The position numbers were made by a program, and so were the translations under genes. From contig MCFE01000010.1 in NCBI GenBank assembly GCA_002104905.1, forward strand, positions 186,001 through 250,000: a stretch of 64,000 bases of DNA, in the 5' to 3' direction. Positions within the stretch are counted from its first letter, which is position 1. Every line of letters starts with the position of its first letter. The stretch is from Basidiobolus meristosporus CBS 931.73 (Eukaryota > Fungi > Basidiobolomycota). Below are positions 1 through 64,000 of the stretch, one piece after another. Below the pieces are notes generated by a model. That model had not been told where the DNA came from and did no database searches. It was given only the letters and a program-made list of their open reading frames with translations.

Positions 1-2011
1 ACGCTGGCCATTGGTATGGCCACATACACATTTGTAATAAATCTGAGGTTCAAGAAATTGCCATGTAGCATCATGCAAGTATCATCTCGATGGGCCAGTA
101 ATGGGCATGAACCCAACGACGACCTGATTTCATATGTTTGCAGGACCTGCATGTAAGGAGTCGAGCATCTTGGGGATCTTGTCCGATAATCCATGCTTAC
201 TTGGCTGACTGCGCTGTCTCAGAGTCTAGATTACGCAAAGCCAATTGGGTCAGTGAGCTAGCCTCAAATACTTGAAAATACTTGCTGCGTGTGAATGCAA
301 TCGCGTTGGTTTGCTTCTACGAGGCATTAATTGCTTCCTCAAAGCTGCGAGACCGGAACCATATGGGCAATCGGGAAGATGGTCGATTACTCGAGATTTA
401 TCTGCACCTGATTCTCCGTTCCGATACCCTTATTGACCTCCATGAAACAGCAGTGTTTGTACGCAGGTTTCAGGAGCCACAATCAGTCATTACTGATGGC
501 AGATAGATCACCATTTCTGAGGCACGTTGGTAGAGCTCATGCTCCGTTTATGCGAGCACACGTCCTAAACAACAAATCCCATAATTGGACGGGTTGTGCT
601 GATGCCATGTCCCAGTCTACACAAATCTAACCCATAGATGGGCTTATTGGGATTTAATCACTAGAGATGTATACTCGTATTGTACATCATACCACCCTGC
701 CAGATGCCAAATGTGCGGTGCACGTAGCCTGTTTGAGCAGGTCAATACTGGGGCAGCCGTCTCATTCTTAAACAAAGGTTTTGAACCAAACGGACATCAA
801 CAAAGCGGAATCATTTTGAATTGTGAGTGTTTGTTGGTGAGAGGCGGGGAACGGGGCATCGGTGGATCAGGAGGACTAAGCGTGTCCGTGTTTAAGATGG
901 ACTATGATAACAAGGATACCGAGGCCCGCCTGTTCTATGTTCTAACCGCTGAAACTATACGGTTTCGCAAGGTGGTTGAAACGGTGAATGTTATGTCCAA
1001 GAGTTGTATTACAAAATGTCCTACAATCCAGCGAAACATACTGGACGCTTGTCCTTTGTAGAAGAATGTTCTAATGGATTGCTCAATCGGTCGAAATCTG
1101 CCACTGGGGCATATATTGGTGTCAATGTAAACGTAGAAAAAAGGGTTGGTTAGATTGGAGATATTAACTTAATAACGCTTTGATGGAGCATAGTGTACCC
1201 TCAATCTTGTTGAACAATGCATTTAATCTATCCACCAGTTCGTGGGCAAAGATTAGTGTTGTCCTACGCTTCTTACGCGATGCAATAGCGGTGCCAGAGT
1301 GGTGTTGTGATGTTGTTACGTAGCAACCGTTTCCGCTCATTCGCAGATAATATCTGTATTGGTGATACTAAATGTTGATCGGATTGCTTTTTGGGAATAG
1401 CTGCGAACGCCAAGCTGGAAATGACATCAAGCGATTTAAGATTCGCTGGTGGGGAGCTGATGTTGGCTGGATATGTGCGTTAACTAGATAATACAAGCCA
1501 GGGCTTGTAGTTTTTGCTTTGTTGTCAAGTAGCAAACTGAACCATTTTCACCGAAGCTCTTCCAGCTCAAAGAATAAAGCCGTGTAAGTGACGTTCCAGA
1601 GTTTGTATCTGTCGTACTTTCAATGAGAGCTTGCTACAAAGCTCATTTCCACAGGTTACTTAGAGATGAAAAAGGTTGTCAATGACTGGCGACTTATAAG
1701 CATCTCGGAGAAGCGGTTTTTGAGGCTTTTTTAAATATAGTGCTTCGTTCCTCGAAGCTGAGCACGCTACAACCCCTACCCACCTGATTTCTCATCAACT
1801 GGCCCTCGACGACATATTGTAGGCCAATACTAAGATCGTCGTTTGCTTTGCTTCTTAAGGAAACCATTTCAGGTGAGAGACATCCCGACTATTGGCAACA
1901 GAATTAGACCAAATGAACTTTATTTATCACACTGAACATTCTTTTACATTGACTGGATCAATAAACAGAGACTTGTTTTGGCGTTACAAAGTAATGCTGT
2001 GGTAGTGTAAG

Positions 2012-4426
2012 TTAAAAAGTAATAACGGATTCAAGTTTAAAGCCCATCTTCTCGAGATTTGGTATGCACGCCATTTTGAGCATAGGAGGGGGTCCGCACA
2101 ACAGTACAATAGACTTGAAGTCATCTGTAGCAGCCTTAGGAAGATGTTCTTGGCACATTTCCAAATTGACAAAACCAGTCGAGTATTTCCAGTCAGCCGA
2201 TGCTTCCTGTTCAACAGTATACCACACCTTGAATTGCTCTGGATTTCTCTTCGCGAGATTGTCTAACTCCTCACGGAGTAGGATGTCATCTGGAGTACGG
2301 TTGGCAAAGATCAAAGACAATTTGGTATTGTCTTCGGGGTTCCTGAGGACTGATTTGATCACTTGAAGGACTGGGGTAATTCCGCTCCCGCCGGCAATCA
2401 TTCCAATATGCTCTACATGCCCTTTAGCCTTTCCATTATTGACATTGTAGTTGCCATTACCTTCATACACAAAATGGCCAATAGGTCCCTTCACACCAAC
2501 AGTGTCGCCAATCTTTAAGGTGTCCAGGTATTGTGACATCACACCACCCTCGGGGAATCTGGGGTCTGCGTTCTTGTAGTATACCTTGATAACAAGATCA
2601 ACATGGCCCAATTCTTCATCTAACGAATTGGGTGTATAGGCGCGCACGACCTCCTCACCATTGATGTTCGCCCTTAAATAGACGTGCTTCCCAACAGGGA
2701 GACCCAGGCGATGCTGAGAGCTGGGCAGTTTGAAACGCAACAAGATGGTGTTGTGGTTAAGTTGGATCTTCTCTACCAATGAGAATTGACGATATTCCCT
2801 CGTGGAGAGGGCAACTGCGCTATCAATTTCATTTTGGGGAACATGCACCTGCTCGATATCACCATTCAATTCTCCAAGGTAGTACTTCTCCAAAATGTTG
2901 TGAGCATTGGTGGAGTGAACCGGCATAAAGTCCTCGGTACAATCCAAACCCCCGTTGAGGATAATACTATCAGCCCCCCCTGGATGTTCTTTGATGAAGT
3001 CGGTCACGTCATAGACTCGCTTGTTGACAACCACCCAACAGTCGTTGGGCTGATTGTGCCTGCCCACCTCCGCTGGAGTGTAGGACTTGTCACTCTTGGC
3101 CCGTTCGACCGTTGGAGCCACGGATTCCTGACTACCGTACTGCTTCACCATCCAACCTTCTTTCTCGCTAATACATGGGTGCTCAAAGCGATAAACCATT
3201 TGGTTGTCGGAATTTTCCTCGAGATTGACCTTCAATCTGAAGTAGCAATTATTCATCTGTCCAAGAAGATTCCAGGTGATGTTGACAGGTTGAGTATTGA
3301 GTGTAGAGTCCCAGGCACGAACAATGATCTCTTCACATCTGAGTAACTTGTGTAACGGGAGCTCATAGGACCACAAAGCCCATGCCCAATATCTCTTGCT
3401 GATGGGGGAGGGGGTTTGTTGTTCAATATTGGCTAGGATCCATGATTTTCCATCGTTCAGAGACAGCTCAACACGAGTGATCTTGCTTCCGTTACCAGTC
3501 ATGGCATAGCCGCGGAACTTGTAGCTAACTTGGGAAACAGGAACCACCTCATCATGCTCAGGGTATGCGAAGGCAGAGTTGATGTTGATGGGGTTGATAA
3601 TGTAATTGGGGTTCTGCCACCAGTTGTCTCTAACGGATTCTTCATATTCAAGATGGGATGGAACAACACGGTTATCGTAGATATGATACCAATTGTCTGA
3701 TTCAACCTTAGAGACGAAGATCTTCTTGACCCACTTGACCATTCGACCACCGATAAATCCAGGGATGAGAAGCCTGATGGGATATCCGTGATCAGGTGAG
3801 AGTGGCACTCCATTCATCTCGTATGACATGAGAACCTCATTGTACTCATCCATGGCGTATCTGTAACTGATGCTGGTGGCGTAAAGGCCATTGGGAAGCA
3901 TCTCGACACCTTCGAAATGTACGTGCCAATCGTCCTCCTCCTCAGTGGGGACCTGGACTCCGCAGGCAAGTAGCAAATCTCTAAGCATGAGGCCACCAAA
4001 GATAGAGGTGGAGACACCAGCAGAACCCCAACTGAAACCCTTAGATTGCTTAACAAGATTGACCTCTCTACGACGGTGACCGGCACAAGGGAAGGTTACT
4101 GGAAATTGCCTCTTGGGGAACGCGGCTAGTTCATCCATGGTGAAGGTTCGGGGATTGTCTACCAGGCCTGTAACCTCCAAGGTGTGGGTATCCCATTCAA
4201 GCTTTGGAACATGGCCGTGGTTACGCACGTAGAAAGTAGCATTAGAGGTGATGTACCCTTCGTCGTATAAATTGGTTGGTGTGGGCTCGCCATTGAAAGG
4301 ATGCTTTCCGGTAAGTCGAATTAACTCGGGATTTCTCTTGATCCAGTTGTCTGGGGTTTTCTCATCACGCTCGTCGAAGATTAGCTGGTCGTCAGCAGGG
4401 AATGTTGGGAAATTCTTGTAAATCAT
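2012..4426 (-). CDS. niaD: Eukaryotic assimilatory nitrate reductase (Moco - dimerisation - cytochrome b5 - FAD/NAD(P)H domains), single exon, 804 aa
   Basis: RLTGKHPFNGEP, FYVRNHG, Moco Cys in PCAGHRRRE, DHGYPIRLLIPGFIGGRMVKW, cyt b5 HPGG, RAYTP, GGSGITP and CGPPPM motifs in the canonical NR order; one uninterrupted ORF. Confidence 0.96.
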   Translation of the reverse strand: MIYKNFPTFPADDQLIFDERDEKTPDNWIKRNPELIRLTGKHPFNGEPTPTNLYDEGYITSNATFYVRNHGHVPKLEWDTHTLEVTGLVDNPRTFTMDELAAFPKRQFPVTFPCAGHRRREVNLVKQSKGFSWGSAGVSTSIFGGLMLRDLLLACGVQVPTEEEDDWHVHFEGVEMLPNGLYATSISYRYAMDEYNEVLMSYEMNGVPLSPDHGYPIRLLIPGFIGGRMVKWVKKIFVSKVESDNWYHIYDNRVVPSHLEYEESVRDNWWQNPNYIINPININSAFAYPEHDEVVPVSQVSYKFRGYAMTGNGSKITRVELSLNDGKSWILANIEQQTPSPISKRYWAWALWSYELPLHKLLRCEEIIVRAWDSTLNTQPVNITWNLLGQMNNCYFRLKVNLEENSDNQMVYRFEHPCISEKEGWMVKQYGSQESVAPTVERAKSDKSYTPAEVGRHNQPNDCWVVVNKRVYDVTDFIKEHPGGADSIILNGGLDCTEDFMPVHSTNAHNILEKYYLGELNGDIEQVHVPQNEIDSAVALSTREYRQFSLVEKIQLNHNTILLRFKLPSSQHRLGLPVGKHVYLRANINGEEVVRAYTPNSLDEELGHVDLVIKVYYKNADPRFPEGGVMSQYLDTLKIGDTVGVKGPIGHFVYEGNGNYNVNNGKAKGHVEHIGMIAGGSGITPVLQVIKSVLRNPEDNTKLSLIFANRTPDDILLREELDNLAKRNPEQFKVWYTVEQEASADWKYSTGFVNLEMCQEHLPKAATDDFKSIVLLCGPPPMLKMACIPNLEKMGFKLESVITF

Positions 4427-5326
4427 AATATGATTCCAGAAACAATTACTCCAGCAGTAGAAATAAAGACCAGTTGACGGGCAAGTACCACTTATAAGTA
4501 CTGTGGCAAGGTTCAGAATCCTTTATCCGAGCTCTGCCCATCAAGTGTATATCCATGCTTGACCACACAAGGTCTATCCGTGCTAGGCTCAACCATGTTG
4601 AAGGATTTCCAGCGTCCCAATGGATTCCTCCTGCCACTAGTTCTACAAGAAGTAGGGTGTCTTGAAGTGAGGTGCAAATCCTAGTCTAGACATTCCTTAA
4701 CCAAATATGGCACACCTAGCTATTGTTTATCCACTCAACCCCTCGAAACAATCCTCAATTCCTAGAATTAGCTGAAGTAAGCTTTTTGGTTAATCACTGG
4801 AACCTCTATTATGCACCTTCGGTGAACTCTGGGTATTAGACCTGACTAATTTGATGAGAAGGGATAGGAATTAGGTTCTCTCGGGATGGCTTTGGACATA
4901 CTACCAACTTTGAAGCGACCACTGACTAAAGTGGGTGTTTGGTTGAACTAATATTCCTTTTCCAATTAGGCCTTGATTCAAGCTTTTGTGGGAAGAATAA
5001 CCAGTCATCGTCCAGACGATAGTTGGCTTACTTTGGAAACTGCATAATCAACAACCCTCGTGAAAATTCAGTTCAGTCCAGAGGAATCACCCAAAATCCA
5101 ACGACTAAACAGTTTTAATATCAAATCATGTTCGTAAATGGCAATGGCCGAGTTGTTTAAACATATTATTGGAATCCTGGGTAAACCATAAGATGGCCAT
5201 GTCTTGAGTAGGAGTTGCACTTGAAAGGTTGAGTACTGTCCAAGCGAGATAAGATGTGTATGGAAAAGCGCTCCGTTGGTGCGTTGTGTTATGCACAGCA
5301 GAAATAGCGAACTTCGGATACACAAA

Positions 5327-5473
5327 TGTCAGGGATAGGCTCCCAGATATATTCCAGACGTGTGCTAATTTGGTAACGGATTCGCATTTATCAATCATAT
5401 ACGTGCGAGTCGCGTGCAAGATACGGGGTGTTGCAGGTGAATACCAGCTATCATCGTTTGCATGGGCTTGACA
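5327..5473. mobile_element. Possible short solo-LTR-like fragment
   Basis: 147-bp segment bounded by inverted TGTCA...TGACA ends; no target-site duplication and no second copy in the window. Confidence 0.25.
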
Positions 5474-5637
5474 GCATTAACTATGCTTATGGTTAGCAAC
5501 GGTTTGCTGTTTATTTATTGAACCCAAAGTATAATACTTTCGAAATTACAAAACCAACCAGCCAATCCTAGTTGGCGGCAGGAAAGTAGGACGCCTACTT
5601 GATGTGCCTTCATATGGCGAGTTGAAGTTGTGCCAAA

Positions 5638-6189
5638 TTAAGATCTAGGCTTCTCCTTCTTTTCCTTGTAAAGAGCAAGAAGAGAAACACCGGAGACTTT
5701 AACGACCTTGAAACGAACACCGGGGATATCACCAACGGCACGACCTTTACGACCGAAACCAGAGATGAGAACTTCATCGTTCTCCTCAACAAAGTTCAAA
5801 CAACCATCATTGGGGACGAAAGCGGTGATCTTCTTTCCGTTCTTGATAAGCTGAACACGGACACACTTACGAATAGCAGAGTTAGGCTGCTTTGCTTCGA
5901 CACCAATCTTTTCCAAGACGATTCCCTTAGCGTGAGAGGAACCACCGAAGGGTGATGATTTGAAAGCGGTACCGAGAGCGCGCTTTTTGTACTGTTTGTC
6001 GGCCCAGCGTTCCTCACGACGATGGTTACGAAGCTTACGGGCTGCTTGAAGACCTCTAGGCTTACCCTTACCTACAAAGGTAGGAAACGAATTAACAGAA
6101 ATGCTTGGAAATGAATTGTCGCATCCCTGAATCCAGCCAGTCCATCCATTACAATTCACTTAATCCATCTTATTACAGCACCTACCCAT
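5638..6189 (-). CDS. RPS23: 40S ribosomal protein S23 (uS12), 2 exons (6189-6186, 6071-5638), 145 aa
   Basis: ATGG|gtagg...ttgtag|GTAAG splice gives MGKGKPRGL...; [21 protein letters not shown] and [13 protein letters not shown] are uS12 signatures. Confidence 0.97.
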
Positions 6190-6275
6190 TTAGGAAATTT
6201 GCTGTCTAACGGTAGAAAGAGAGGGAACCTTCACGGCGGTAGAGATGTATTTTTCTATATGCCTCAAGCAAATCG

Positions 6276-6324
6276 ATCACGTGATGTACATTGGATCAAC
6301 AATCCTCAATCAACCTAGCCCTAA
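6276..6324. promoter_or_regulatory. RPS23 promoter motifs: palindromic E-box ATCACGTGAT (6276-6285) and TTAGGGCTA (minus strand, 6316-6324)
   Basis: Both motifs read directly, ~90 and ~130 bp upstream of the RPS23 ATG; they match the Cbf1 and Tbf1 sites known from Candida albicans ribosomal-protein promoters. Confidence 0.5.
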
Positions 6325-6739
6325 CGTAAATGTAATCTAGTTATTCAATATTAGATCAGATTGGCAAAGCAACAGTGCTCGCTGACTGACCACACATGCA
6401 CTCATTTCTTGTTCAGAATTCAGACACACATATGACAAATGGTCAAATCAACCAATTTGTGATTGAGGTGGGAACACTTACCAGGAACAGGTTGAAGCTA
6501 CATTGTCTGAATAATCCTGAAAAACGGATAAGCCCAAGACTTCGGACCTAAATGGTAGAGAGGGTTAGTCACCTGAAGCTGCGAGGGATATCTGGCAAAA
6601 AAACTCTCAATGGGCCCTTCCTAGAAACGGCTTCCCTTTCTTTATCCATATTAGACAGAGATTTTTTCTGGGGACTGATTGAATGTCAGGTGGGATATAT
6701 TAGTTGTCTCTGGGGGAGATAGCACATTCCATCACATTG

Positions 6740-7058
6740 CCCTATAAAAAATCTCAAACTTGGAATTCATTAGATTTTTAGCTAGTATTCAACTGAAATT
6801 CTAATGGTATTTTGCTGGTTTTCAGTTGGTGTTTTTCCTTCAAATTTTCAGTAGCAATTTTTGCTGGAAGTAGTAAGCAGCTGACTACCAAATTTGGTAT
6901 GAGTACAAGTTGGCCTAGTCTCCTCCTAGAAGATATGTCAGCCTGTCTGTTCAACAGCTGATACCTGAGATGATGCAAGTTGTCAATCTTGAGAAACTTG
7001 AAGCTCAGCTGATATTATGAGGGTATTGTACTGGCCTTCCCTTAATTCTTTTCTTAGG
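6740..7058 (+). mobile_element. MITE-like repeat family A, copy 1
   Basis: ~320-bp element (CCCTA(T/A).AAAAA ... TTTTCTTAGG imperfect inverted ends) clearly similar to 56132-56448 (+) and 19877-20195 (-); no coding capacity. Confidence 0.7.
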
Positions 7059-7144
7059 AATTGGCAGTGTATAATAGTCGAGACTTGAGCAATCAAGTCC
7101 CAAGTAAGCCTGATAATATGATAGTCAAGCCTAACTTCTGCTCA

Positions 7145-7482
7145 AAAAGTTTGTAATTTCATCTAGATACTAACCTAACTTAGTCACTTGGATCATTACC
7201 TACAAACTCTAGAGAACACTGACCAAATTCCTTATCAGAACTTATTTCAAATACTTTCTACAAATATCTGGTACCCAGAAGATGAATATTCTCAAAGTTG
7301 TCCAAACAGCTGCAAACCTTGTACACTTGTTCTTGGGACCTTTCTTAACCTATTCTACATGCTTGTCATGCCAAGACCATTTAAAAGTATAAATACCTAT
7401 ATTACATTCAATAAATCATTAAGCAAAAGCAACATGATCTACATGTTCTCCCAATCACCTCCAATATCTAAAAGACCCTTAC
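7145..7482 (+). repeat. Solo LTR, family B (copia-associated), degenerate
   Basis: Shares ACCTAACTTAGTCACTT.GATC...CCAAATTCCTT...CTTGGGACCTT...TTCTCCCAATCAC blocks with 12594-12931. Confidence 0.75.
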
Positions 7483-7576
7483 AGCTGGCTATGAGCCCCA
7501 AGCTGTCACTCTCTGCAATGTCTATTACTGCTGTTACTGGAATTTTCCTGCCACTCAAAAGTTGGATGCATCTAAC

Positions 7577-7905
7577 TGTTGCAATATTCTGAGGAGTATT
7601 GGAAGTGATGTGGAGAACTAGAAGATGTACATGTTGTTCACTTGTTGATTTACTGAGCAAAAGTATGGTATCTATACTTTTGATAAAGTAGAGAAAAAAA
7701 GATGGTATAACTTGCTAAGGAAGGTCCTAACAGTATGTGTGCAAAGTTTGGGTTTTTTGAACAAACTTGAGAAAGGTCATAATCTGGGGACCTGATAAAT
7801 TGGTGAAAATATTCAAAGTAAATCCCAACAAGCAATTTAGTCAGGATAGAATGCTAATCCAAGAATAAGATCTATGTGACCAAGTTGGCATGACTACTTA
7901 GGTTT
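7577..7905 (-). repeat. Solo LTR, family B, degenerate
   Basis: Reverse-complement similarity to 12594-12931; ends in ...ATATTGCAACA on the minus strand at 7577. Confidence 0.7.
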
Positions 7906-8059
7906 CAATCTAATATTAAAACACTCTTACTCAATAAAATAATCATAGTAATATTTACATACTGAGAGTGTACATTGGTAATGAAGCATATAATATCTAA
8001 CTATGTTGAATACTGGACTGATATTTATCTAATGGTGTATGCACTTGTGTTGAATTTAA

Positions 8060-11000
8060 TTGAACAAAACTTTGAGAATTTTCATGTTGTCAGTACCTGG
8101 TATTTTGGTGAAAATATTCCAAGTAAATCCCAACAAGGAATTTGGTCAGTATTCTCTAGGATATGAAGGTAGTGATCTAAGTGACTAAGTTAGGTGAATA
8201 CTTAAGTGGAATTCCAAATTTTTACAACACTCCCACTCAGCCAAATGTTCATACTGACTAGTCCTAATTTTGACCTAAGATATTCAAACTTGTCTCTAGC
8301 TAATGGTTTGGTAAATATGTCTGCAATCATTTCATCTGAAGGACAGTAAACTAAGCTAACTAAGTTATTCTCTATAGCTTCACATATGAAATGATGTCTA
8401 ATATCTATGTGCTTAGTTCTAGTATGAAAAGTTGGATTTCTACCTAATTGTATACATCCTTGATTATCTTGAAATAAAGTAATAGGCATTTTTTGACATA
8501 GGCCTAAATCTGTAAAAAGCTTTCTTAACCACATTGCTTTTTGTGTAGCTTCACAGGCTGCCATATACTCTGCCTCTGTTGTAGAAAGTGCCATGGTTGG
8601 TTGCTTTCTTGAATTCCATGAAATTGCTCCTTGACAGTAGAGAAAGGTGTATCCTGAGGTGGAACTTCTGTCTTCCAGATTTTGTCCCCAATCAGCATCA
8701 GAGTATCCCACAAGATCCTGTTCTGAATCCTTATATGTGTATCTTAAGCTGATATCAGCAGTTCCTTTTAGGTATCTAAAAATCCACTTAACTGCTGCAA
8801 TTTGATCAGATCCATAGTTCTGATTATGTTGGCTGACAACTCCCACTGAATATGAGATATCTAGACATGTTCCAAGCATATTATTCATCAGACTACCAAC
8901 TATAGATTGATAAGGAAAGTCAGGGCTTTCAGATGGCACCAAGCTCTCTTGATTTGATTGAGTTTTGACCAAGTTAAGGTTTGTCTCCGTTGGGGTAGCT
9001 GCCAGTTTACAGTCTTCCATTTAGTACTTCTTTAGTATATCTTGAATACACTTGGATTGGCTTAGGGTGATAGTCTGGGTACTTCTGTCTATGGAGAACT
9101 TAATCCCTAAGTAGTAACTAAGTTCCTGTAGATTGGACATCTTGAACTCCTTAGATAGGCTGGATTTAGTCACTTCCAATGTTTCTAGGTTATTGGTGGC
9201 TATAATAAGATCATCCACATATAGAGCTAATAGAACTGGATTTGCTCTTTCTGGCTTATAGTATATACTATAGTCAGCATTACTTCTTTTGAAACTCAAG
9301 GATTCCAAATAAGAATCTATCTTGCAATTCCAGGCTCTTGGTGATTGTTTGAGACCATATAGTGACTTTTTAAGCTTGCAGACCAAATGGGGGTTATCTT
9401 GGTCAACAAACCCATCAGGCTGGTCCATATACACGTCCTCATCAAGTTCTCCATTCAAAAATGCAGTTTTTACATCCATTTGATGAATAAAAAACTTATA
9501 TTTTGCTGCAATAGCCAAAATTAATCTGATGGAATTAAACTTGGCTACTGGTGCAAAGGTCTCAGTATAGTCAAGTCCTTTTGTTTCAGAGTATCCTTTG
9601 GCTACAAGTCTTGCCTTGTATCTCTCAATTGTACCATCAGCCTTGTATTTTGTCTTGAAGACCCATCTGCATCCAATTGATTTTTGGTTGATTGGTAATT
9701 TGACTAAGTCCCAAGTTTGATTTTCCATTAGGGCCTGATATTCCTCAGTCATTGCAGATCTCCAAAACTTTGTCTGAGGGCTATTTAGGGCCTCTTTACA
9801 GTCTGGGGTTCATCAATATGGACTGAATAGGCATAGGCTAAGTTTGTACCCTCATTGATCTAGTAATTTGGGCTATTTCTTGTCCAATTGGATCTCCGGG
9901 CATTTGATACTGGAATGATCACTTCTGGGATATTCCTGGGCACTGATTCTGGCTGAACCACGGTTGTAGAGTCCTCTGGAGTAAAAAATTCTCATTGTTT
10001 TGCTCTGATTCAATCCTGACAATTGGTGGACTTGAGATCAAATTTTTGTCATCCTCTGATGTCATTTTTTGTGATAATTTTGAATTTTCATCAAACAACA
10101 CATCCCTGGACTTGATCAGCTTCTTTGCTTTAGTATTGTAGAGTCTGTATGCCTTACTCTCATTGCAGTAGCCCAAAAATATGCATTTTACACTTTATGG
10201 CTCAAATTTTGACTGATTTCCAGCCAGTTTTTTGGCATATGCTGTACACCCAAATATTCTTAGATGTTCTGCACTTGGTCTGTATCCATACCATGCTTCA
10301 AATGGAGTAGAATCACAAAGTATTCTGTTATAACTCCTATTTTTAAGATATACAGCAGTGGCAACTGATTCCGCCCAAAAATCATAGGATAATTTTTGAT
10401 CATGGATCATAGATCTTGCCATATCAATTATTGATCTGTTAGCTTGTTCTGCTACTCCATTTTGCTGTGGGGAGTATGGTACAGTAGTCTCTTGCTTTAT
10501 CCCATGAATTTTGCAGAAGTGGATGAAGAGCTCCAAGGTATATTCTCCACCATTGTCAGAGTGTATTTTCTTGATTTTTTCACCAGTTTCTCTCTCCACC
10601 ATGGCTTTAAACTCCCTGAACTTAGACAGAGCTTCTTCCTTTCTCTCCATGAAGTAGACCCATGTGTATCTTGTATAATCATCAATAAAAGTGATTAAAT
10701 ACTTCATCCTGCCTTAGGATAAATTTTGCATAGGTCCACACAGATCTGAGTGAGTTAGTTCTAATTTTTTCTTAGTTTTGGTCAACCCAGAGCTCTTGAA
10801 CAGTTGTATGGCTTTTTCCCAATATATGCAGGCTTCACAGGGCTCCAAATTAGCTGGGTGATCAATTTTTACTCCAGAAATTAGCTGATCTTTGATCATT
10901 TTGGCAAATAATCAAAATTGATGTGCCCAAATCTCCTGTGCCAAAGCATTGGTGTTTCTTCATTTAAGTTACTTATATTGGCTTCCAAATATGATGGAAT

Positions 11001-12200
11001 ATAAGTCAACTTGTATAGGTTCTGATCTCTGATACCCAAAGCAATATGGGCACTATTTTGATTAGTGATCTTGCATCCAGAATTGTCAAAACTGAAACTG
11101 AGTCCTTCTGCAGTGGCCTTGCTTATAGATAGTAGGTTCTTGGCTATTTCTGGTACATAGAGTACTTCTTTAAAAGTCAGTGTATGGCTTCCTTCACTGC
11201 CTCTTAGATTTACTTGGATAGTTCCTACTTCCACTGCATCAAGTGTTCAATCATCACCCATGAAAACCTTCTTAATTGGTTTTCTTGATATTGGACAAAA
11301 GGTCTTTTTAGTGTGTAAAGTGTTGAGATGCTCCAGAGTCAATATACCACGTCTGAGAATCCTTGTTTGTGGTCATATTTAGTGCAGATATGAATAGTCT
11401 ATCTTCAGTTGTTGCAGCATTTTCATATTTGGGCTTCTTTTGCTGATTATATTTCTTTTTGAGACACCGGTCTGATGTGTGTGCTTTCCTTATGCAATAG
11501 TTACAAAACAGGTTGCTGTTGCCTTTGTAGGGTTTTGGGTACCTCCTTTGTTGGTTATCATTGCTTATTAAAGCATTTTCTTCTTCCTTATTATTTGCAC
11601 TTGATTTTCTTAATTCTTCATCCAGGAGCCTTCCATATACGTAATTTAAGGTCAAATCTTCAGTTCTGGACTCTAGGGCTGATACAAGGCCCTGAAACTC
11701 ATTTGTCAGGCTATTCAGGATGGTAACTATCACATCCTCATCAGTAGTTGGTACACCCACAGATTCCATCTCATCTACCAGCAGGGTAATTCTGTTAATT
11801 AGATTTTTCATTTCTTCTCCTGGCAGCATCTTTGTAGTAAAGAGTTTTTGTCTCAGATATATTTTCTTAGCAGCTGAACATGACTGGTAGGTGTCTTCTA
11901 ATGCCTTCCAGGCATTCTTTGCCGTTTTTGCTCTTGAGCATTGAATTAGCAATTTGTCTTTAACATTAAGGTAAATGCAGTTAAAGGAACTTTGTTCTTT
12001 CTTCTGGTACTTTAGGGCTTCCTCTCCCACATTTTTAGGAGGGCATTCTTCTCCCATGACAATATCCCAAAGGCCTCTTTCTTGTAGCAGCATCTTCATT
12101 TCTTGTAGCATTCTTCCAATGGACTGTGTACTACATATCCATACTCCAGGTGGATATATATGTATTAGGTATAAATGGAGTCCTTACATCTGAGGAAGCT
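8060..12200 (-). mobile_element. Degenerate Ty1/copia LTR retrotransposon (gag-PR-INT-RT-RNaseH, broken by stops and frameshifts) with PPT and 5' half of the 3' LTR (8229-~8060)
   Basis: Gag with CCHC knuckle CNYCIRKAHTSDRC, protease WYIDSGAS, pre-integrase LWHRRFGH, integrase HSDLCGP/FIDDYTRY/SDNGGEY/PQQNGVAE, RT ARLVAKG/YVDD, RNaseH YSDADW/STTEAEY/KHIDIRHH/ADIFTK; purine-rich tract GAGTGGGAG directly before LTR start TGTTGTA at 8229. Confidence 0.96.
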
Positions 12201-12244
12201 TGTTTCTGATATCTTCCTTGATTGTGTTAGGCCTGACTGGAAAA

Positions 12245-12931
12245 TCAAACTTGGAACTTGGCTAAATTACCAATCAACCAAAAATCAATTGGATGCAGAT
12301 GGCTCTTCATAAAAAAATACTTAACTGATGATACAATGGAAAGATACAATGCAAGACTTGTGGTCAAAGGAGACAAACCTTAACTTGGTCAAAACTCAGC
12401 CAAATCAAGCAATCAGCCTCATCACTTTCCACCACTGATGCTGAATAATAAAGCTTTTCAAAGACTTAGACTTATGTCAAAAAGTCCCTACTGTAGTATT
12501 TCAACATAATTAAAGAATGGTACAATTAGGTAGACATCTAACTTTTCTGGCTAGAACTAAACATAAAGTTATTTTAGGGTTAGCTAAATAAGTATGTAAT
12601 TCCACCTAGATGTTGACCTAACTTAGTCACTTAGATCATTGCCTTTAAATCCTAGAGAGTACTGACCAAATTCCTTGTTGGGATTTACTTAGAATATTTT
12701 CACCAAAATACTAGGTACCCAGAACATGAAAATTCTCAAAGCTGTCCAAACAGCCTCAAACTTTGCACACGTGCTCTTGGGACCTTCCTTAGCCTATCCT
12801 ATGAGTTTTCTATGCCAAGACTATGTAAAAGTATAAATACTACTTTTACATCCAATAAATCATTAGGTGAAAAACCACATGATCTACTTGTTCTCCCAAT
12901 CACTTCCAATATTTCCAAAACTCTTGCAACA
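12245..12931 (+). mobile_element. Inverted, internally deleted derivative of the same copia family (RT/RNaseH fragments) followed by LTR 12594-12931
   Basis: Short blocks match the reverse complement of ~9590-9720, ~8960-8990, ~8570-8610 and ~8400-8520 in colinear order; LTR ends CTCTTGCAACA at 12931. Confidence 0.8.
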
Positions 12932-13957
12932 ATATAGTGGTGGAACTCTGCTGACCCTCTGTTAACTTTTTTTCTAGAGGGAGTTAGGCCAGAATTCTCT
13001 GAGAGTTGTAGGCAATAATCCAAGTGAGCAAGTCAGTGGAATATGTAGGTATTACTACAAAACTTGCATTATTTTTAGGCCTTTCAAGCATTACTAGCTG
13101 CTTCAGCTCTCAAGCATTCAATTGGTGTTGTGTATTTGGCACTCGGTCAAATGGAATTGAAGGCACTATACTCCTTTTAATGCATTCAAGCTTCCTGTCT
13201 GCAAGTATATGATGGCATTTGAGGAATTAGGTATACCACAATCTCTTCAAGGAATCAGAAGCCAGGAATTTGCCACTAACTACTAGCTTCGATTGTTAAG
13301 TCAAATCCACTGGTTCCAGATAGCAGCACTATCAGATAGATTTTGGAATCAGTGCCTGGCAAAGACACCTAATCTGTCAGAAAGCGGTCAAAGGGCGAAG
13401 ACTTAACAAGATTGACCACTAACACTGAGTCCTGGGGCCCTGAAACGAGGGGACTGTCATCTAACTTTGGACAGCCTCGAGAAGCTCAATAATCGAACCA
13501 CCTACCAGCAGTGGAATTTCCAATCGGAATCGTACCCTACCATCTGTAGTGAATACAAGGATCCACTTTTCTACCAGCTACCACCGTCAATGGTGCGTGG
13601 TAACTACCTGGAATCGGCAACGTGGATCACGGGTAGCTAGGATTGAATCATATCGATATCGAGCAAATGAGAAACGCCCGAATCATCTATATTCGGTCAC
13701 CTAGTGAGGGTTGGATATACTGCACTTACAGGAATCAGGCTATAGGAAATTTCTAGGTGATCAGTCAAAATGCTATTTCGGGACTGGATAACCCTAATCA
13801 TGATCATATTCCTAGTCCTTTCGAGGCCTGGTCTAATTCCCACATCCATCTTGGACTTGGCTTTTACAGCGCACCCTGGGCTAACGGCCGCCACAAACAA
13901 AAGTATGGTCCAATCAGAAGATGCTGACCCTCTTCATTGGCCCATCCCATTTAAATA

Positions 13958-14631
13958 GTAAACACATTTATCATTAATGTTGATGCTGTGATGGCGGTGG
14001 ATGCCTCCCGATTGGCCAGGTTCAGTCGATGAAATCATCTAGCCATGGGCACTTGACAAGGGGATTGGAAATTTTTGATGGGGTGGATGTGTGGAACCAG
14101 TGAGCACAATGATATTCCCAGAGCATTGTTTACAATATCAATCGCTGACCAGATGATTGGTGGCTGAGATGTAACGTATCATGATGGTAAACACTGAGGG
14201 CTACGTTGGGGAAAGGGCCGTCGAATGAAAAGCGAGAGTGATGTTTATACTAGGGTTAGGGTTGAGTGACTGACCGAGCAGGAATGCTTTTGGGTTAGGG
14301 TTAATTACTTACATACAGAAGATCCCTGCTAAGGTGATGTAAAAAGGTAGTTAGAATACTCGGGCTGATACACCATGCGAAAGCTCAAGTGTTCGAAGCG
14401 TCAACAGCCAAGAAAAGAAGAAACTTGTGGGAATAGAGGCAAGCGAAGAGAAATCAGGAAACCACGGAAGTGAGGAAGGGTAGGAGGACGAATAGGTCTG
14501 AGACCGCAATGCAGGTAGGAAATTTAAATACTATTCTATTGTTTACAGGACATCTAATAACAGAGTACGAATCTCTGACGTTTGTTGTGTAAACAACATA
14601 ACCAAGTCACTTTCTCGTGTTTTTGACGCGT
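13958..14631. promoter_or_regulatory. Cluster of forkhead consensus sites (5x GTAAACA, 1x ATAAACA) plus one ACGCGT (MCB-type) element
   Basis: Sites at 13958, 14127, 14187, 14242, 14540 and 14589; ACGCGT at 14626. Confidence 0.5.
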
Positions 14632-15705
14632 TTATTGAGGGAAGCTAGATCTTTGTGCCCTTATGAAAACAATCAACAAAGTAATTCGTAGAAATGGATT
14701 AAATTAAACCCAAATCCTAATATGAATAGGGAATTTCCGTTTAGTGTGTATACAAATCGGCGGATTTTAATTGGTGGGGTCGAGTCAGGTTCGGCCAGAC
14801 GAACATGGAATTACCTCTGGAGAGGGTGCAATATAACAATCCATGGATTAATCCGGACAAGGATGTACGAGCATCACACCCAATATGTTGAGGTTCTTCA
14901 CCGCTAGCGTGCGGGGAGTCGATTGAAGTGTGAAGGATGATGCGCATCAAAGAGGATTTGTGTATCAGTGCTACACCAAAAGTAACCTCAGTTATATTAA
15001 AGGCACTCGTATTTAGAATGAATTCACATCATAACAACGACATTCAGGGTAATGACGGACTTCGAAAAAATCTAAACTCCGGAGAGTTATATTAGATTGT
15101 CGGAAAATCCTGTTGATTGGCTGGTATCTTCGCAACTGCCGCTACTGTTTGAGCAGTGAGCACCTGCATGAAACATGTGAATATCTGGGGATCGAGCACC
15201 CAGTAACAAATTTAGCACATGAAAAGCTACGGCTTGAGCAGAAATGTGAACTCGGCTTCCAGGGTTTGGGTTCGCATATCGTTGCCTTAACTTCATTGTG
15301 CTCACCTGATGCCAAATTGATGGGGTCATTCCTTATATTATCATTAATGTGATGCTGCAATGGGGGCGGGCGTAGAGGTCCAAGCCTGTACAATGGATCA
15401 ATCGATCATTCATTTTCATTTTTAAAATCGCCCATAATATTCAGTGAACTTGATTGGGAAATCATTTTTTATTGACACGTATACGTATAAATAATGCTAT
15501 TTCGAGCAGAGCACAGGTCGCGGTCTAATGTAAAATTACATTGTAACGGAAGTTACAAAATTGAGGAGGTGTATTTACAGAATTTACGAAAGAGAGTCGT
15601 TCGTAAGCGTGAAGGCAAAAATCAATTTGCCAGACGGATGGAGTGTACAATTACACATTCGGTTCGGTATGATACAAGGGCGGGGTGTCAATCGATGAAA
15701 TCCCA

Positions 15706-16881
15706 TCAATAGTCATTGAGCTCAGAACAAGCCTCAAGGTTGAGGAATTCATTCATATCGAGGGACAGCTCCACTGGTGTATCTTCGAAGCTTACAATTC
15801 CGTCGGAAAGAGGATCCTCAGCTTCCTCAGGACCGTATCCTAACATGACATCATTTTTCAGGACAGCAGGTATATCTGTGTCGGATGGTATTTCAAAATC
15901 CAACTGCTCGCTGGGAATCATATTCATGGACTGCTGAACTATTTCGCTCAGAGCATGGAGTTCATCAAGTGTAGGGTCCTCGGGAAGCTTGAGGTAATCC
16001 TTCGCTAATCTGTATACTGTGTAATCAACCATGAAGTTGTGCGCACTCATGTACTTCGTTGCCACTGGACAAGCTGGTAGGATGGGTGCCATGGAGGAGA
16101 GTCTTGATGGTGTGGGAGTCACCTGGCCGGTGGCGAATTTGGTGATCTGCTCCGACAGAGCATTCAAGTCAAAATTCTCAAAGTTGGGTAGCAACGAGCG
16201 AGTCTTGGCTGGGCTAGGGACACCTCCAACTGACTTGATTCTAGTAGGGACACCAGCAAGGTTGGGCTGGCAGTTCTCCTCAGGCTTGATATATGGCTGA
16301 GCTCTAACTCGGGCACGGCTCTTGTTCTTCTTGTAGCGAGAGCTTGATTTGTCGCTGGTTTTCTTCATCTCGTACCCTTTTGGGATGGACAGCTCATTGT
16401 TCAGATAGAATTTTTGGTACTCGGGAACGATGGTCCAGTAATTTCCCTTTCCTGGGGTACCCTTTTGACGGGGAACCTTTTGAAAGGCTTTGTGGAGAGA
16501 GAGATTGTGCCTGATGCTGTTTTGCCATTGTTTGGTAGCAAACTGGTAATAGCGGTAGTTCTCGGTGATGAAAGCATAAATATCTTGCAGTAACATTTTT
16601 TGGTCTGGGGTGGACATGATGGACTGGGCGATCAATGAGGCGTAGGTGTACCTAGGTTCAACCAGACGCTCACCATTAGGTAATACGATGACATCAGGCG
16701 CATTAGACTCGGATTCGGTGGATTCATCAGAACTGTTGAATGCTTCGTCATTTTGCAGCGTCGGGGTGGCAGGACCAGATGAGCTGACAGAGGAAATCTC
16801 AGAGTCAAACCCAGAAAACAAGGAGGAGCTGAGTTGAGCCATAACGTCGTCTGTGATATTAAGCAAGCTGTGACAGGACAT
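15706..16881 (-). CDS. Forkhead (winged-helix) transcription factor, no FHA domain, single exon, 391 aa
   Basis: PRYTYASLIAQSI...IYAFITENYRYY...WQNSIRHNLSLHKAFQKVPR...GKGNYW is a complete forkhead domain. Confidence 0.95.
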   Translation of the reverse strand: MSCHSLLNITDDVMAQLSSSLFSGFDSEISSVSSSGPATPTLQNDEAFNSSDESTESESNAPDVIVLPNGERLVEPRYTYASLIAQSIMSTPDQKMLLQDIYAFITENYRYYQFATKQWQNSIRHNLSLHKAFQKVPRQKGTPGKGNYWTIVPEYQKFYLNNELSIPKGYEMKKTSDKSSSRYKKNKSRARVRAQPYIKPEENCQPNLAGVPTRIKSVGGVPSPAKTRSLLPNFENFDLNALSEQITKFATGQVTPTPSRLSSMAPILPACPVATKYMSAHNFMVDYTVYRLAKDYLKLPEDPTLDELHALSEIVQQSMNMIPSEQLDFEIPSDTDIPAVLKNDVMLGYGPEEAEDPLSDGIVSFEDTPVELSLDMNEFLNLEACSELNDY

Positions 16882-18149
16882 TGCTCAAGGAAATGATTCT
16901 AAGCTGGCAAATAGATAACAATGGTCACAAGGCGGGAAGGAGAAATCAATATAAACAAGACAGTTGCTTTGTGATGAGAAATTCGAAGGGATGATGGAGG
17001 CCTTATAAGCGATTTCAGTGGATGGCCTCAAGGACAGAAAAAGCTCATCATCCATTATCGGCCAGTGAGGCTTGAGTACTGATCAAGCCAAAAATTAGCA
17101 CGCTGCTCCCCTGTTACTTGGTAATTTTTTATCCCAGTAGCGCATCTGACTCGCATTCCACTCGGTTCCAGGTTTCCAGGGTGATCCAATCTTGGATTCA
17201 GCCAATCCGTTGCTGTCTGCAAATTCATTGAATTTTGCGAAAAGGATTGAGAAGATCATCGGTGCTGCCCGTTGATTCGCCAGGATTATCTGTTGAACTA
17301 AGGTTTAAGGTGATATATTTACCGCCTCACATTCTTAAAAATAAGAACTAGAAGAATGCTGAGCTATTGTCGACAAAATAGGCAAGTGAACCCTGTTGGG
17401 TGTTGGGTGATTCAACGCAGATCAATCCCAGCACTAGTGAAACGAAATCGTAATATACCCTCGATTTTAATAACGGGCGACTCTATATATGGTATCCGGA
17501 ACACCCAATTCGAAGGTTCCACCACTTGGCGAATTTTACCTTGCGGTATCTTCCCCGGGTTTCGACAGCATTGATACTCGGTGATTTATCGGCATGTGGC
17601 ATTTCTACCGTCGATGTCTTACTTCCTCACCACCGTTGAAATCCGCCAGTCAATGCTGCCGGAAGTATGGTAATGATTGACGATCCAGAGCAAGCATTGA
17701 TTTGTTGGCTTGATAAAGTCACCAACTAGACGATTTGCACAATGTTCCCACTCAGCGTTTTGTTGTCAATCATGCAGTGCCTATAAATATTAGCTGAAGC
17801 TGCTCTAATGCTATTTGGCATTCGCTTACATGACGACCAGTCAATGCTATGAGCAAGGTAGGATCACTATATGCCTTTTATTGGTGAAGATTTTCCCGCG
17901 AATAACGATCCGTCCCAATTGTAAATGGGTGCCCAAGTGTTGTAATAATGTGGCATATTTAACGCTCCTGACTTGAGTCAGTGTTAAAGTAGGTAGCACC
18001 ACTACTACTGCCAACCTCCAAGTTGATAACGCGCTTGCATACCTTATCTAACGATGTTACTTGTATCTTGATTACCAACTGTTTAGCGGATATTCCGCAC
18101 ATACTATCAGAATTCCTGAAAAGCGTTGATATTGCACTTTCAGCAATGT

Positions 18150-18900
18150 GTTGTTCCTAAATATGTAGCAGTGGACCAGTGGGCTATCAATAGGTACACT
18201 TCAGTATGGCTTGTCATATGATAACCATTTGGCTTATCCTTGTCTTGCCAAATTAAGAATAATGGATACTAAGTGGGGACTTGAGCATCTGCATTATTTA
18301 TGAATAACAGTGATATATAAAGACTGCAGCAGATCCGTAGCAGACACTGTATACATGATTGGAAGCAAGCTGAAGAACTTTGGTGTACCTGACCAGACTA
18401 CTCACTAAAAGTGATGTGTGCATGATCTCAGTATATCATTGTACAAATAGCAACAAAAAAATTTACAACATCAAAAGCATGTGTATACAGCTTGGAGCTT
18501 ATTGGTAAACATCAAGAATTGTTGATCTACTAGTACTTAGCATTCTGGTGCTCTATATCTTGGACATGTTGTAGTAAAGCTTGTAAGATGGAATCTAGAT
18601 AGTCCACTATGCTTACATATTTATAGACTTCAGAAAGTGGTGCATAAAGCTTGGGGACTTTTGAACATGTTTGGCAATACTGACTACTTACAGACTTTGG
18701 CTAATTCTAGGAACTAGCTATCATCCTACAAGCTTGATCTTAAGTAATTGGTAACTTAGAATCAAGCTTACTAGAATCTTAAGGTTTATGATGGCTTATG
18801 CATAATTAGAATATGCTCTCTAACTCTCAATACTCTGTACAAATTTTTAGTACCAAAAGCATGTATATAATGCTTATGATGCTTAGTTAAGATGAAGAAC
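18150..18900. repeat. Highly degenerate copia/LTR remnants
   Basis: IGTLQYGLSY-coding fragment resembling copia RT/RNaseH (~18190); LTR-terminal AAATTTACAACA at ~18460; 18640-18830 resembles the LTRs at 57040-57218. Confidence 0.45.
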
Positions 18901-19329
18901 CTTGATACTACAGGTACTTGACATCATGGTCAGAATACCCTAGTAAAGTCTAGCAAAATAATTTAGGGGTCAGAACAGGCATGGATAATTTTCATCATTA
19001 TTAATCCAAGTAACCAAACTTATATATGGATTTTGATACAAACTCAAATTTATCTGCTTTGAATACCCTGCACAAAGTAGTAAGATAATGCAATACTTGA
19101 AAGCATTGTGAGTTTATGTATACACCTGGAAATTCACACAACTTTGCTACTAAATTCCCAGTGTACAACTCTTAGAGTATACTGCCCAATTTCCTTGTTG
19201 AGATTTACCTGCAATATCTCACTGAAGTACCAGGTACCCATAATATACCTGCTCTCTCAATAACTTCCCATATTTTCAAAAACTCTCACAGTATACTGCA
19301 GTTCATGGTCAGATATGTTGCAAAGATTT

Positions 19330-19670
19330 GTAATTCCAACTAAATACTCACCTAGCTTGGTCACTTAGATCATTACCTACAAATCTTAGAGAATCCAGGC
19401 CAAATTCCTTGTCAGGGTTACTTGGAAAATTTTTACCAAAATGTCAGATACCAAAAACATGAAATTATAATAAGCTGTTAAAGATGCCCAAACCTTGCAC
19501 ACATGTTCTTGGGACCTTTCTAGCTCTATTCTCTTTGTTTTTTTTGCCACAACCATGTAAAATTAGAAATCCTACTGTTACATTGCATAAGTTGTCAAGC
19601 AAATATCACATAATCTACTTATTCTCCCAATTGCTTCCAATATCTCCAAAACTCCTAGAGCAAGAAAAAG
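19330..19670 (+). repeat. Solo LTR, family B, degenerate
   Basis: GGTCACTTAGATCATTACC...CCAAATTCCTTG...CTTGGGACCTTTC...TTCTCCCAATTGCTTCCAATATCTCCAAAACTC blocks shared with 12594-12931. Confidence 0.75.
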
Positions 19671-19876
19671 TTACCTAAGGACTAGTACTGTTCCATTATA
19701 ATGCCAGCAAAAGCTGTAAGTATAAGTAAACATATGTCCTAAATGATGTTGCATCAGAGTGATCCCCATGCTAAGTATGCAGTCTGTCAGCTCACCAACT
19801 GCAGAGATATTTACACTTAAGAATTATACTAAAGTTGTCAGCAGAATACTAGTGCAATACTAACAGAGTATCATAT

Positions 19877-20195
19877 CCCTAAGGGAAAAAATTAACTAGA
19901 GGCTGGCCAAATACTGCCCTAATACAGCCAAGTTCCAAGTTTCTACAAGCTACAACTCTCCATAACTCAGGTACTAGCTATTTTGTAGACAAGCACACAA
20001 ATTTTCTGCAAGGGGAATAGACTAACTAGTATTTACATCAAATTTGGTAATCAGCAGCTCTCTACTTACACAAACATTTAAAATTAAAAACTTGAGAGAA
20101 AAACACCTGCTGAATGCCAGCAAAATAGCATATGAATACCAGCCAAATACTGGCAGATTGTCTTATAGATTCCAAGTTTGAGATTTTTCACAGAA
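19877..20195 (-). mobile_element. MITE-like repeat family A, copy 2
   Basis: Reverse complement aligns to 6740-7058 (AAAAATCTCAAACTTGGAAT, CCAAATTTG, CCTGAG blocks); same length. Confidence 0.65.
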
Positions 20196-20384
20196 TACAA
20201 ATTCAAGACTACTCTTTTTCATGAGAACTGAATATCACACAGGTCATCTAGTTTTCTGAATCCCTCCCAATGTTTTGCAAAGTCTTGCAACAACTGAATA
20301 TTCTCTATTGCTTCAGCAATTGCCCAAAGTTCAGAAGATGTCAAGTGAGGTCAAAAAATTATAACGTACTAGACATTGGAAGTG

Positions 20385-20720
20385 CTCTGGAGATACTAGA
20401 AGTGATTGGAAGAGCAACTAGATTTTGTGGTTTTCACTTATGATTTATAGAAAGTAAAAGTGGTATTTATACTGTTACATAGTCTTGGCAGAGAAAACAC
20501 GCAAAATATGCTTAGAAAGGTACTAAGAGCAAGGGTGCAAAGTTTGGGGCTGTTTGGACCACTTAACAAAATTTCATGTTCTGGGTACCTGATATTTTGG
20601 TGAAAATATTCCAAGTAAATCCCCACAAGAAATTTGCTCAGAATTCTCCAAGATTTGTAGGTAATGATCTAAGTGACTAAGTTAGGTGAATATTCAGGTG
20701 TAATTACGAAATTTACAACA
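20385..20720 (-). repeat. Solo LTR, family B
   Basis: Begins TGTTGTAAATTTCG at 20720 on the minus strand; near-identical 5' part to the copia 3' LTR at 8229-8060. Confidence 0.8.
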
Positions 20721-20989
20721 CTAAAGTGGATGTAATTAGGGGATTAAGCTGATTGACAACCACATAGTAGTATACCAAAGCTTATAAGATGCCTAAAAAT
20801 TTCTGTGAACGCAGTCCAATTATCTATATATAATGTATTCAACAGCCATTGGACTTGTCTGAAAAACTGCGCCATTGTTTCTATTATCTTTGCAAAAATG
20901 CTCCAATTGCTATGATTTAAGCACAATGTAGCAGCAGAAGCAGTATTTAGAAATAAACTAACAACCGTTTATTAATATAAATGATAATG

Positions 20990-22344
20990 ATTTGAGCCTC
21001 TTCGAGCCAAGGAAATGCCATATGCTAGAGCACTTTCAAGTACGTCCAAGAAGCTCCGTAAATTTTCAGCTGTTTGCTCTGTACCATTAGTTGGTCCCTG
21101 CAAACTCATTTCAATCCCTACTATATGTCATGGGGAAGCAACGAGAGTTGCTGCTATATCCCACACAATATGCAGTGTCCAACAAAACATGACACTGTCA
21201 TTGTCATTGTCATCAAGCAATCTCAAATATTCAGTAGCTTGGTACCAACATTGGGCCATACTGCTCGACAATAACAGGAAATGGCTCCTTTCAAGTTCTA
21301 CCATCTCTAGAGCCAATGTCACACAACCTGGCAAATATTTCGCTATTTTCAAACCTTCAAATACTCAAGCCATCATTAAAAGAAACAGTCTTATTCCCAC
21401 TTCGGATGATTAGGCTTCTAATCTTCGCCAAAGAAAGAGTATACACCCAAGTGATGCCATATTTGAAACAGTAAATAAGGTGGTAAACAAGCCGGTATTC
21501 AGTACCAGCAAATGGCCATGGAGTAAGCTGCTTGCTGGGAATGGTTGGGGCCGGATGTAGATTTTCCGCCTTCGGCTGGAGGCCATTCATCTGCTGTAGT
21601 CCATCTCAGCACCTGGTTTTGCTCGGTTGAGAATATAGACAGCCGTATCAGTCCTGGATACGCTGGTATCAATCAACAGAATCCAACGAGGATCGGGGTT
21701 TGCTGGTTTGCCCTAACACCACCACTTCTGCCAATCATCTCGTACAACACGCAATTCCGCACCAGGGAATTTCCATATCAAGTAGTGATCGCTTCTGAAT
21801 CACCAGACATCACTGACTGTACACTTATTACCAGATCCAATCCAAACTCAACCAGAGGCTGTTGATGTCGGTGAAGACCAATGCGGATATCTTCGCCAGG
21901 ATGGAGAGCCCAACTGGCCTTCCCCAATTCAAGCAATGATTCATCAGGGGTCCATCGCCACCAAAGTGGAAGTACGTTCCGGAAATAGACCTCGCTGCAG
22001 TCATCTGGAGGGGACCCAGAGTGCAGAGTCAGCCGCTCTCCACTCCATACCCAGTGATGGATTACGGGCGGACCGATCGAGGCTTTCCGCCCGAAAAGCT
22101 TGGACATCGGCCCCGGTGCTTTCATCGCTGAATAAGCGATTATATCCTGTAACCCCATCCAGGCTGAGAATGCGCATGAATTCATCTCGGCGGGGTATGT
22201 AGTTTGCTGACGGATGAAGTGTCTATAAGTAGCAGCAGCTACGGCAGCCATGGCAATGGAAAAGTACTCGTGTAACTCCAAAGACGACGTATAGCATTCT
22301 GAAGCCTTTGGCCCACACCTGGATCCATGTTTACTCGGCTCCAT
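20990..22344 (-). pseudogene. Possible decayed gene of unknown family
   Basis: Succession of protein-like reading segments (21778-22344, ~21600-21790, 21128-21352) separated by stops and frame changes; no recognisable motif. Confidence 0.25.
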
Positions 22345-22659
22345 GCTTTACCGTTGTGTTATGAGCACTCTCAAGTGGGAAAAAGCCGAGGGAGCAACCT
22401 AATTTGTACCATCGACGTCCATCAAACAGACCGTATTTGTTTGATATTCATTGTTAATTATGTTCGATGAGAAGGACCACTGCCCAACCTCATCCAGTGT
22501 CTCTATGGAGTAATTACATATTTTGTTTTCTGGATCGTACATTGGACATAAAAAAATCAAGTCGATGGAAACGGTTTTTACAACGATATGGAGTATGAGT
22601 GGTTTGTTTACAGGAGCTATGCGCTTGGCTCGATTCGTTCCTCGGCGGATTCTCAAGAA

Positions 22660-24177
22660 TCACACGAGTGTAGAGACTTGCAAACCCAACGAGCTGTGCC
22701 GGTATGGCGTACTGGTCGGTGAGGGGGCTTTCTCGCTGAATATCTCACTTTGAGTGGCCTTAGGACCGGTGTCTGGAATCCCCATAGCATGCCGTAGCCG
22801 GGTCTTCATCCGACGAAGCTTCTCACAAAATTTGTCGGCCGCTTGGTGCATGCTGCGGCGACGCTTGACATGGATCTCGGGTTTGGTGGGAGGGGAGATC
22901 GTGCTTGAGGCTATAGTGGTGGCCATGTCAGAGTCGGAGTGGTTGGATGATTTAGATTTGGAGGTTAAGAATGTCGAATCAGGCAAGTGATTCTGATCCA
23001 CTGTTGTTATGAGCTCCTGCGTCTCCTCTGGCAGCTTGGATGGTTCACATGGCTCATGTGTTATCGATTGTTTGAGATTGTTGACTGGCTTTTCAGTCAA
23101 CACACTGTGAGCAGAGGCAGGTGATCCAGAATTAACAGATGCGCTTCTTGAGAGTCTCGAGAGAATGGAGGTAGATGATATACTTCTGTGCTTTGGGCCA
23201 GCTAGAGTGTTTCCTCCATTCTTGCTGTTCAGAAGAAAGGAGGAGATGATGGAAACTCTTGCCTTGGAATGGCCAGGAGACTTTGTGCTCAATCTCAGGA
23301 TACTTGAGCGCAAGCTGGAGAGCAGCGGAGAGCGTGCAAGTGGCTTAGGCTCGATCATAGAGTTAAGGGTTGAGACCAATTTATACTCGATGGTCGGCAT
23401 GGACCCCAGGGTGTTACTCAAGTTTCGCAAAGACAAAGGCATCGCGTTCGTGGCAACTGAAAGAAAAGTTAGCGGTTGGAGGTCTGACCCATGCAAACAA
23501 AACATACCGAATTTTACTACGTTTTTAGGGACCCAGCCTCTGGGATCACCATCGACCACAAATACCATCCGACATTTACTGTCGTCTTCCGGTTCGGCAA
23601 ACACACACATCCCTAGGAAGCCAACATTCATACGAAGCACACCCTTGTTCATGGGACACAGGGTATGCTCCATGCTCTTTCCGACCATGACATATTTGCC
23701 GTCCTCCAGTTTCTTCATGGTGGAGAAAAGAAGAATGTCTCTAGCCGATATCGGCCAGATGGGCTTGGTCCTGACGTACTGGAAACGAGTGACTGGGTCT
23801 ACTACCTCGACGATTTCCGCCGCGTCGATTAAATCCTCCCACTGCTTCCACCTTTCCACATCCAACATGTACTCGAAGGCCAGTTCCGGTTTACAAGCAA
23901 GGCGGGCAATGATTTTGTACCCATAACTGACCTTGGGGTCCTGGAAGATGTGAATATAAGGCTCTTCAGTACGGTGTAACACCTTCGAGAATCGATCACT
24001 TTCTAGGGAGCTATCCAAGGAGTCGACAAACTGGGAGAGCATCCGCTCGCATTCTTTCGAATATTGGTGGTTGAAGGCTTGAAGCAGGGATGGAATTCAA
24101 TTAGCCTGGATTAGTACAAATATACTGCAGTTATAGCTCTACTAACTAGCTTCATTATCACTCTTCGGCTCCGACAT
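22660..24177 (-). CDS. START (StAR-related lipid transfer) domain protein with long Ser-rich C-terminal tail; probably 3 exons
   Basis: YMLDVERWKQWED, YVRTKPIWPISARDI, DGDPRGWVPKNVVK START motifs; predicted first exon MSEPKSDNEA (24177-24147) spliced in frame; in-frame 51-nt intron 23507-23457. Confidence 0.85.
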
Positions 24178-25640
24178 CGGTGTTGGGGCTAGACGAGTAG
24201 GCTTGGGTGGAGATTGGGATAGGGACTAGAATGAAGGGGAATCAGCCAGAAGCAGGTTTTAGAATAATACAGTCTATGGTTTAAGTTGGAAGTGCTATAT
24301 TCAAATAGCAGCTATCGACCGCAGTTAGAAATTTTGTGGACAGATTAAATATGATGAGGTTGGTTATATAGGAGATGATTACAAGTGGCAAATTGGCAGG
24401 ATAACAAGTGATAAGAGGGTTGTTAAAGGGAATGAGCTCTGAAGCAAAGGAAAATGTACAAAAATGAAGGAGTTGCCAATGAGCTATGTGGAGCTGGCGG
24501 GGCTTTATAAGCTGAGACGTAGACGTTTTCCCCAACCGGCATTATAGTTGTGAGGTGATGCAAGTGTTTTCAGGAGAATTCTCGATAACTAACCTGTTTC
24601 TCGCCGCAATAGGAAAGAACAATAATATCGAATGGTTTTTATGAGGTGCAGTCAATGTCGTAATCGAATTATAATGATATTGAGGTGGAAGGCTGACAAT
24701 TAGATGGCTATTTCATGATCGATTATGTGATTGTCATCTAAACGTTTCTCAAGGGTAATTATCGAGATTGGGATTGAGGCGATTGTAAGGAATGCTCTAA
24801 ATTGGAACATAATTAGACAACCGTAACTCATAGATTGCATCGGTTTTGAATGTAATCACTGCTGACCATCCAATCACGTCTCCTGATTCCGTGAGACTCA
24901 TGAGTGTCCCTGCGCGCCCGTTAATTACATGTTCATGCTCCATTACTAAAATTGCAATGAGTGGGTGATTGATCTCGTATCTGGCACGCGCATAGGGCCA
25001 CCAGCAAGGGTATTGAATCCCAATTCTGCCGCGTGGGTCCACCCATTGCAATTCCGTAGAATCGAGCAATGAGAGATGCGCAGCCAGGCTGGGGACAGCA
25101 GTGGTGAATTAGCTCATCAACCATGGCCGTTCGAGAACCCTTCATCACCTGTGCCAATCTCTTGATGTAATCCTTGCTCTCGACGAGTATGTGATGTAAA
25201 AATATTCCTGTCCAAATGGAAGTGGTTAATAATAGCCATTCCATGTTTACGACTCAAATCACATACTGTACTCCAACAGTAACTAATATCCCTATAAGCC
25301 CGGCAAGTACCGTTGTTGTCCTACTTTATCATCGCAATGGGAGCCAATAAATCTGTCCGACCCGTAGCTACCATTGGTAGCTGTTGTCTTGGAGGTTAGG
25401 GCAGAGTTGGTCCTAAAGATACTCTCCATCATATTTGGTTGGCTCTGGAGTCATGATTGATTTTCTATTTGATGTCTATTTTTACAGGCGCCAGACACCT
25501 TGGCTCTAATATAAATAAGCACATATGGAACGCCAAGTCTTTAAACTCTCCGAATCCATATAGTGTAGGCCTCCATCTTGCCAGAGAATAGTTAGTTGCA
25601 TCGTGGATCTTACTCTAACTACTTTAAGATACTGAGTAGG

Positions 25641-27975
25641 ATGATGGAGATTCCTAAACCGCTGACAGCCAAACTTACTAAAGGCACCAACACCACCTAC
25701 TCAACAACTCTACCACCCATTCTACTGGCCACACATCAGTCTATCCTCCCCATACCACCAGTACTTCCTTCCCCAAACACAATATCCATTGCACATCCGA
25801 AACTCCCCAACCCTGCAATTAATCCTGTTTCGGGGTCGCAGACCGTTTCGATCCCTCCCGGAAACAACCCCGATCCCCGTACACCTCCGGAGGAAGCCAG
25901 CGAAAACGTTACCCAGGGATACGATCCTTGCAAAAACCCCTCGGACACCGAGAGCTCCGATTTAGAAGGTGAGGCCATGCTGAAGAAACCTTCGGGTGTG
26001 AACCTTAGCATATCCAATACGGACGAACTCCGTAGACTAGCTCTAGAGTCCAGGGAGAGTTTGGAAGTCTTGGTGGCAAAGACGCACGAAACAACACCAG
26101 GGTCCGCGGATAAGGCGCGCTCAATACTGATCAGCACATGGTAATTATTTACGTAGTCAACACAGATATCGATGGCTCTCTACAACAATTCAACCGATGC
26201 TAGGTTGATTGACCATTACGAGTCGGTAGATGATCAAAGCGTCTCCAGAGAGGCACTGTATAATCAATATACTTTGTATTGTGATAAGATCGGCGTGCAT
26301 CATGTCAACTCGGCAAGTTTTGGAAAAATTGTACGCTCGGTATTCCCCAATATCACCACCAGGAGGCTCGGAACAAGGGGCCAGTCGAAATATCCTTTTG
26401 AAATTAGCGTGACTAATGTTCGGATTTCAATATATTACCCATAACTTTGGAATGCACGTATCATTACTGGGGCATTCGGGCTAAGCAAGCGTCAACAGCC
26501 CCCTTTGCTCATAATACCATGGCTCCTATTAGAAGGTTTGAGTTTTGCAGGCGCTCCCCCCATACACACGCTAACCTTTATCGCAAACAACAGAAAGAAC
26601 AGTCAAGAATCCTCCCGATCGGAATCAAGCTCCAACGGCGACAGCTGGCACCCTATAGATATCGACACACGAAGTGACAACGGCGGCTCTTCTGACCTGG
26701 TTTCTACAGCAATGGCGAACTTCACGACACTATATAGAACTCACTGTCAAGTTATATACGACCTGGCTGAACGGCAAAACTTTGCTGGAGTTAGTAATTT
26801 ACCGTTAGATCTTGGCTGGAATGTTGCAACTGATCGAATACTGCTTAGATTTCCACAGTGATTAAGCAATTTTGGCAAGAGCTGGGGCCTCCATATAGGG
26901 GGATCGCAAATCATCCGGAAGTCATCCACAACATTGGAAATGACGACACAATACTTTACGATGTTAGTGCAGTTGTTATTGTTCCGGGATGTACCTCCAC
27001 CATCTTGTCTGATTGCTACCTAGAACATTTCTAGGCTGCTATTTGCCACAGTTTTGACCCCTCTACCACTAACTACGCTCCAGGCTATCCAAGATTTCGC
27101 CAAGCAATACGACGAATGGGTCGTTGTTTCGCTGTATGGTCATTCCCAGCAGCTGTGCTCGAAGAAGCTTGAAGGTATGGCGATGCACTTCAGACATGGA
27201 CTCTGGATGCTACTGACCGTTCATTTGTAGTCGCTCGCACCTTCACCGGAATCCTTGCCAAACTTTGCTCGCTAAACCACCTAAGTCAGTCGGCAGCATC
27301 CATTGTCCAGAACAAGGATCAAACTACTCAAATGGTTGCCGACTGGGACAGCATTGATTTCGAATCGCTACGTGATCAAGCAGCAATAATATGTCAGTGT
27401 GGCAAAACCGATCTGGTTCAAATAAGTGAGTCGTCTATTAAGACATTTTCTACAGAGCCCTTAATTAACCCACTGCCATCAAGTGGAAATCGACATAAAG
27501 CAATTGCTGCAGTCATCTGCCCAGTTGGATCAATGGGTTGGCTGGGTTGAAACGATATGCAGTAAATTTGTCGGAGAGGTACCATGTCGATTCGTCACAG
27601 CGTAGACTGCTTAAGTGGACCTGCTGACGGCCATCTCTCATTTAGAATCTCACCGAAGAGGGAATCACTGGTGCGCAAGCATTTGCGCTGAAATGGTCTT
27701 ATTTTGGGTCGCTTGTCATCCGAGACCTCTCCATACGCAGCGCCCCAAGCTTTGGTTTGTGCTCTTCCTGTCGTTCGCGCATGAAAGTTACTGGATTAAC
27801 CGTCAATCTAGGTTCTTTTCAAATCCTAAGGCTGTTTATCGACGATTATGTTTATCATTTAGTACAGAAACAGATAGCGCAGGCAGCCAGTGTCAATACT
27901 ACATCACCCACTCAGCCTTCAATGTTACCACGCCCCGTGCCGCTATCATCCACTTTTCCCTCTAGAATACCCTGA
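25641..27975 (+). CDS. RFX1: RFX-family transcription factor (DNA-binding plus extended dimerisation domains), multi-exon; true start uncertain
   Basis: Spliced DBD WLIDHYE...LYNQYTLYC...[37 protein letters not shown]; C-terminal FALKWSYFGSLVIRDLSIRSAPSFGSFQILRLFIDDY matches the RFX dimerisation region. Confidence 0.92.
26390..26457 (+). other. U12-type (minor spliceosome) AT-AC intron in the RFX gene
   Basis: 5' end ATATCCTTTT, branch-like CCCATAAC at 26438-26445, 3' end GCAC; removal joins AA+G TAT CAT TAC = K-Y-H-Y and restores the conserved SKYHY of the RFX DBD. Confidence 0.9.
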
Positions 27976-28129
27976 CAACCGCTTCGTTGCGAAGGAACGA
28001 CTCTCTACGAGATGAATAGAGCTGTAATGAATGCCAACTATTGGCATATATGTAGATGTCACCCAACTGGTAGCTGTATAGTTAACTATCCTTTATTTAT
28101 CTTTGCAAGAAGCCACTAGCAATCTATTA

Positions 28130-29230
28130 TTATGGTTGGATCGAAGTTAATAAACTATGGTTCATAACTGAGTAAATCTTTGTGCATGTATCAATACACT
28201 GCTCTATCGCCTAAAAGTATTAAAGAACGCTGTTGAGTATTGGCGTTGGCGGCGGCTGGTGTGCTAAAAACACTTACCTGATTAGACATGGCCACCTCGG
28301 TCTCTCCTCCTAGAACTATGTGTGTGACTTCGTTAAGGGATGGCATGTAAGAGAGAACCAACGACCCTTGCTGTAGCTCCTCTTCGCTAGATGTACAATC
28401 AAGGATTACTTGAGATTGGAAGAAACCCTGTCGTCCCAGGAAAATTGCGGTTAGTACATGGGTATGTAGCTTCACATTTAACCAGCTTGCATTACCCCTG
28501 ATGAAGCGGCAACCAGGTCAAGCATCTCAATACCAGCATCAGCCAGAGCAACTGAAGCGCAGGTGATAGCCGCAGCAACAGTATTTCCAATACCGTCGCT
28601 CTCCAAAACACTGATGTAAATATCTACGACAGATTTAGGGAACAACTCCAGCCGAACTGAAGGAGTTAGGGCTTGGGTAATGATTTGGGATAGCTCTCTC
28701 TCTTGAGCATCCTGAAGAAAATGTATGAGCTGGGAAAGCTTAGGTTATCGGTGCTATATATATATATATACGTACTCTAAGATGACCACGACGCTTGGCA
28801 CAAGAGAACGGTGTGAATTTGAATTCGCAATTCAATTCCCCCTTGTTATTGAACGAAGGCTTCTTGGCTTGTCTGGGACCGTAGCTAGATTGAAAGAATC
28901 ACTATGTGAGCCATTTGCCTCGAGCAAAGGTAAATTTGGGAAATATTCCCTACATGGCACAAGCAATCTTGGTATGTTGCATCTCGATGTAAGCTGAACC
29001 GTTGGCCTGGCTGATCAATCCAGTTTTCAGAACTACAAATTAAACGGGATCAATCTCCTGCAACTGCTAGTATAAGCAAAAAGCATCATACATATCGGGC
29101 GGAGTTCTTCGGTTGATCTCCCGTCACTGCGTTTTTCCGCCAATGTCATAGGAATCACAGCTGGTGCCTTTTGATCTGTAAAGATTGGGGCCACGCTGAG
29201 TTCAGGGCCGTTGATGCGTTTTCTATCCAT
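28130..29230 (-). CDS. MTR3: Exosome RNase PH-like subunit Mtr3/EXOSC6, 6 exons
   Basis: N-terminal DRKRINGPE (as EXOSC6 DHRRIRGPE), LKTGLISQANGSAYIE, YGPRQ, FPKSVVDIYISVLESDG, ASVALADAGIEMLDL reconstructed across GT-AG introns. Confidence 0.88.
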
Positions 29231-29651
29231 GCTTTGGCGAGTTTCTTAATAAGTGATGGCGTCGGACTTCCTTTTAATTCAAACTAATTTACACTTGCAA
29301 ACCACAAGAGACTTTATTGAACACACAGCTGGCACTTAGGATGATTTTTTTTCTCGTACAATCAAGTATTTCGCAAACATTTTTTCGCTCGCGAATACTA
29401 AATCGACGATCTTTCGGGAATAACTTAGTTAAGCCAATGTTCGGTGGTACGTATTTGTTCCCCCCCAGTTTTGGTTAAATGGTTGGTGGAATATTGAATT
29501 ATTAAGCATTTGGAGATTTCTCTTGCGGAAAGAGAAAAAAAAGAAAAAAACCGATTGATGGATTTATGACCGTAGCAAGAAGGTCAAGTACAAGTTGGTT
29601 TAGAACGTGAGCAGAATTATCACTTCTTTCTTCCTTCTCTAGATCTTCAAT

Positions 29652-31322
29652 ATGGAATATCACCCGGTCGCTCAGCAACAACTCATGTAAGTCCAGTTTT
29701 TAAACCAAAAAGGCGTTGAATTACTAACACCTTTGGGTTCTAGCTTATGTTGTTCTTGCGGTACCCCTATCCCGCCCAATCCGGCCAACATGTGCCTGAA
29801 CTGCATTCGTAATGAGGTTGACATTACTGAGGGAATCCCAAAACAAGCTACTATTCATTTCTGCCGTAATTGTGAAAGATATCATCAACCACCCAATCTC
29901 TGGGTTAGCTGTCAGCTCGAATCTAGAGAGCTTTTAGCGTTGTGCCTGAAAAAGCTTAAAGGGCTTAGCAAGGTTCGACTTGTTGATGCCGGGTTTATCT
30001 GGACTGAACCTCATTCCCGTAGAATCAAGGTCAAACTAACCATCCAGAAAGAGGTACGTTTTTCTAACAACCGAGGGTTCGTTGCGATCCAGAGCTTTGG
30101 CTTACATGATAATTCTTAAGGTCTTTGCTTCTACTATCCTGCAACAAATTTTTGAGGTCGAGTTTGTGGTTTCCACTCAGCAGTGTGAAGAGTGTACCAG
30201 GGTCGCCGCCCAAAATACCTGGAAGGCCACTGTACAAGTAAGACAGAAGGTAAGGCGCATCAAACTAACATTCCCGGTCATTATGTTTGCTCATTGCTGT
30301 TTGCTTGCCCGTAGGTCAACCATAAGCGTACTTTCATGTACTTGGAGCAGCTTATCCTTAAGCACAATGCCCACAAGGATACAATCAACATCAAGGAAGT
30401 TAGAGATGGGTTGGATTTCTTCTACGCCCAACGTAGTCATGCCGTCAAAATGGTGGAGTTCTTGAGTGCAGTCACCCCTGTTCGCTCGAAGACCTCCGAG
30501 CAGCTTATTTCCAGTGATATTCACAGTGGTACATCCAACTACAAATTCACCTACTCGGTGGAAATCGTACCAGTATGCAAGGATGACCTTGTCTGCCTAC
30601 CCGTCAAGCTTGCCAGATCTCTCGGAAACATCCAGCCTTTAGTTCTTTGCTCTCGTATTGGTAACTCTATCCATGTTATGGACCCGAATACTCTGGAATA
30701 TGCTGATATTTCGAACTCCGTTTTCTGGAGAAATCCGTTCGACTCCCTTGCCACAGTCAAGGATATGGTGGAATACTATGTTCTGGACGTTGAAGTACTA
30801 GGTACTGTCCGTGGAAAGCACGTCTTGGCTGATGTCATGGTTGCACGTAGCAGCGACTACGGCAAGAACGACACCACCTTCTTTGCTCGTTCTCACCTCG
30901 GTGGCATCTTGAATTTGGGAGACACCGTTATGGGCTATGATCTCACCAGTGCCAACTTCAACAATGCCGATTTCGATACCCTCAACAGAAACGCCCTCCC
31001 TGATGTTATCTTAGTCAAGAAGAGCTATCCTAACCGAAAGAAGAAGAACAAGCGCCAATGGAAGCTCAAGAATTTGAACAAGGAGGAAGAAGAGATGGCC
31101 CCCAGAAAGCAAGATCAAGAGAAACTCGAGCAAGACTTTGAGCTCTTCTTGCGTGATCTCGAAGAAGATCCCGAGCTTCGTTCCACCATCAATCTCTACA
31201 AGTCCGAGCAGAAGCCTGATCCTAATGCTATGGAGACCGACGTGGATATGTCTGATGACGAGGGTGCTCCTGAGATTCCTCTGGAAGAACTCCTTGAGGA
31301 TTTAGCTATTAACGATGAATAA
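29652..31322 (+). CDS. NMD3: 60S ribosomal export adaptor Nmd3, 4 exons
   Basis: CCSCGTPIPPNPANMCLNC, WTEPHSRRIKVKLTIQKEV, WKATVQVRQKV.HKRTFMYLEQLILKH; acidic C-terminus ending in the Leu-rich NES-like PLEELLEDLAI. Confidence 0.97.
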
Positions 31323-31857
31323 TTCAGATGGTTTATGCTGACTAGAGTTTTTGAACCCTTCGTTATTTATCACTAGCCCCCATTTCCTCAATAGCCGCTC
31401 ACTTTTCGTCTGTAATTCATATTCCATTTGTTCTACAGCTTTGCATATTGACCTGATTTGTTACAAAGCAATATCCACTGATATTAATGATATAATAATA
31501 GATACAATATATCCCCAACACGCTTTACTGATTTGTTCAGCCAATTTCACTCCTATTCTCCCACCATAGCGATCAGAATTCATGGAAATCGCAGTTGTGT
31601 CGGAATGTGGGTCAAGCATGGTGCCGCAGGTTGATGATTTCATTCAACAGGTTCCATAGAAATGAAAGCTATCACTGGTTCAATTTGGGTAGTTGGTTTG
31701 GTGACCTAGTGTCCCCAATTTGTTCTCAACAAAATGATATGGGGAAGTCACGTGCTTGATCCACCATCAGTGACAAAAAAGTGGGGTTGTAGCATCGGTT
31801 TATGCATACACGACACAACGAAGAGAGGTTGCTTTTATCGACTTTTCTTATCACAAG

Positions 31858-32808
31858 ATGCTCGCTAACGTCGGTTTAAACCTTGTCGCTAAGTCCACTG
31901 CAGGTAGGTATATACGCTTATCCCAAGTCACCCTAATGCAATCGTGCAATCGGATTCCGTCAAGTATGTTTTTCAGCTGCTGAAACCATTCGTCTTTTTC
32001 TAGCTTCAGCCGCTCGTACATTGGCAGTTAGAACTCCCGCTGTTTTGCAAAACCAAAGATTATTCCATTCTACCTCCAAAGATGAAAGCGAGAATGGTAC
32101 ATATTTATACACTCGGAACCCCTTTTCTATCTAACCTCGTATCCAACGCTCAGTATTTACTAACTGACTATTAGCTGTAGCTGCCCCCAAGTTCACTACC
32201 GTCGGTGAACCTAACAGCGTTGCCCGTAAGTTACAGTACGATGCTTTGACTAGATCCCCTGCAGATTCTTATTATGACATTTCCAGAAATTGCCCTTTCT
32301 ACCGTTGATAAATTGGTCAACTGGGGCCGTACCAGTTCTATTTGGCCAATGACTTTCGGTCTCGCTTGTTGTGCTGTTGAAATGATGCATATGGCCGCCG
32401 CCCGTTACGACCAGGATCGTATTGGTATCGTTTTCCGTGCTTCTCCTCGTCAGTCCGATGTCATGATTGTTGCGGGTACCCTTACCAATAAGATGGCACC
32501 CGCTTTGAGAAAGGTTTACGATCAGGTACTTGCTTGGATATGTTCTTTGCTTGCCAACGAGACTGTCTGCTAATCAACTTTTCTAGATGCCCGAACCTCG
32601 TTGGGTTATTTCCATGGGATCCTGTGCTAATGGAGGTGGTTACTATCACTATTCTTACGCTGTTGTTCGTGGGTGTGATCGTATCGTACCTGTCGATATC
32701 TACGTCCCAGGATGCCCACCTACTGCTGAGGCTTTAATGTACGGAGTCATGCAACTACAGAAGAAGATGAGAAGAGGACGTGTTGCCACCATGTGGTATA
32801 GAAAGTAA
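31858..32808 (+). CDS. NDUFS7: Mitochondrial complex I 20-kDa Fe-S subunit (PSST/NuoB), 5 exons, with N-terminal presequence
   Basis: [77 protein letters not shown]. Confidence 0.97.
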
Positions 32809-33168
32809 ATTTGAAGTCGCATTAACTTAAAATTGTCACCCAGGACAAACAGCCTGATATTATGGCCTCTCACCGTCTACTAAACTGGTTCCTTACGGAA
32901 TCAAAATTTTCCTGATTCTCTTCATTCATTCATTTTGCTTCTCGTTGTGAAATTCGATCTTAAGCGATCGATGTTTACTTAACCCATCTATGGCAACTCG
33001 TGAAATTCCAATAAAAACGTGCTGTATATTTTCTATATGATCCGCCCCCTGGGTTCTTCCCGACACAATGTTCTAAAGGTAATGAGCATTTATTGAGGAA
33101 AACAGTTCTATAAAACAAAAATTGGATTCAAACGAAGACAGGGCAGATGGAACTCCGCCACACTCCCT

Positions 33169-35118
<1,950 letters not shown>

Positions 35119-37622
35119 GGTGTATGCAGTGGAATAACTATTTCAGATGAAGGAGCTCCACATGGAGAACGTCGCGTTTTTATTATTTGGAATACCGAGG
35201 ACAAATTTGGGAATGTGTGGTTGATTGGATCAATATACATGGACCGAGTGTCTGGACAGGGTAAATGAACCAATTTTGGACAGCGTCAATGGTTGGATTT
35301 TCGGGTGCATTTATGATTTGAAATGGTTCAAATGAACAGCAATGCTGGATGGTAATAAATTGTAAAGAGGCTAGAATGTAGCGATAACAAAAATTGCGAA
35401 TCTTGGCTTTTTCTCCTCCTTGAAAGTTCTAGGCGCGTAAGCCAAATGGCGTAAATCCCCATACTTTTCCTTGGCCAGTCTCACCACTCAGTATACCCAG
35501 GCAGCATTCTAGGTGGCCGTCATTGAGAACAAGCATTGAGGGAGCATTAATGAAAGTGAGGCTGCTTAGAAAACCTCGTTGTCCGTGTGGTGAACGCAGA
35601 GCAATGAATCTAGAATCAACATCAAATGAGGCCCAGTTATGTATAATATATATTTTTCCGTTGATTGTCGTAAGATAAGGAGTCATCAGCGCAACCAATC
35701 CTAGCACGATCTCATTCACGAACTCATATCAATGATGGCCAGGACACTAGGAAGAATGTCAAGCACGCAACCTTTTCTACCCTTATCAATCAAATGGGCT
35801 TCCCCAATACAGTAATCCCTCGGTTAAGTTATACTGAATTGATCTTCACGCATTTGCTTGGCACCCATCTGGTGTTACTTTGTACCTTGACAATTCCCTA
35901 GCTTATAGAAAATGTTTAGCCATAAATCCAGGCATCACTCTTTCCACATATATGGCTTGCTCATAATGCAGTACGCTTTGGATGAGCTAGAAACAAGTCA
36001 CTACGTATCGGCCTAGAAAGACCTTTGAGGGGACAGTTCATAATCATATGACTGAGAGAATGCAATCTTGCTTGGCGTGCGATTAAGGGTCCTTCAACTT
36101 TTGGCGGACTGGGATACGTCGATATCCCCTCATTTTCCGCTAAGCCTTCTGGGGCCCAATGTGTATATGCCAAGCTAAATCCATCAACACACGGAATATC
36201 AATGCGAATACTTTTCTATGGTGACACCAGGCAAGAGTATACGTGCGCTCTCAGATCTTAGCCTCGATCCAAGCAGAACGAATACACCACCCTGTCAAGT
36301 ACTGCAAATAAGCCCCTTTCTGGTGGGATTCCATGAACTCTTGTCCGCCCTCACCATCCTGTATTGACGCTCAACGCCAATCTCACGCAACTTTATATCC
36401 GTGATCATAGGCCCTAGATTCGATGGACTGCCTGACCAAGTTCAACAATATATGAGAATCCTTTTTGGAAGGAGCCCAATATCTCGATCTGGCGAGGGCC
36501 GTCGTTCGTGAGTTGACGGAATAATGGCCTGTATCTGCACACTGCCTTGAAGGTGTTGCTTCCCGTTGTAAAAAGCATCTGTCACCACCCCTACCTCAAG
36601 CTTGGCTTTCGTTATCAATCACGATGAATCTCTCAATTGTGATTGAATACCTGACCAATCATCAAAAGCAAGATGGTGACCATCCAGCTCGAAGGTACCA
36701 TGTTGAAACAAACTTTACTCATCTTCTTGGTGCATCCTCTGTAAGAGGTAGGTATGTGTGTGAAATTTCGGAATCAAATCACTTGACCTAAACAGAATGA
36801 TGGGCAATTCTGATCACGTGTGAACACCCACGAACCTTGGTTAATGGAGTGTTTATTTTATTCCAAAAACTGATCACATTCCATCCCTATTGGCTTTGCA
36901 TTGAATTCCATAGTGTCTACATTTTTTTAAAAACCCTTCTTGGGGAATCGAAACCCGAGCCTTCGAATGTTCTCGAAAATACTCAACTCGCCAAATCTGC
37001 TGAACTAGAGTGAGCAGGGCTTTTTTTCTCACAGAGATCCAAGCAAGTTTCACTGGGCTACTCTCTTTCCCTACCATTGGCTCGCCGCCTCCAGCGTATT
37101 ACATAAATTTCATACTTTTACCAAATCAACGTATTTTCCGACGTCCTGTGGCGGATCTTACGGCCAATCATGTTACAGTATCGTTTGGTACTCCAAATAT
37201 AGATAGTTTCGAAACTTCTGTTCAATAAGAAGGTCGTGTACATGCATTTGTACATAGGAATCTTGCCTGTTCGCAAGGCAAAGATGGGAGTATCCTCGAA
37301 TATTTGCAAGCATATTCCAATGATGGTTGGAAAATATCGCATCTCATGTAATTGCTGCTTCAGTTTGCTTAGTGAATGAGTTTTGTAGGTAGGTCTATAT
37401 GCTGATCCATTTCATTTTATGTATGACAATCCATATTTATATCCATATGACATAATGTGATATTATCGGATATTCCTAGCCACAGTAGGGTTTCCGATTT
37501 ACTCAAAACGAGTGAATGAGTTCCGAAATTACTTAGACTATTTTCGTCTACTACCAGCTACCAACACACGATTAGTTTATAGCAGCTCAGCAAAGCAAGC
37601 TTCTCAACCGCCAATTACACCA

Positions 37623-38944
37623 ATGTCTGAGGTTTTTATTAAAAATTTTAAGCTCAACAATGAGCTCAATACTACAAAGCTCCCCTCCTTTCAGTTGGAA
37701 AAGTCCGCGTTTCAATTTTCGCTCCCTTTGCGCCCAAATGTTTGCGTGACATGTTTGACATGTTTGACCTGTGCCGGAAGATATGGTACTAATGATTGCC
37801 AGTGTACTGCAACAGAAATTCAGTGGAACAAGAAAAAGTTGGGCTACAAGGTCGAGTTTCGTCGTAGAAGTATCATTCCCAACAACCGAGTCTTCATGAG
37901 CTGGTTGAAAGCCAATCTCTCTCAGAGATTAATTTGGGACGAGTCTTGCAAAGAGGTTAAACTCTGTATGTCTTGCAATTCAATCTGTCGTAGATGGGCG
38001 AAAGGTATCTACAATATTAATATTCTTTGCCAGCTCTTCCATTACTTACACCAGATTGTTCCTGTAGTGTTTAACGAAGACATTTCTGGGAATAAGCTCT
38101 CTCCCGGAAGCGGTAGATTTCGCTCTTCCAATATCACCACCAGTAAGCGCAGCCCAGTATCGAAAATGACTGCCAGTAAACGCGTTCAAGGTATGAAATT
38201 GTTGAATAGCTAAAAGAAAATCGCAGCGAGTTAAATATGTTTGTCAACTAGACTGCATCGTATCCTCAGATAGCTTCTTAGTATCACAGCTAAAAAGCCC
38301 CATCTCAAGTCTTTCAACCCAAAATAATGTAACGCTCTGCCAGGATTATGTCAAAAGTGAAACGAATACAATTTTACCGCCTCTTCCATCACAAACAACG
38401 ACGCCGCACAATACGAAAATAAGAAAGAACATCACAGCAAGAAACACACCTCCGAGCCTTGAAGATGACGATAGAAGGTGTCAATTCTCTTCGCCCTCGC
38501 CGTCACCGCGACTGCAAACGCCTTCCAATGGGGATATTGCACCGTTAGTCACTTATGATCTGGCCCAGTTAATTGCATCAGCTTCGCCAAAAGGTAAAAT
38601 ACCTTGATGAATTGTGTTTTCTTGCGCGTTGAACCATTATTGATTCGCACTGCTACGTAGAAATTATTCCATTGAGAACGGTTACTCTCCGCGTAGGCAA
38701 GAAGATAGTCAAAGACCGAATAATGATAGATTCCAAGATAACGTTCAACAACCTAATACAATCCGCCGTGCTGTCTAGTCCCCCAGCAGGAAAGCGATAT
38801 GTGATCAAGAGCATGGATAAACAATACGAATATCTGCCTGACGACTTCGTCTCACAAACATTTCGTGGCATTGAGCATGTGGAACTCTACCTTGATCATG
38901 AATCGGTTCCATCGATCAATTTGGGGGACTTTGATGTATGCTAA
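37623..38944 (+). CDS. Uncharacterised protein: Cys-rich N-terminal module, Ser/Pro/Thr-rich linker, beta-grasp-like C-terminal domain; 4 predicted exons
   Basis: Exons 37623-38004, ~38068-38190, ~38252-38594 and ~38662-38944 join through GT-AG introns into one open frame; CVTCLTCLTC-x6-CQC...CMSC motif. Confidence 0.7.
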
Positions 38945-39699
38945 GAGAAATGCATCAAGTTGGCATTGTAAATAGTCCTTGTAATTTGTTGTTCTTGTGA
39001 ACCTACATAGCATTCATTCAATTTTCCAAAAGCATTTTGCTATTGATGTATATATATATATATTGTGAAGTTGCAAATTTTGTATATGGAGTGCAATAAT
39101 TTGATCCGAGAGAATAAATCTAGCGATCGGATGCAAACCACTTGAGCGATTAATCGAAATCACTGTGTCGAGTAGTAGGCATGGATCTTTTACAAATAAT
39201 GTGGTAATTCTGATCAATCTCAACTAATTATGGTTTTTATAACCTTAGTGTTAGAGATCTGATTTCAGAATATTATTTCGTGATCCGGAATAAACTAAAT
39301 TCGACTTAAAGCTCTTGGTGTTCATTCAGGAATAGCTTTCATTGACAAGCTCAGGTTAGCGGAATTAGTAAATGCTAATTACACATTTATACACCTGATG
39401 TGAACCGTAAGTGCTAAGGTTCTTCAACTTCACAATGGAAGTGGAGTATAGCAGTAATAAAATGTATTTGTGACGTAAAGTTGGTCAATATTTTGGTGAA
39501 GGTTACTATTTGTGCATTAGTGGGCTTCGAATACTTGAAATTCACAGCCAAGGCTTAATTGAGATCCCGGATCAATGTTGTATCTACAAAAACTCCAGCT
39601 TGACCTACTTCACAATTTCTCCAAAATATTCACTATAAACATTAATATATTTAACGGGCAGATCCAGATAAAATCTAAAAATCCAAACCGACTTTAACT

Positions 39700-39945
39700 T
39701 CTCATAATTGCAGGGTACATTAATTCACAAATATTAAATGCAGCTGTAATTCTTTACCAATATTTCTATATATGTTAAAGTATCTTGATAGTTTGGAAGC
39801 CGTACTACACATAAAACAACCCTCTTGGTAGTACTCATAACAAATATGGTAACAGTAAGCTCACTGACTCCAGCAATATTTACAAAGTGCCAGCATAGCA
39901 CCAGCAGAATACCATATGAAATCCAAAGTGGATATTTTTCATAGA
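39700..39945 (-). repeat. Degenerate copy of repeat family A
   Basis: CAAATATGGTAAC...CCAGCAGAATACC...ATCCAAAGTGGATATTTTTCATAG resembles the right part of 19877-20195. Confidence 0.4.
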
Positions 39946-40445
39946 GTACATGTGCGTGCCACCCTACCGTATGCTTGTTGCTCGAATAGGCAGAACCTGA
40001 AAGACATGGTTGGCGAAGGGGCCAACCTCCCCTACATGTCGGCTATGGGGGTGCGCTCCAAGGTTGACAGGAGAAACTCATAAATGATCAGCTAGAGATA
40101 TTTGACAGCCAGTTCAATTCATAAACTTGATGTTGGTCTACATCTATAGTATGGTGAAATCATATTATTCTGACCAATTAGAGGCCGGTTTAATGCACCC
40201 AAGGATAATCGAGTCGAAGGTGCTTTCTTAATTCCTTTATTGTATACGACTTCAAAGTGACTAAATGCCAATATTTTCCTCAGAATTCCTTGAAGGTCTA
40301 CGAACTGTTGAAACAAAAGAGTTCCGACCAATCAGCCCTCGATCTGTAGCTGCAAGCTTAAATACTAAATGCATTTCAATTTATTCAGTAGCTAATCCTT
40401 TCTTTATTTCTTACTTGACTTCTATACATCATAATTCCTCTCACC

Positions 40446-43400
40446 ATGGCTGAAGAGGTTGATGATTTTGGAGATCTGACCATTGACGATGACTTTCTGG
40501 CTGCTCTAGACAAGATAGAACAGCAAGCAACCTTTACAGCTCCCAAGAGCCGAACCATTCCAACATCAAGTAAAATGGTGCAGTCACAGATAGCTTTCGC
40601 CAATATATCCCCACAGAGTACAAAGAATCAGAATATTTCAATAGTGCGCGACTCCGGCGTAAAGAAGAATATAAAATTACATGTAAAGTTATTCTTTATC
40701 AGAATGGCACATCAGTTGGTAACTAAAAGTTTAACGACTTTATCTCGCAATTCACCTAAGCTACACGATGATGGGAGATTGAAGTCGATGAAGCCTACAC
40801 AAAATGCCGGTGTCTGCAAAAATCCTAAGGTTCAAAAGACTCTTTGGGATATGTTTGACGTTGATAGAGAAAGCTCTAGTATGTCTTCAAAGCGCATTAA
40901 AAAGTCATCTGTGAGTTTTCCCGCAGTAATGCAGAGTTCCAATGTTTCTAACACTTCGCTCGCATAGAGGATGTTTAATCTAAAGCATACACCTGATTCA
41001 TCCTTGGAAGCTTCTCTCTACGACCCCAATACAATCGATACTTGGATATATCCCACTAATTATCCTATCCGTGACTATCAGTTTAACATTGTATCTAAAG
41101 CATTATTCCAAAATACTTTGGCAGCATTACCAACTGGACTCGGAAAAACATTTATTGCTGCTGTTGTTATGTATAATCACTATCGTTGGTTCCCGAACTC
41201 AAAAGTTGTCTTTATGGCTCCCACTAGGCCTTTGGTGGCTCAACAGATTGAGGCATGTCACAAGATATGTGGTATCCCACAAACAGATACCATGGAGCTT
41301 ACTGGTGCTCAACCACCCGAGAAAAGGAAGATCTATTGGCTTGCAAAAAGAGTATTTTTTTTAACACCACAAGTATTACAGAATGATTTGATACGTGGAA
41401 CATGTCCAGCGGAGAGTATTATATGCTTAATTGTGGATGAAGCGCACAGATCTCGCGGCGATCATGCAAATTGCGTAGTAGTAAGAGAGCTTCATTCTAG
41501 AAATCCACTTTTTCGAATCCTAGCACTTTCAGCTACACCTGGAACGGATCCATCTTCCGTTCAAGATATTGTTAACAGTCTGATGATATCTCATATCGAA
41601 ATTCGAACCGAAGAATCCCTAGATATACAAAAATATACTCATGGCAGAAAGATCGATATTATTGTGGTTCCTTTTTCCAATGCGATCAATGAGATCTCTC
41701 AGCAATTTTGTGCTTGTATGGAGCCTTATATTTCCCGACTGCGCCGAATGCAAGCAATATGGGAAAGAAATCCGCAAAAAATATCCAAATATATGCTAAT
41801 ATTAGCGCGGAATAAATTCCGAAGTAGCTATTCGGTTATCTCTCAAGATCAAAGAGCTACCGTTGAAGGAGACTTTGGAATCTGTCTTATACTGACGCAT
41901 GCACATAGTCTCTTACGTCAACACGGGATACGTTCGTTTTATAATGCACTTGTTGACATGATCCAAGAAGCAAAGGATGGAAAGAAAATATCTCGAGCTC
42001 GTCAAGATTTACTTAAAAACGAGACATTCATTGACTTACTGAACCGCGTTGAAAGCATGCTAAACGAGGCTGCATTTAGTGGCCATCCCAAACTAGAGAA
42101 ACTTGTCTCTTACGTTGTGAATTATTTAAACACCCTGAAAAGCCAAGACAAAAACCAAACGCGGATAATGATATTCACAGAATATCGAGAATCGGTTGCA
42201 GAGATCGTGAAGGTATTAAATACATGTTTCCCCTTGGTCAGGCCTATGTCATTTGTAGGACAAGGGTCAAAGAAGACTAAACGAGGCTTCACCCAAAAAG
42301 AGCAAATGGCAGTTCTGGAGAGATTTAAGCAAGGTGGATATAATGTGATTGTCTCGACATCTATCGGTGAAGAGGGTTTAGATATTGGTGAGGTTGATCT
42401 CATAATATGCTACGATTCACATAATTCGCCAATTCGACTTCTGCAAAGAATGGGACGGACTGGCCGAAAACGCCAGGGCAAAGTATGCATGCTTTTGTCG
42501 GAAGGGAAAGAAGAGCAGATGTACAGACAATCCCAAAATTCATACAAATCAATCCAGCGTGCCATTGCTAGCGGCTCTAGAATATCTCTATATGATGGCA
42601 GCCCGAAGTTGCTGCCAGAAGGTGTAAATCCAGTATGTATCAAGAAGACCTTGGCTATTTCCCTGTACAAAAAAGATAAGGAGGTCAATGGCATACAATC
42701 ATCAAACCCTGATCAGAACTCAAGTATGAATACGAATGAAGATGATGATATTCAAAAGCAATATACTCAATTTCTTAACCGGTTTAATAAGACTGAAACT
42801 TCCAGTATTTCGCTTACCAAATTTCATAAGCAACAAACCGTACCAACTAAAACGGGGATAGTATCGCACTCACAGCGGACAATTGATTTCGTGGACCTTA
42901 TGAGTGCCATGGAGACGCTGGGATTCATTGGTAACGAGGAAGATCATTATGGCTTTCAGCTACAAGATTATTTAAACTTGAATAGCACCATTCCCTTGAG
43001 AAGGAAGCATCAATTTGAGCCGCTACTGCATCTGAAAACATTTCAATATACAAAAACGAATGAGCCATCAGCTCATGCAAATACATGCAAGCCTATGCGA
43101 CATAAGGTTGAAGAAATGGTTCCAGAACTAGAAGATGATGCAGATGACTTTATGATTATGCAAGGCTTTGAAGGGATCTTCGACGAGAGAGATTCTAAGA
43201 AATTATTTATGCAATCACTCTCCCCGACAAACTGTAAAGACTCCAAAGATTCCTTTAACACGTTGAAATCCAAAAAGGTTGGCTCTACCGAAGACCATCC
43301 TATTATGATAGATATGGAATTTATGCAGAATAGCACACCAGGTCAGAAAGACCTTAAAGCAAACATATCAAATTCATCGCCTAGTTCGGCAACCAATACT

Positions 43401-43904
43401 GTCACTATAGATGACTCTTTAGAACAAGAATTAGTAGCACTTGTTGATTCCCGCGAATTTATGCAAAATTATGCCCGACAACCAACCAACCCTTCCAAAA
43501 AGCAAGAACCCCACGAAAATACAAATTCATTAATTGGAGTATCCTCACAACAGCCAAACTATCATTTGAAAGTGAAGGACAACAGTCCTCAAGTGGAGAT
43601 CTCAGGTGCATCTAAAGAAACGATTAAGAGAATGAGCAGTTCTTTATCCGAGTTCGCAAATTTGAAGAAGGAAACCGCGCCAGCCATTCCGACCTTTCCT
43701 AGTGACGTGAGATTTGGGAATTGGCGAGAAATTGCCAAGATTCTATCCTCTAACCGGTCAGTAGAGGATATAAAGCACATCGATAGCAATGTAAAGCCGA
43801 TGAGTTATTTGAACTCGCATACCGTGAATACTATACCGGTTCCGATGAAGACATCAGGAAACAGCAAGTTAGATCAGTATAGATTTAAGAGACGCAGATA
43901 CTAG
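40446..43904 (+). CDS. MPH1: Mph1/FANCM-family DEAH DNA helicase, 3 exons
   Basis: YPIRDYQFNIV, LPTGLGKT, IVDEAH, LALSATPG, STSIGEEGLDIGEVDLIICYD, QRMGRTGRKR; two 5' GT-AG introns link the acidic N-terminal exon. Confidence 0.95.
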
Positions 43905-44164
43905 AATGTATCAATGGAAAATGTTGACTCAATATGGCGGAGAGATTTCGTGCTAAATAATCCACAACATAAATGGGTTTTTTGCATGCAAAACATGACT
44001 CGATTTTAAATGCCACTGTATCTTAGAATTCTTGCTTACCATAAAAATGTAAAGATTCATCTTGCAGGTCAAAGAATTATATTAAAATTGCAGTAGCAAA
44101 AATAAAGTTGAAGATGGTTTGGCTCACAAGCCAATGAGGTTTGGGGATAATTCAATACATCGAT

Positions 44165-45314
44165 TTAGGGCCAATTAAGCGGCTTCATATCGTAGGACTC
44201 ACCATCTTTTTCCCCATCCTGATAAGAGAATGGTGGTGGTGGTAAAGAAATGGCAGTATTATAATGGTGATTGGATAATTGGAATTCGACATCATCCTCC
44301 TTTTCGGATGGTTCGTAAAACTTTCCCGAATTTGTGATCCCAATGGTTTCCTGTTTTAATTGAGCTGATTGCTGTAAAGCAATCTCAACCTGGCCAACAA
44401 TGTCTTCAAATAACTCCACTTCTTGCTCAGGCAGGCTCCAGGTTTCGTCTCCCGAGTAGATCAGCACAAATCCTGAGTCTTTCCCGCCGATATTGAAACG
44501 CACTCCCATAGCTGACTTGTAGGGGAGGTTGACTCCTTCACCAACCATATCACTGAGGTCCCGCTTATTCAAGCAACAAGCATACGACAGTGTGGCCATC
44601 CGAGATACTACCTTATTATTTGCTGAGATTCTTACCCTCTGCCAGAACAGTGTTTTGTCTGGACGCTGCAGCGAGTGATCCCCAACATGCCTGTAGTCCT
44701 CGTGTGTGCATACATAAGTGTCCCCTTTATTCATGTAGATGGCGCACCCAATCCCCAGTGTCACAGAGAGCTCGAACGCAGAAGTTTGGCAGACGGAGTT
44801 GGTATCAAGAGTTCGGCGGATATGCTGAGTGACCTTTCGAAACTTGAGGAGCAGATCGTTTGCCATACGAAGTGACTGCTCGTGGCGCATATGCGACCCC
44901 AACTCTTCCTCAAGCCAGGCAGCTCGTGCAGGCAGTGAAAATGCCTTTGGGAATACTCTGATCAAGAGGGTTGCTGTGAGTGTGGATATGACTGCCGTTA
45001 TGACCTTGATAACACACAGGGCTACATCGGTGTTCGAGAATGGGTTCCACACGGTGACAAGATGGGTGGCTCCGCATGCGGTGATGAAGGCTTCAAAGAG
45101 AAGTAAAACACTTTTGTAAAGCATGGGTAGAGGCAGGGTGAGCGTTCGCTGGAAAAAGAAGATTTCGATCGGGATGGCCATGTATGAGAGAGAAATAAAC
45201 ACATCCGCCACCATAGTCACCCAAGATAGAGGGTCATTTTCTATTACTTTTGGAACCAAATGAATTAGTGGGTGTTCGAGCAAGAAGCTTGGAGATCATA
45301 CACATACTCTGCAT
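44165..45314 (-). CDS. ETR1-like ethylene-binding-domain + GAF membrane protein lacking histidine kinase and receiver domains; 2 exons (45314-45308, 45246-44165), ~362 aa
   Basis: Three TM helices with ADVFISLSYMAIP, FITACGATHL and IKVITAVIS matching ETR1 D25/Y32/I35/P36/I62/C65/H69/K91; GAF start TQHIRRTLD; stop follows GAF end QVEIALQQSA; 61-nt GTATGT...CTAAT...AAG intron supplies the ATG. Confidence 0.88.
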
Positions 45315-47066
45315 TTGAAGGATATAGTAATTTCCAGATAACGAATTGATGGAGAACCGCAGAGTCAACGGGACTTTATAGAGATTTCTGTGCTGAAGGA
45401 GAGACACTGAAGTAGGCTTTCATCCCAGTGAATAGATGAAATACATTTTATGGAGAGAAAACTTGCTCTCAAGCTCGTTGGGTTGAAACAACCCTCCTGA
45501 TACATCTTTTGGAAATACTACTGGCGTCAAATATATCAAGGATCACCTTGATGCTTGAGGTTTGGGAGTTGTATTACACAAGAGATTTTCATAACGAGGT
45601 GCATTGAATATAAAGGAAACACAACATGTATGTGCTATCAATTAGGAGACCAATTCGCTCAAAAATAGGAGTATCTGTAGGTCCAGATTAGACTTGATTG
45701 TGGAGAAACGGGAATTCCATTTCTTTTCGCTAGCTTTTTTTGTTTAGTCTCAGACAACCCTGAGATGAAAGTGGGAATTCACGTAAAAGGCGAAATGACT
45801 TCGATAGGAAATATACAATTTGGTAGCTAATCTCCAAAGGCATTCTGAGCCTTATTAGATGGGGGTTTAATCATATGATGACGACTTGACTGCTCATTGT
45901 ATTCCTAGTTGCTAGGCAGGTCATATCGATTCCATAATGGCCAGCCTGCTTGACTTTCAATTGCCGACTGTTTGGAGATAGATTGACTGGGAATGCTGAA
46001 CCTGACGTTTAATGATATTGCTTTTTAGAGGTGACCAGGTCTCTGTACGGAATGGTGAACGACTTTGTCCATTACCATATATGATATACGAGTAGGCTTA
46101 GGTAAACATTTTAATCCAGGCTCACCCAGAATAGCTCAGTAGCTGCTACAGATCGATCTACAGTTTTTGTTGCCCAGTATAAACTTGCTTTTTGGTAGAC
46201 AGGAGAATGGTGACTCAACATCAATATGGCATCTCTCAAGATTATCATTGGTTTATCTTTCTACACTACGAAAATTATTAAGATACTGCTCACTTCTAGA
46301 CCCCGAACGAAACGTCGCAGAAGCTCACGATACAATATTGATGGGAAAGTGTTAGCCCCAAGGTAGTAGTGTGATCTATCAAGTAAAAACCATGTCCACC
46401 TATTGAAACTGGGATTTCCAACGGAGTTCGTTTCTGGCGAGAATGTGGTGGAAAAACTCAACCATATAAAGGTACCTTTAAGACTCTAATATATGGCTAC
46501 TAAAACGGGCTTGTGAAATTCAATACTGCTTCGCTTTAAAGTGTGTGTAGTAGTTGCTGTAACTTGCATACAGATACGTAAGAATTTCCGTTGTGAACGC
46601 GATAGTAGGAGTCTAAAGTCACCTTTGAGGCTGGCTAACCTGGTGATGAGATAAAGACTCCACAGTTGTTGAATACGCTTTACTAATTTTATACTTCAAG
46701 CAGCCCAGATCTCATAAGATCCTCTCATACATGTCTCCTTTGATAAGTTTAATTGAAGGATAGTCCTGTTGTCGGACACAGTCAAAAGAATGTTTGTTAG
46801 TGACTTCGATGGTATGGCCAAAGATCCATCATCCCTAAACAGATCACTTTAGACAGGATTACCAAGTAGATTGTATAACTTATGCACAATAATCATTTAA
46901 TTGGCATTGCTAAGTGATCGTGCATTGAGTCAATCTTAAATTAGAGTATTTGGTGGAAATTTTTTCCTCTCGGCGTCAAGGTCCATTCGGAAGTCAAATT
47001 TAGTAAAATTTGTCTATTGTAACTTGACTTCCCTAGTGACTTACATTGGTGATTTTCAATAGCGAT

Positions 47067-48558
47067 ATGTTGAGACTTGCTTTAGCAAAGAGAATCAACT
47101 TCAGACATGTGTCAAGATACTCGACTACGGTGACAACACCTAGTTTGACCACTACCCCCGAAGAAACCATCATTCCCCCGCACGAACCAGTTTTGCCTCA
47201 AGACGAGGATTTGGAAGATAAAGTGGCTGTAGAAGACAGCAACGAGCCGGAGGAAGAAAAGGAGGCGGTGGAAGAATTATCTCGTAGAATTAGAAGTCCT
47301 TTACATAAATTGAGAGACAAAGTAGGCTTTTGCATATTGTAACAAAGTATCGGTAACCTTGCTAACCCCCCGGCTTTGCTTATTCTAGGGAAGCAACTTC
47401 TCAGACTTCAAGAGGATTTTAGTGATTGGTGGCGCTGGTGGCGATGGGTGCGTCTCTTTCCTGAGAGAAAAATACAGGCCCAAGGGACCACCTAATGGAG
47501 GCAACGGCGGCCGAGGTGGAAGCGTATTTTTCGAAGCAAGTAAGGATGAAACAAGTCTTGGCGCTTTGAAACTAAAATACATGGCCGAAAAGGGCGGGAA
47601 TGGAAAAGGTGCCCTGATGCATGGCCAATACGGAAAAGACCTTACTCTCAAGGTGCCAGTTGGTACGGTCGTGAGAGAAATCGACCCACCTTTAAGATAT
47701 GCAAGGCTATTCGAGCCTCAAGATGACCCGCTCGTTCACTATCCCGGTTGGCAGGAAAAGAATACTACCGACGCGAAATACAAAAGACACTTACCAAGAG
47801 ATAAGCCCGAAATCATTCAGATGGAGAAAATCACACTCGACCTGGACAAGAACAAGGAAGTTCAATTGATATGTAAGGGTGGTGAAGGGGGGGTGGGCAA
47901 CCCTCATTTTGTTACCTCAAACAACCGAAGTCCTAAATTCGCCAAGCGTGGCCAACAGGGTCAGGTCCGCTACCTTGAATTGGAGTTGAAGACCTTGGCC
48001 GATGCAGGATTAGTAGGCTTACCAAATGCAGGAAAATCAACCTTCCTGAGAGCGGTGTCCAACGCACATCCCAAGGTCGCCCCCTATCCATTTACTACGC
48101 TAAATCCATACATTGGTACAATTGACTTTTCGGATTTCTACCAGCTAACCGTAGCAGACATTCCCGGCCTTATCGCTGGAGCCCACAAAAACGTCGGCTT
48201 GGGTCATTCATTCCTGAGACATGTAGAGAGGAGCAAAGTGCTTGTGTATGTAATTGACCTGGCCAAGGAAAACCCATGGAGCGATTTCGAAACACTCAAG
48301 AAGGAGCTAGAGTTGTATAGAAGCGAACTGACACAAAGAACGAGTCTTATTATTGCGAACAAAGCAGATATCTCGGAGAGAGCCAAGAAGAATTACGCCG
48401 AATTTCAGCAACGTTACCCCAATTTAGAAATAGTCCCAATCTCGGCAAAGTACAAGAAGAACATCACAAAAGCGACCTCCTTGATCAGAAAATTGGTTGA
48501 GGAACAAAAGCAGATTGAAAAAGAATTGCGTCTAAAGGAAGAGCTTGAGATCATTTAA
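47067..48558 (+). CDS. MTG2: Mitochondrial Obg-family GTPase (Mtg2/GTPBP5), 2 exons
   Basis: Gly-rich Obg fold GGAGGDGCVSFLREKY...GGNGGRGG; G1 GLPNAGKST, YPFTTL, DIPGLI, ANKAD, SAK; basic N-terminal presequence. Confidence 0.94.
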
Positions 48559-50227
48559 TTACTTTCTTTATCTTTCGTAACCACAAGATACCATGCAAAT
48601 CTCCTCATTTACATGTATATTATGTTTACCCATCACATCTTATCCTCATATACTTACATATGTAGAGAATTCATGTACTTTTAGGCCTAATAAAGCGCTC
48701 ATTAGAAGTCAAATGATCCGGAGGCTGGAATGGCTTGAAGAGAAGTCACTATATAAGGGAAACAAATCGAACGGAGTAATGGACGTGAGAACAGCTGGGA
48801 GAATTCGTAAGCAAGCCACACGATATTCAGGAAGAATCAGATTCTATGGGAAACTCTGTGCCAATGGGTGCCAGGTAACCAGTCCGATAATGGCTGGGAC
48901 CACAATGTTCCCTCTAGGCGGAAGAAAATGAAATTCCCCGATTCAACTTTCCAAGACACATCGACTGCTGCACTCTGGTCACACCTGGGAAACAACGTGG
49001 CTTTGTCATATGAGACATTCAGGAATGAAGGTTCCATCTAGATCGATCCATCGCCAACCTGAGTAATCTGAACATGATCCACCAAAAGAATGTTCACCCA
49101 ACCGTTTAAACTAATTGCACCAACCATATTGGTAAACGATAGGCCTATAAGCGGCGACAGGAACCAAGAGATGCCAATAAATGGGGATCTGTCGGGAGCA
49201 TGATCTCACCTTTTGGTCTGAACCCTCATACGACTCACCAATTGTAGTAATAGATTAGTGGTCTTTATTTCTTATTTTCTCAATTCGGCGGTTGTCATCC
49301 GCAACTCGTGCGCAGCAAGCTGCAGAATCCCGCCAAAAATAGACTTGCTCCATAAGTATAGCTCCGTATGGAAATTGCTCGCTGCTTGATGATGCTGACT
49401 TTGCTACTTTGTTTAGCTCAGCAAACAACCTGATTCCTCAATCGTTCGAGCACTATAAAGCATGGCTGCACATACATTCTTCACTGTCTCAGGCGGCAAA
49501 TGTGATTCCAGATTGAACAACATATACTAAACCTGAGTCATAGCTCGGTTCACATGACAGCCCTGATCGAGCTCTGGATGGGATGGCATCACATAGCCGA
49601 CTCTTGCTCGATTCCAAGCGTTTCAACTGCATCCCCAAACCACCCAATCACCAGAGATCGAGTCAAGTTCACCTGGGAGTTCCTGGTTGCCCAAAATCCC
49701 GTCATCACCTAAATAGAGTACAGCATCTGATACTATTATCAAGCACTTGAGTAAAATAACTGGTCAAACCCACAGCTCCAGATGCACCAGGATTTATTGG
49801 ATTCAGCTGTTCGTAGATGGCTAGAAATGGTGATGGTTATATAATTTGTATTCATTGAGGTTACTACAAAAGGGTGCCAAAGAAGCCCCTCTTCTGACCA
49901 ATTATTGGCCATGGTCAGCCATTCTGTAGTGCCAACTGGGTAACCAGCTGGTCTACCGTGGTGAATTTGAGAATGGAGACACTGGCATTCGACAAGTAGG
50001 GTCTCATCCAGAATTCGTGCTATATGTGCTGATGTTTATTGATCGGTTTGAACGCGATGGTGCTCAAGAAATCTATCTTCTATTTATGTACAAGGCTTCA
50101 GCCAACGCTCTGAACACCGGCGAAGGGAATATCAATAGGGAAAAGTCAGCAAAACCATTAGATTAGAAAGAGGGGAATGTAGTCTATGTTTTTGGATATA
50201 CGGGCAAAGAAGTTGGACATAAAAAAT

Positions 50228-50696
50228 CTATCTGTGGACTGTATATATGGTAAAAAGGGTTGGGTGCTCGGCTATATGTAGATGTTCAACGCACCATGTG
50301 CAGCCATGGTTTGCTGGTTTTGCGGACAAATCCACGAGTATCCTTGCGAGGGCTGGATGCATGGCGTGCTTGATATAGAGGGCTGGCCAACAGTAGGATC
50401 GATTCGACTGTGGGATAGGATCTGCCAACCATCTCCTTGACGACAGTGAAATAGTGATAACGAATCTGGTTACGAACCTCCATGGGTAGTCCGACATTGC
50501 TAACTGTGAATCCTCTATTGCTGACCTCTATGGTAAGCTGGATACCATCTAATGTGCAGAAGGAGAAGATCGACCATGGGATAAATGGGTCCGTTGGATA
50601 GTTCATGCGGTGCACTTCCAAAGTATCCTCCAACATTTCTGAGCGTAGGTTACGAAGGAGATTGACGACATCTTCACGAGGCGCACTGACTTTCAT
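50228..50696 (-). CDS. GSKIP-like (DUF727) small protein; main ORF 50696-50286 with an apparent +1 frameshift near 50372
   Basis: FCTLDGIQLTIEVSNRGFTV and YPTVESILLLASPLY resemble GSKIP [20 protein letters not shown] and YHETVYSLLDTLSPAY (recalled from memory); TATATAA ~150 bp upstream of the ATG. Confidence 0.6.
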
Positions 50697-53600
50697 TGAA
50701 GTAGATGGCTGAGGGGGAAGAATCGAACGTTGGTGGCGATCAAAAGGAATGGGCAAGTAGGCTCGTAATGGTGTACAGTCGTAGGGTGGAGACTGCTAGT
50801 GAAAATACAGAAGTGAGATCTCACCTGGGAAGATCGGTGACATTATATAAGCAGTGAGGAGGAAATTTTCTTCGAATCAGTCCTGGGTAAAGCCATTACC
50901 GAATATGGACGGACTATGATTTGGATTTGCTTGTCACTTCTGAGAAATTTTCTCATCAGCTTCAGGATTTTTCTGAGCAGATTCTCGAATGAACATGATC
51001 GGCCAATGATGAAATTGAGTGCCTTTTAGGAACAATCTGACATTGAAATGTGCTATCAGCGATCCGGTGGAATGAGGTGCAGCTTGTTTACAAGCGGGAG
51101 CATCTATTGGTCTAGCACATCGCCCGTCTATTGGGACCTGGCGAGCAGGCGAATAGCCGTTTATTACAGGCTATCCACCGGACACAACATGAGTATGGCT
51201 CTTGCATTATTACGGCCAGGGAATGCCCGAGTGATTGAGATAAGATGGCCTTGAATTGAAACATCGGATTCACCAGGATTTCCCAACGAGGCACCATAAC
51301 CTATATCGGCAATCCTGGTGGCTACTCCGTCCACTCTAGATCACTCGGATTGAGCCGAGCTAATTCATCAAGATTTCCTAGATTTATATGATCGAATATT
51401 GCTACAATTATGGAAATCACCAGCTATTGTGGACTTCGTTTTTCTCTCATCGACAAATAGGATCCGCCCTTGGCCGGGACTGTACTTGGAATGCCCCGCA
51501 GGTGGTGTAATCATTTTCCAAAAAAGAAGCACCATCCATTAAGCGTATATTGTATAGAATAAAGAATAATGAATTTAGAGCAGTTACCGAAATGGCGAAG
51601 ATGGATTGCTTTGTGAGAGGCGCCAGTGTCTACAAGGTTTGATCAGCATTGCTGACCGAACTAGTGTGATATCCATCGAATATCCTAGAGGTTGTATTGG
51701 CAACTGAAGATGCTCATCGTATATCAGCGTATTCCTATGTTTTCTCCCGAAAACGGGTTAGGGTGTAAGCGGCCCAAAGGGCATACGCTGCTGGTTGCAC
51801 CAATTTATGTACCCATTATTATATAGTTAATGACCATAAATATGTCTACGAACAATTAAAATATATGGCTTGCACTATTCAACGCGCCCTATCACAACCT
51901 TTAGGTAAATGGTGGTATCGCAAGGCATCCTTCAACCCAGCAGTTGTGTATCCTGTAGCGCTTGCAGTCATGTTACATCACGAAGTCCATACAAATACAT
52001 GGCGTATGTACCATTCTACAAACAGTGACATATTCATTTCTATTGATATATCGGCAATTTCGATTCGTAACATTATTCTGACAGCTACTCATTAATTCGT
52101 ATTGAGGAAACATTGACTCGTGCAGCAGATGGATGATCCAAAAAAATCTGCCTGCAGTCAGCTTGTTAGTATTGCCATTTCGACTTGCTAATTTCCATAT
52201 CAACCACAATCGAAATTGATATGCATTACGTAGATGCCAGTCAAATGAAATTTCCATCCTAGATAGTCCTTGATGACACGGGCTTTGGTAAGCGTTTTCT
52301 ATATTTCCTGCTCGCAGTTTATGCTTAATTCGTGATACACATGTGATAGAGTTAGGCCTGGTAATTATTGTAAGTACGCTCCCAAGCGCCAGTGGCTATT
52401 GTAGACATGCTGATCACTCGATGTAGCGCTTAAAACAACGGGTATATATTTCGGGTGGTAGCATCAACTTTAAAGTTCGCATGTCCTTCATTATAATTTA
52501 TGAGGCTAGCATGTATAATGCCCCTGTTGTAGAAAATGCGTTACGTGTTGTTTCAGAAACAGATAAAACCATCCAAACTAGAAAGTGCTAAAGATCAGTG
52601 GAATAAATTGTGCTTTGACGTACGAGTTTGTCATTGAAGATGGATGAATTTTCCCTTCGACAGAATTGTGTAAAATCCACTAGGTGGGTGTGTCATGGAG
52701 GATCAAAGTATAAAAACTTCTAGATTACCCTGAGAAGCCTCTAGCTAAAAATGTTCGAAAATACCGACAACAGCGATTCCCAATTCCCATTTGAATCTAA
52801 TGCAAATCTTTGTTGTACAAATAATCCTATGTAAAACTCATCATTTTTAGCGGCTTCTTCAGATTTCCAGAAACACCATAATAAAAACCAACGTACTTGT
52901 CCTCTACGAGGTTCTCGACTCATCGTTATATTAAGATGCTAGATTAACTCGAAATCTGATTGAGGATACGTATATATATACTACAAGCGAAGGGTTCAAT
53001 TCGGAGAGGGCACTTGTCGATGTTCCACATCGTTGGGGATGGCAGAATAGGATGCTTTACGGCTCTGCATCTCCATTAGGATTGGGTCTTCTCTAATTCA
53101 TGCTGGATTCATATGATCATGCATTTAGAAACTCTGGCCTCGTGAAGGAAAGACAGGGGTCCCAAAAAGTGCTGGGGCCAGGTAATGTTGGTAGCGCCAA
53201 TGCTTGCATCTAAGATGTAGCTTACTGATGGGGGTTGTGGGCAAGCCCAACACGAACAATCCGTAGAATTATGAAGCTCAGAAACTCGGAGCACGTACAA
53301 ATTAACTTGTGGCTATTTAGAAGACATTACTTTTACAGAGGTGCCATTGGATTTCAGTGAAGCAAATGTTGTCCCTCTGTGGTAATAATGGGGTAGGGCT
53401 AAGGGTTAAGCCCAATCTGACGATCTTAATTAGGAAGCAACCCTATTCCCAAAACATCCTGATTTAAGTATGGACAATAATGGCAGGTGCCAGGTTCTCC
53501 AATTTTAGATCGCCAACTATTGCCAATAATTATATATATCATGATCTCACGCTGGGTCAATACCTGAGAAATAAATCTGCCAGATCTGTTTATCAATTCT

Positions 53601-54437
53601 CCTGAATTGTGGAAATATTGAATAATAATTTTCCAAGCCGCCCAAAAACCCCTAAATTTCATACATCCTTCCATTTCCTTTCAAACTACCTGTAAATATC
53701 TATTATTAAATGGACTTTTTGTAGAATCTAATTAAACTGGGTTTATGTTTAAGTGGATACACCCGATTATCACTAAATCACATTCAAATCTCAATTCTAT
53801 TGGTTTCAACAAAAGTTGCCATCAAACATCGAGTTGGAGCTTAGAGGTTCCATTGCTGCGCAGGGTTTGATTCAGCGCGAAGATTGATCAATTTACTACC
53901 ACAGCAAAATGCAGCATTCAACTGACTCCCAAGGTATCGGATTCAGCCACAGCTGAATCATAATGGTTTTGGCAAAAAACGTTGCTATATAGGAAACCTC
54001 TGGTGAGTTCTTGCTTTTCATTCATGCCTTGAAGTACCAACCGAATCTTGAAATGCATGGTTGTCAATGGATGAAAAATTGAGGATTCGTAAAAGGAATA
54101 CTAGATGTGCTGGTTCAAGCGCCTTACCGCCAATAGTATGATAGGGGCTACGTGATAATCATCATCAAGTGCTCTCACATACGTCGCTATAATGGTTATG
54201 CCTTTTTACCCATCAATTCAAATTCTGAAGTGTGGGTATGTATCTCCAAAGTCCTGAATGCAAAATAATAAACTAGTATTCTATCAAGATTCTATGGCTG
54301 CTTCTGCTAGAGCACCATGACCCTATTGTAATATTTACTATTTCACATCGAATCCCCATGCTAGTCATTGTGTTAGGTTACACTAACCTTAAAAACAGTG
54401 CAGTTTATTGAGGCAAATGTTCGGTGTTTCTGTGGGC

Positions 54438-54719
54438 TTAGTCCCTACACTTGATGCTCTCGAATGCGTAGCCAGTTTGGTAGGAGCTTTTGATGTTTTC
54501 ATGGATGGTGCCGCCAAGGCAGTCAACTCTTCCGTAGATTGCGCAGCTTCCGGTGTGAACTTTAACGGAATATCTTGGAGTGACCTTAACACACCTCGCG
54601 GCTGTGATAGCTGCACTGTTTCCAGTGATATCAATGTTGTCATAAATGGTGGCGTAGGTCTTTGCATAGGCAGCTTGGGCAAGTACAAGGGCCGCAGTGA
54701 CGGCAAAAAAAAGCTTCAT
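54438..54719 (-). CDS. Small secreted protein, 93 aa, 4 Cys, possibly beta/gamma-crystallin-like
   Basis: Signal peptide MKLFFAVTAALVLAQAAYA; TATAAA ~60 bp upstream; repeated TIYDNIDITG / AIYGRVDCLG motif. Confidence 0.7.
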   Translation of the reverse strand: MKLFFAVTAALVLAQAAYAKTYATIYDNIDITGNSAAITAARCVKVTPRYSVKVHTGSCAIYGRVDCLGGTIHENIKSSYQTGYAFESIKCRD

Positions 54720-56131
54720 GGTTTCAAAGAGCTAAGGTGCTTTTCGTGAGTGATCAGATTGAATCAGAAGTCATTGTTATTTATACTGATGAAATCCTAT
54801 GGTGATGAGCAATATGAGATTTTGCCAATATAATGATTCTCATATCCTTCTGGTTAGACGGCAGCCTTTCAGTGGGGAACTTTAACATACCATTTTTGGA
54901 GGTTGGGCCAGCTCTGGATGCCTTAAGGAAAGGCATAAAGCCGCAAACGCGAATTGCAAGTATAATGCCTATAAGGTAGCGAATCAGGGAATTTGAAGTG
55001 TCATACCAATGTATTCAAAAGCGACCAGCCAGATGTGGTCCAGTGAGGTTATGTTCCAAACAAGCACTTAAATCCTGGGTGGTATTATGTCCAGTTGAAC
55101 TAAGCGTGGCGTATTCTTATCAATTGTTCCTGATGACACAAGAAATCTATAGGTGTACACGAATCCAAGGCCTATTATCAACATTATTGCCAACATTTAT
55201 AAGTATATGGAACCAACTTCCTCCAGACTCATTGCGCTTTCGGTAAAAGATCAATCTCGTAATTTAGCATGAATAAGCCACCCCAATGATGGTGTAACAT
55301 CTGGCATAAAAATCTCGCAATAACAAGATATCCTGTTACTCAGAGTCCAAAGTGAGTAAAATCTATAGGATAGGCACAATGCACTACATGACTGGTGCTA
55401 TAAACCGCTAGTCTTTAAATTCTGGTTGGCTAAATACCACCATATACTTGTATGTTGTCGATATTACTTGTATCGTATAACCAGGTAGTAGTCATGTAGA
55501 GTCATAACGGTGTTGCAGTCACTATTAAAAGAAACAGAAAATGGTGAAGCCGTGTGGCTGAGTAGCCCATAACCTTATATCAACACAGAGTAACACATGA
55601 CCCACCAATATTGTCTTCAATAGTAGACCAAGCACCATAATCTGGACGCTTGGGTGGGTGCCATCAATGTCACAATCCTAAAAACCGCTGGCTGATAATT
55701 ACCAAAAGCATTATGTAGAGTCTGAGCTAATGCCCATAGTTTGTCGAAAATCTGTATCCGAGCAAAATTTCAGGAAGTAGTGACGGGAGCTGCATGGGCC
55801 ACCCACTCAGTGATGTATTGAATGAATATGCTATTGGTAAAGTGATTAGCGGTTCCCGAATCAATCGACAGTATTTAATGTTGATGCGGCACATTTGAAC
55901 AATTTAACTCAGTTGATAATGCCAACAGGTAGATATGTACAAAAAAATGTAAAGTATCATTTTAAGAGTCTATTGTATGAGACTTTAATGAATAGTCGCA
56001 ATCCTTATCTGTATTCAAGTGCACTAAAATAAGTACATTGATGATCAACACTATTGTTACTTTGAACACCTGGCACAAACCCTTATTCAAGTCTCAATAT
56101 GTGTAGATCAATACTGCCAGATTAAACATAT

Positions 56132-56448
56132 CCCTATGAAAAATCTCAAACTTGAAATTCATCTGATTTTCAGCTGGTATTCTGCTGGTATTCTAATGGT
56201 ATTTTGCTGGTATTTAGCTGGCGATTTCCTTCAAATTTTCAGTTGCAATTTTTGGTGCAAGTAGTGTGCAGCTGATTACCAAATTTGGTATGAATGCTAG
56301 TTGGCCTAGTCTACTCCTGGAAAATATGTCTGCTTGTATGCCCAACAGCTAGTACCTGAGATATTGACAGTTGTTGGTTTTGAGAGACTTAGAATTCAGC
56401 TGATATTATAGTGGTATTCTGCTGGCCTTTTCTTATTTTTTTCTCAGT
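56132..56448 (+). mobile_element. MITE-like repeat family A, copy 3
   Basis: Colinear similarity to 6740-7058 along the full length. Confidence 0.7.
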
Positions 56449-56879
56449 AGTATTGATGCATAGCTTAAAAATCAACTCATGATAATATGATGCTTTTCAA
56501 AAATTTCAACTGGTGGCAAATGTGGCAATATAAAAATAACTACTTGCTGGTACTGTAGCTGACATTTTAAATCTTATTGAATTAGCGAATTTGGGCTATT
56601 ACATATCTTAATTGAATGGATGTAGTTGTATTAAACGTCTATATTAATACCATGGAGCAACAAATGCCCTACTCAGTATTTCAGACTCGCTTTTTTGCTA
56701 GTATTCTTACCATTTCACTACAGGCTCATAATGGTGTTCTGCAGCCCCTATAACAAAGAAGTTTGTACTGTTCATAGCTTGCGAGTAAGCCAGCGACTTT
56801 GCTTCACATATAGTACATGTATATGATATTTAATATTGCATGTAGCATATGTAGTAAGTTGACTTGCGGATATGGTTTC

Positions 56880-57218
56880 AAGGTTCTAGGGAGTACTGAA
56901 AGTGATCTAGAGAACTAGAAGAACTGCATGGTATTCACTTGTTTTATGGGGCACAAGTAAAGCGTTTATATTACCAAGGAGAACTTTGCAAAGCCATTGT
57001 TAATAATACTTAAAGAAGGCCCAGGTAGTGGTGAGCAAAGTTTGGGGGCTTTTGAACGAATTTGAAAATCTTGGTAACTTCCAGGCCTTTGCTAATTTCT
57101 AGGACTAGCTAACATCTTACGAACTAACGCCTTAGTAAATAACATATAGTTTAGCAATAAGCTAATTAAAATATTAAGGTATATGAGTGGTTTACGTGTG
57201 ATCGAAATATTTACAACA
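56880..57218 (-). repeat. Solo LTR, family C (related to B)
   Basis: Begins TGTTGTAAATATTTCG on the minus strand at 57218; similar to 57282-57738. Confidence 0.65.
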
Positions 57219-57281
57219 AATAGAGTGTCTCAGCTAATGGAAATACTTAGGTGATAACACAACTATTCTCACTGGTTGGAT

Positions 57282-57738
57282 TGTTCAACACATGCATGTT
57301 CTTTTCTGTACAAAGCTTTACAAACTGTGCATGTGCCTTTTTTTGTGCTCAAGAAGGACCCACAAGGCTATAAACCATATGGACACGTTTTTATGCAAGA
57401 CTCTAGGAAGTATTGGAAGTAATTTGGAGCACTCGAAAAATTGCATCATACCCACATGTTGGTTTATTGAGTTCAAATAAAGTGTTTGTACTTTTAGGAG
57501 ATCTCCGTAAAGCTGGGGATACTGATATTTCAAGGTATTTTATAAGAAGCTGTGTACAGAGTTTGGGGTCTTTTGGGCCAGTTTGCAAATATTGATAACT
57601 TCCAGGCCTTCACCTATTCTTAGAATTAGCTGATAGCTGACAAACTAAATCTCAGGTAAATAATTCATAACTTCGCAATAAGCCAATTAAATTTTACGCT
57701 ATATTAATGGTTTAGGCGTAAGCTAAATATCTACAACA
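57282..57738 (-). repeat. Solo LTR, family C
   Basis: TG...CA termini (TGTTGTAG at 57738, ...TGTTGAACA at 57282 on the minus strand); tandem with and similar to 56880-57218. Confidence 0.65.
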
Positions 57739-59495
57739 CGCTTTAATAACTTTGAGAACTTCCTGAGCATCACCAACTCTTAGAATTAGTCAACATCCTT
57801 TAGACATACCTCAAAAATCTATAGTTTTAACCGTTCTCTATGTAGGTACTTGATTCTCATCCAAATTGAATCACTGCTGATTTTTGTAGGGCAGTCTCAT
57901 GGTGCACATCAGGAATCTAAACATGGGAAATACAAGGTAAAGGTCACCTTATCCGCTGAGAACAGTAACGCACGTTGGAAGTTGAGCTGCTGTAAGAATG
58001 AGCATAACATTAGCCTCTCAAAAGTTCTATAAATAGTCACACCATATGTATTTATATAGTGTAGAGTTTTTAATCTGCATATTACCATTAATGACCAAAT
58101 CAATTTACTTCGAGCACTTGGTTCAGCCAATTCAGATTATGAAAAAATCACTTTCCAAGCTATTCCTAATAAAATCTACACATTGCTTAACTTTCGTGAA
58201 GCAAGAATCTAGTTCCATAATTTGCAGACATTTACCAGCTTCGTGTGTAATGAGCCCATGACAGTAATGGCACCAGATTTAAGTATGTTTATGCAACGTT
58301 TGGGATTGATACAGGGGGAACTTTTTAACCATTCAATGTAATCCATATCGAAGTCATAAATTGTACAACCCCAAAGCAGCAATGCCCAAAGAATTCAGTG
58401 ACTGCAGCATAATGATCAATGCTGTAGTCACCACAGCCATTGAAGAATGTTGTCTGAGCTATGCCGATGTTATATTGGCTACTAAATGGGCTTGGTCATA
58501 TATCCGTTTATGTAAATATGTTTACAGAAACTCCGGCAACGGACCTCGTTTTTCTTTGTGATTGCCACAGAAAAATACAGTTTGAAATGTTAACCTTGTC
58601 GGGCAGTTATTGAGTCAACCGGGTGTACAACGCCAAATATATATATGGTACGATTCTTTTCCTTCAATGTTCACGTACTTTATTCGTTCCATTGAAGAGT
58701 ACCACAATTGGAGAGTTCTGAATCCGTTGAATTCGGATTTCTTTTAATTGTGCCCCTTTAGAAGTGGCGATTTTCTGTTCACAAAATAGGTATTGTTATA
58801 GAAGATTCCATGCTATCTAATCGGTCATTTCGATTTGAGTAGATCATCCTCCCCAGGCTTTGGAAAAATCAACCAACGTTTCCTGGAAATGCTGTGGACG
58901 CTATTAATACTTCCCTTTACAGCGCGCGATATCTCATGAAATAGATCGGTAGTTGCGCCTCCGTTGAGATACAAAAACTAGGAATATGCTAGTGAAGCAC
59001 AGCTACCATTAATGTAGAAGTGTTTCAATTTTAGTGGAAAAAACGAGAAGCATAGCTTTGTGCACTATAGGTGATGCTCAATGAAGGGTGGCCAGTATCT
59101 ACATCATTACTCAATACCCATATGGAGTCCACACTGGATACGCAGCGTACCAGTGTTATCAACAGCCTGGAGGGATGCTGGTTACAGTGCTTACGAAAAA
59201 TGTATCACACTTTTGGTTTAGTAAACCGTTTTATTGGCTATTTCAATACCTCGTCAATAATAGCAATATGGTAATACATTTGAATGGCTAGTAATGGGGC
59301 TGCATCGCTTACTTGGGTGTACGTTGACAAAACGCTTGCTAGCTGCTTACAACACAGTAATCAAACACCTGTACTTTTATGATACCGAATTTCTGTGCAC
59401 ATATACGGAGACGATAATTTGATTCAGGTGTCAAGTTTGAAGGTTGGTTCAAAAGGAAATGCCACCCGCACTCATCAGTTGGTAGAAACTTCAGC

Positions 59496-62400
59496 CTAAC
59501 CCCATACATCTTCATTATATTTTCCATCATGTTGTAGTTGCTGGAAGTATTTGTCGGCCTCTTCTCTCCCGAGTCCTCCGACTTGCTCGAAGATGGAAAC
59601 CATTGTGGCAGCTACATCCTTCGCCATACCAGAGGCCGAACCACATACGTAGATGGCTCCTTGCTTGTTGTGAACCACATCCCATACTAAGACGGAATGA
59701 GCTAGCAATTGATGCTGAACATATTTTTTGGCCTGACCAGTACGCGAGAATGCAACCACCAGCTTGTCAAGAGTCCCGTCGTTGACAAACTCCTCTAGCT
59801 CTTCCCGATAAATGAAATCCTGCTCTGGCGAGCGGCAACCAAAAAACATGTGTGTTTCGGAGATGCCTCCTTTGCCAACCGATTTGCAGCCGTACAGTTG
59901 ACGCTCCTGTAGAAAACCTCGGAAGGGCGAAACTCCTGTGCCAGCACAAACCATGATCACCGGAACCTTTGGATCTTTGGGGAGATGGAAGATTTCCTTC
60001 ACACCACGGACATTTGCTCGAACCTGCCTTCCTGTCATACACCTGGACAAAAAGCCAGAACAAAGCCCAATATACTTTCTGCCTTCGAACCCGATGTCTT
60101 CAGTTACTCCAACACATATGTGAGCGACATTCTTGTGGATCTGTGGACAACTTGCAATGGAGTATCTACGTTTAGTCATGGCTGGCATACCACACAAGAA
60201 ACTCCGGAAATCGAGTTTCTTGATCATTGGGAAGTTTCGAATCAGGTCCATCAAGCAACGGTTCTTCTTGATGAATTGTAAATAGGCTTCGTTACCCTTG
60301 TCACCCGATTGGCACATATTTTCAAAGTACTTCTTCTCTAATTCCGGATGAGTGTCAGCTATGGCGGATACACATATACCAATGAATTGACGAGAAGGAG
60401 CTGCCTGAAGATCAGCGTAGTACGTCAACGCGTCGCGAATAGTACACGGTCCCTTTATACTTGCGGCTAATGAACGTGAGCTGAGACTGGTGCTGGATGT
60501 AGAATCGATGATCACCTCGAACACCGCATCTAAAGCATACCCGAAAGTGGCTGCCACTGTTTCCACCACCTCTGAATCATTCTCCGGCATGATTTCTAGA
60601 TGATCTCCGGTGTTGTAGGTTTGCTTTTCTGGCAGTTCGATCTCTAAATGACGCGTACTACGCTCACTCTTGACTGACTGGAGTTCAAGATTCTTGCACA
60701 CAATTGATGGCTGTTCCAGACCTTGTTGGAGGGGGATGTCTGTCAGAGGTAAGTACTTGAGTGATACTCCTTCTGTCGGGTTAGATGCGGCCGTGTTTGC
60801 AATGGAGCTTAGATTGGCCCCATTCAACCCAAAGTCAGATAATATAGAAGCATAAAATCTAGCCAGCCACTCGGTGAAGTCAGCATCAATATCAGCATCT
60901 GCGTTACCAGCCCCTGCAGGGAATAGTTGCTCAGCCCCCAGATACTCGAATCTGTCATTCACCTTTTTGGGGAAAGCCTGGTATGTTCTCCATTGCACGT
61001 TGCCGCAGCCAAATACCGCATAACGTAGGCCTTTGAGTGGTGTCTCGTTGACGTTGGTAGGAGCACTGATAAATTTGTCGAAATGAACTGCGTTGTCTGG
61101 AGGCAGGCCGTTATAAGTACTAGTAATAACTAATACAATTGGCTTACTCTGGGAGTCCTCCTCTGCACCTCCTGTATACTTCCCACTGATCAGCAACTCC
61201 CAATCATCCAGTGGAGTCACTTCAACTTCTTTAAACCCAAGGTTTCTTGCGTTGCTGGCCACCTTATTGGCGTATTCCTCAGACATCCCCATGTTGGATC
61301 CAAAAAGAACTGTGAACTTTGGCAGTTTCACATCACTCGGAAGGCTAGGCAAGGTCAACGCGCTAGTAAGTTCTGTAAATGGGGTGGTAGACTCGGATTG
61401 AATCTGGGTAGTGGCTTTGGGGAAGGAGGCGCGGGGTTGAATTCTGAAATAAAGATCTTTCGGCTTGATTATGTTGCCAGAGCTAATGTCATAGTGTATA
61501 GGGCGGTCATCTGGAAGAATGAACTCGAACTTTTTCAACAGCATAGCCTATGATATCAGGGTTAGTTTGGGCGCCAGTATTATGAATTACTTTCGCTCAA
61601 ACTTCACTCACCAGAATAATCTTTGCTTCCTGAAGCGCAAATTGCATTCCAATGCATGCCCGGGGACCGGTAGAGAATGGTAACCAAGAATACCGGGATC
61701 GCTTTGATTCCTCAACCGAAGTGAAGCGGTCAGGGTTGAAAACCTCTGGATCTTTCCTAGTAGATATGAGAAGGAAGAGGTTATTGAAAATGCTATATAT
61801 TCATCCATGGGCAGATACACCTACCAGATATTTGGGTTATGATGCAAGGAATATATGTTGATTTGTGCGACTGTTCCCTTCTCGATGGCGTATCCGAATG
61901 GAAGTTTACAATCTTTGATGCAGAACTTCTGCAAACTAGCCAAGGGTGGGTACATTCTTAGGGTCTCTTTCAAGACCTGGGGGACATGTTACTGACATAT
62001 ATGCAAGAAATGGCTTATGATTTGAGCAAATACCTGAGATAGGTACTTCATGCCGGATACTTGTGCAATGGTGGGTAGTTCGTCATCCGCGATCCCAATA
62101 TTGGCAAGCTCTTGCAAGACCTTTTTTAGGGCAGCTGGATGTCTGGCCAAATTATACAAACACCAAGCGAGCGTATTCGACGTGGTTTCATGGCCAGCAA
62201 TCAAGAAAGTGACTACTTGATCTCGAATCACTTCATCAGGCAGCTTCTGCCCGGTAGCTTTATCTCGAGCATTCAACATAAATCCAAGAAGATCCTTCGA
62301 ACTGTTTTGTGCATCAGGGGAGTTCTTCCTTTGGATAATCACCTATTCTCGAGGGTGAGTGATTGAGGCTTAAGGCTGAAATACTTGAACTTACATCATC

Positions 62401-63647
62401 CACGGTATCCTTCATCAGCTGCATCATGCGATCAAACTGGTAGTTGGACCAAATCGGTAGCTTCTTCCAGTATTGCGATCTGGTTGCCCGCGTTCTAACC
62501 TCCCTGAAGTATGTCAATACATTAGATTGGTGATACAGACAAAATGGCCACGGTTAATAACCTTAAGCAGAAGGACATGGCATCAATCTAAAAGAAATCA
62601 ATTTCGAGTTAGCATAGAGGAATCTATTGGTACTGTGCAGAAATGGCCTTACGAATGGATGGATTGGTGCATCCTTGGACTCCAGAAGGCCGAAATCAAA
62701 CCCGAAGCCAACCTTACCGATGGTTTCGAATGCTAGTACCAATCGCGTTAATCGTAGTTCATTTGGTGCAAATCTTATGGTCACCTACTAATTTTGGTCA
62801 TCCACGGAGCGATTAGAACCGGCTCTGGCTCGGTACTTATCTCACTAACAACATTCACCAGTTTTTTGGCAAGCAAGGCCATCTCGTGAGCGTAGGCCTG
62901 GAACAACGATGATTATTATGATGGCCCAGATTTTTGTTGTGAATACCCAAGTACCTTCATGGCAGCTGCCGAAAAGGCCGGCATCAGTAGCTTGTGGGCC
63001 AGCTTCCAAATCTCCTCATCGGAGCTTGTTGTGAATAGGCCATCCCCTCCAATTGCTTTAACCTCCGCAAAAGGTAACGTGATCCGCTTGGTAAAGTATT
63101 CAGTTTCCTGGGCGAAAAGCTCGGCTATATCTGGATGATTGGTTGTCAAAGTCCTTGTTTGGAAATTGAAGGTCTGAAGTAGCGGGGTGTCGTATTCTTG
63201 AAAGAATTTAAACAGTGATCCAACAATATCCGGGAGTAGGTGAGGGATAGTGCCAAATAAGGGAACTGTAGGAGGGGTAGGAATCTCCCGACTCGAAGCA
63301 CCACCGATAGTCAGGTAGACAACATCCATGCTTGCAAGCTGCTTGTAAGAGCTGAGCTCCCGCCCATATTTGTCCCGAAATTCGATATCCTGGTGTCTGG
63401 GAACACTCATCCGCTCCCCACACTCTTTTCTCACATCTTCAAGGCTCCCATCTGACTGGATCTTCACAATGATTCCATTCGAGGCCTCATCCTCACCGGC
63501 AAACGCAATGACAAGAATCTTGGGGTCTATACCTGGACTGGTATCTTGTTCTGTGTTGGGGAGATTAACCTGAAAGGCTTCCTTTGAATAAAGCTCAGTC
63601 ATGAGTAAGCGTAGTAGATGATATTTAATGCTTTCACTGACATTCAT
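59496..63647 (-). CDS. Self-sufficient cytochrome P450-NADPH reductase fusion (CYP505/CYP102 BM3 type) with ~120-aa N-terminal extension; 9 predicted exons
   Basis: [32 protein letters not shown], heme motif [13 protein letters not shown]; FMN domain LFGSNMG/TSTYNG/FGCGN; FAD/NADPH domain [18 protein letters not shown]; C-terminal DVWG. Confidence 0.93.
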
Positions 63648-64000
63648 GACATTGCTTAAATATGTTTACAGCCTACACTATAATGAACAGATATTAGAAA
63701 CACCACATCAGTATCCTATCAGCAATTTTAGTAAATACGAATGCACACGCGACATGATAGTCCAAATGGGCTAATCACAGTCCACTCCCACCTATAATTA
63801 TTACCCCGGGAACTCCGGTGTGATTAGCTCTGTGCAGGAAAGCCATCAGCAACATCAGTTTTGCCAAATAGGTGGAATACGGCCGGAATGTCTGCCGTAG
63901 ATACCGACGAGCTTTGGCCCCTAACCAGCTGAATGCCTAATTAAGTAACAAACGACGTCATAGCTGAGTGATGTATTAGACGAGTTAGATGAATTGAATG

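Follow-up and report, generated by a model that had tools for sequence, protein, structure and literature searches.

A 68-nt stretch at positions 26390-26457 (+ strand) of the 64-kb window, the whole stretch of Basidiobolus meristosporus DNA analysed here, is very probably a genuine U12-type (minor-spliceosome) AT-AC intron within an intact RFX gene. An earlier note on this DNA had placed a 68-nt AT-AC intron with U12 signals in the wing of the RFX DNA-binding domain (DBD), and our coordinates and motifs agree with it exactly.

The RFX gene and its second intron

The gene spans 25641-27975 (+) and was modelled as ten exons with 595 codons and a TGA stop. Exon placement followed tblastn alignments of fungal RFX proteins, and frame and stop codons were then checked in each exon. 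Exon 1 (25641-26140) begins at the ATG of the ORF call P0269. Exon 2 (26204-26389, in frame from 26205) encodes most of the DBD, and exon 3 (26458-26535) supplies the first G, which completes a Lys codon, followed by the last wing strand, YHYWGIRAK. Exons 4 to 10 lie at 26594-26789, 26849-26990, 27052-27174, 27231-27425, 27484-27578, 27646-27754 and 27812-27975, all on the same strand. The nine introns measure 63, 68, 58, 59, 61, 56, 58, 67 and 57 nt in order. AT-AC ends were observed in intron 2 alone; the other eight (56-67 nt) are all GT-AG, several of them with CTAAC- or CTGAC-like motifs near the 3' end, and intron 1 (26141-26203, +, 63 nt) is an example of these ordinary U2-type introns.

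The spliced model was compared exon by exon, with each exon as its own query. Exon 2 alone matched Pfam RFX_DNA_binding (PF02257; E 6e-23, columns 10-68 of 79) and the RFX1 DBD chain 1dp7_P (E 1.4e-14, residues 5-65 of 76). From the latter alignment the intron falls at residue 66, and the homology limits of exon 2 therefore put the break at the Lys preceding the last wing strand. We take the region around residue 66 of 1DP7 to be the beta-hairpin wing that contacts DNA; this human RFX1 structure places the Basidiobolus intron in the fold only and carries no information on splicing. Exons 5-10 matched Pfam BCD_RFX (PF25340) at columns 24-69, 73-111, 113-175, 179-205, 217-245 and 247-269 of 270, in that order, in a per-exon scan where only two exons exceeded the curated cut-off alone. 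The stop-free exons together with the consecutive BCD_RFX segments thus describe an intact RFX gene with DNA-binding and dimerisation domains. Both features of the family were found, a winged-helix DBD and a downstream BCD (extended dimerisation) domain, and judged by these matches the architecture of DBD plus BCD is that of the RFX1-4/6 type.

By eye, the neighbouring ORF at 29733-31322 (+) resembles an NMD3-type ribosome export factor, with a zinc-finger N-terminus and a long C-terminal ORF, while that at 28191-29230 (-) resembles an RNase-PH-like exosome subunit with introns. The ORF at 22660-24042 (-) encodes a 460-aa protein in a single exon, perhaps with a lipid-binding START-like fold.

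Intron 2 (phase 2) carries minor-intron signals. Its first bases from 26390 are ATATCCTTTT, and the 5' splice site, ATATCCTTT at 26390-26398, fits the U12 consensus RTATCCTT completely, directly at the exon end and at a junction set independently by Pfam and PDB homology. Towards the other end, CCCATAAC at 26438-26445 leaves 12 nt to the end of the intron. The branch-site-like CCATAAC (26439-26445) agrees with CCTTAAC at 6 of 7 positions, and 13 nt separate its likely branch A (26444) from the 3' junction. The 12-nt tail after CCATAAC is TTTGGAATGCAC and has no pyrimidine tract. U12 branch sites are recognised by a motif like TCCTTAAC about 10-15 nt before the 3' junction without a pyrimidine tract, and this is the arrangement found here, apart from the one consensus mismatch. 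The intron starts with AT and closes with a terminal AC (26456-26457), and removing its 68 nt restores the frame: excision joins AA|G, the G at 26458 completing the Lys codon ahead of YHYWGIRAK.

We enumerated every frame-keeping GT-AG, GC-AG and AT-AC pair around the site. The pair 26390-26457 was the sole choice that restored the junction and kept the ten exons stop-free, which bears out the earlier claim that no GT-AG intron restores the frame at GQSK/YHY. The junctions are fixed apart from the splice signals, because the DBD homology breaks exactly at both. ATATCCTT occurs 4 times in the 128,000 strand positions of the two window strands (3e-5 per position), and only 1.3% of window AC dinucleotides have a branch-like motif (6/7 positions) 6-21 nt upstream; the joint chance of such signals at the homology-fixed junctions is ~4e-7. 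A chance origin of the signals is very unlikely. No Basidiobolus protein carrying the spliced junction was present among the protein-search matches. An Rfam scan for minor snRNAs gave zero matches to any family in the 64-kb window, a result that applies to the window only and says nothing on the genome.

Rival readings and the effect of retention

Two nearby GT-AG pairs, 26409-26485 and 26418-26485, preserve the reading frame, and a gene finder limited to GT-AG introns could pick either. If the main transcript used one of them, the protein would lack YHYWGIRAK and gain a few extra residues. We consider this highly improbable: both pairs remove the most conserved strand of the DNA-binding wing, which is encoded intact right after the AC, their donors (GTGACT and GTTCGG) are weak, no pyrimidine tract occurs in the GGGCTAAG ahead of their acceptor, and they leave a perfect ATATCCTTT at the homology break unexplained. 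There is a similarly slight probability that the gene is a decaying paralogue in which the 68 nt were inserted and always stay in the transcript, giving a truncated protein or none. Against such decay, none of the ten exons contains a stop, they follow the RFX DBD and BCD profiles in order, and the same feature was observed in paralogues of B. ranarum; a random insertion would have to contain ATATCCTT with a branch-like motif and a closing AC, each exactly where the frame is restored, again with a probability of ~4e-7.

Removal of the AT-AC intron by the major (U2-type) spliceosome was also considered, as rare U2-dependent AT-AC introns exist. These have major-type 5' sites such as ATAAGT together with a pyrimidine tract. 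The intron described here instead has ATATCCTTT, a branch motif 13 nt from its end and no pyrimidine tract, and it is unlike the eight U2 introns of the same gene, so that splicing by the major machinery is extremely unlikely.

For a U12-type intron, established knowledge of minor splicing suggests that U11 would pair with ATATCCTTT and U12 with CCATAAC 13 nt from the 3' end, after which U4atac/U6atac.U5 would catalyse removal of the intron. Joining AA|G would then restore the Lys codon, which lies at the tip of wing W1. With the intron left in place, the frame meets an in-frame TAA at 26442-26444 (+), a stop lying inside the branch motif and closing the ORF 26172-26444. By conceptual translation the retention product ends in GQSKYPFEISVTNVRISIYYP, 18 codons past the Lys, without the remainder of the wing or the BCD domain. 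Truncation inside the DNA-recognition wing had been foreseen in the earlier note and follows from this stop. The note's further suggestion, that U12 splicing acts as a rate-limiting switch for a DNA-damage/cell-cycle factor, is a hypothesis general to minor introns, and here it is speculation.

Other RTATCCTT matches with a branch-like motif were observed in the window, at 50338 (+), 54842 (+), 62405 (+), 30766 (-) and 30382 (-), and were taken as chance. The stretches 50338-50454 (+) and 54842-54948 (+) were rejected as U12 introns, being without coding context on the right strand; the match at 50338 (+) sits opposite a minus-strand ORF. At 30661-30766 (-) an RTATCCTT match has a branch-like motif at a U12-like distance, and this too is probably chance.

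Minor introns and RFX gene models in Basidiobolus

In B. meristosporus, Larue & Roy 2023 (NAR, PMC10639083) counted 249 minor introns (0.554%), the greatest density in any fungus, and Olthof et al. 2024 (PMC11347168) reported 237. The latter study found U11, U12 and U6atac genes in several zoopagomycote fungi including B. meristosporus, together with a putative divergent U4atac in this species. With minor introns and snRNA genes already published, a retained minor spliceosome in this organism is not new; the earlier note was right to propose it. The published B. meristosporus U12 introns share with the RFX intron AT-AC ends, ATATCCTT and a branch site close to the 3' end. RFX is not named in PMC10639083 or PMC11347168, and the sets of 249 and 237 introns, which depend on the public annotation, may or may not include the RFX intron.

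The nearest named relative of exon 2 was the B. ranarum protein KAK9720290.1 (P0003, K7432_004217), which is 87% identical in this region; the second B. ranarum paralogue is K7432_012843 (P0268). The model of the former (241 aa) ends with GQSK and then YLFCLKFLEM, and that of the latter (242 aa) with GQSK and then YPFFEKYSQVTISNAYSVNKT. Both public models read into the intron, and the end of the wing and the entire BCD domain are missing from them; they are truncated annotations and not short proteins. The expectation that standard gene finders would mis-annotate such an intron is thus borne out in two public models ending inside it. When the 241-aa B. ranarum fragment was used as a query, the only match from the window gene was the ORF call P0269, which corresponds to exon 1.

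The intron site in other RFX genes and its age

A DBD alignment of 6 sequences was used to scan metagenomes, yielding 80 RFX loci in which the junction was examined. In sixteen of the 80, a GT-type intron start lies two bases into the Lys/Arg codon before YHY, the same site and phase as in Basidiobolus, with 5' sites of GTAAGT, GTGAGT, GTTTGT, GTACG or GTGCGT. An AG acceptor and a YHYYG exon were found in 6 of the 16, with intron lengths of 47-1365 nt, and none of these 16 GT-type metagenomic loci starts with ATATCC. The remaining metagenomic loci are uninterrupted at the junction. Most of the 16 have named animal RFX4 or RFX4-like proteins (Ixodes, Varanus, Mytilus, Dinothrombium) as their best matches; loci L027, L066-L068, L070-L075, L079 and L080 resemble animal RFX4/6, and L001, L030, L063 and L078 are from unnamed eukaryotes. 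The introns of these 16 loci are identical to the Basidiobolus intron in position and phase but have major-spliceosome signals, with AG at the 3' end in those where the acceptor was found.

Where only ORF calls were available, a phase-2 U12 intron can be recognised by its read-through, since AA followed by [AG]TATCCTT translates to K-Y-P and then a T-initial codon, whereas GT[AG]AGT gives K and then a stop. In translation this K-Y-P signature was observed in the window gene (KYPF), in the second B. ranarum paralogue (P0268, KYPFF) and in an Olpidium-like contig (P0015, KYPFV). Back-translation of YPFF and YPFV after GQSK in P0268 and P0015 corresponds to [AG]TA[TC]CCN and then TT. The other B. 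ranarum model, P0003, has K-Y-L instead of K-Y-P, which could be ATATCT or a converted site. P0015 comes from a Logan contig, and among named species Olpidium bornovanus is the closest to it, at 87% identity across the DBD. The spliced form GQSKYHYCG is read in P0014, from a related contig free of the intron, and the named O. bornovanus models have GQSKYHY uninterrupted. Compared with P0014, a partial 711-aa protein from an O. bornovanus MAG (P0161) has two insertions, of ~35 and ~10 residues, at positions corresponding to introns of the window gene, and these look like introns retained in the annotation.

Vertebrate RFX7 and RFX5 are minor-intron genes, and in zebrafish retention of the rfx7b minor intron abolishes function (bioRxiv 10.64898/2026.08.20.745718); the place of that intron within the protein is not stated there. 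Querying with part of the RFX7 DBD gave 30 genomic reading frames, one of them an NCBI model of Cirrhinus mrigala, and all 30 continue past RRLG[MT]RGKSK with Y-P. In 23 of these the residue after Y-P is F, L, S or Y, and the other 7 end at Y-P. Sixteen other RFX fragments end exactly at S[KR], which fits a U2-type GT[AG]A read-through. From these translations the RFX7 minor intron appears to match the Basidiobolus intron in both codon and phase. RFX7, including zebrafish rfx7b, would thus resemble the window gene in having a minor intron in an RFX factor with K-Y-P (RTATCCT) after the same Lys codon. The two differ in architecture: the RFX5/7 group is without the dimerisation domain (bioRxiv 10.64898/2026.08.20.745718), whereas the window gene has a BCD domain. 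The comparison with animal RFX genes that the earlier note had suggested thus points to a site and phase common to the RFX4/6-like loci and, by translation, to RFX7.

The spliced RFX7 form KYCYSG was observed in P0342 (Logan, 106 aa), an RFX7-like sequence with many substitutions that reads KYCYSGLRKK without a mid-DBD intron and looks like a processed (retro-copied) RFX7 pseudogene of a vertebrate. The RFX7 frames P0343 and P0344 have RRLGTRGKSK, as in the chimpanzee fragment P0071, and could be primate. The top matches of the DBD search (P0001, P0002, P0004-P0007 and P0009, of 867-1089 aa) contain 4-5 tandem RFX DNA-binding domains, with P0010 and P0012 grouped with them. A named tandem case, with 4 domains, is XP_076056714.1 of the mantis shrimp Oratosquilla oratoria, and two-domain forms were seen in the tardigrade Ramazzottius and the amoeba Balamuthia. 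We know of no description of multi-DBD RFX proteins.

The intron is probably very old, because it appears to share its codon with the vertebrate RFX7 minor intron. Read-through translations suggest a U12-like intron of the same site and phase in the second B. ranarum paralogue, the Olpidium-like fungus and vertebrate RFX7. An early RFX gene may accordingly have carried a U12 intron in the wing that stayed U12-type for more than 1 billion years in a few lineages, turned U2-type in others, including RFX4/6-like genes, and was lost in most fungi. To turn a U2 intron into a U12 intron, the 5' site and the branch site must change in a coordinated way, and this is considered far rarer than the opposite change, from U12 to U2. 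Given this asymmetry, together with the U12-like state in fungal BCD-type RFX and RFX7 and the U2-type state in RFX4/6-like genes, an ancestral U12 intron would be the simplest history. We hold with moderate confidence that the Basidiobolus and RFX7 introns are the same intron, U12-type before the split of fungi and animals and the diversification of the RFX family.

The shared site with RFX7 could also be convergent, arising by a separate gain or by the change of a U2 intron to U12 type in Basidiobolus. In the reconstruction of Larue & Roy (PMC10639083) minor introns were sparse in ancestral Zoopagomycota, and most loci with an intron at the site are GT-AG. Against this, three separate lineages share the U12-like signature at one codon and in one phase, and convergence would require the rarer direction of conversion wherever a U2 intron was the starting point; we regard it as unlikely. 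Some caution on a shared U12 origin comes from the K-Y-L of B. ranarum P0003 and from the uninterrupted O. bornovanus models.

What is new here is the truncation of the B. ranarum models, the 16 GT-type loci at the site and the K-Y-P frames of RFX7; otherwise the intron is an ordinary member of its kind. The picture of which fungi keep a minor spliceosome is unchanged, and the minor introns of this fungus, the richest in them so far known, gain one well-supported case. The two public B. ranarum RFX proteins, cut at the intron, call for corrected gene models, and the K-Y-P read-through after a phase-2 junction provides a simple protein-level signature for unannotated U12 introns in ORF-called data. 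At this one site, U12 and U2 states can be mapped across a single gene family as a way to study how U12 introns become U2-type. The site also connects a fungal intron with the minor intron in RFX7 of vertebrates; retention of the latter is important in models of minor-spliceosome disease. If the two introns do share ancestry, control of RFX factors by minor splicing, as in zebrafish rfx7b, could be ancestral.

What the first reader, a model, noticed from the sequence alone, without database searches (positions are those of the whole stretch)
44165..45314. Kinase-less ethylene-receptor-like protein: a stand-alone EBD+GAF sensor or decoy
Seen: all key ETR1 ethylene/Cu(I)-binding residues (D25, Y32, I35, P36, I62, C65, H69, K91 equivalents) and a GAF domain, then an acidic, Pro-rich tail and a stop. 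There is no H-box and no room for one, since the MPH1 stop is 260 bp away. Established: ETR1-like hybrid histidine kinases occur in early-diverging fungi. Inference: an intact ligand-binding module without output may signal in trans via GAF-mediated hetero-oligomers, act as a dominant-negative or ethylene sink, or use the tail (LPPPPFSY) as a docking site, i.e. a non-phosphorelay ethylene-sensing branch.
Basis: partly seen in the sequence, partly recalled or inferred. Interest (0 to 1): 0.7.

Follow-up and report, generated by a model that had tools for sequence, protein, structure and literature searches.

The report
Kinase-less fungal ethylene-receptor paralogue
This is a real, intact gene of the fungus Basidiobolus meristosporus for a membrane protein that keeps the ethylene/copper-binding and GAF parts of a plant-type ethylene receptor but has no kinase; it is a further, unpublished member of a small family whose first member was published in 2017.

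Summary
Window 44165-45314 (minus strand) is a two-exon gene: a 7-nt first coding exon, a 61-nt intron, then one long exon, 362 aa in all. It encodes three ETR1-type transmembrane helices with all eight named ethylene/Cu(I) residues. A GAF domain follows, shown by fold (Z 16) but not by Pfam. The protein ends in a disordered, acidic, proline-rich tail of about 55 aa and a stop. There is no kinase or receiver domain and no room for one, because the MPH1 reading frame ends 260 bp away.

The genome is Basidiobolus meristosporus CBS 931.73. It holds five intact paralogues, plus a decayed relic in this window. They come in two tail types (a and b) arranged around MPH1, and B. ranarum has the same layout. 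Non-synonymous change is about 0.09 per site while synonymous sites are saturated. The stop codon and the tail motifs are conserved across paralogues and across the two species. The gene is therefore maintained by selection, not eroding.

The kind is already known. A paralogue, Bm|388937|, was published in 2017, and a 2023 preprint described kinase-less ETRs across Entomophthoromycotina and suggested GAF-mediated output. This scan also met the family on two other pieces of this genome (s1-222138, s1-227396).

Output through the GAF domain and the tail is inferred, not shown. No RNA data could be obtained.

The parts
45308..45314 (-). First coding exon: ATG plus 4 nt (ATGCAGA)
   Evidence: All five B. 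meristosporus paralogues have ATG plus 4 nt followed by a GT donor and a 58-80 nt phase-1 intron. The published JGI model of Bm|388937| uses the same structure.
45247..45307 (-). 61-nt intron (GTATGT...AAAAG), phase 1
   Evidence: Read from the sequence. It joins the ATG frame to the long ORF frame and gives M-Q-I-I-E-N-D-P-L-S-W-V-T-M-V-A-D. No RNA data confirm it.
44165..45246 (-). Second exon with the TAA stop (44165-44167). Whole product is 362 aa.
   Evidence: Open frame. It is colinear with the paralogues without gaps up to the tail.
44915..45214 (-). Ethylene/Cu(I)-binding domain: three TM helices. Cys codon at 45074-45076, His codon at 45062-45064.
   Evidence: Pfam ETR1_N E 4.6e-22. 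All eight key residues are kept against plant ETR1. Model helices at 2-24, 31-60 and 63 onward. dN/dS about 0.03.
44804..44914 (-). Long linker helix continuing from TM3 (residues about 101-137)
   Evidence: The AlphaFold model has one helix from 63 to 133. The segment is identical or nearly so in all paralogues.
44336..44803 (-). GAF domain (residues about 138-293)
   Evidence: pLDDT about 90. VIA-align Z 16.0-16.5, rmsd 2.5-3.0 A against phytochrome and PtsP GAF domains. The 50 Foldseek hits listed (best by E-value) are GAF domains or GAF-containing proteins. Homologous regions of P0029, P0023 and P0014 hit Pfam GAF.
44168..44335 (-). Disordered acidic, Pro-rich type-a tail carrying the SLPPPPFSY and YDMKPLNW motifs
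   Evidence: pLDDT under 50 over most of the tail (298-303 and 323-349). The motifs are shared with P0002 and with B. ranarum P0006. Tail pN 0.21 against pS 0.78. DNA conservation stops at the shared TAA.
43905..44164 (.). 260-bp convergent intergenic gap to MPH1; no kinase exon
   Evidence: Stops in all three minus-strand frames. Not conserved with the paralogue or the orthologue.
40971..43904 (+). MPH1/FANCM helicase, the convergent neighbour; part of the conserved ETR-MPH1-ETR arrangement
   Evidence: Pfam DEAD, Helicase_C and FANCM-MHF_bd. The C-terminal 437 aa align to B. ranarum up to its stop. The same triad occurs in L002 and L003.
39958..40080 (+). 41-aa relic of a second (type-b position) ETR-like gene, otherwise decayed
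   Evidence: tblastn with P0002: 63% identity over residues 207-247, E 4e-13. No significant match (E <= 0.001) to any other part of the gene nearby. It sits where P0004 and P0007 sit in the other triads.

Best explanation
Shown: this is an intact, selectively maintained gene of Basidiobolus meristosporus. It encodes a 362-aa membrane protein made of an ETR1-type ethylene/Cu(I)-binding domain, a long linker helix, a GAF domain and a short disordered tail. It has no histidine kinase and no receiver. It belongs to a Basidiobolus-specific family of five intact copies in this genome, and at least two a/b pairs exist in B. ranarum. The family has two conserved tail types (a and b), typically placed on either side of MPH1. 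This copy is type a; its type-b partner in the window has decayed. Inferred: the protein still binds Cu(I) and ethylene (or a similar small olefin) in an endomembrane. It passes the signal on by protein contacts rather than phosphotransfer. Those contacts would be made by the GAF domain, as plant receptor GAF domains do, and by the conserved linear motifs of the tail.
For: Gene and domains. Organism and paralogues. Purifying selection against the closest paralogue, P0002: pN 0.093 against pS 0.78 (saturated); EBD dN/dS about 0.03; tail pN 0.21 against pS 0.78. Stop codon and tail motifs are shared with P0002 and B. ranarum P0006, and DNA similarity collapses right after the shared TAA. The GTGAGT near the stop is not conserved. 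The convergent MPH1 neighbour lies 260-400 bp away in three loci of two species. In trees, sensor DNA groups by locus but tail DNA groups by type a or b (support 100/99). Tail identity is therefore preserved while the sensor part is homogenised between neighbours. The neighbouring copy in this window decayed to a 41-aa relic, which shows what loss of constraint looks like here. Precedents for kinase-independent output: the OsERS2 GAF domain binds and inhibits the kinase MHZ1 (PMC6981129); etr1-1(1-349) signals without CTR1 (PMC3933193).
Against: No RNA run was listed, so expression, the 7-nt first exon and the 3' end rest on comparative evidence only. Ethylene and copper binding are untested. 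This copy carries 11 private substitutions at GAF positions that are invariant in the other family members, which could mean some relaxation. No partner protein is known. The tail motifs match no tested domain family.
Confidence: 0.6

Rival explanations
1. The transmembrane domain itself is the output. As recently claimed for plant ETR1/ERS1 and OsERS1/2, the receptor oligomer conducts Ca2+, so a kinase-less EBD plus GAF protein could act as an ethylene-modulated Ca2+-permeable channel.
For: Plant receptors from charophytes to angiosperms gave Ca2+ currents in oocytes, and the authors name fungal homologues as the next test (10.1101/2025.10.20.683334; PMC13261662). The EBD is the most constrained part of this protein (dN/dS about 0.03).
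Against: The claim is new and limited to plants. Neither paper, in the passages I read, shows that the TM domain alone suffices. It does not explain why two distinct tails are conserved.
Confidence: 0.15
2. Decoy, dominant-negative subunit or ethylene sink that modulates full-length ETR-type histidine kinases of the same fungus through GAF-mediated hetero-oligomers.
For: Plant receptors form heteromers through the GAF domain, as cited in PMC13261662. Truncated etr1-1(1-349) is active in planta.
Against: No full-length partner was found. The word search over 192-611 aa found only short Basidiobolus proteins. Among the 25 best hits of the exhaustive profile search, the only Basidiobolus proteins are short, and the long ones belong to other fungal phyla. 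The 2023 preprint reports that no Entomophthoromycotina ETR has a receiver and that their kinase regions are incomplete or absent. Five copies with conserved tails are more than a decoy needs.
Confidence: 0.07
3. Eroding remnant with no function: the 'gene erosion' reading of Herivaux et al. 2017 for the truncated Entomophthoromycotina receptors.
For: A graded series runs from full hybrid kinases (Rozella, Blastocladiomycota), through Conidiobolus-type proteins with degenerate kinase and no receiver, to Basidiobolus with none. One copy in this window has decayed. This copy has the most private GAF substitutions.
Against: Intact ORF. pN 0.09 against saturated pS. All ligand-binding residues are kept. 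Stop position, tail motifs and gene arrangement are conserved between two species.
Confidence: 0.05
4. A copper-binding membrane protein whose conserved role is unrelated to ethylene, for example Cu(I) handling or sensing of another small ligand.
For: The Cys and His copper ligands and the helices around them are the best-conserved part. No ethylene response is documented for Basidiobolus in the papers read.
Against: Residues needed for ethylene binding but not for copper ligation (the D25, Y32, I35, P36, I62 and K91 equivalents) are also all kept.
Confidence: 0.1
5. Gene-model artefact: the true transcript continues into kinase exons.
For: A GTGAGT donor-like site lies 28 nt before the stop. 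The public MPH1 model is short (563 aa) and leaves apparent free space downstream.
Against: The donor-like site is not conserved in P0002 or P0006, and the TAA is at the same aligned position in all three. The MPH1 frame is coding up to 43904. Minus-strand frames downstream are full of stops and give no kinase domain.
Confidence: 0.03

Closest known systems
Bm|388937| of Basidiobolus meristosporus (Herivaux et al. 2017, mBio, PMC5285503)
   Same: Same genome and same architecture: EBD plus GAF plus a short tail, no kinase. About 78% identical. Same 7-nt first exon. Lies at L001:9782-10931.
   Different: A different locus and a different tail type (b, ending in EPKYWH, against type a, ending in KPLNWP). 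The paper reports one Basidiobolus gene and reads it as gene erosion. The window gene is not in that paper, and its public model (338 aa) lacks the N-terminal Asp and Tyr.
Kinase-less or kinase-degenerate ETRs of Entomophthoromycotina (Ancylistes closterii preprint, 10.1101/2023.12.22.573025; Conidiobolus CcHHK3)
   Same: EBD with all key residues, one GAF domain, no receiver. Two Ancylistes genes lack the whole kinase. That preprint already suggested GAF-mediated output.
   Different: Conidiobolus, Neoconidiobolus and Entomophthora proteins (576-626 aa) keep a degenerate HisKA/HATPase_c region. The Basidiobolus proteins end about 55-70 aa after the GAF domain, with their own conserved tail motifs.
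Plant ETR1/ERS1 subfamily-1 ethylene receptors
   Same: Three-helix EBD with the same ligand residues, a linker helix and a GAF domain in the same order. 29% identity over 290 residues.
   Different: No DHp/CA kinase, no receiver, and no N-terminal Cys pair for the disulphide-linked dimer. The plant downstream partners CTR1 and EIN2 arose in the charophyte lineage according to the preprint read, so they are not expected in fungi; I did not search for them.
Engineered etr1-1(1-349) and the OsERS2 GAF domain
   Same: They show that an EBD plus GAF fragment, or the GAF domain alone, can transmit or block signalling without its own kinase.
   Different: These are experimental truncations or one domain of a full receptor acting in a plant pathway. 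Here the truncation is the natural, conserved state.

Membership tests
ETR1-type ethylene-binding-domain proteins (Pfam ETR1_N, PF25487) | Three N-terminal transmembrane helices matching the family profile | tested here: met
   E 4.6e-22, 78.5 bits against a cut-off of 27, model positions 2-97 of 97. Three helices in the model.
ETR1-type ethylene-binding-domain proteins (Pfam ETR1_N, PF25487) | Cu(I) ligands Cys65 and His69 in helix 2 | tested here: met
   C47 and H51 align to C65 and H69 of a plant ETR1 orthologue. The columns are invariant or nearly so across 19 relatives.
ETR1-type ethylene-binding-domain proteins (Pfam ETR1_N, PF25487) | Other residues required for ethylene binding (D25, Y32, I35, P36, I62, K91) | tested here: met
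   All are identical in the pairwise alignment. That these residues are the required ones comes from Wang et al. 2006, as cited.
ETR1-type ethylene-binding-domain proteins (Pfam ETR1_N, PF25487) | Saturable, copper-dependent ethylene binding | not testable with these tools
   Needs the expressed protein and labelled ethylene.
Plant-type ethylene receptor (EBD-GAF-kinase[-receiver]) | GAF domain after the EBD | tested here: met
   Fold match Z 16, rmsd 2.5-3.0 A. No direct Pfam GAF hit, but the homologous region in relatives hits it.
Plant-type ethylene receptor (EBD-GAF-kinase[-receiver]) | DHp domain with H-box, plus a catalytic HATPase_c domain | tested here: not met
   No hit in the protein or downstream. 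The protein ends about 56 residues after the GAF domain. Profile tests of the tail against DHp/H-box sequences were negative.
Plant-type ethylene receptor (EBD-GAF-kinase[-receiver]) | N-terminal Cys pair forming the disulphide-linked dimer | tested here: not met
   The 13 residues before the first helix contain no Cys. That ETR1 dimerises through Cys4 and Cys6 is from my own knowledge.
Fungal hybrid histidine kinases | HisKA, HATPase_c and Response_reg domains | tested here: not met
   None present. Relatives from Rozella, Paraphysoderma and Entrophospora have all three.
Basidiobolus kinase-less ETR family, tail type a | Tail with ...LSN.H..T..SLPPPP(P)FSY.D..KD.E.YDMKPLNW, then a stop | tested here: met
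   Shared with P0002 and with B. ranarum P0006. The tail tree separates type a from type b with 100/99 support.

The most novel reading that the evidence does not exclude
The two conserved tails (a and b) are a new output module that replaced the kinase. Type-a and type-b receptors, encoded side by side and kept alike in their sensor parts by gene conversion, would form heteromers. Their proline-rich and acidic-aromatic tail motifs would then recruit a cytosolic effector. That would give fungi an ethylene-sensing branch that uses no phosphorelay.
Probability: 0.2. Interest if true: 0.65.

Novelty: new member of a known kind. Interest (0 to 1): 0.33.

Why it matters
Fungal ethylene-receptor homologues are the main evidence that early fungi sensed plant hormones, and the truncated Entomophthoromycotina forms have been read as genes in decay. 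This copy, with its paralogues and its B. ranarum orthologue, shows the kinase-less form is kept under strong purifying selection, with a conserved stop and conserved tail motifs. That points to a working receptor with a non-kinase output. It also offers a small natural system for asking what an ethylene-binding domain plus GAF can do on its own. The same question is open for the N-terminal, CTR1-independent signalling of plant receptors and for the new claim that the receptors conduct Ca2+. The gain over the published work is incremental, not a new kind of system.

Tried and rejected
1. RNA evidence: the look-up of sequencing runs listed no RNA run. Expression, the 5' mini-exon and the 3' end are unconfirmed by reads.

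2. Tail as a relic of the DHp helix and H-box. YDMKPLN resembles HEMRTPLN. The Cys-to-Tyr distance (294) is also close to the Cys-to-His distance in full-length relatives (270-288). However, an HMM built from 16 DHp/H-box segments gave negative scores on all nine tails, and hhalign gave probability 0.04. Not supported; it remains only a resemblance.

3. Pfam on the C-terminal 131 aa and on the four minus-strand ORFs downstream: nothing relevant.

4. PDB sequence searches with the protein and with a family profile: nothing significant.

5. First AlphaFold run on 8 close paralogues: mean pLDDT 50 and a poor EBD. It was replaced by a run on 19 sequences.

6. Two word-index searches meant to find a long Basidiobolus EBD-kinase were uninformative. 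One was swamped by generic histidine kinases. The other did not even recover the short Basidiobolus proteins that should have served as positive controls. The absence claim therefore rests and on the literature.

7. The bacterial promoter/terminator scan is irrelevant for a eukaryote and showed nothing.

8. Complex prediction was not run, because no specific pair was well enough motivated.

9. The spliced 362-aa product was never joined or submitted to any tool. All searches used the unspliced reference window:44168-45214:- (349 aa, from the 'MVAD' Met). The first three residues (M-Q-I) are read from the sequence only.

Full report
WHAT IS THERE

The minus strand of window 44165-45283 is one open frame of 372 codons. 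A stop lies just upstream, and the first in-frame ATG is codon 24. It becomes in-phase if ATGCAGA (45308-45314) is spliced through a 61-nt GTATGT...AAAAG intron (45247-45307) onto 45246.

I accept this model because all five paralogues of the genome have the same layout: ATG plus 4 nt, a GT donor, and a 58-80 nt phase-1 intron ending in AG. Each yields a similar short N-terminus that ends in ...(S/T)W(V/I)(T/M)M(V/I)AD. The published JGI model of Bm|388937| uses this structure as well. The product is then 362 aa.

Every search used window:44168-45214:- (349 aa from the 'MVAD' Met), and residue numbers below refer to that reference.

DOMAINS

- **Ethylene-binding domain.** Pfam gives ETR1_N at E 4.6e-22 across the whole model. 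BLASTP against a plant ETR1 orthologue retrieved by the tools (Erythranthe, P0032, named 'ethylene receptor 1') gives E 3e-27 over residues 2-288 vs 23-314. In that alignment D25, Y32, I35, P36, I62, C65, H69 and K91 align to identical residues D4, Y11, I14, P15, I44, C47, H51 and K70. In a 19-sequence alignment from Basidiobolus to charophytes, these columns are invariant or nearly so, or conservatively substituted.
- **GAF domain.** Pfam's GAF models do not hit this protein. The fold evidence is clear, though. With 19 aligned relatives the AlphaFold model reaches mean pLDDT 78.9 and about 90 over residues 138-293. That region superposes on phytochrome, PtsP and sensor-kinase GAF domains at Z 15-16.5, rmsd 2.5-3.0 A, over about 150-160 residues. 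Even the earlier poor model gave only GAF-containing proteins among the 50 Foldseek hits listed. The homologous stretch of relatives hits Pfam GAF directly (P0029 3.8e-13, P0023 4e-6, P0014 6e-4). The nearest ESM-Atlas cluster is ETR1_N plus GAF.
- **Tail.** Residues 294-349 are acidic and proline-rich, contain SLPPPPFSY, end in YDMKPLNWP, and are modelled as disordered.

NO KINASE AND NO ROOM FOR ONE

- The protein has no HisKA, HATPase_c or receiver hit.
- Downstream, the three minus-strand frames are full of stops, and the four ORFs of 60 aa or more give nothing relevant.
- The convergent neighbour is an MPH1/FANCM helicase. Its C-terminal 437 aa align to the B. ranarum orthologue right up to the stop (E 3e-89), so the 260-bp gap is real.
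- The public MPH1 model (563 aa) is simply too short.
- A GTGAGT near the stop is not a conserved donor. In an alignment of the 3' ends of this gene, P0002 and B. ranarum P0006, variation is codon-like up to a shared TAA, and similarity collapses immediately after it.

WHERE IT COMES FROM AND WHAT IT BELONGS TO

The window is scaffold MCFE01000010.1 of Basidiobolus meristosporus CBS 931.73 (GCA_002104905.1). The public model of this gene is 338 aa and starts at an internal Met, so it lacks the Asp and Tyr of helix 1.

The genome has four more intact copies:
- P0002 and Bm|388937| face each other on MCFE01000683.1.
- P0004 and P0005 flank a helicase on MCFE01000106.1.

B. ranarum has P0007 - MPH1 - P0006 on one contig, and P0003 with P0012 on another.

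The tails fall into two types:
- **Type a:** ...LSN.H..T..SLPPPP(P)FSY.D..KD.E.YDMKPLNW, followed by P or H.
- **Type b:** ...L.SLRQSA..SSSPPPFS..QEYE.YD.EPKYW, followed by H or N.

The ancestral arrangement appears to be [type b, +][MPH1, +][type a, -]. The window keeps MPH1 and type a. Of type b, only a 41-aa relic remains, at 39958-40080.

SELECTION

Against its closest paralogue, P0002, the gene shows 75 non-synonymous differences over 810 sites (pN 0.093). It shows 185 synonymous differences over 237 sites (pS 0.78, saturated). In the EBD, dN/dS is about 0.03. In the tail, pN is 0.21 against pS 0.78, and the B. ranarum orthologue gives the same picture.

Trees of the sensor DNA group copies by locus (support 100/99 and 100/100). 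The tail DNA instead groups copies by type across loci and species (100/99). Adjacent a and b copies have dS of only 0.07-0.09 in the EBD but saturated tails. I read this as gene conversion homogenising the sensor part between neighbours, while the two tails are kept distinct. That pattern is hard to explain unless the tails matter.

The window copy has no intact neighbour, sits on a long branch, and has 11 private, mostly conservative changes at otherwise invariant GAF positions. This could mean mild relaxation, or simply the lack of a conversion partner.

RELATIVES

An exhaustive profile search found 4039 representatives at E <= 0.001. After Basidiobolus, the nearest are:
- Neoconidiobolus, Conidiobolus (CcHHK3) and Entomophthora proteins of 576-626 aa, with a degenerate kinase region and no receiver.
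- Then full hybrid kinases of Paraphysoderma, Rozella (RaHHK2), Blastocladiella, Allomyces, Catenaria, Amoeboaphelidium and Entrophospora.
- Then charophyte and plant receptors.

Among the 25 best hits, the only Basidiobolus proteins are short. So I found no full-length ETR kinase that this protein could act on as a decoy. This is not proof of absence, because two further searches aimed at the question were uninformative.

WHAT IS KNOWN ALREADY

- Herivaux et al. 2017 reported Bm|388937|. They noted its 'striking truncated structure' and interpreted it as gene erosion.
- A 2023 preprint found that all Entomophthoromycotina ETRs lack the receiver and have incomplete or absent kinase regions. 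It also proposed GAF-mediated action by analogy with OsERS2-MHZ1.
- This scan had already followed up the two other loci of this genome (s1-222138, s1-227396). I checked both loci myself.

The window gene is therefore a new member of a known kind. This report adds:
- the corrected gene model;
- the a/b tail types;
- the MPH1 triad and its differential decay;
- the mosaic conversion pattern;
- the evidence that this copy is under purifying selection.

HOW IT LIKELY WORKS

Shown: the ligand-binding residues and the GAF fold are intact and constrained, and the tail and stop are conserved.

Inferred: the protein is a Cu(I)-dependent ethylene sensor in an endomembrane, and its output is by protein contact. 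Two precedents make this plausible. The OsERS2 GAF domain alone binds and inhibits the kinase MHZ1. The etr1-1(1-349) fragment signals independently of CTR1.

A rival with recent support is that the transmembrane domain itself conducts Ca2+. Erosion, a decoy role, a copper-only role and a gene-model error are each less likely, for the reasons given under the rival explanations.

I also tested whether the tail is a degenerate DHp/H-box. The motif YDMKPLN sits about where the H-box would be, but profile methods give no support.

LIMITS

No RNA run was listed, and nothing here tests binding or signalling.

Noticed in passing
window 39958-40080 (+): A 41-aa remnant of a second ETR-like gene (GAF segment, 63% identical to P0002). 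It lies upstream of MPH1, where the other triads carry an intact type-b copy. The rest of that gene is unrecognisable.
   Followed up: yes
window 40971-43904 (+) and 44165-45314 (-): Both public gene models look wrong. MPH1 is annotated as 563 aa although the frame stays open to 977 aa, with a FANCM-MHF_bd domain and conservation to its stop. The ETR gene is annotated as 338 aa from an internal Met, which removes the Asp and Tyr of helix 1.
   Followed up: yes
L001:8001-10931 and L002:8001-14911: Adjacent type-a and type-b copies have near-identical sensor DNA (dS 0.07-0.09 in the EBD) but saturated, type-specific tails. This looks like gene conversion that stops before the tail.
   Followed up: partly
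window 45247-45314 (-); L001 and L002 equivalents: A 7-nt first coding exon (ATG plus 4 nt) followed by a 58-80 nt phase-1 intron is conserved in all five paralogues. Gene callers tend to miss such mini-exons.
   Followed up: partly
window 44168-44194 (-): The C-terminal YDMKPLN resembles the histidine-kinase H-box HEMRTPLN, with Tyr in place of the phospho-accepting His, and it sits at about the expected distance from the copper-binding Cys. Profile tests did not support homology.
   Followed up: yes
P0010 / P0158 (Entomophthora muscae, NCBI KAJ9061474.1 and KAJ9082166.1): E. muscae does have ETR homologues (576 aa; ETR1_N plus weak HisKA and HATPase_c hits). The 2023 preprint reported none for this species, presumably because it used an older assembly.
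   Followed up: no
window 40446-40967 (+): A 173-aa ORF with an acidic start lies directly upstream of the MPH1 ORF. It may be an N-terminal MPH1 exon or extension.
   Followed up: no
L002:281-3249 versus window 26390 and 63300 (notes s1-233582, s1-233624): The paralogous scaffold also carries an RFX gene and a P450 gene near its ETR-MPH1-ETR triad. The window therefore seems to be part of a larger duplicated block with differential gene loss.
   Followed up: no
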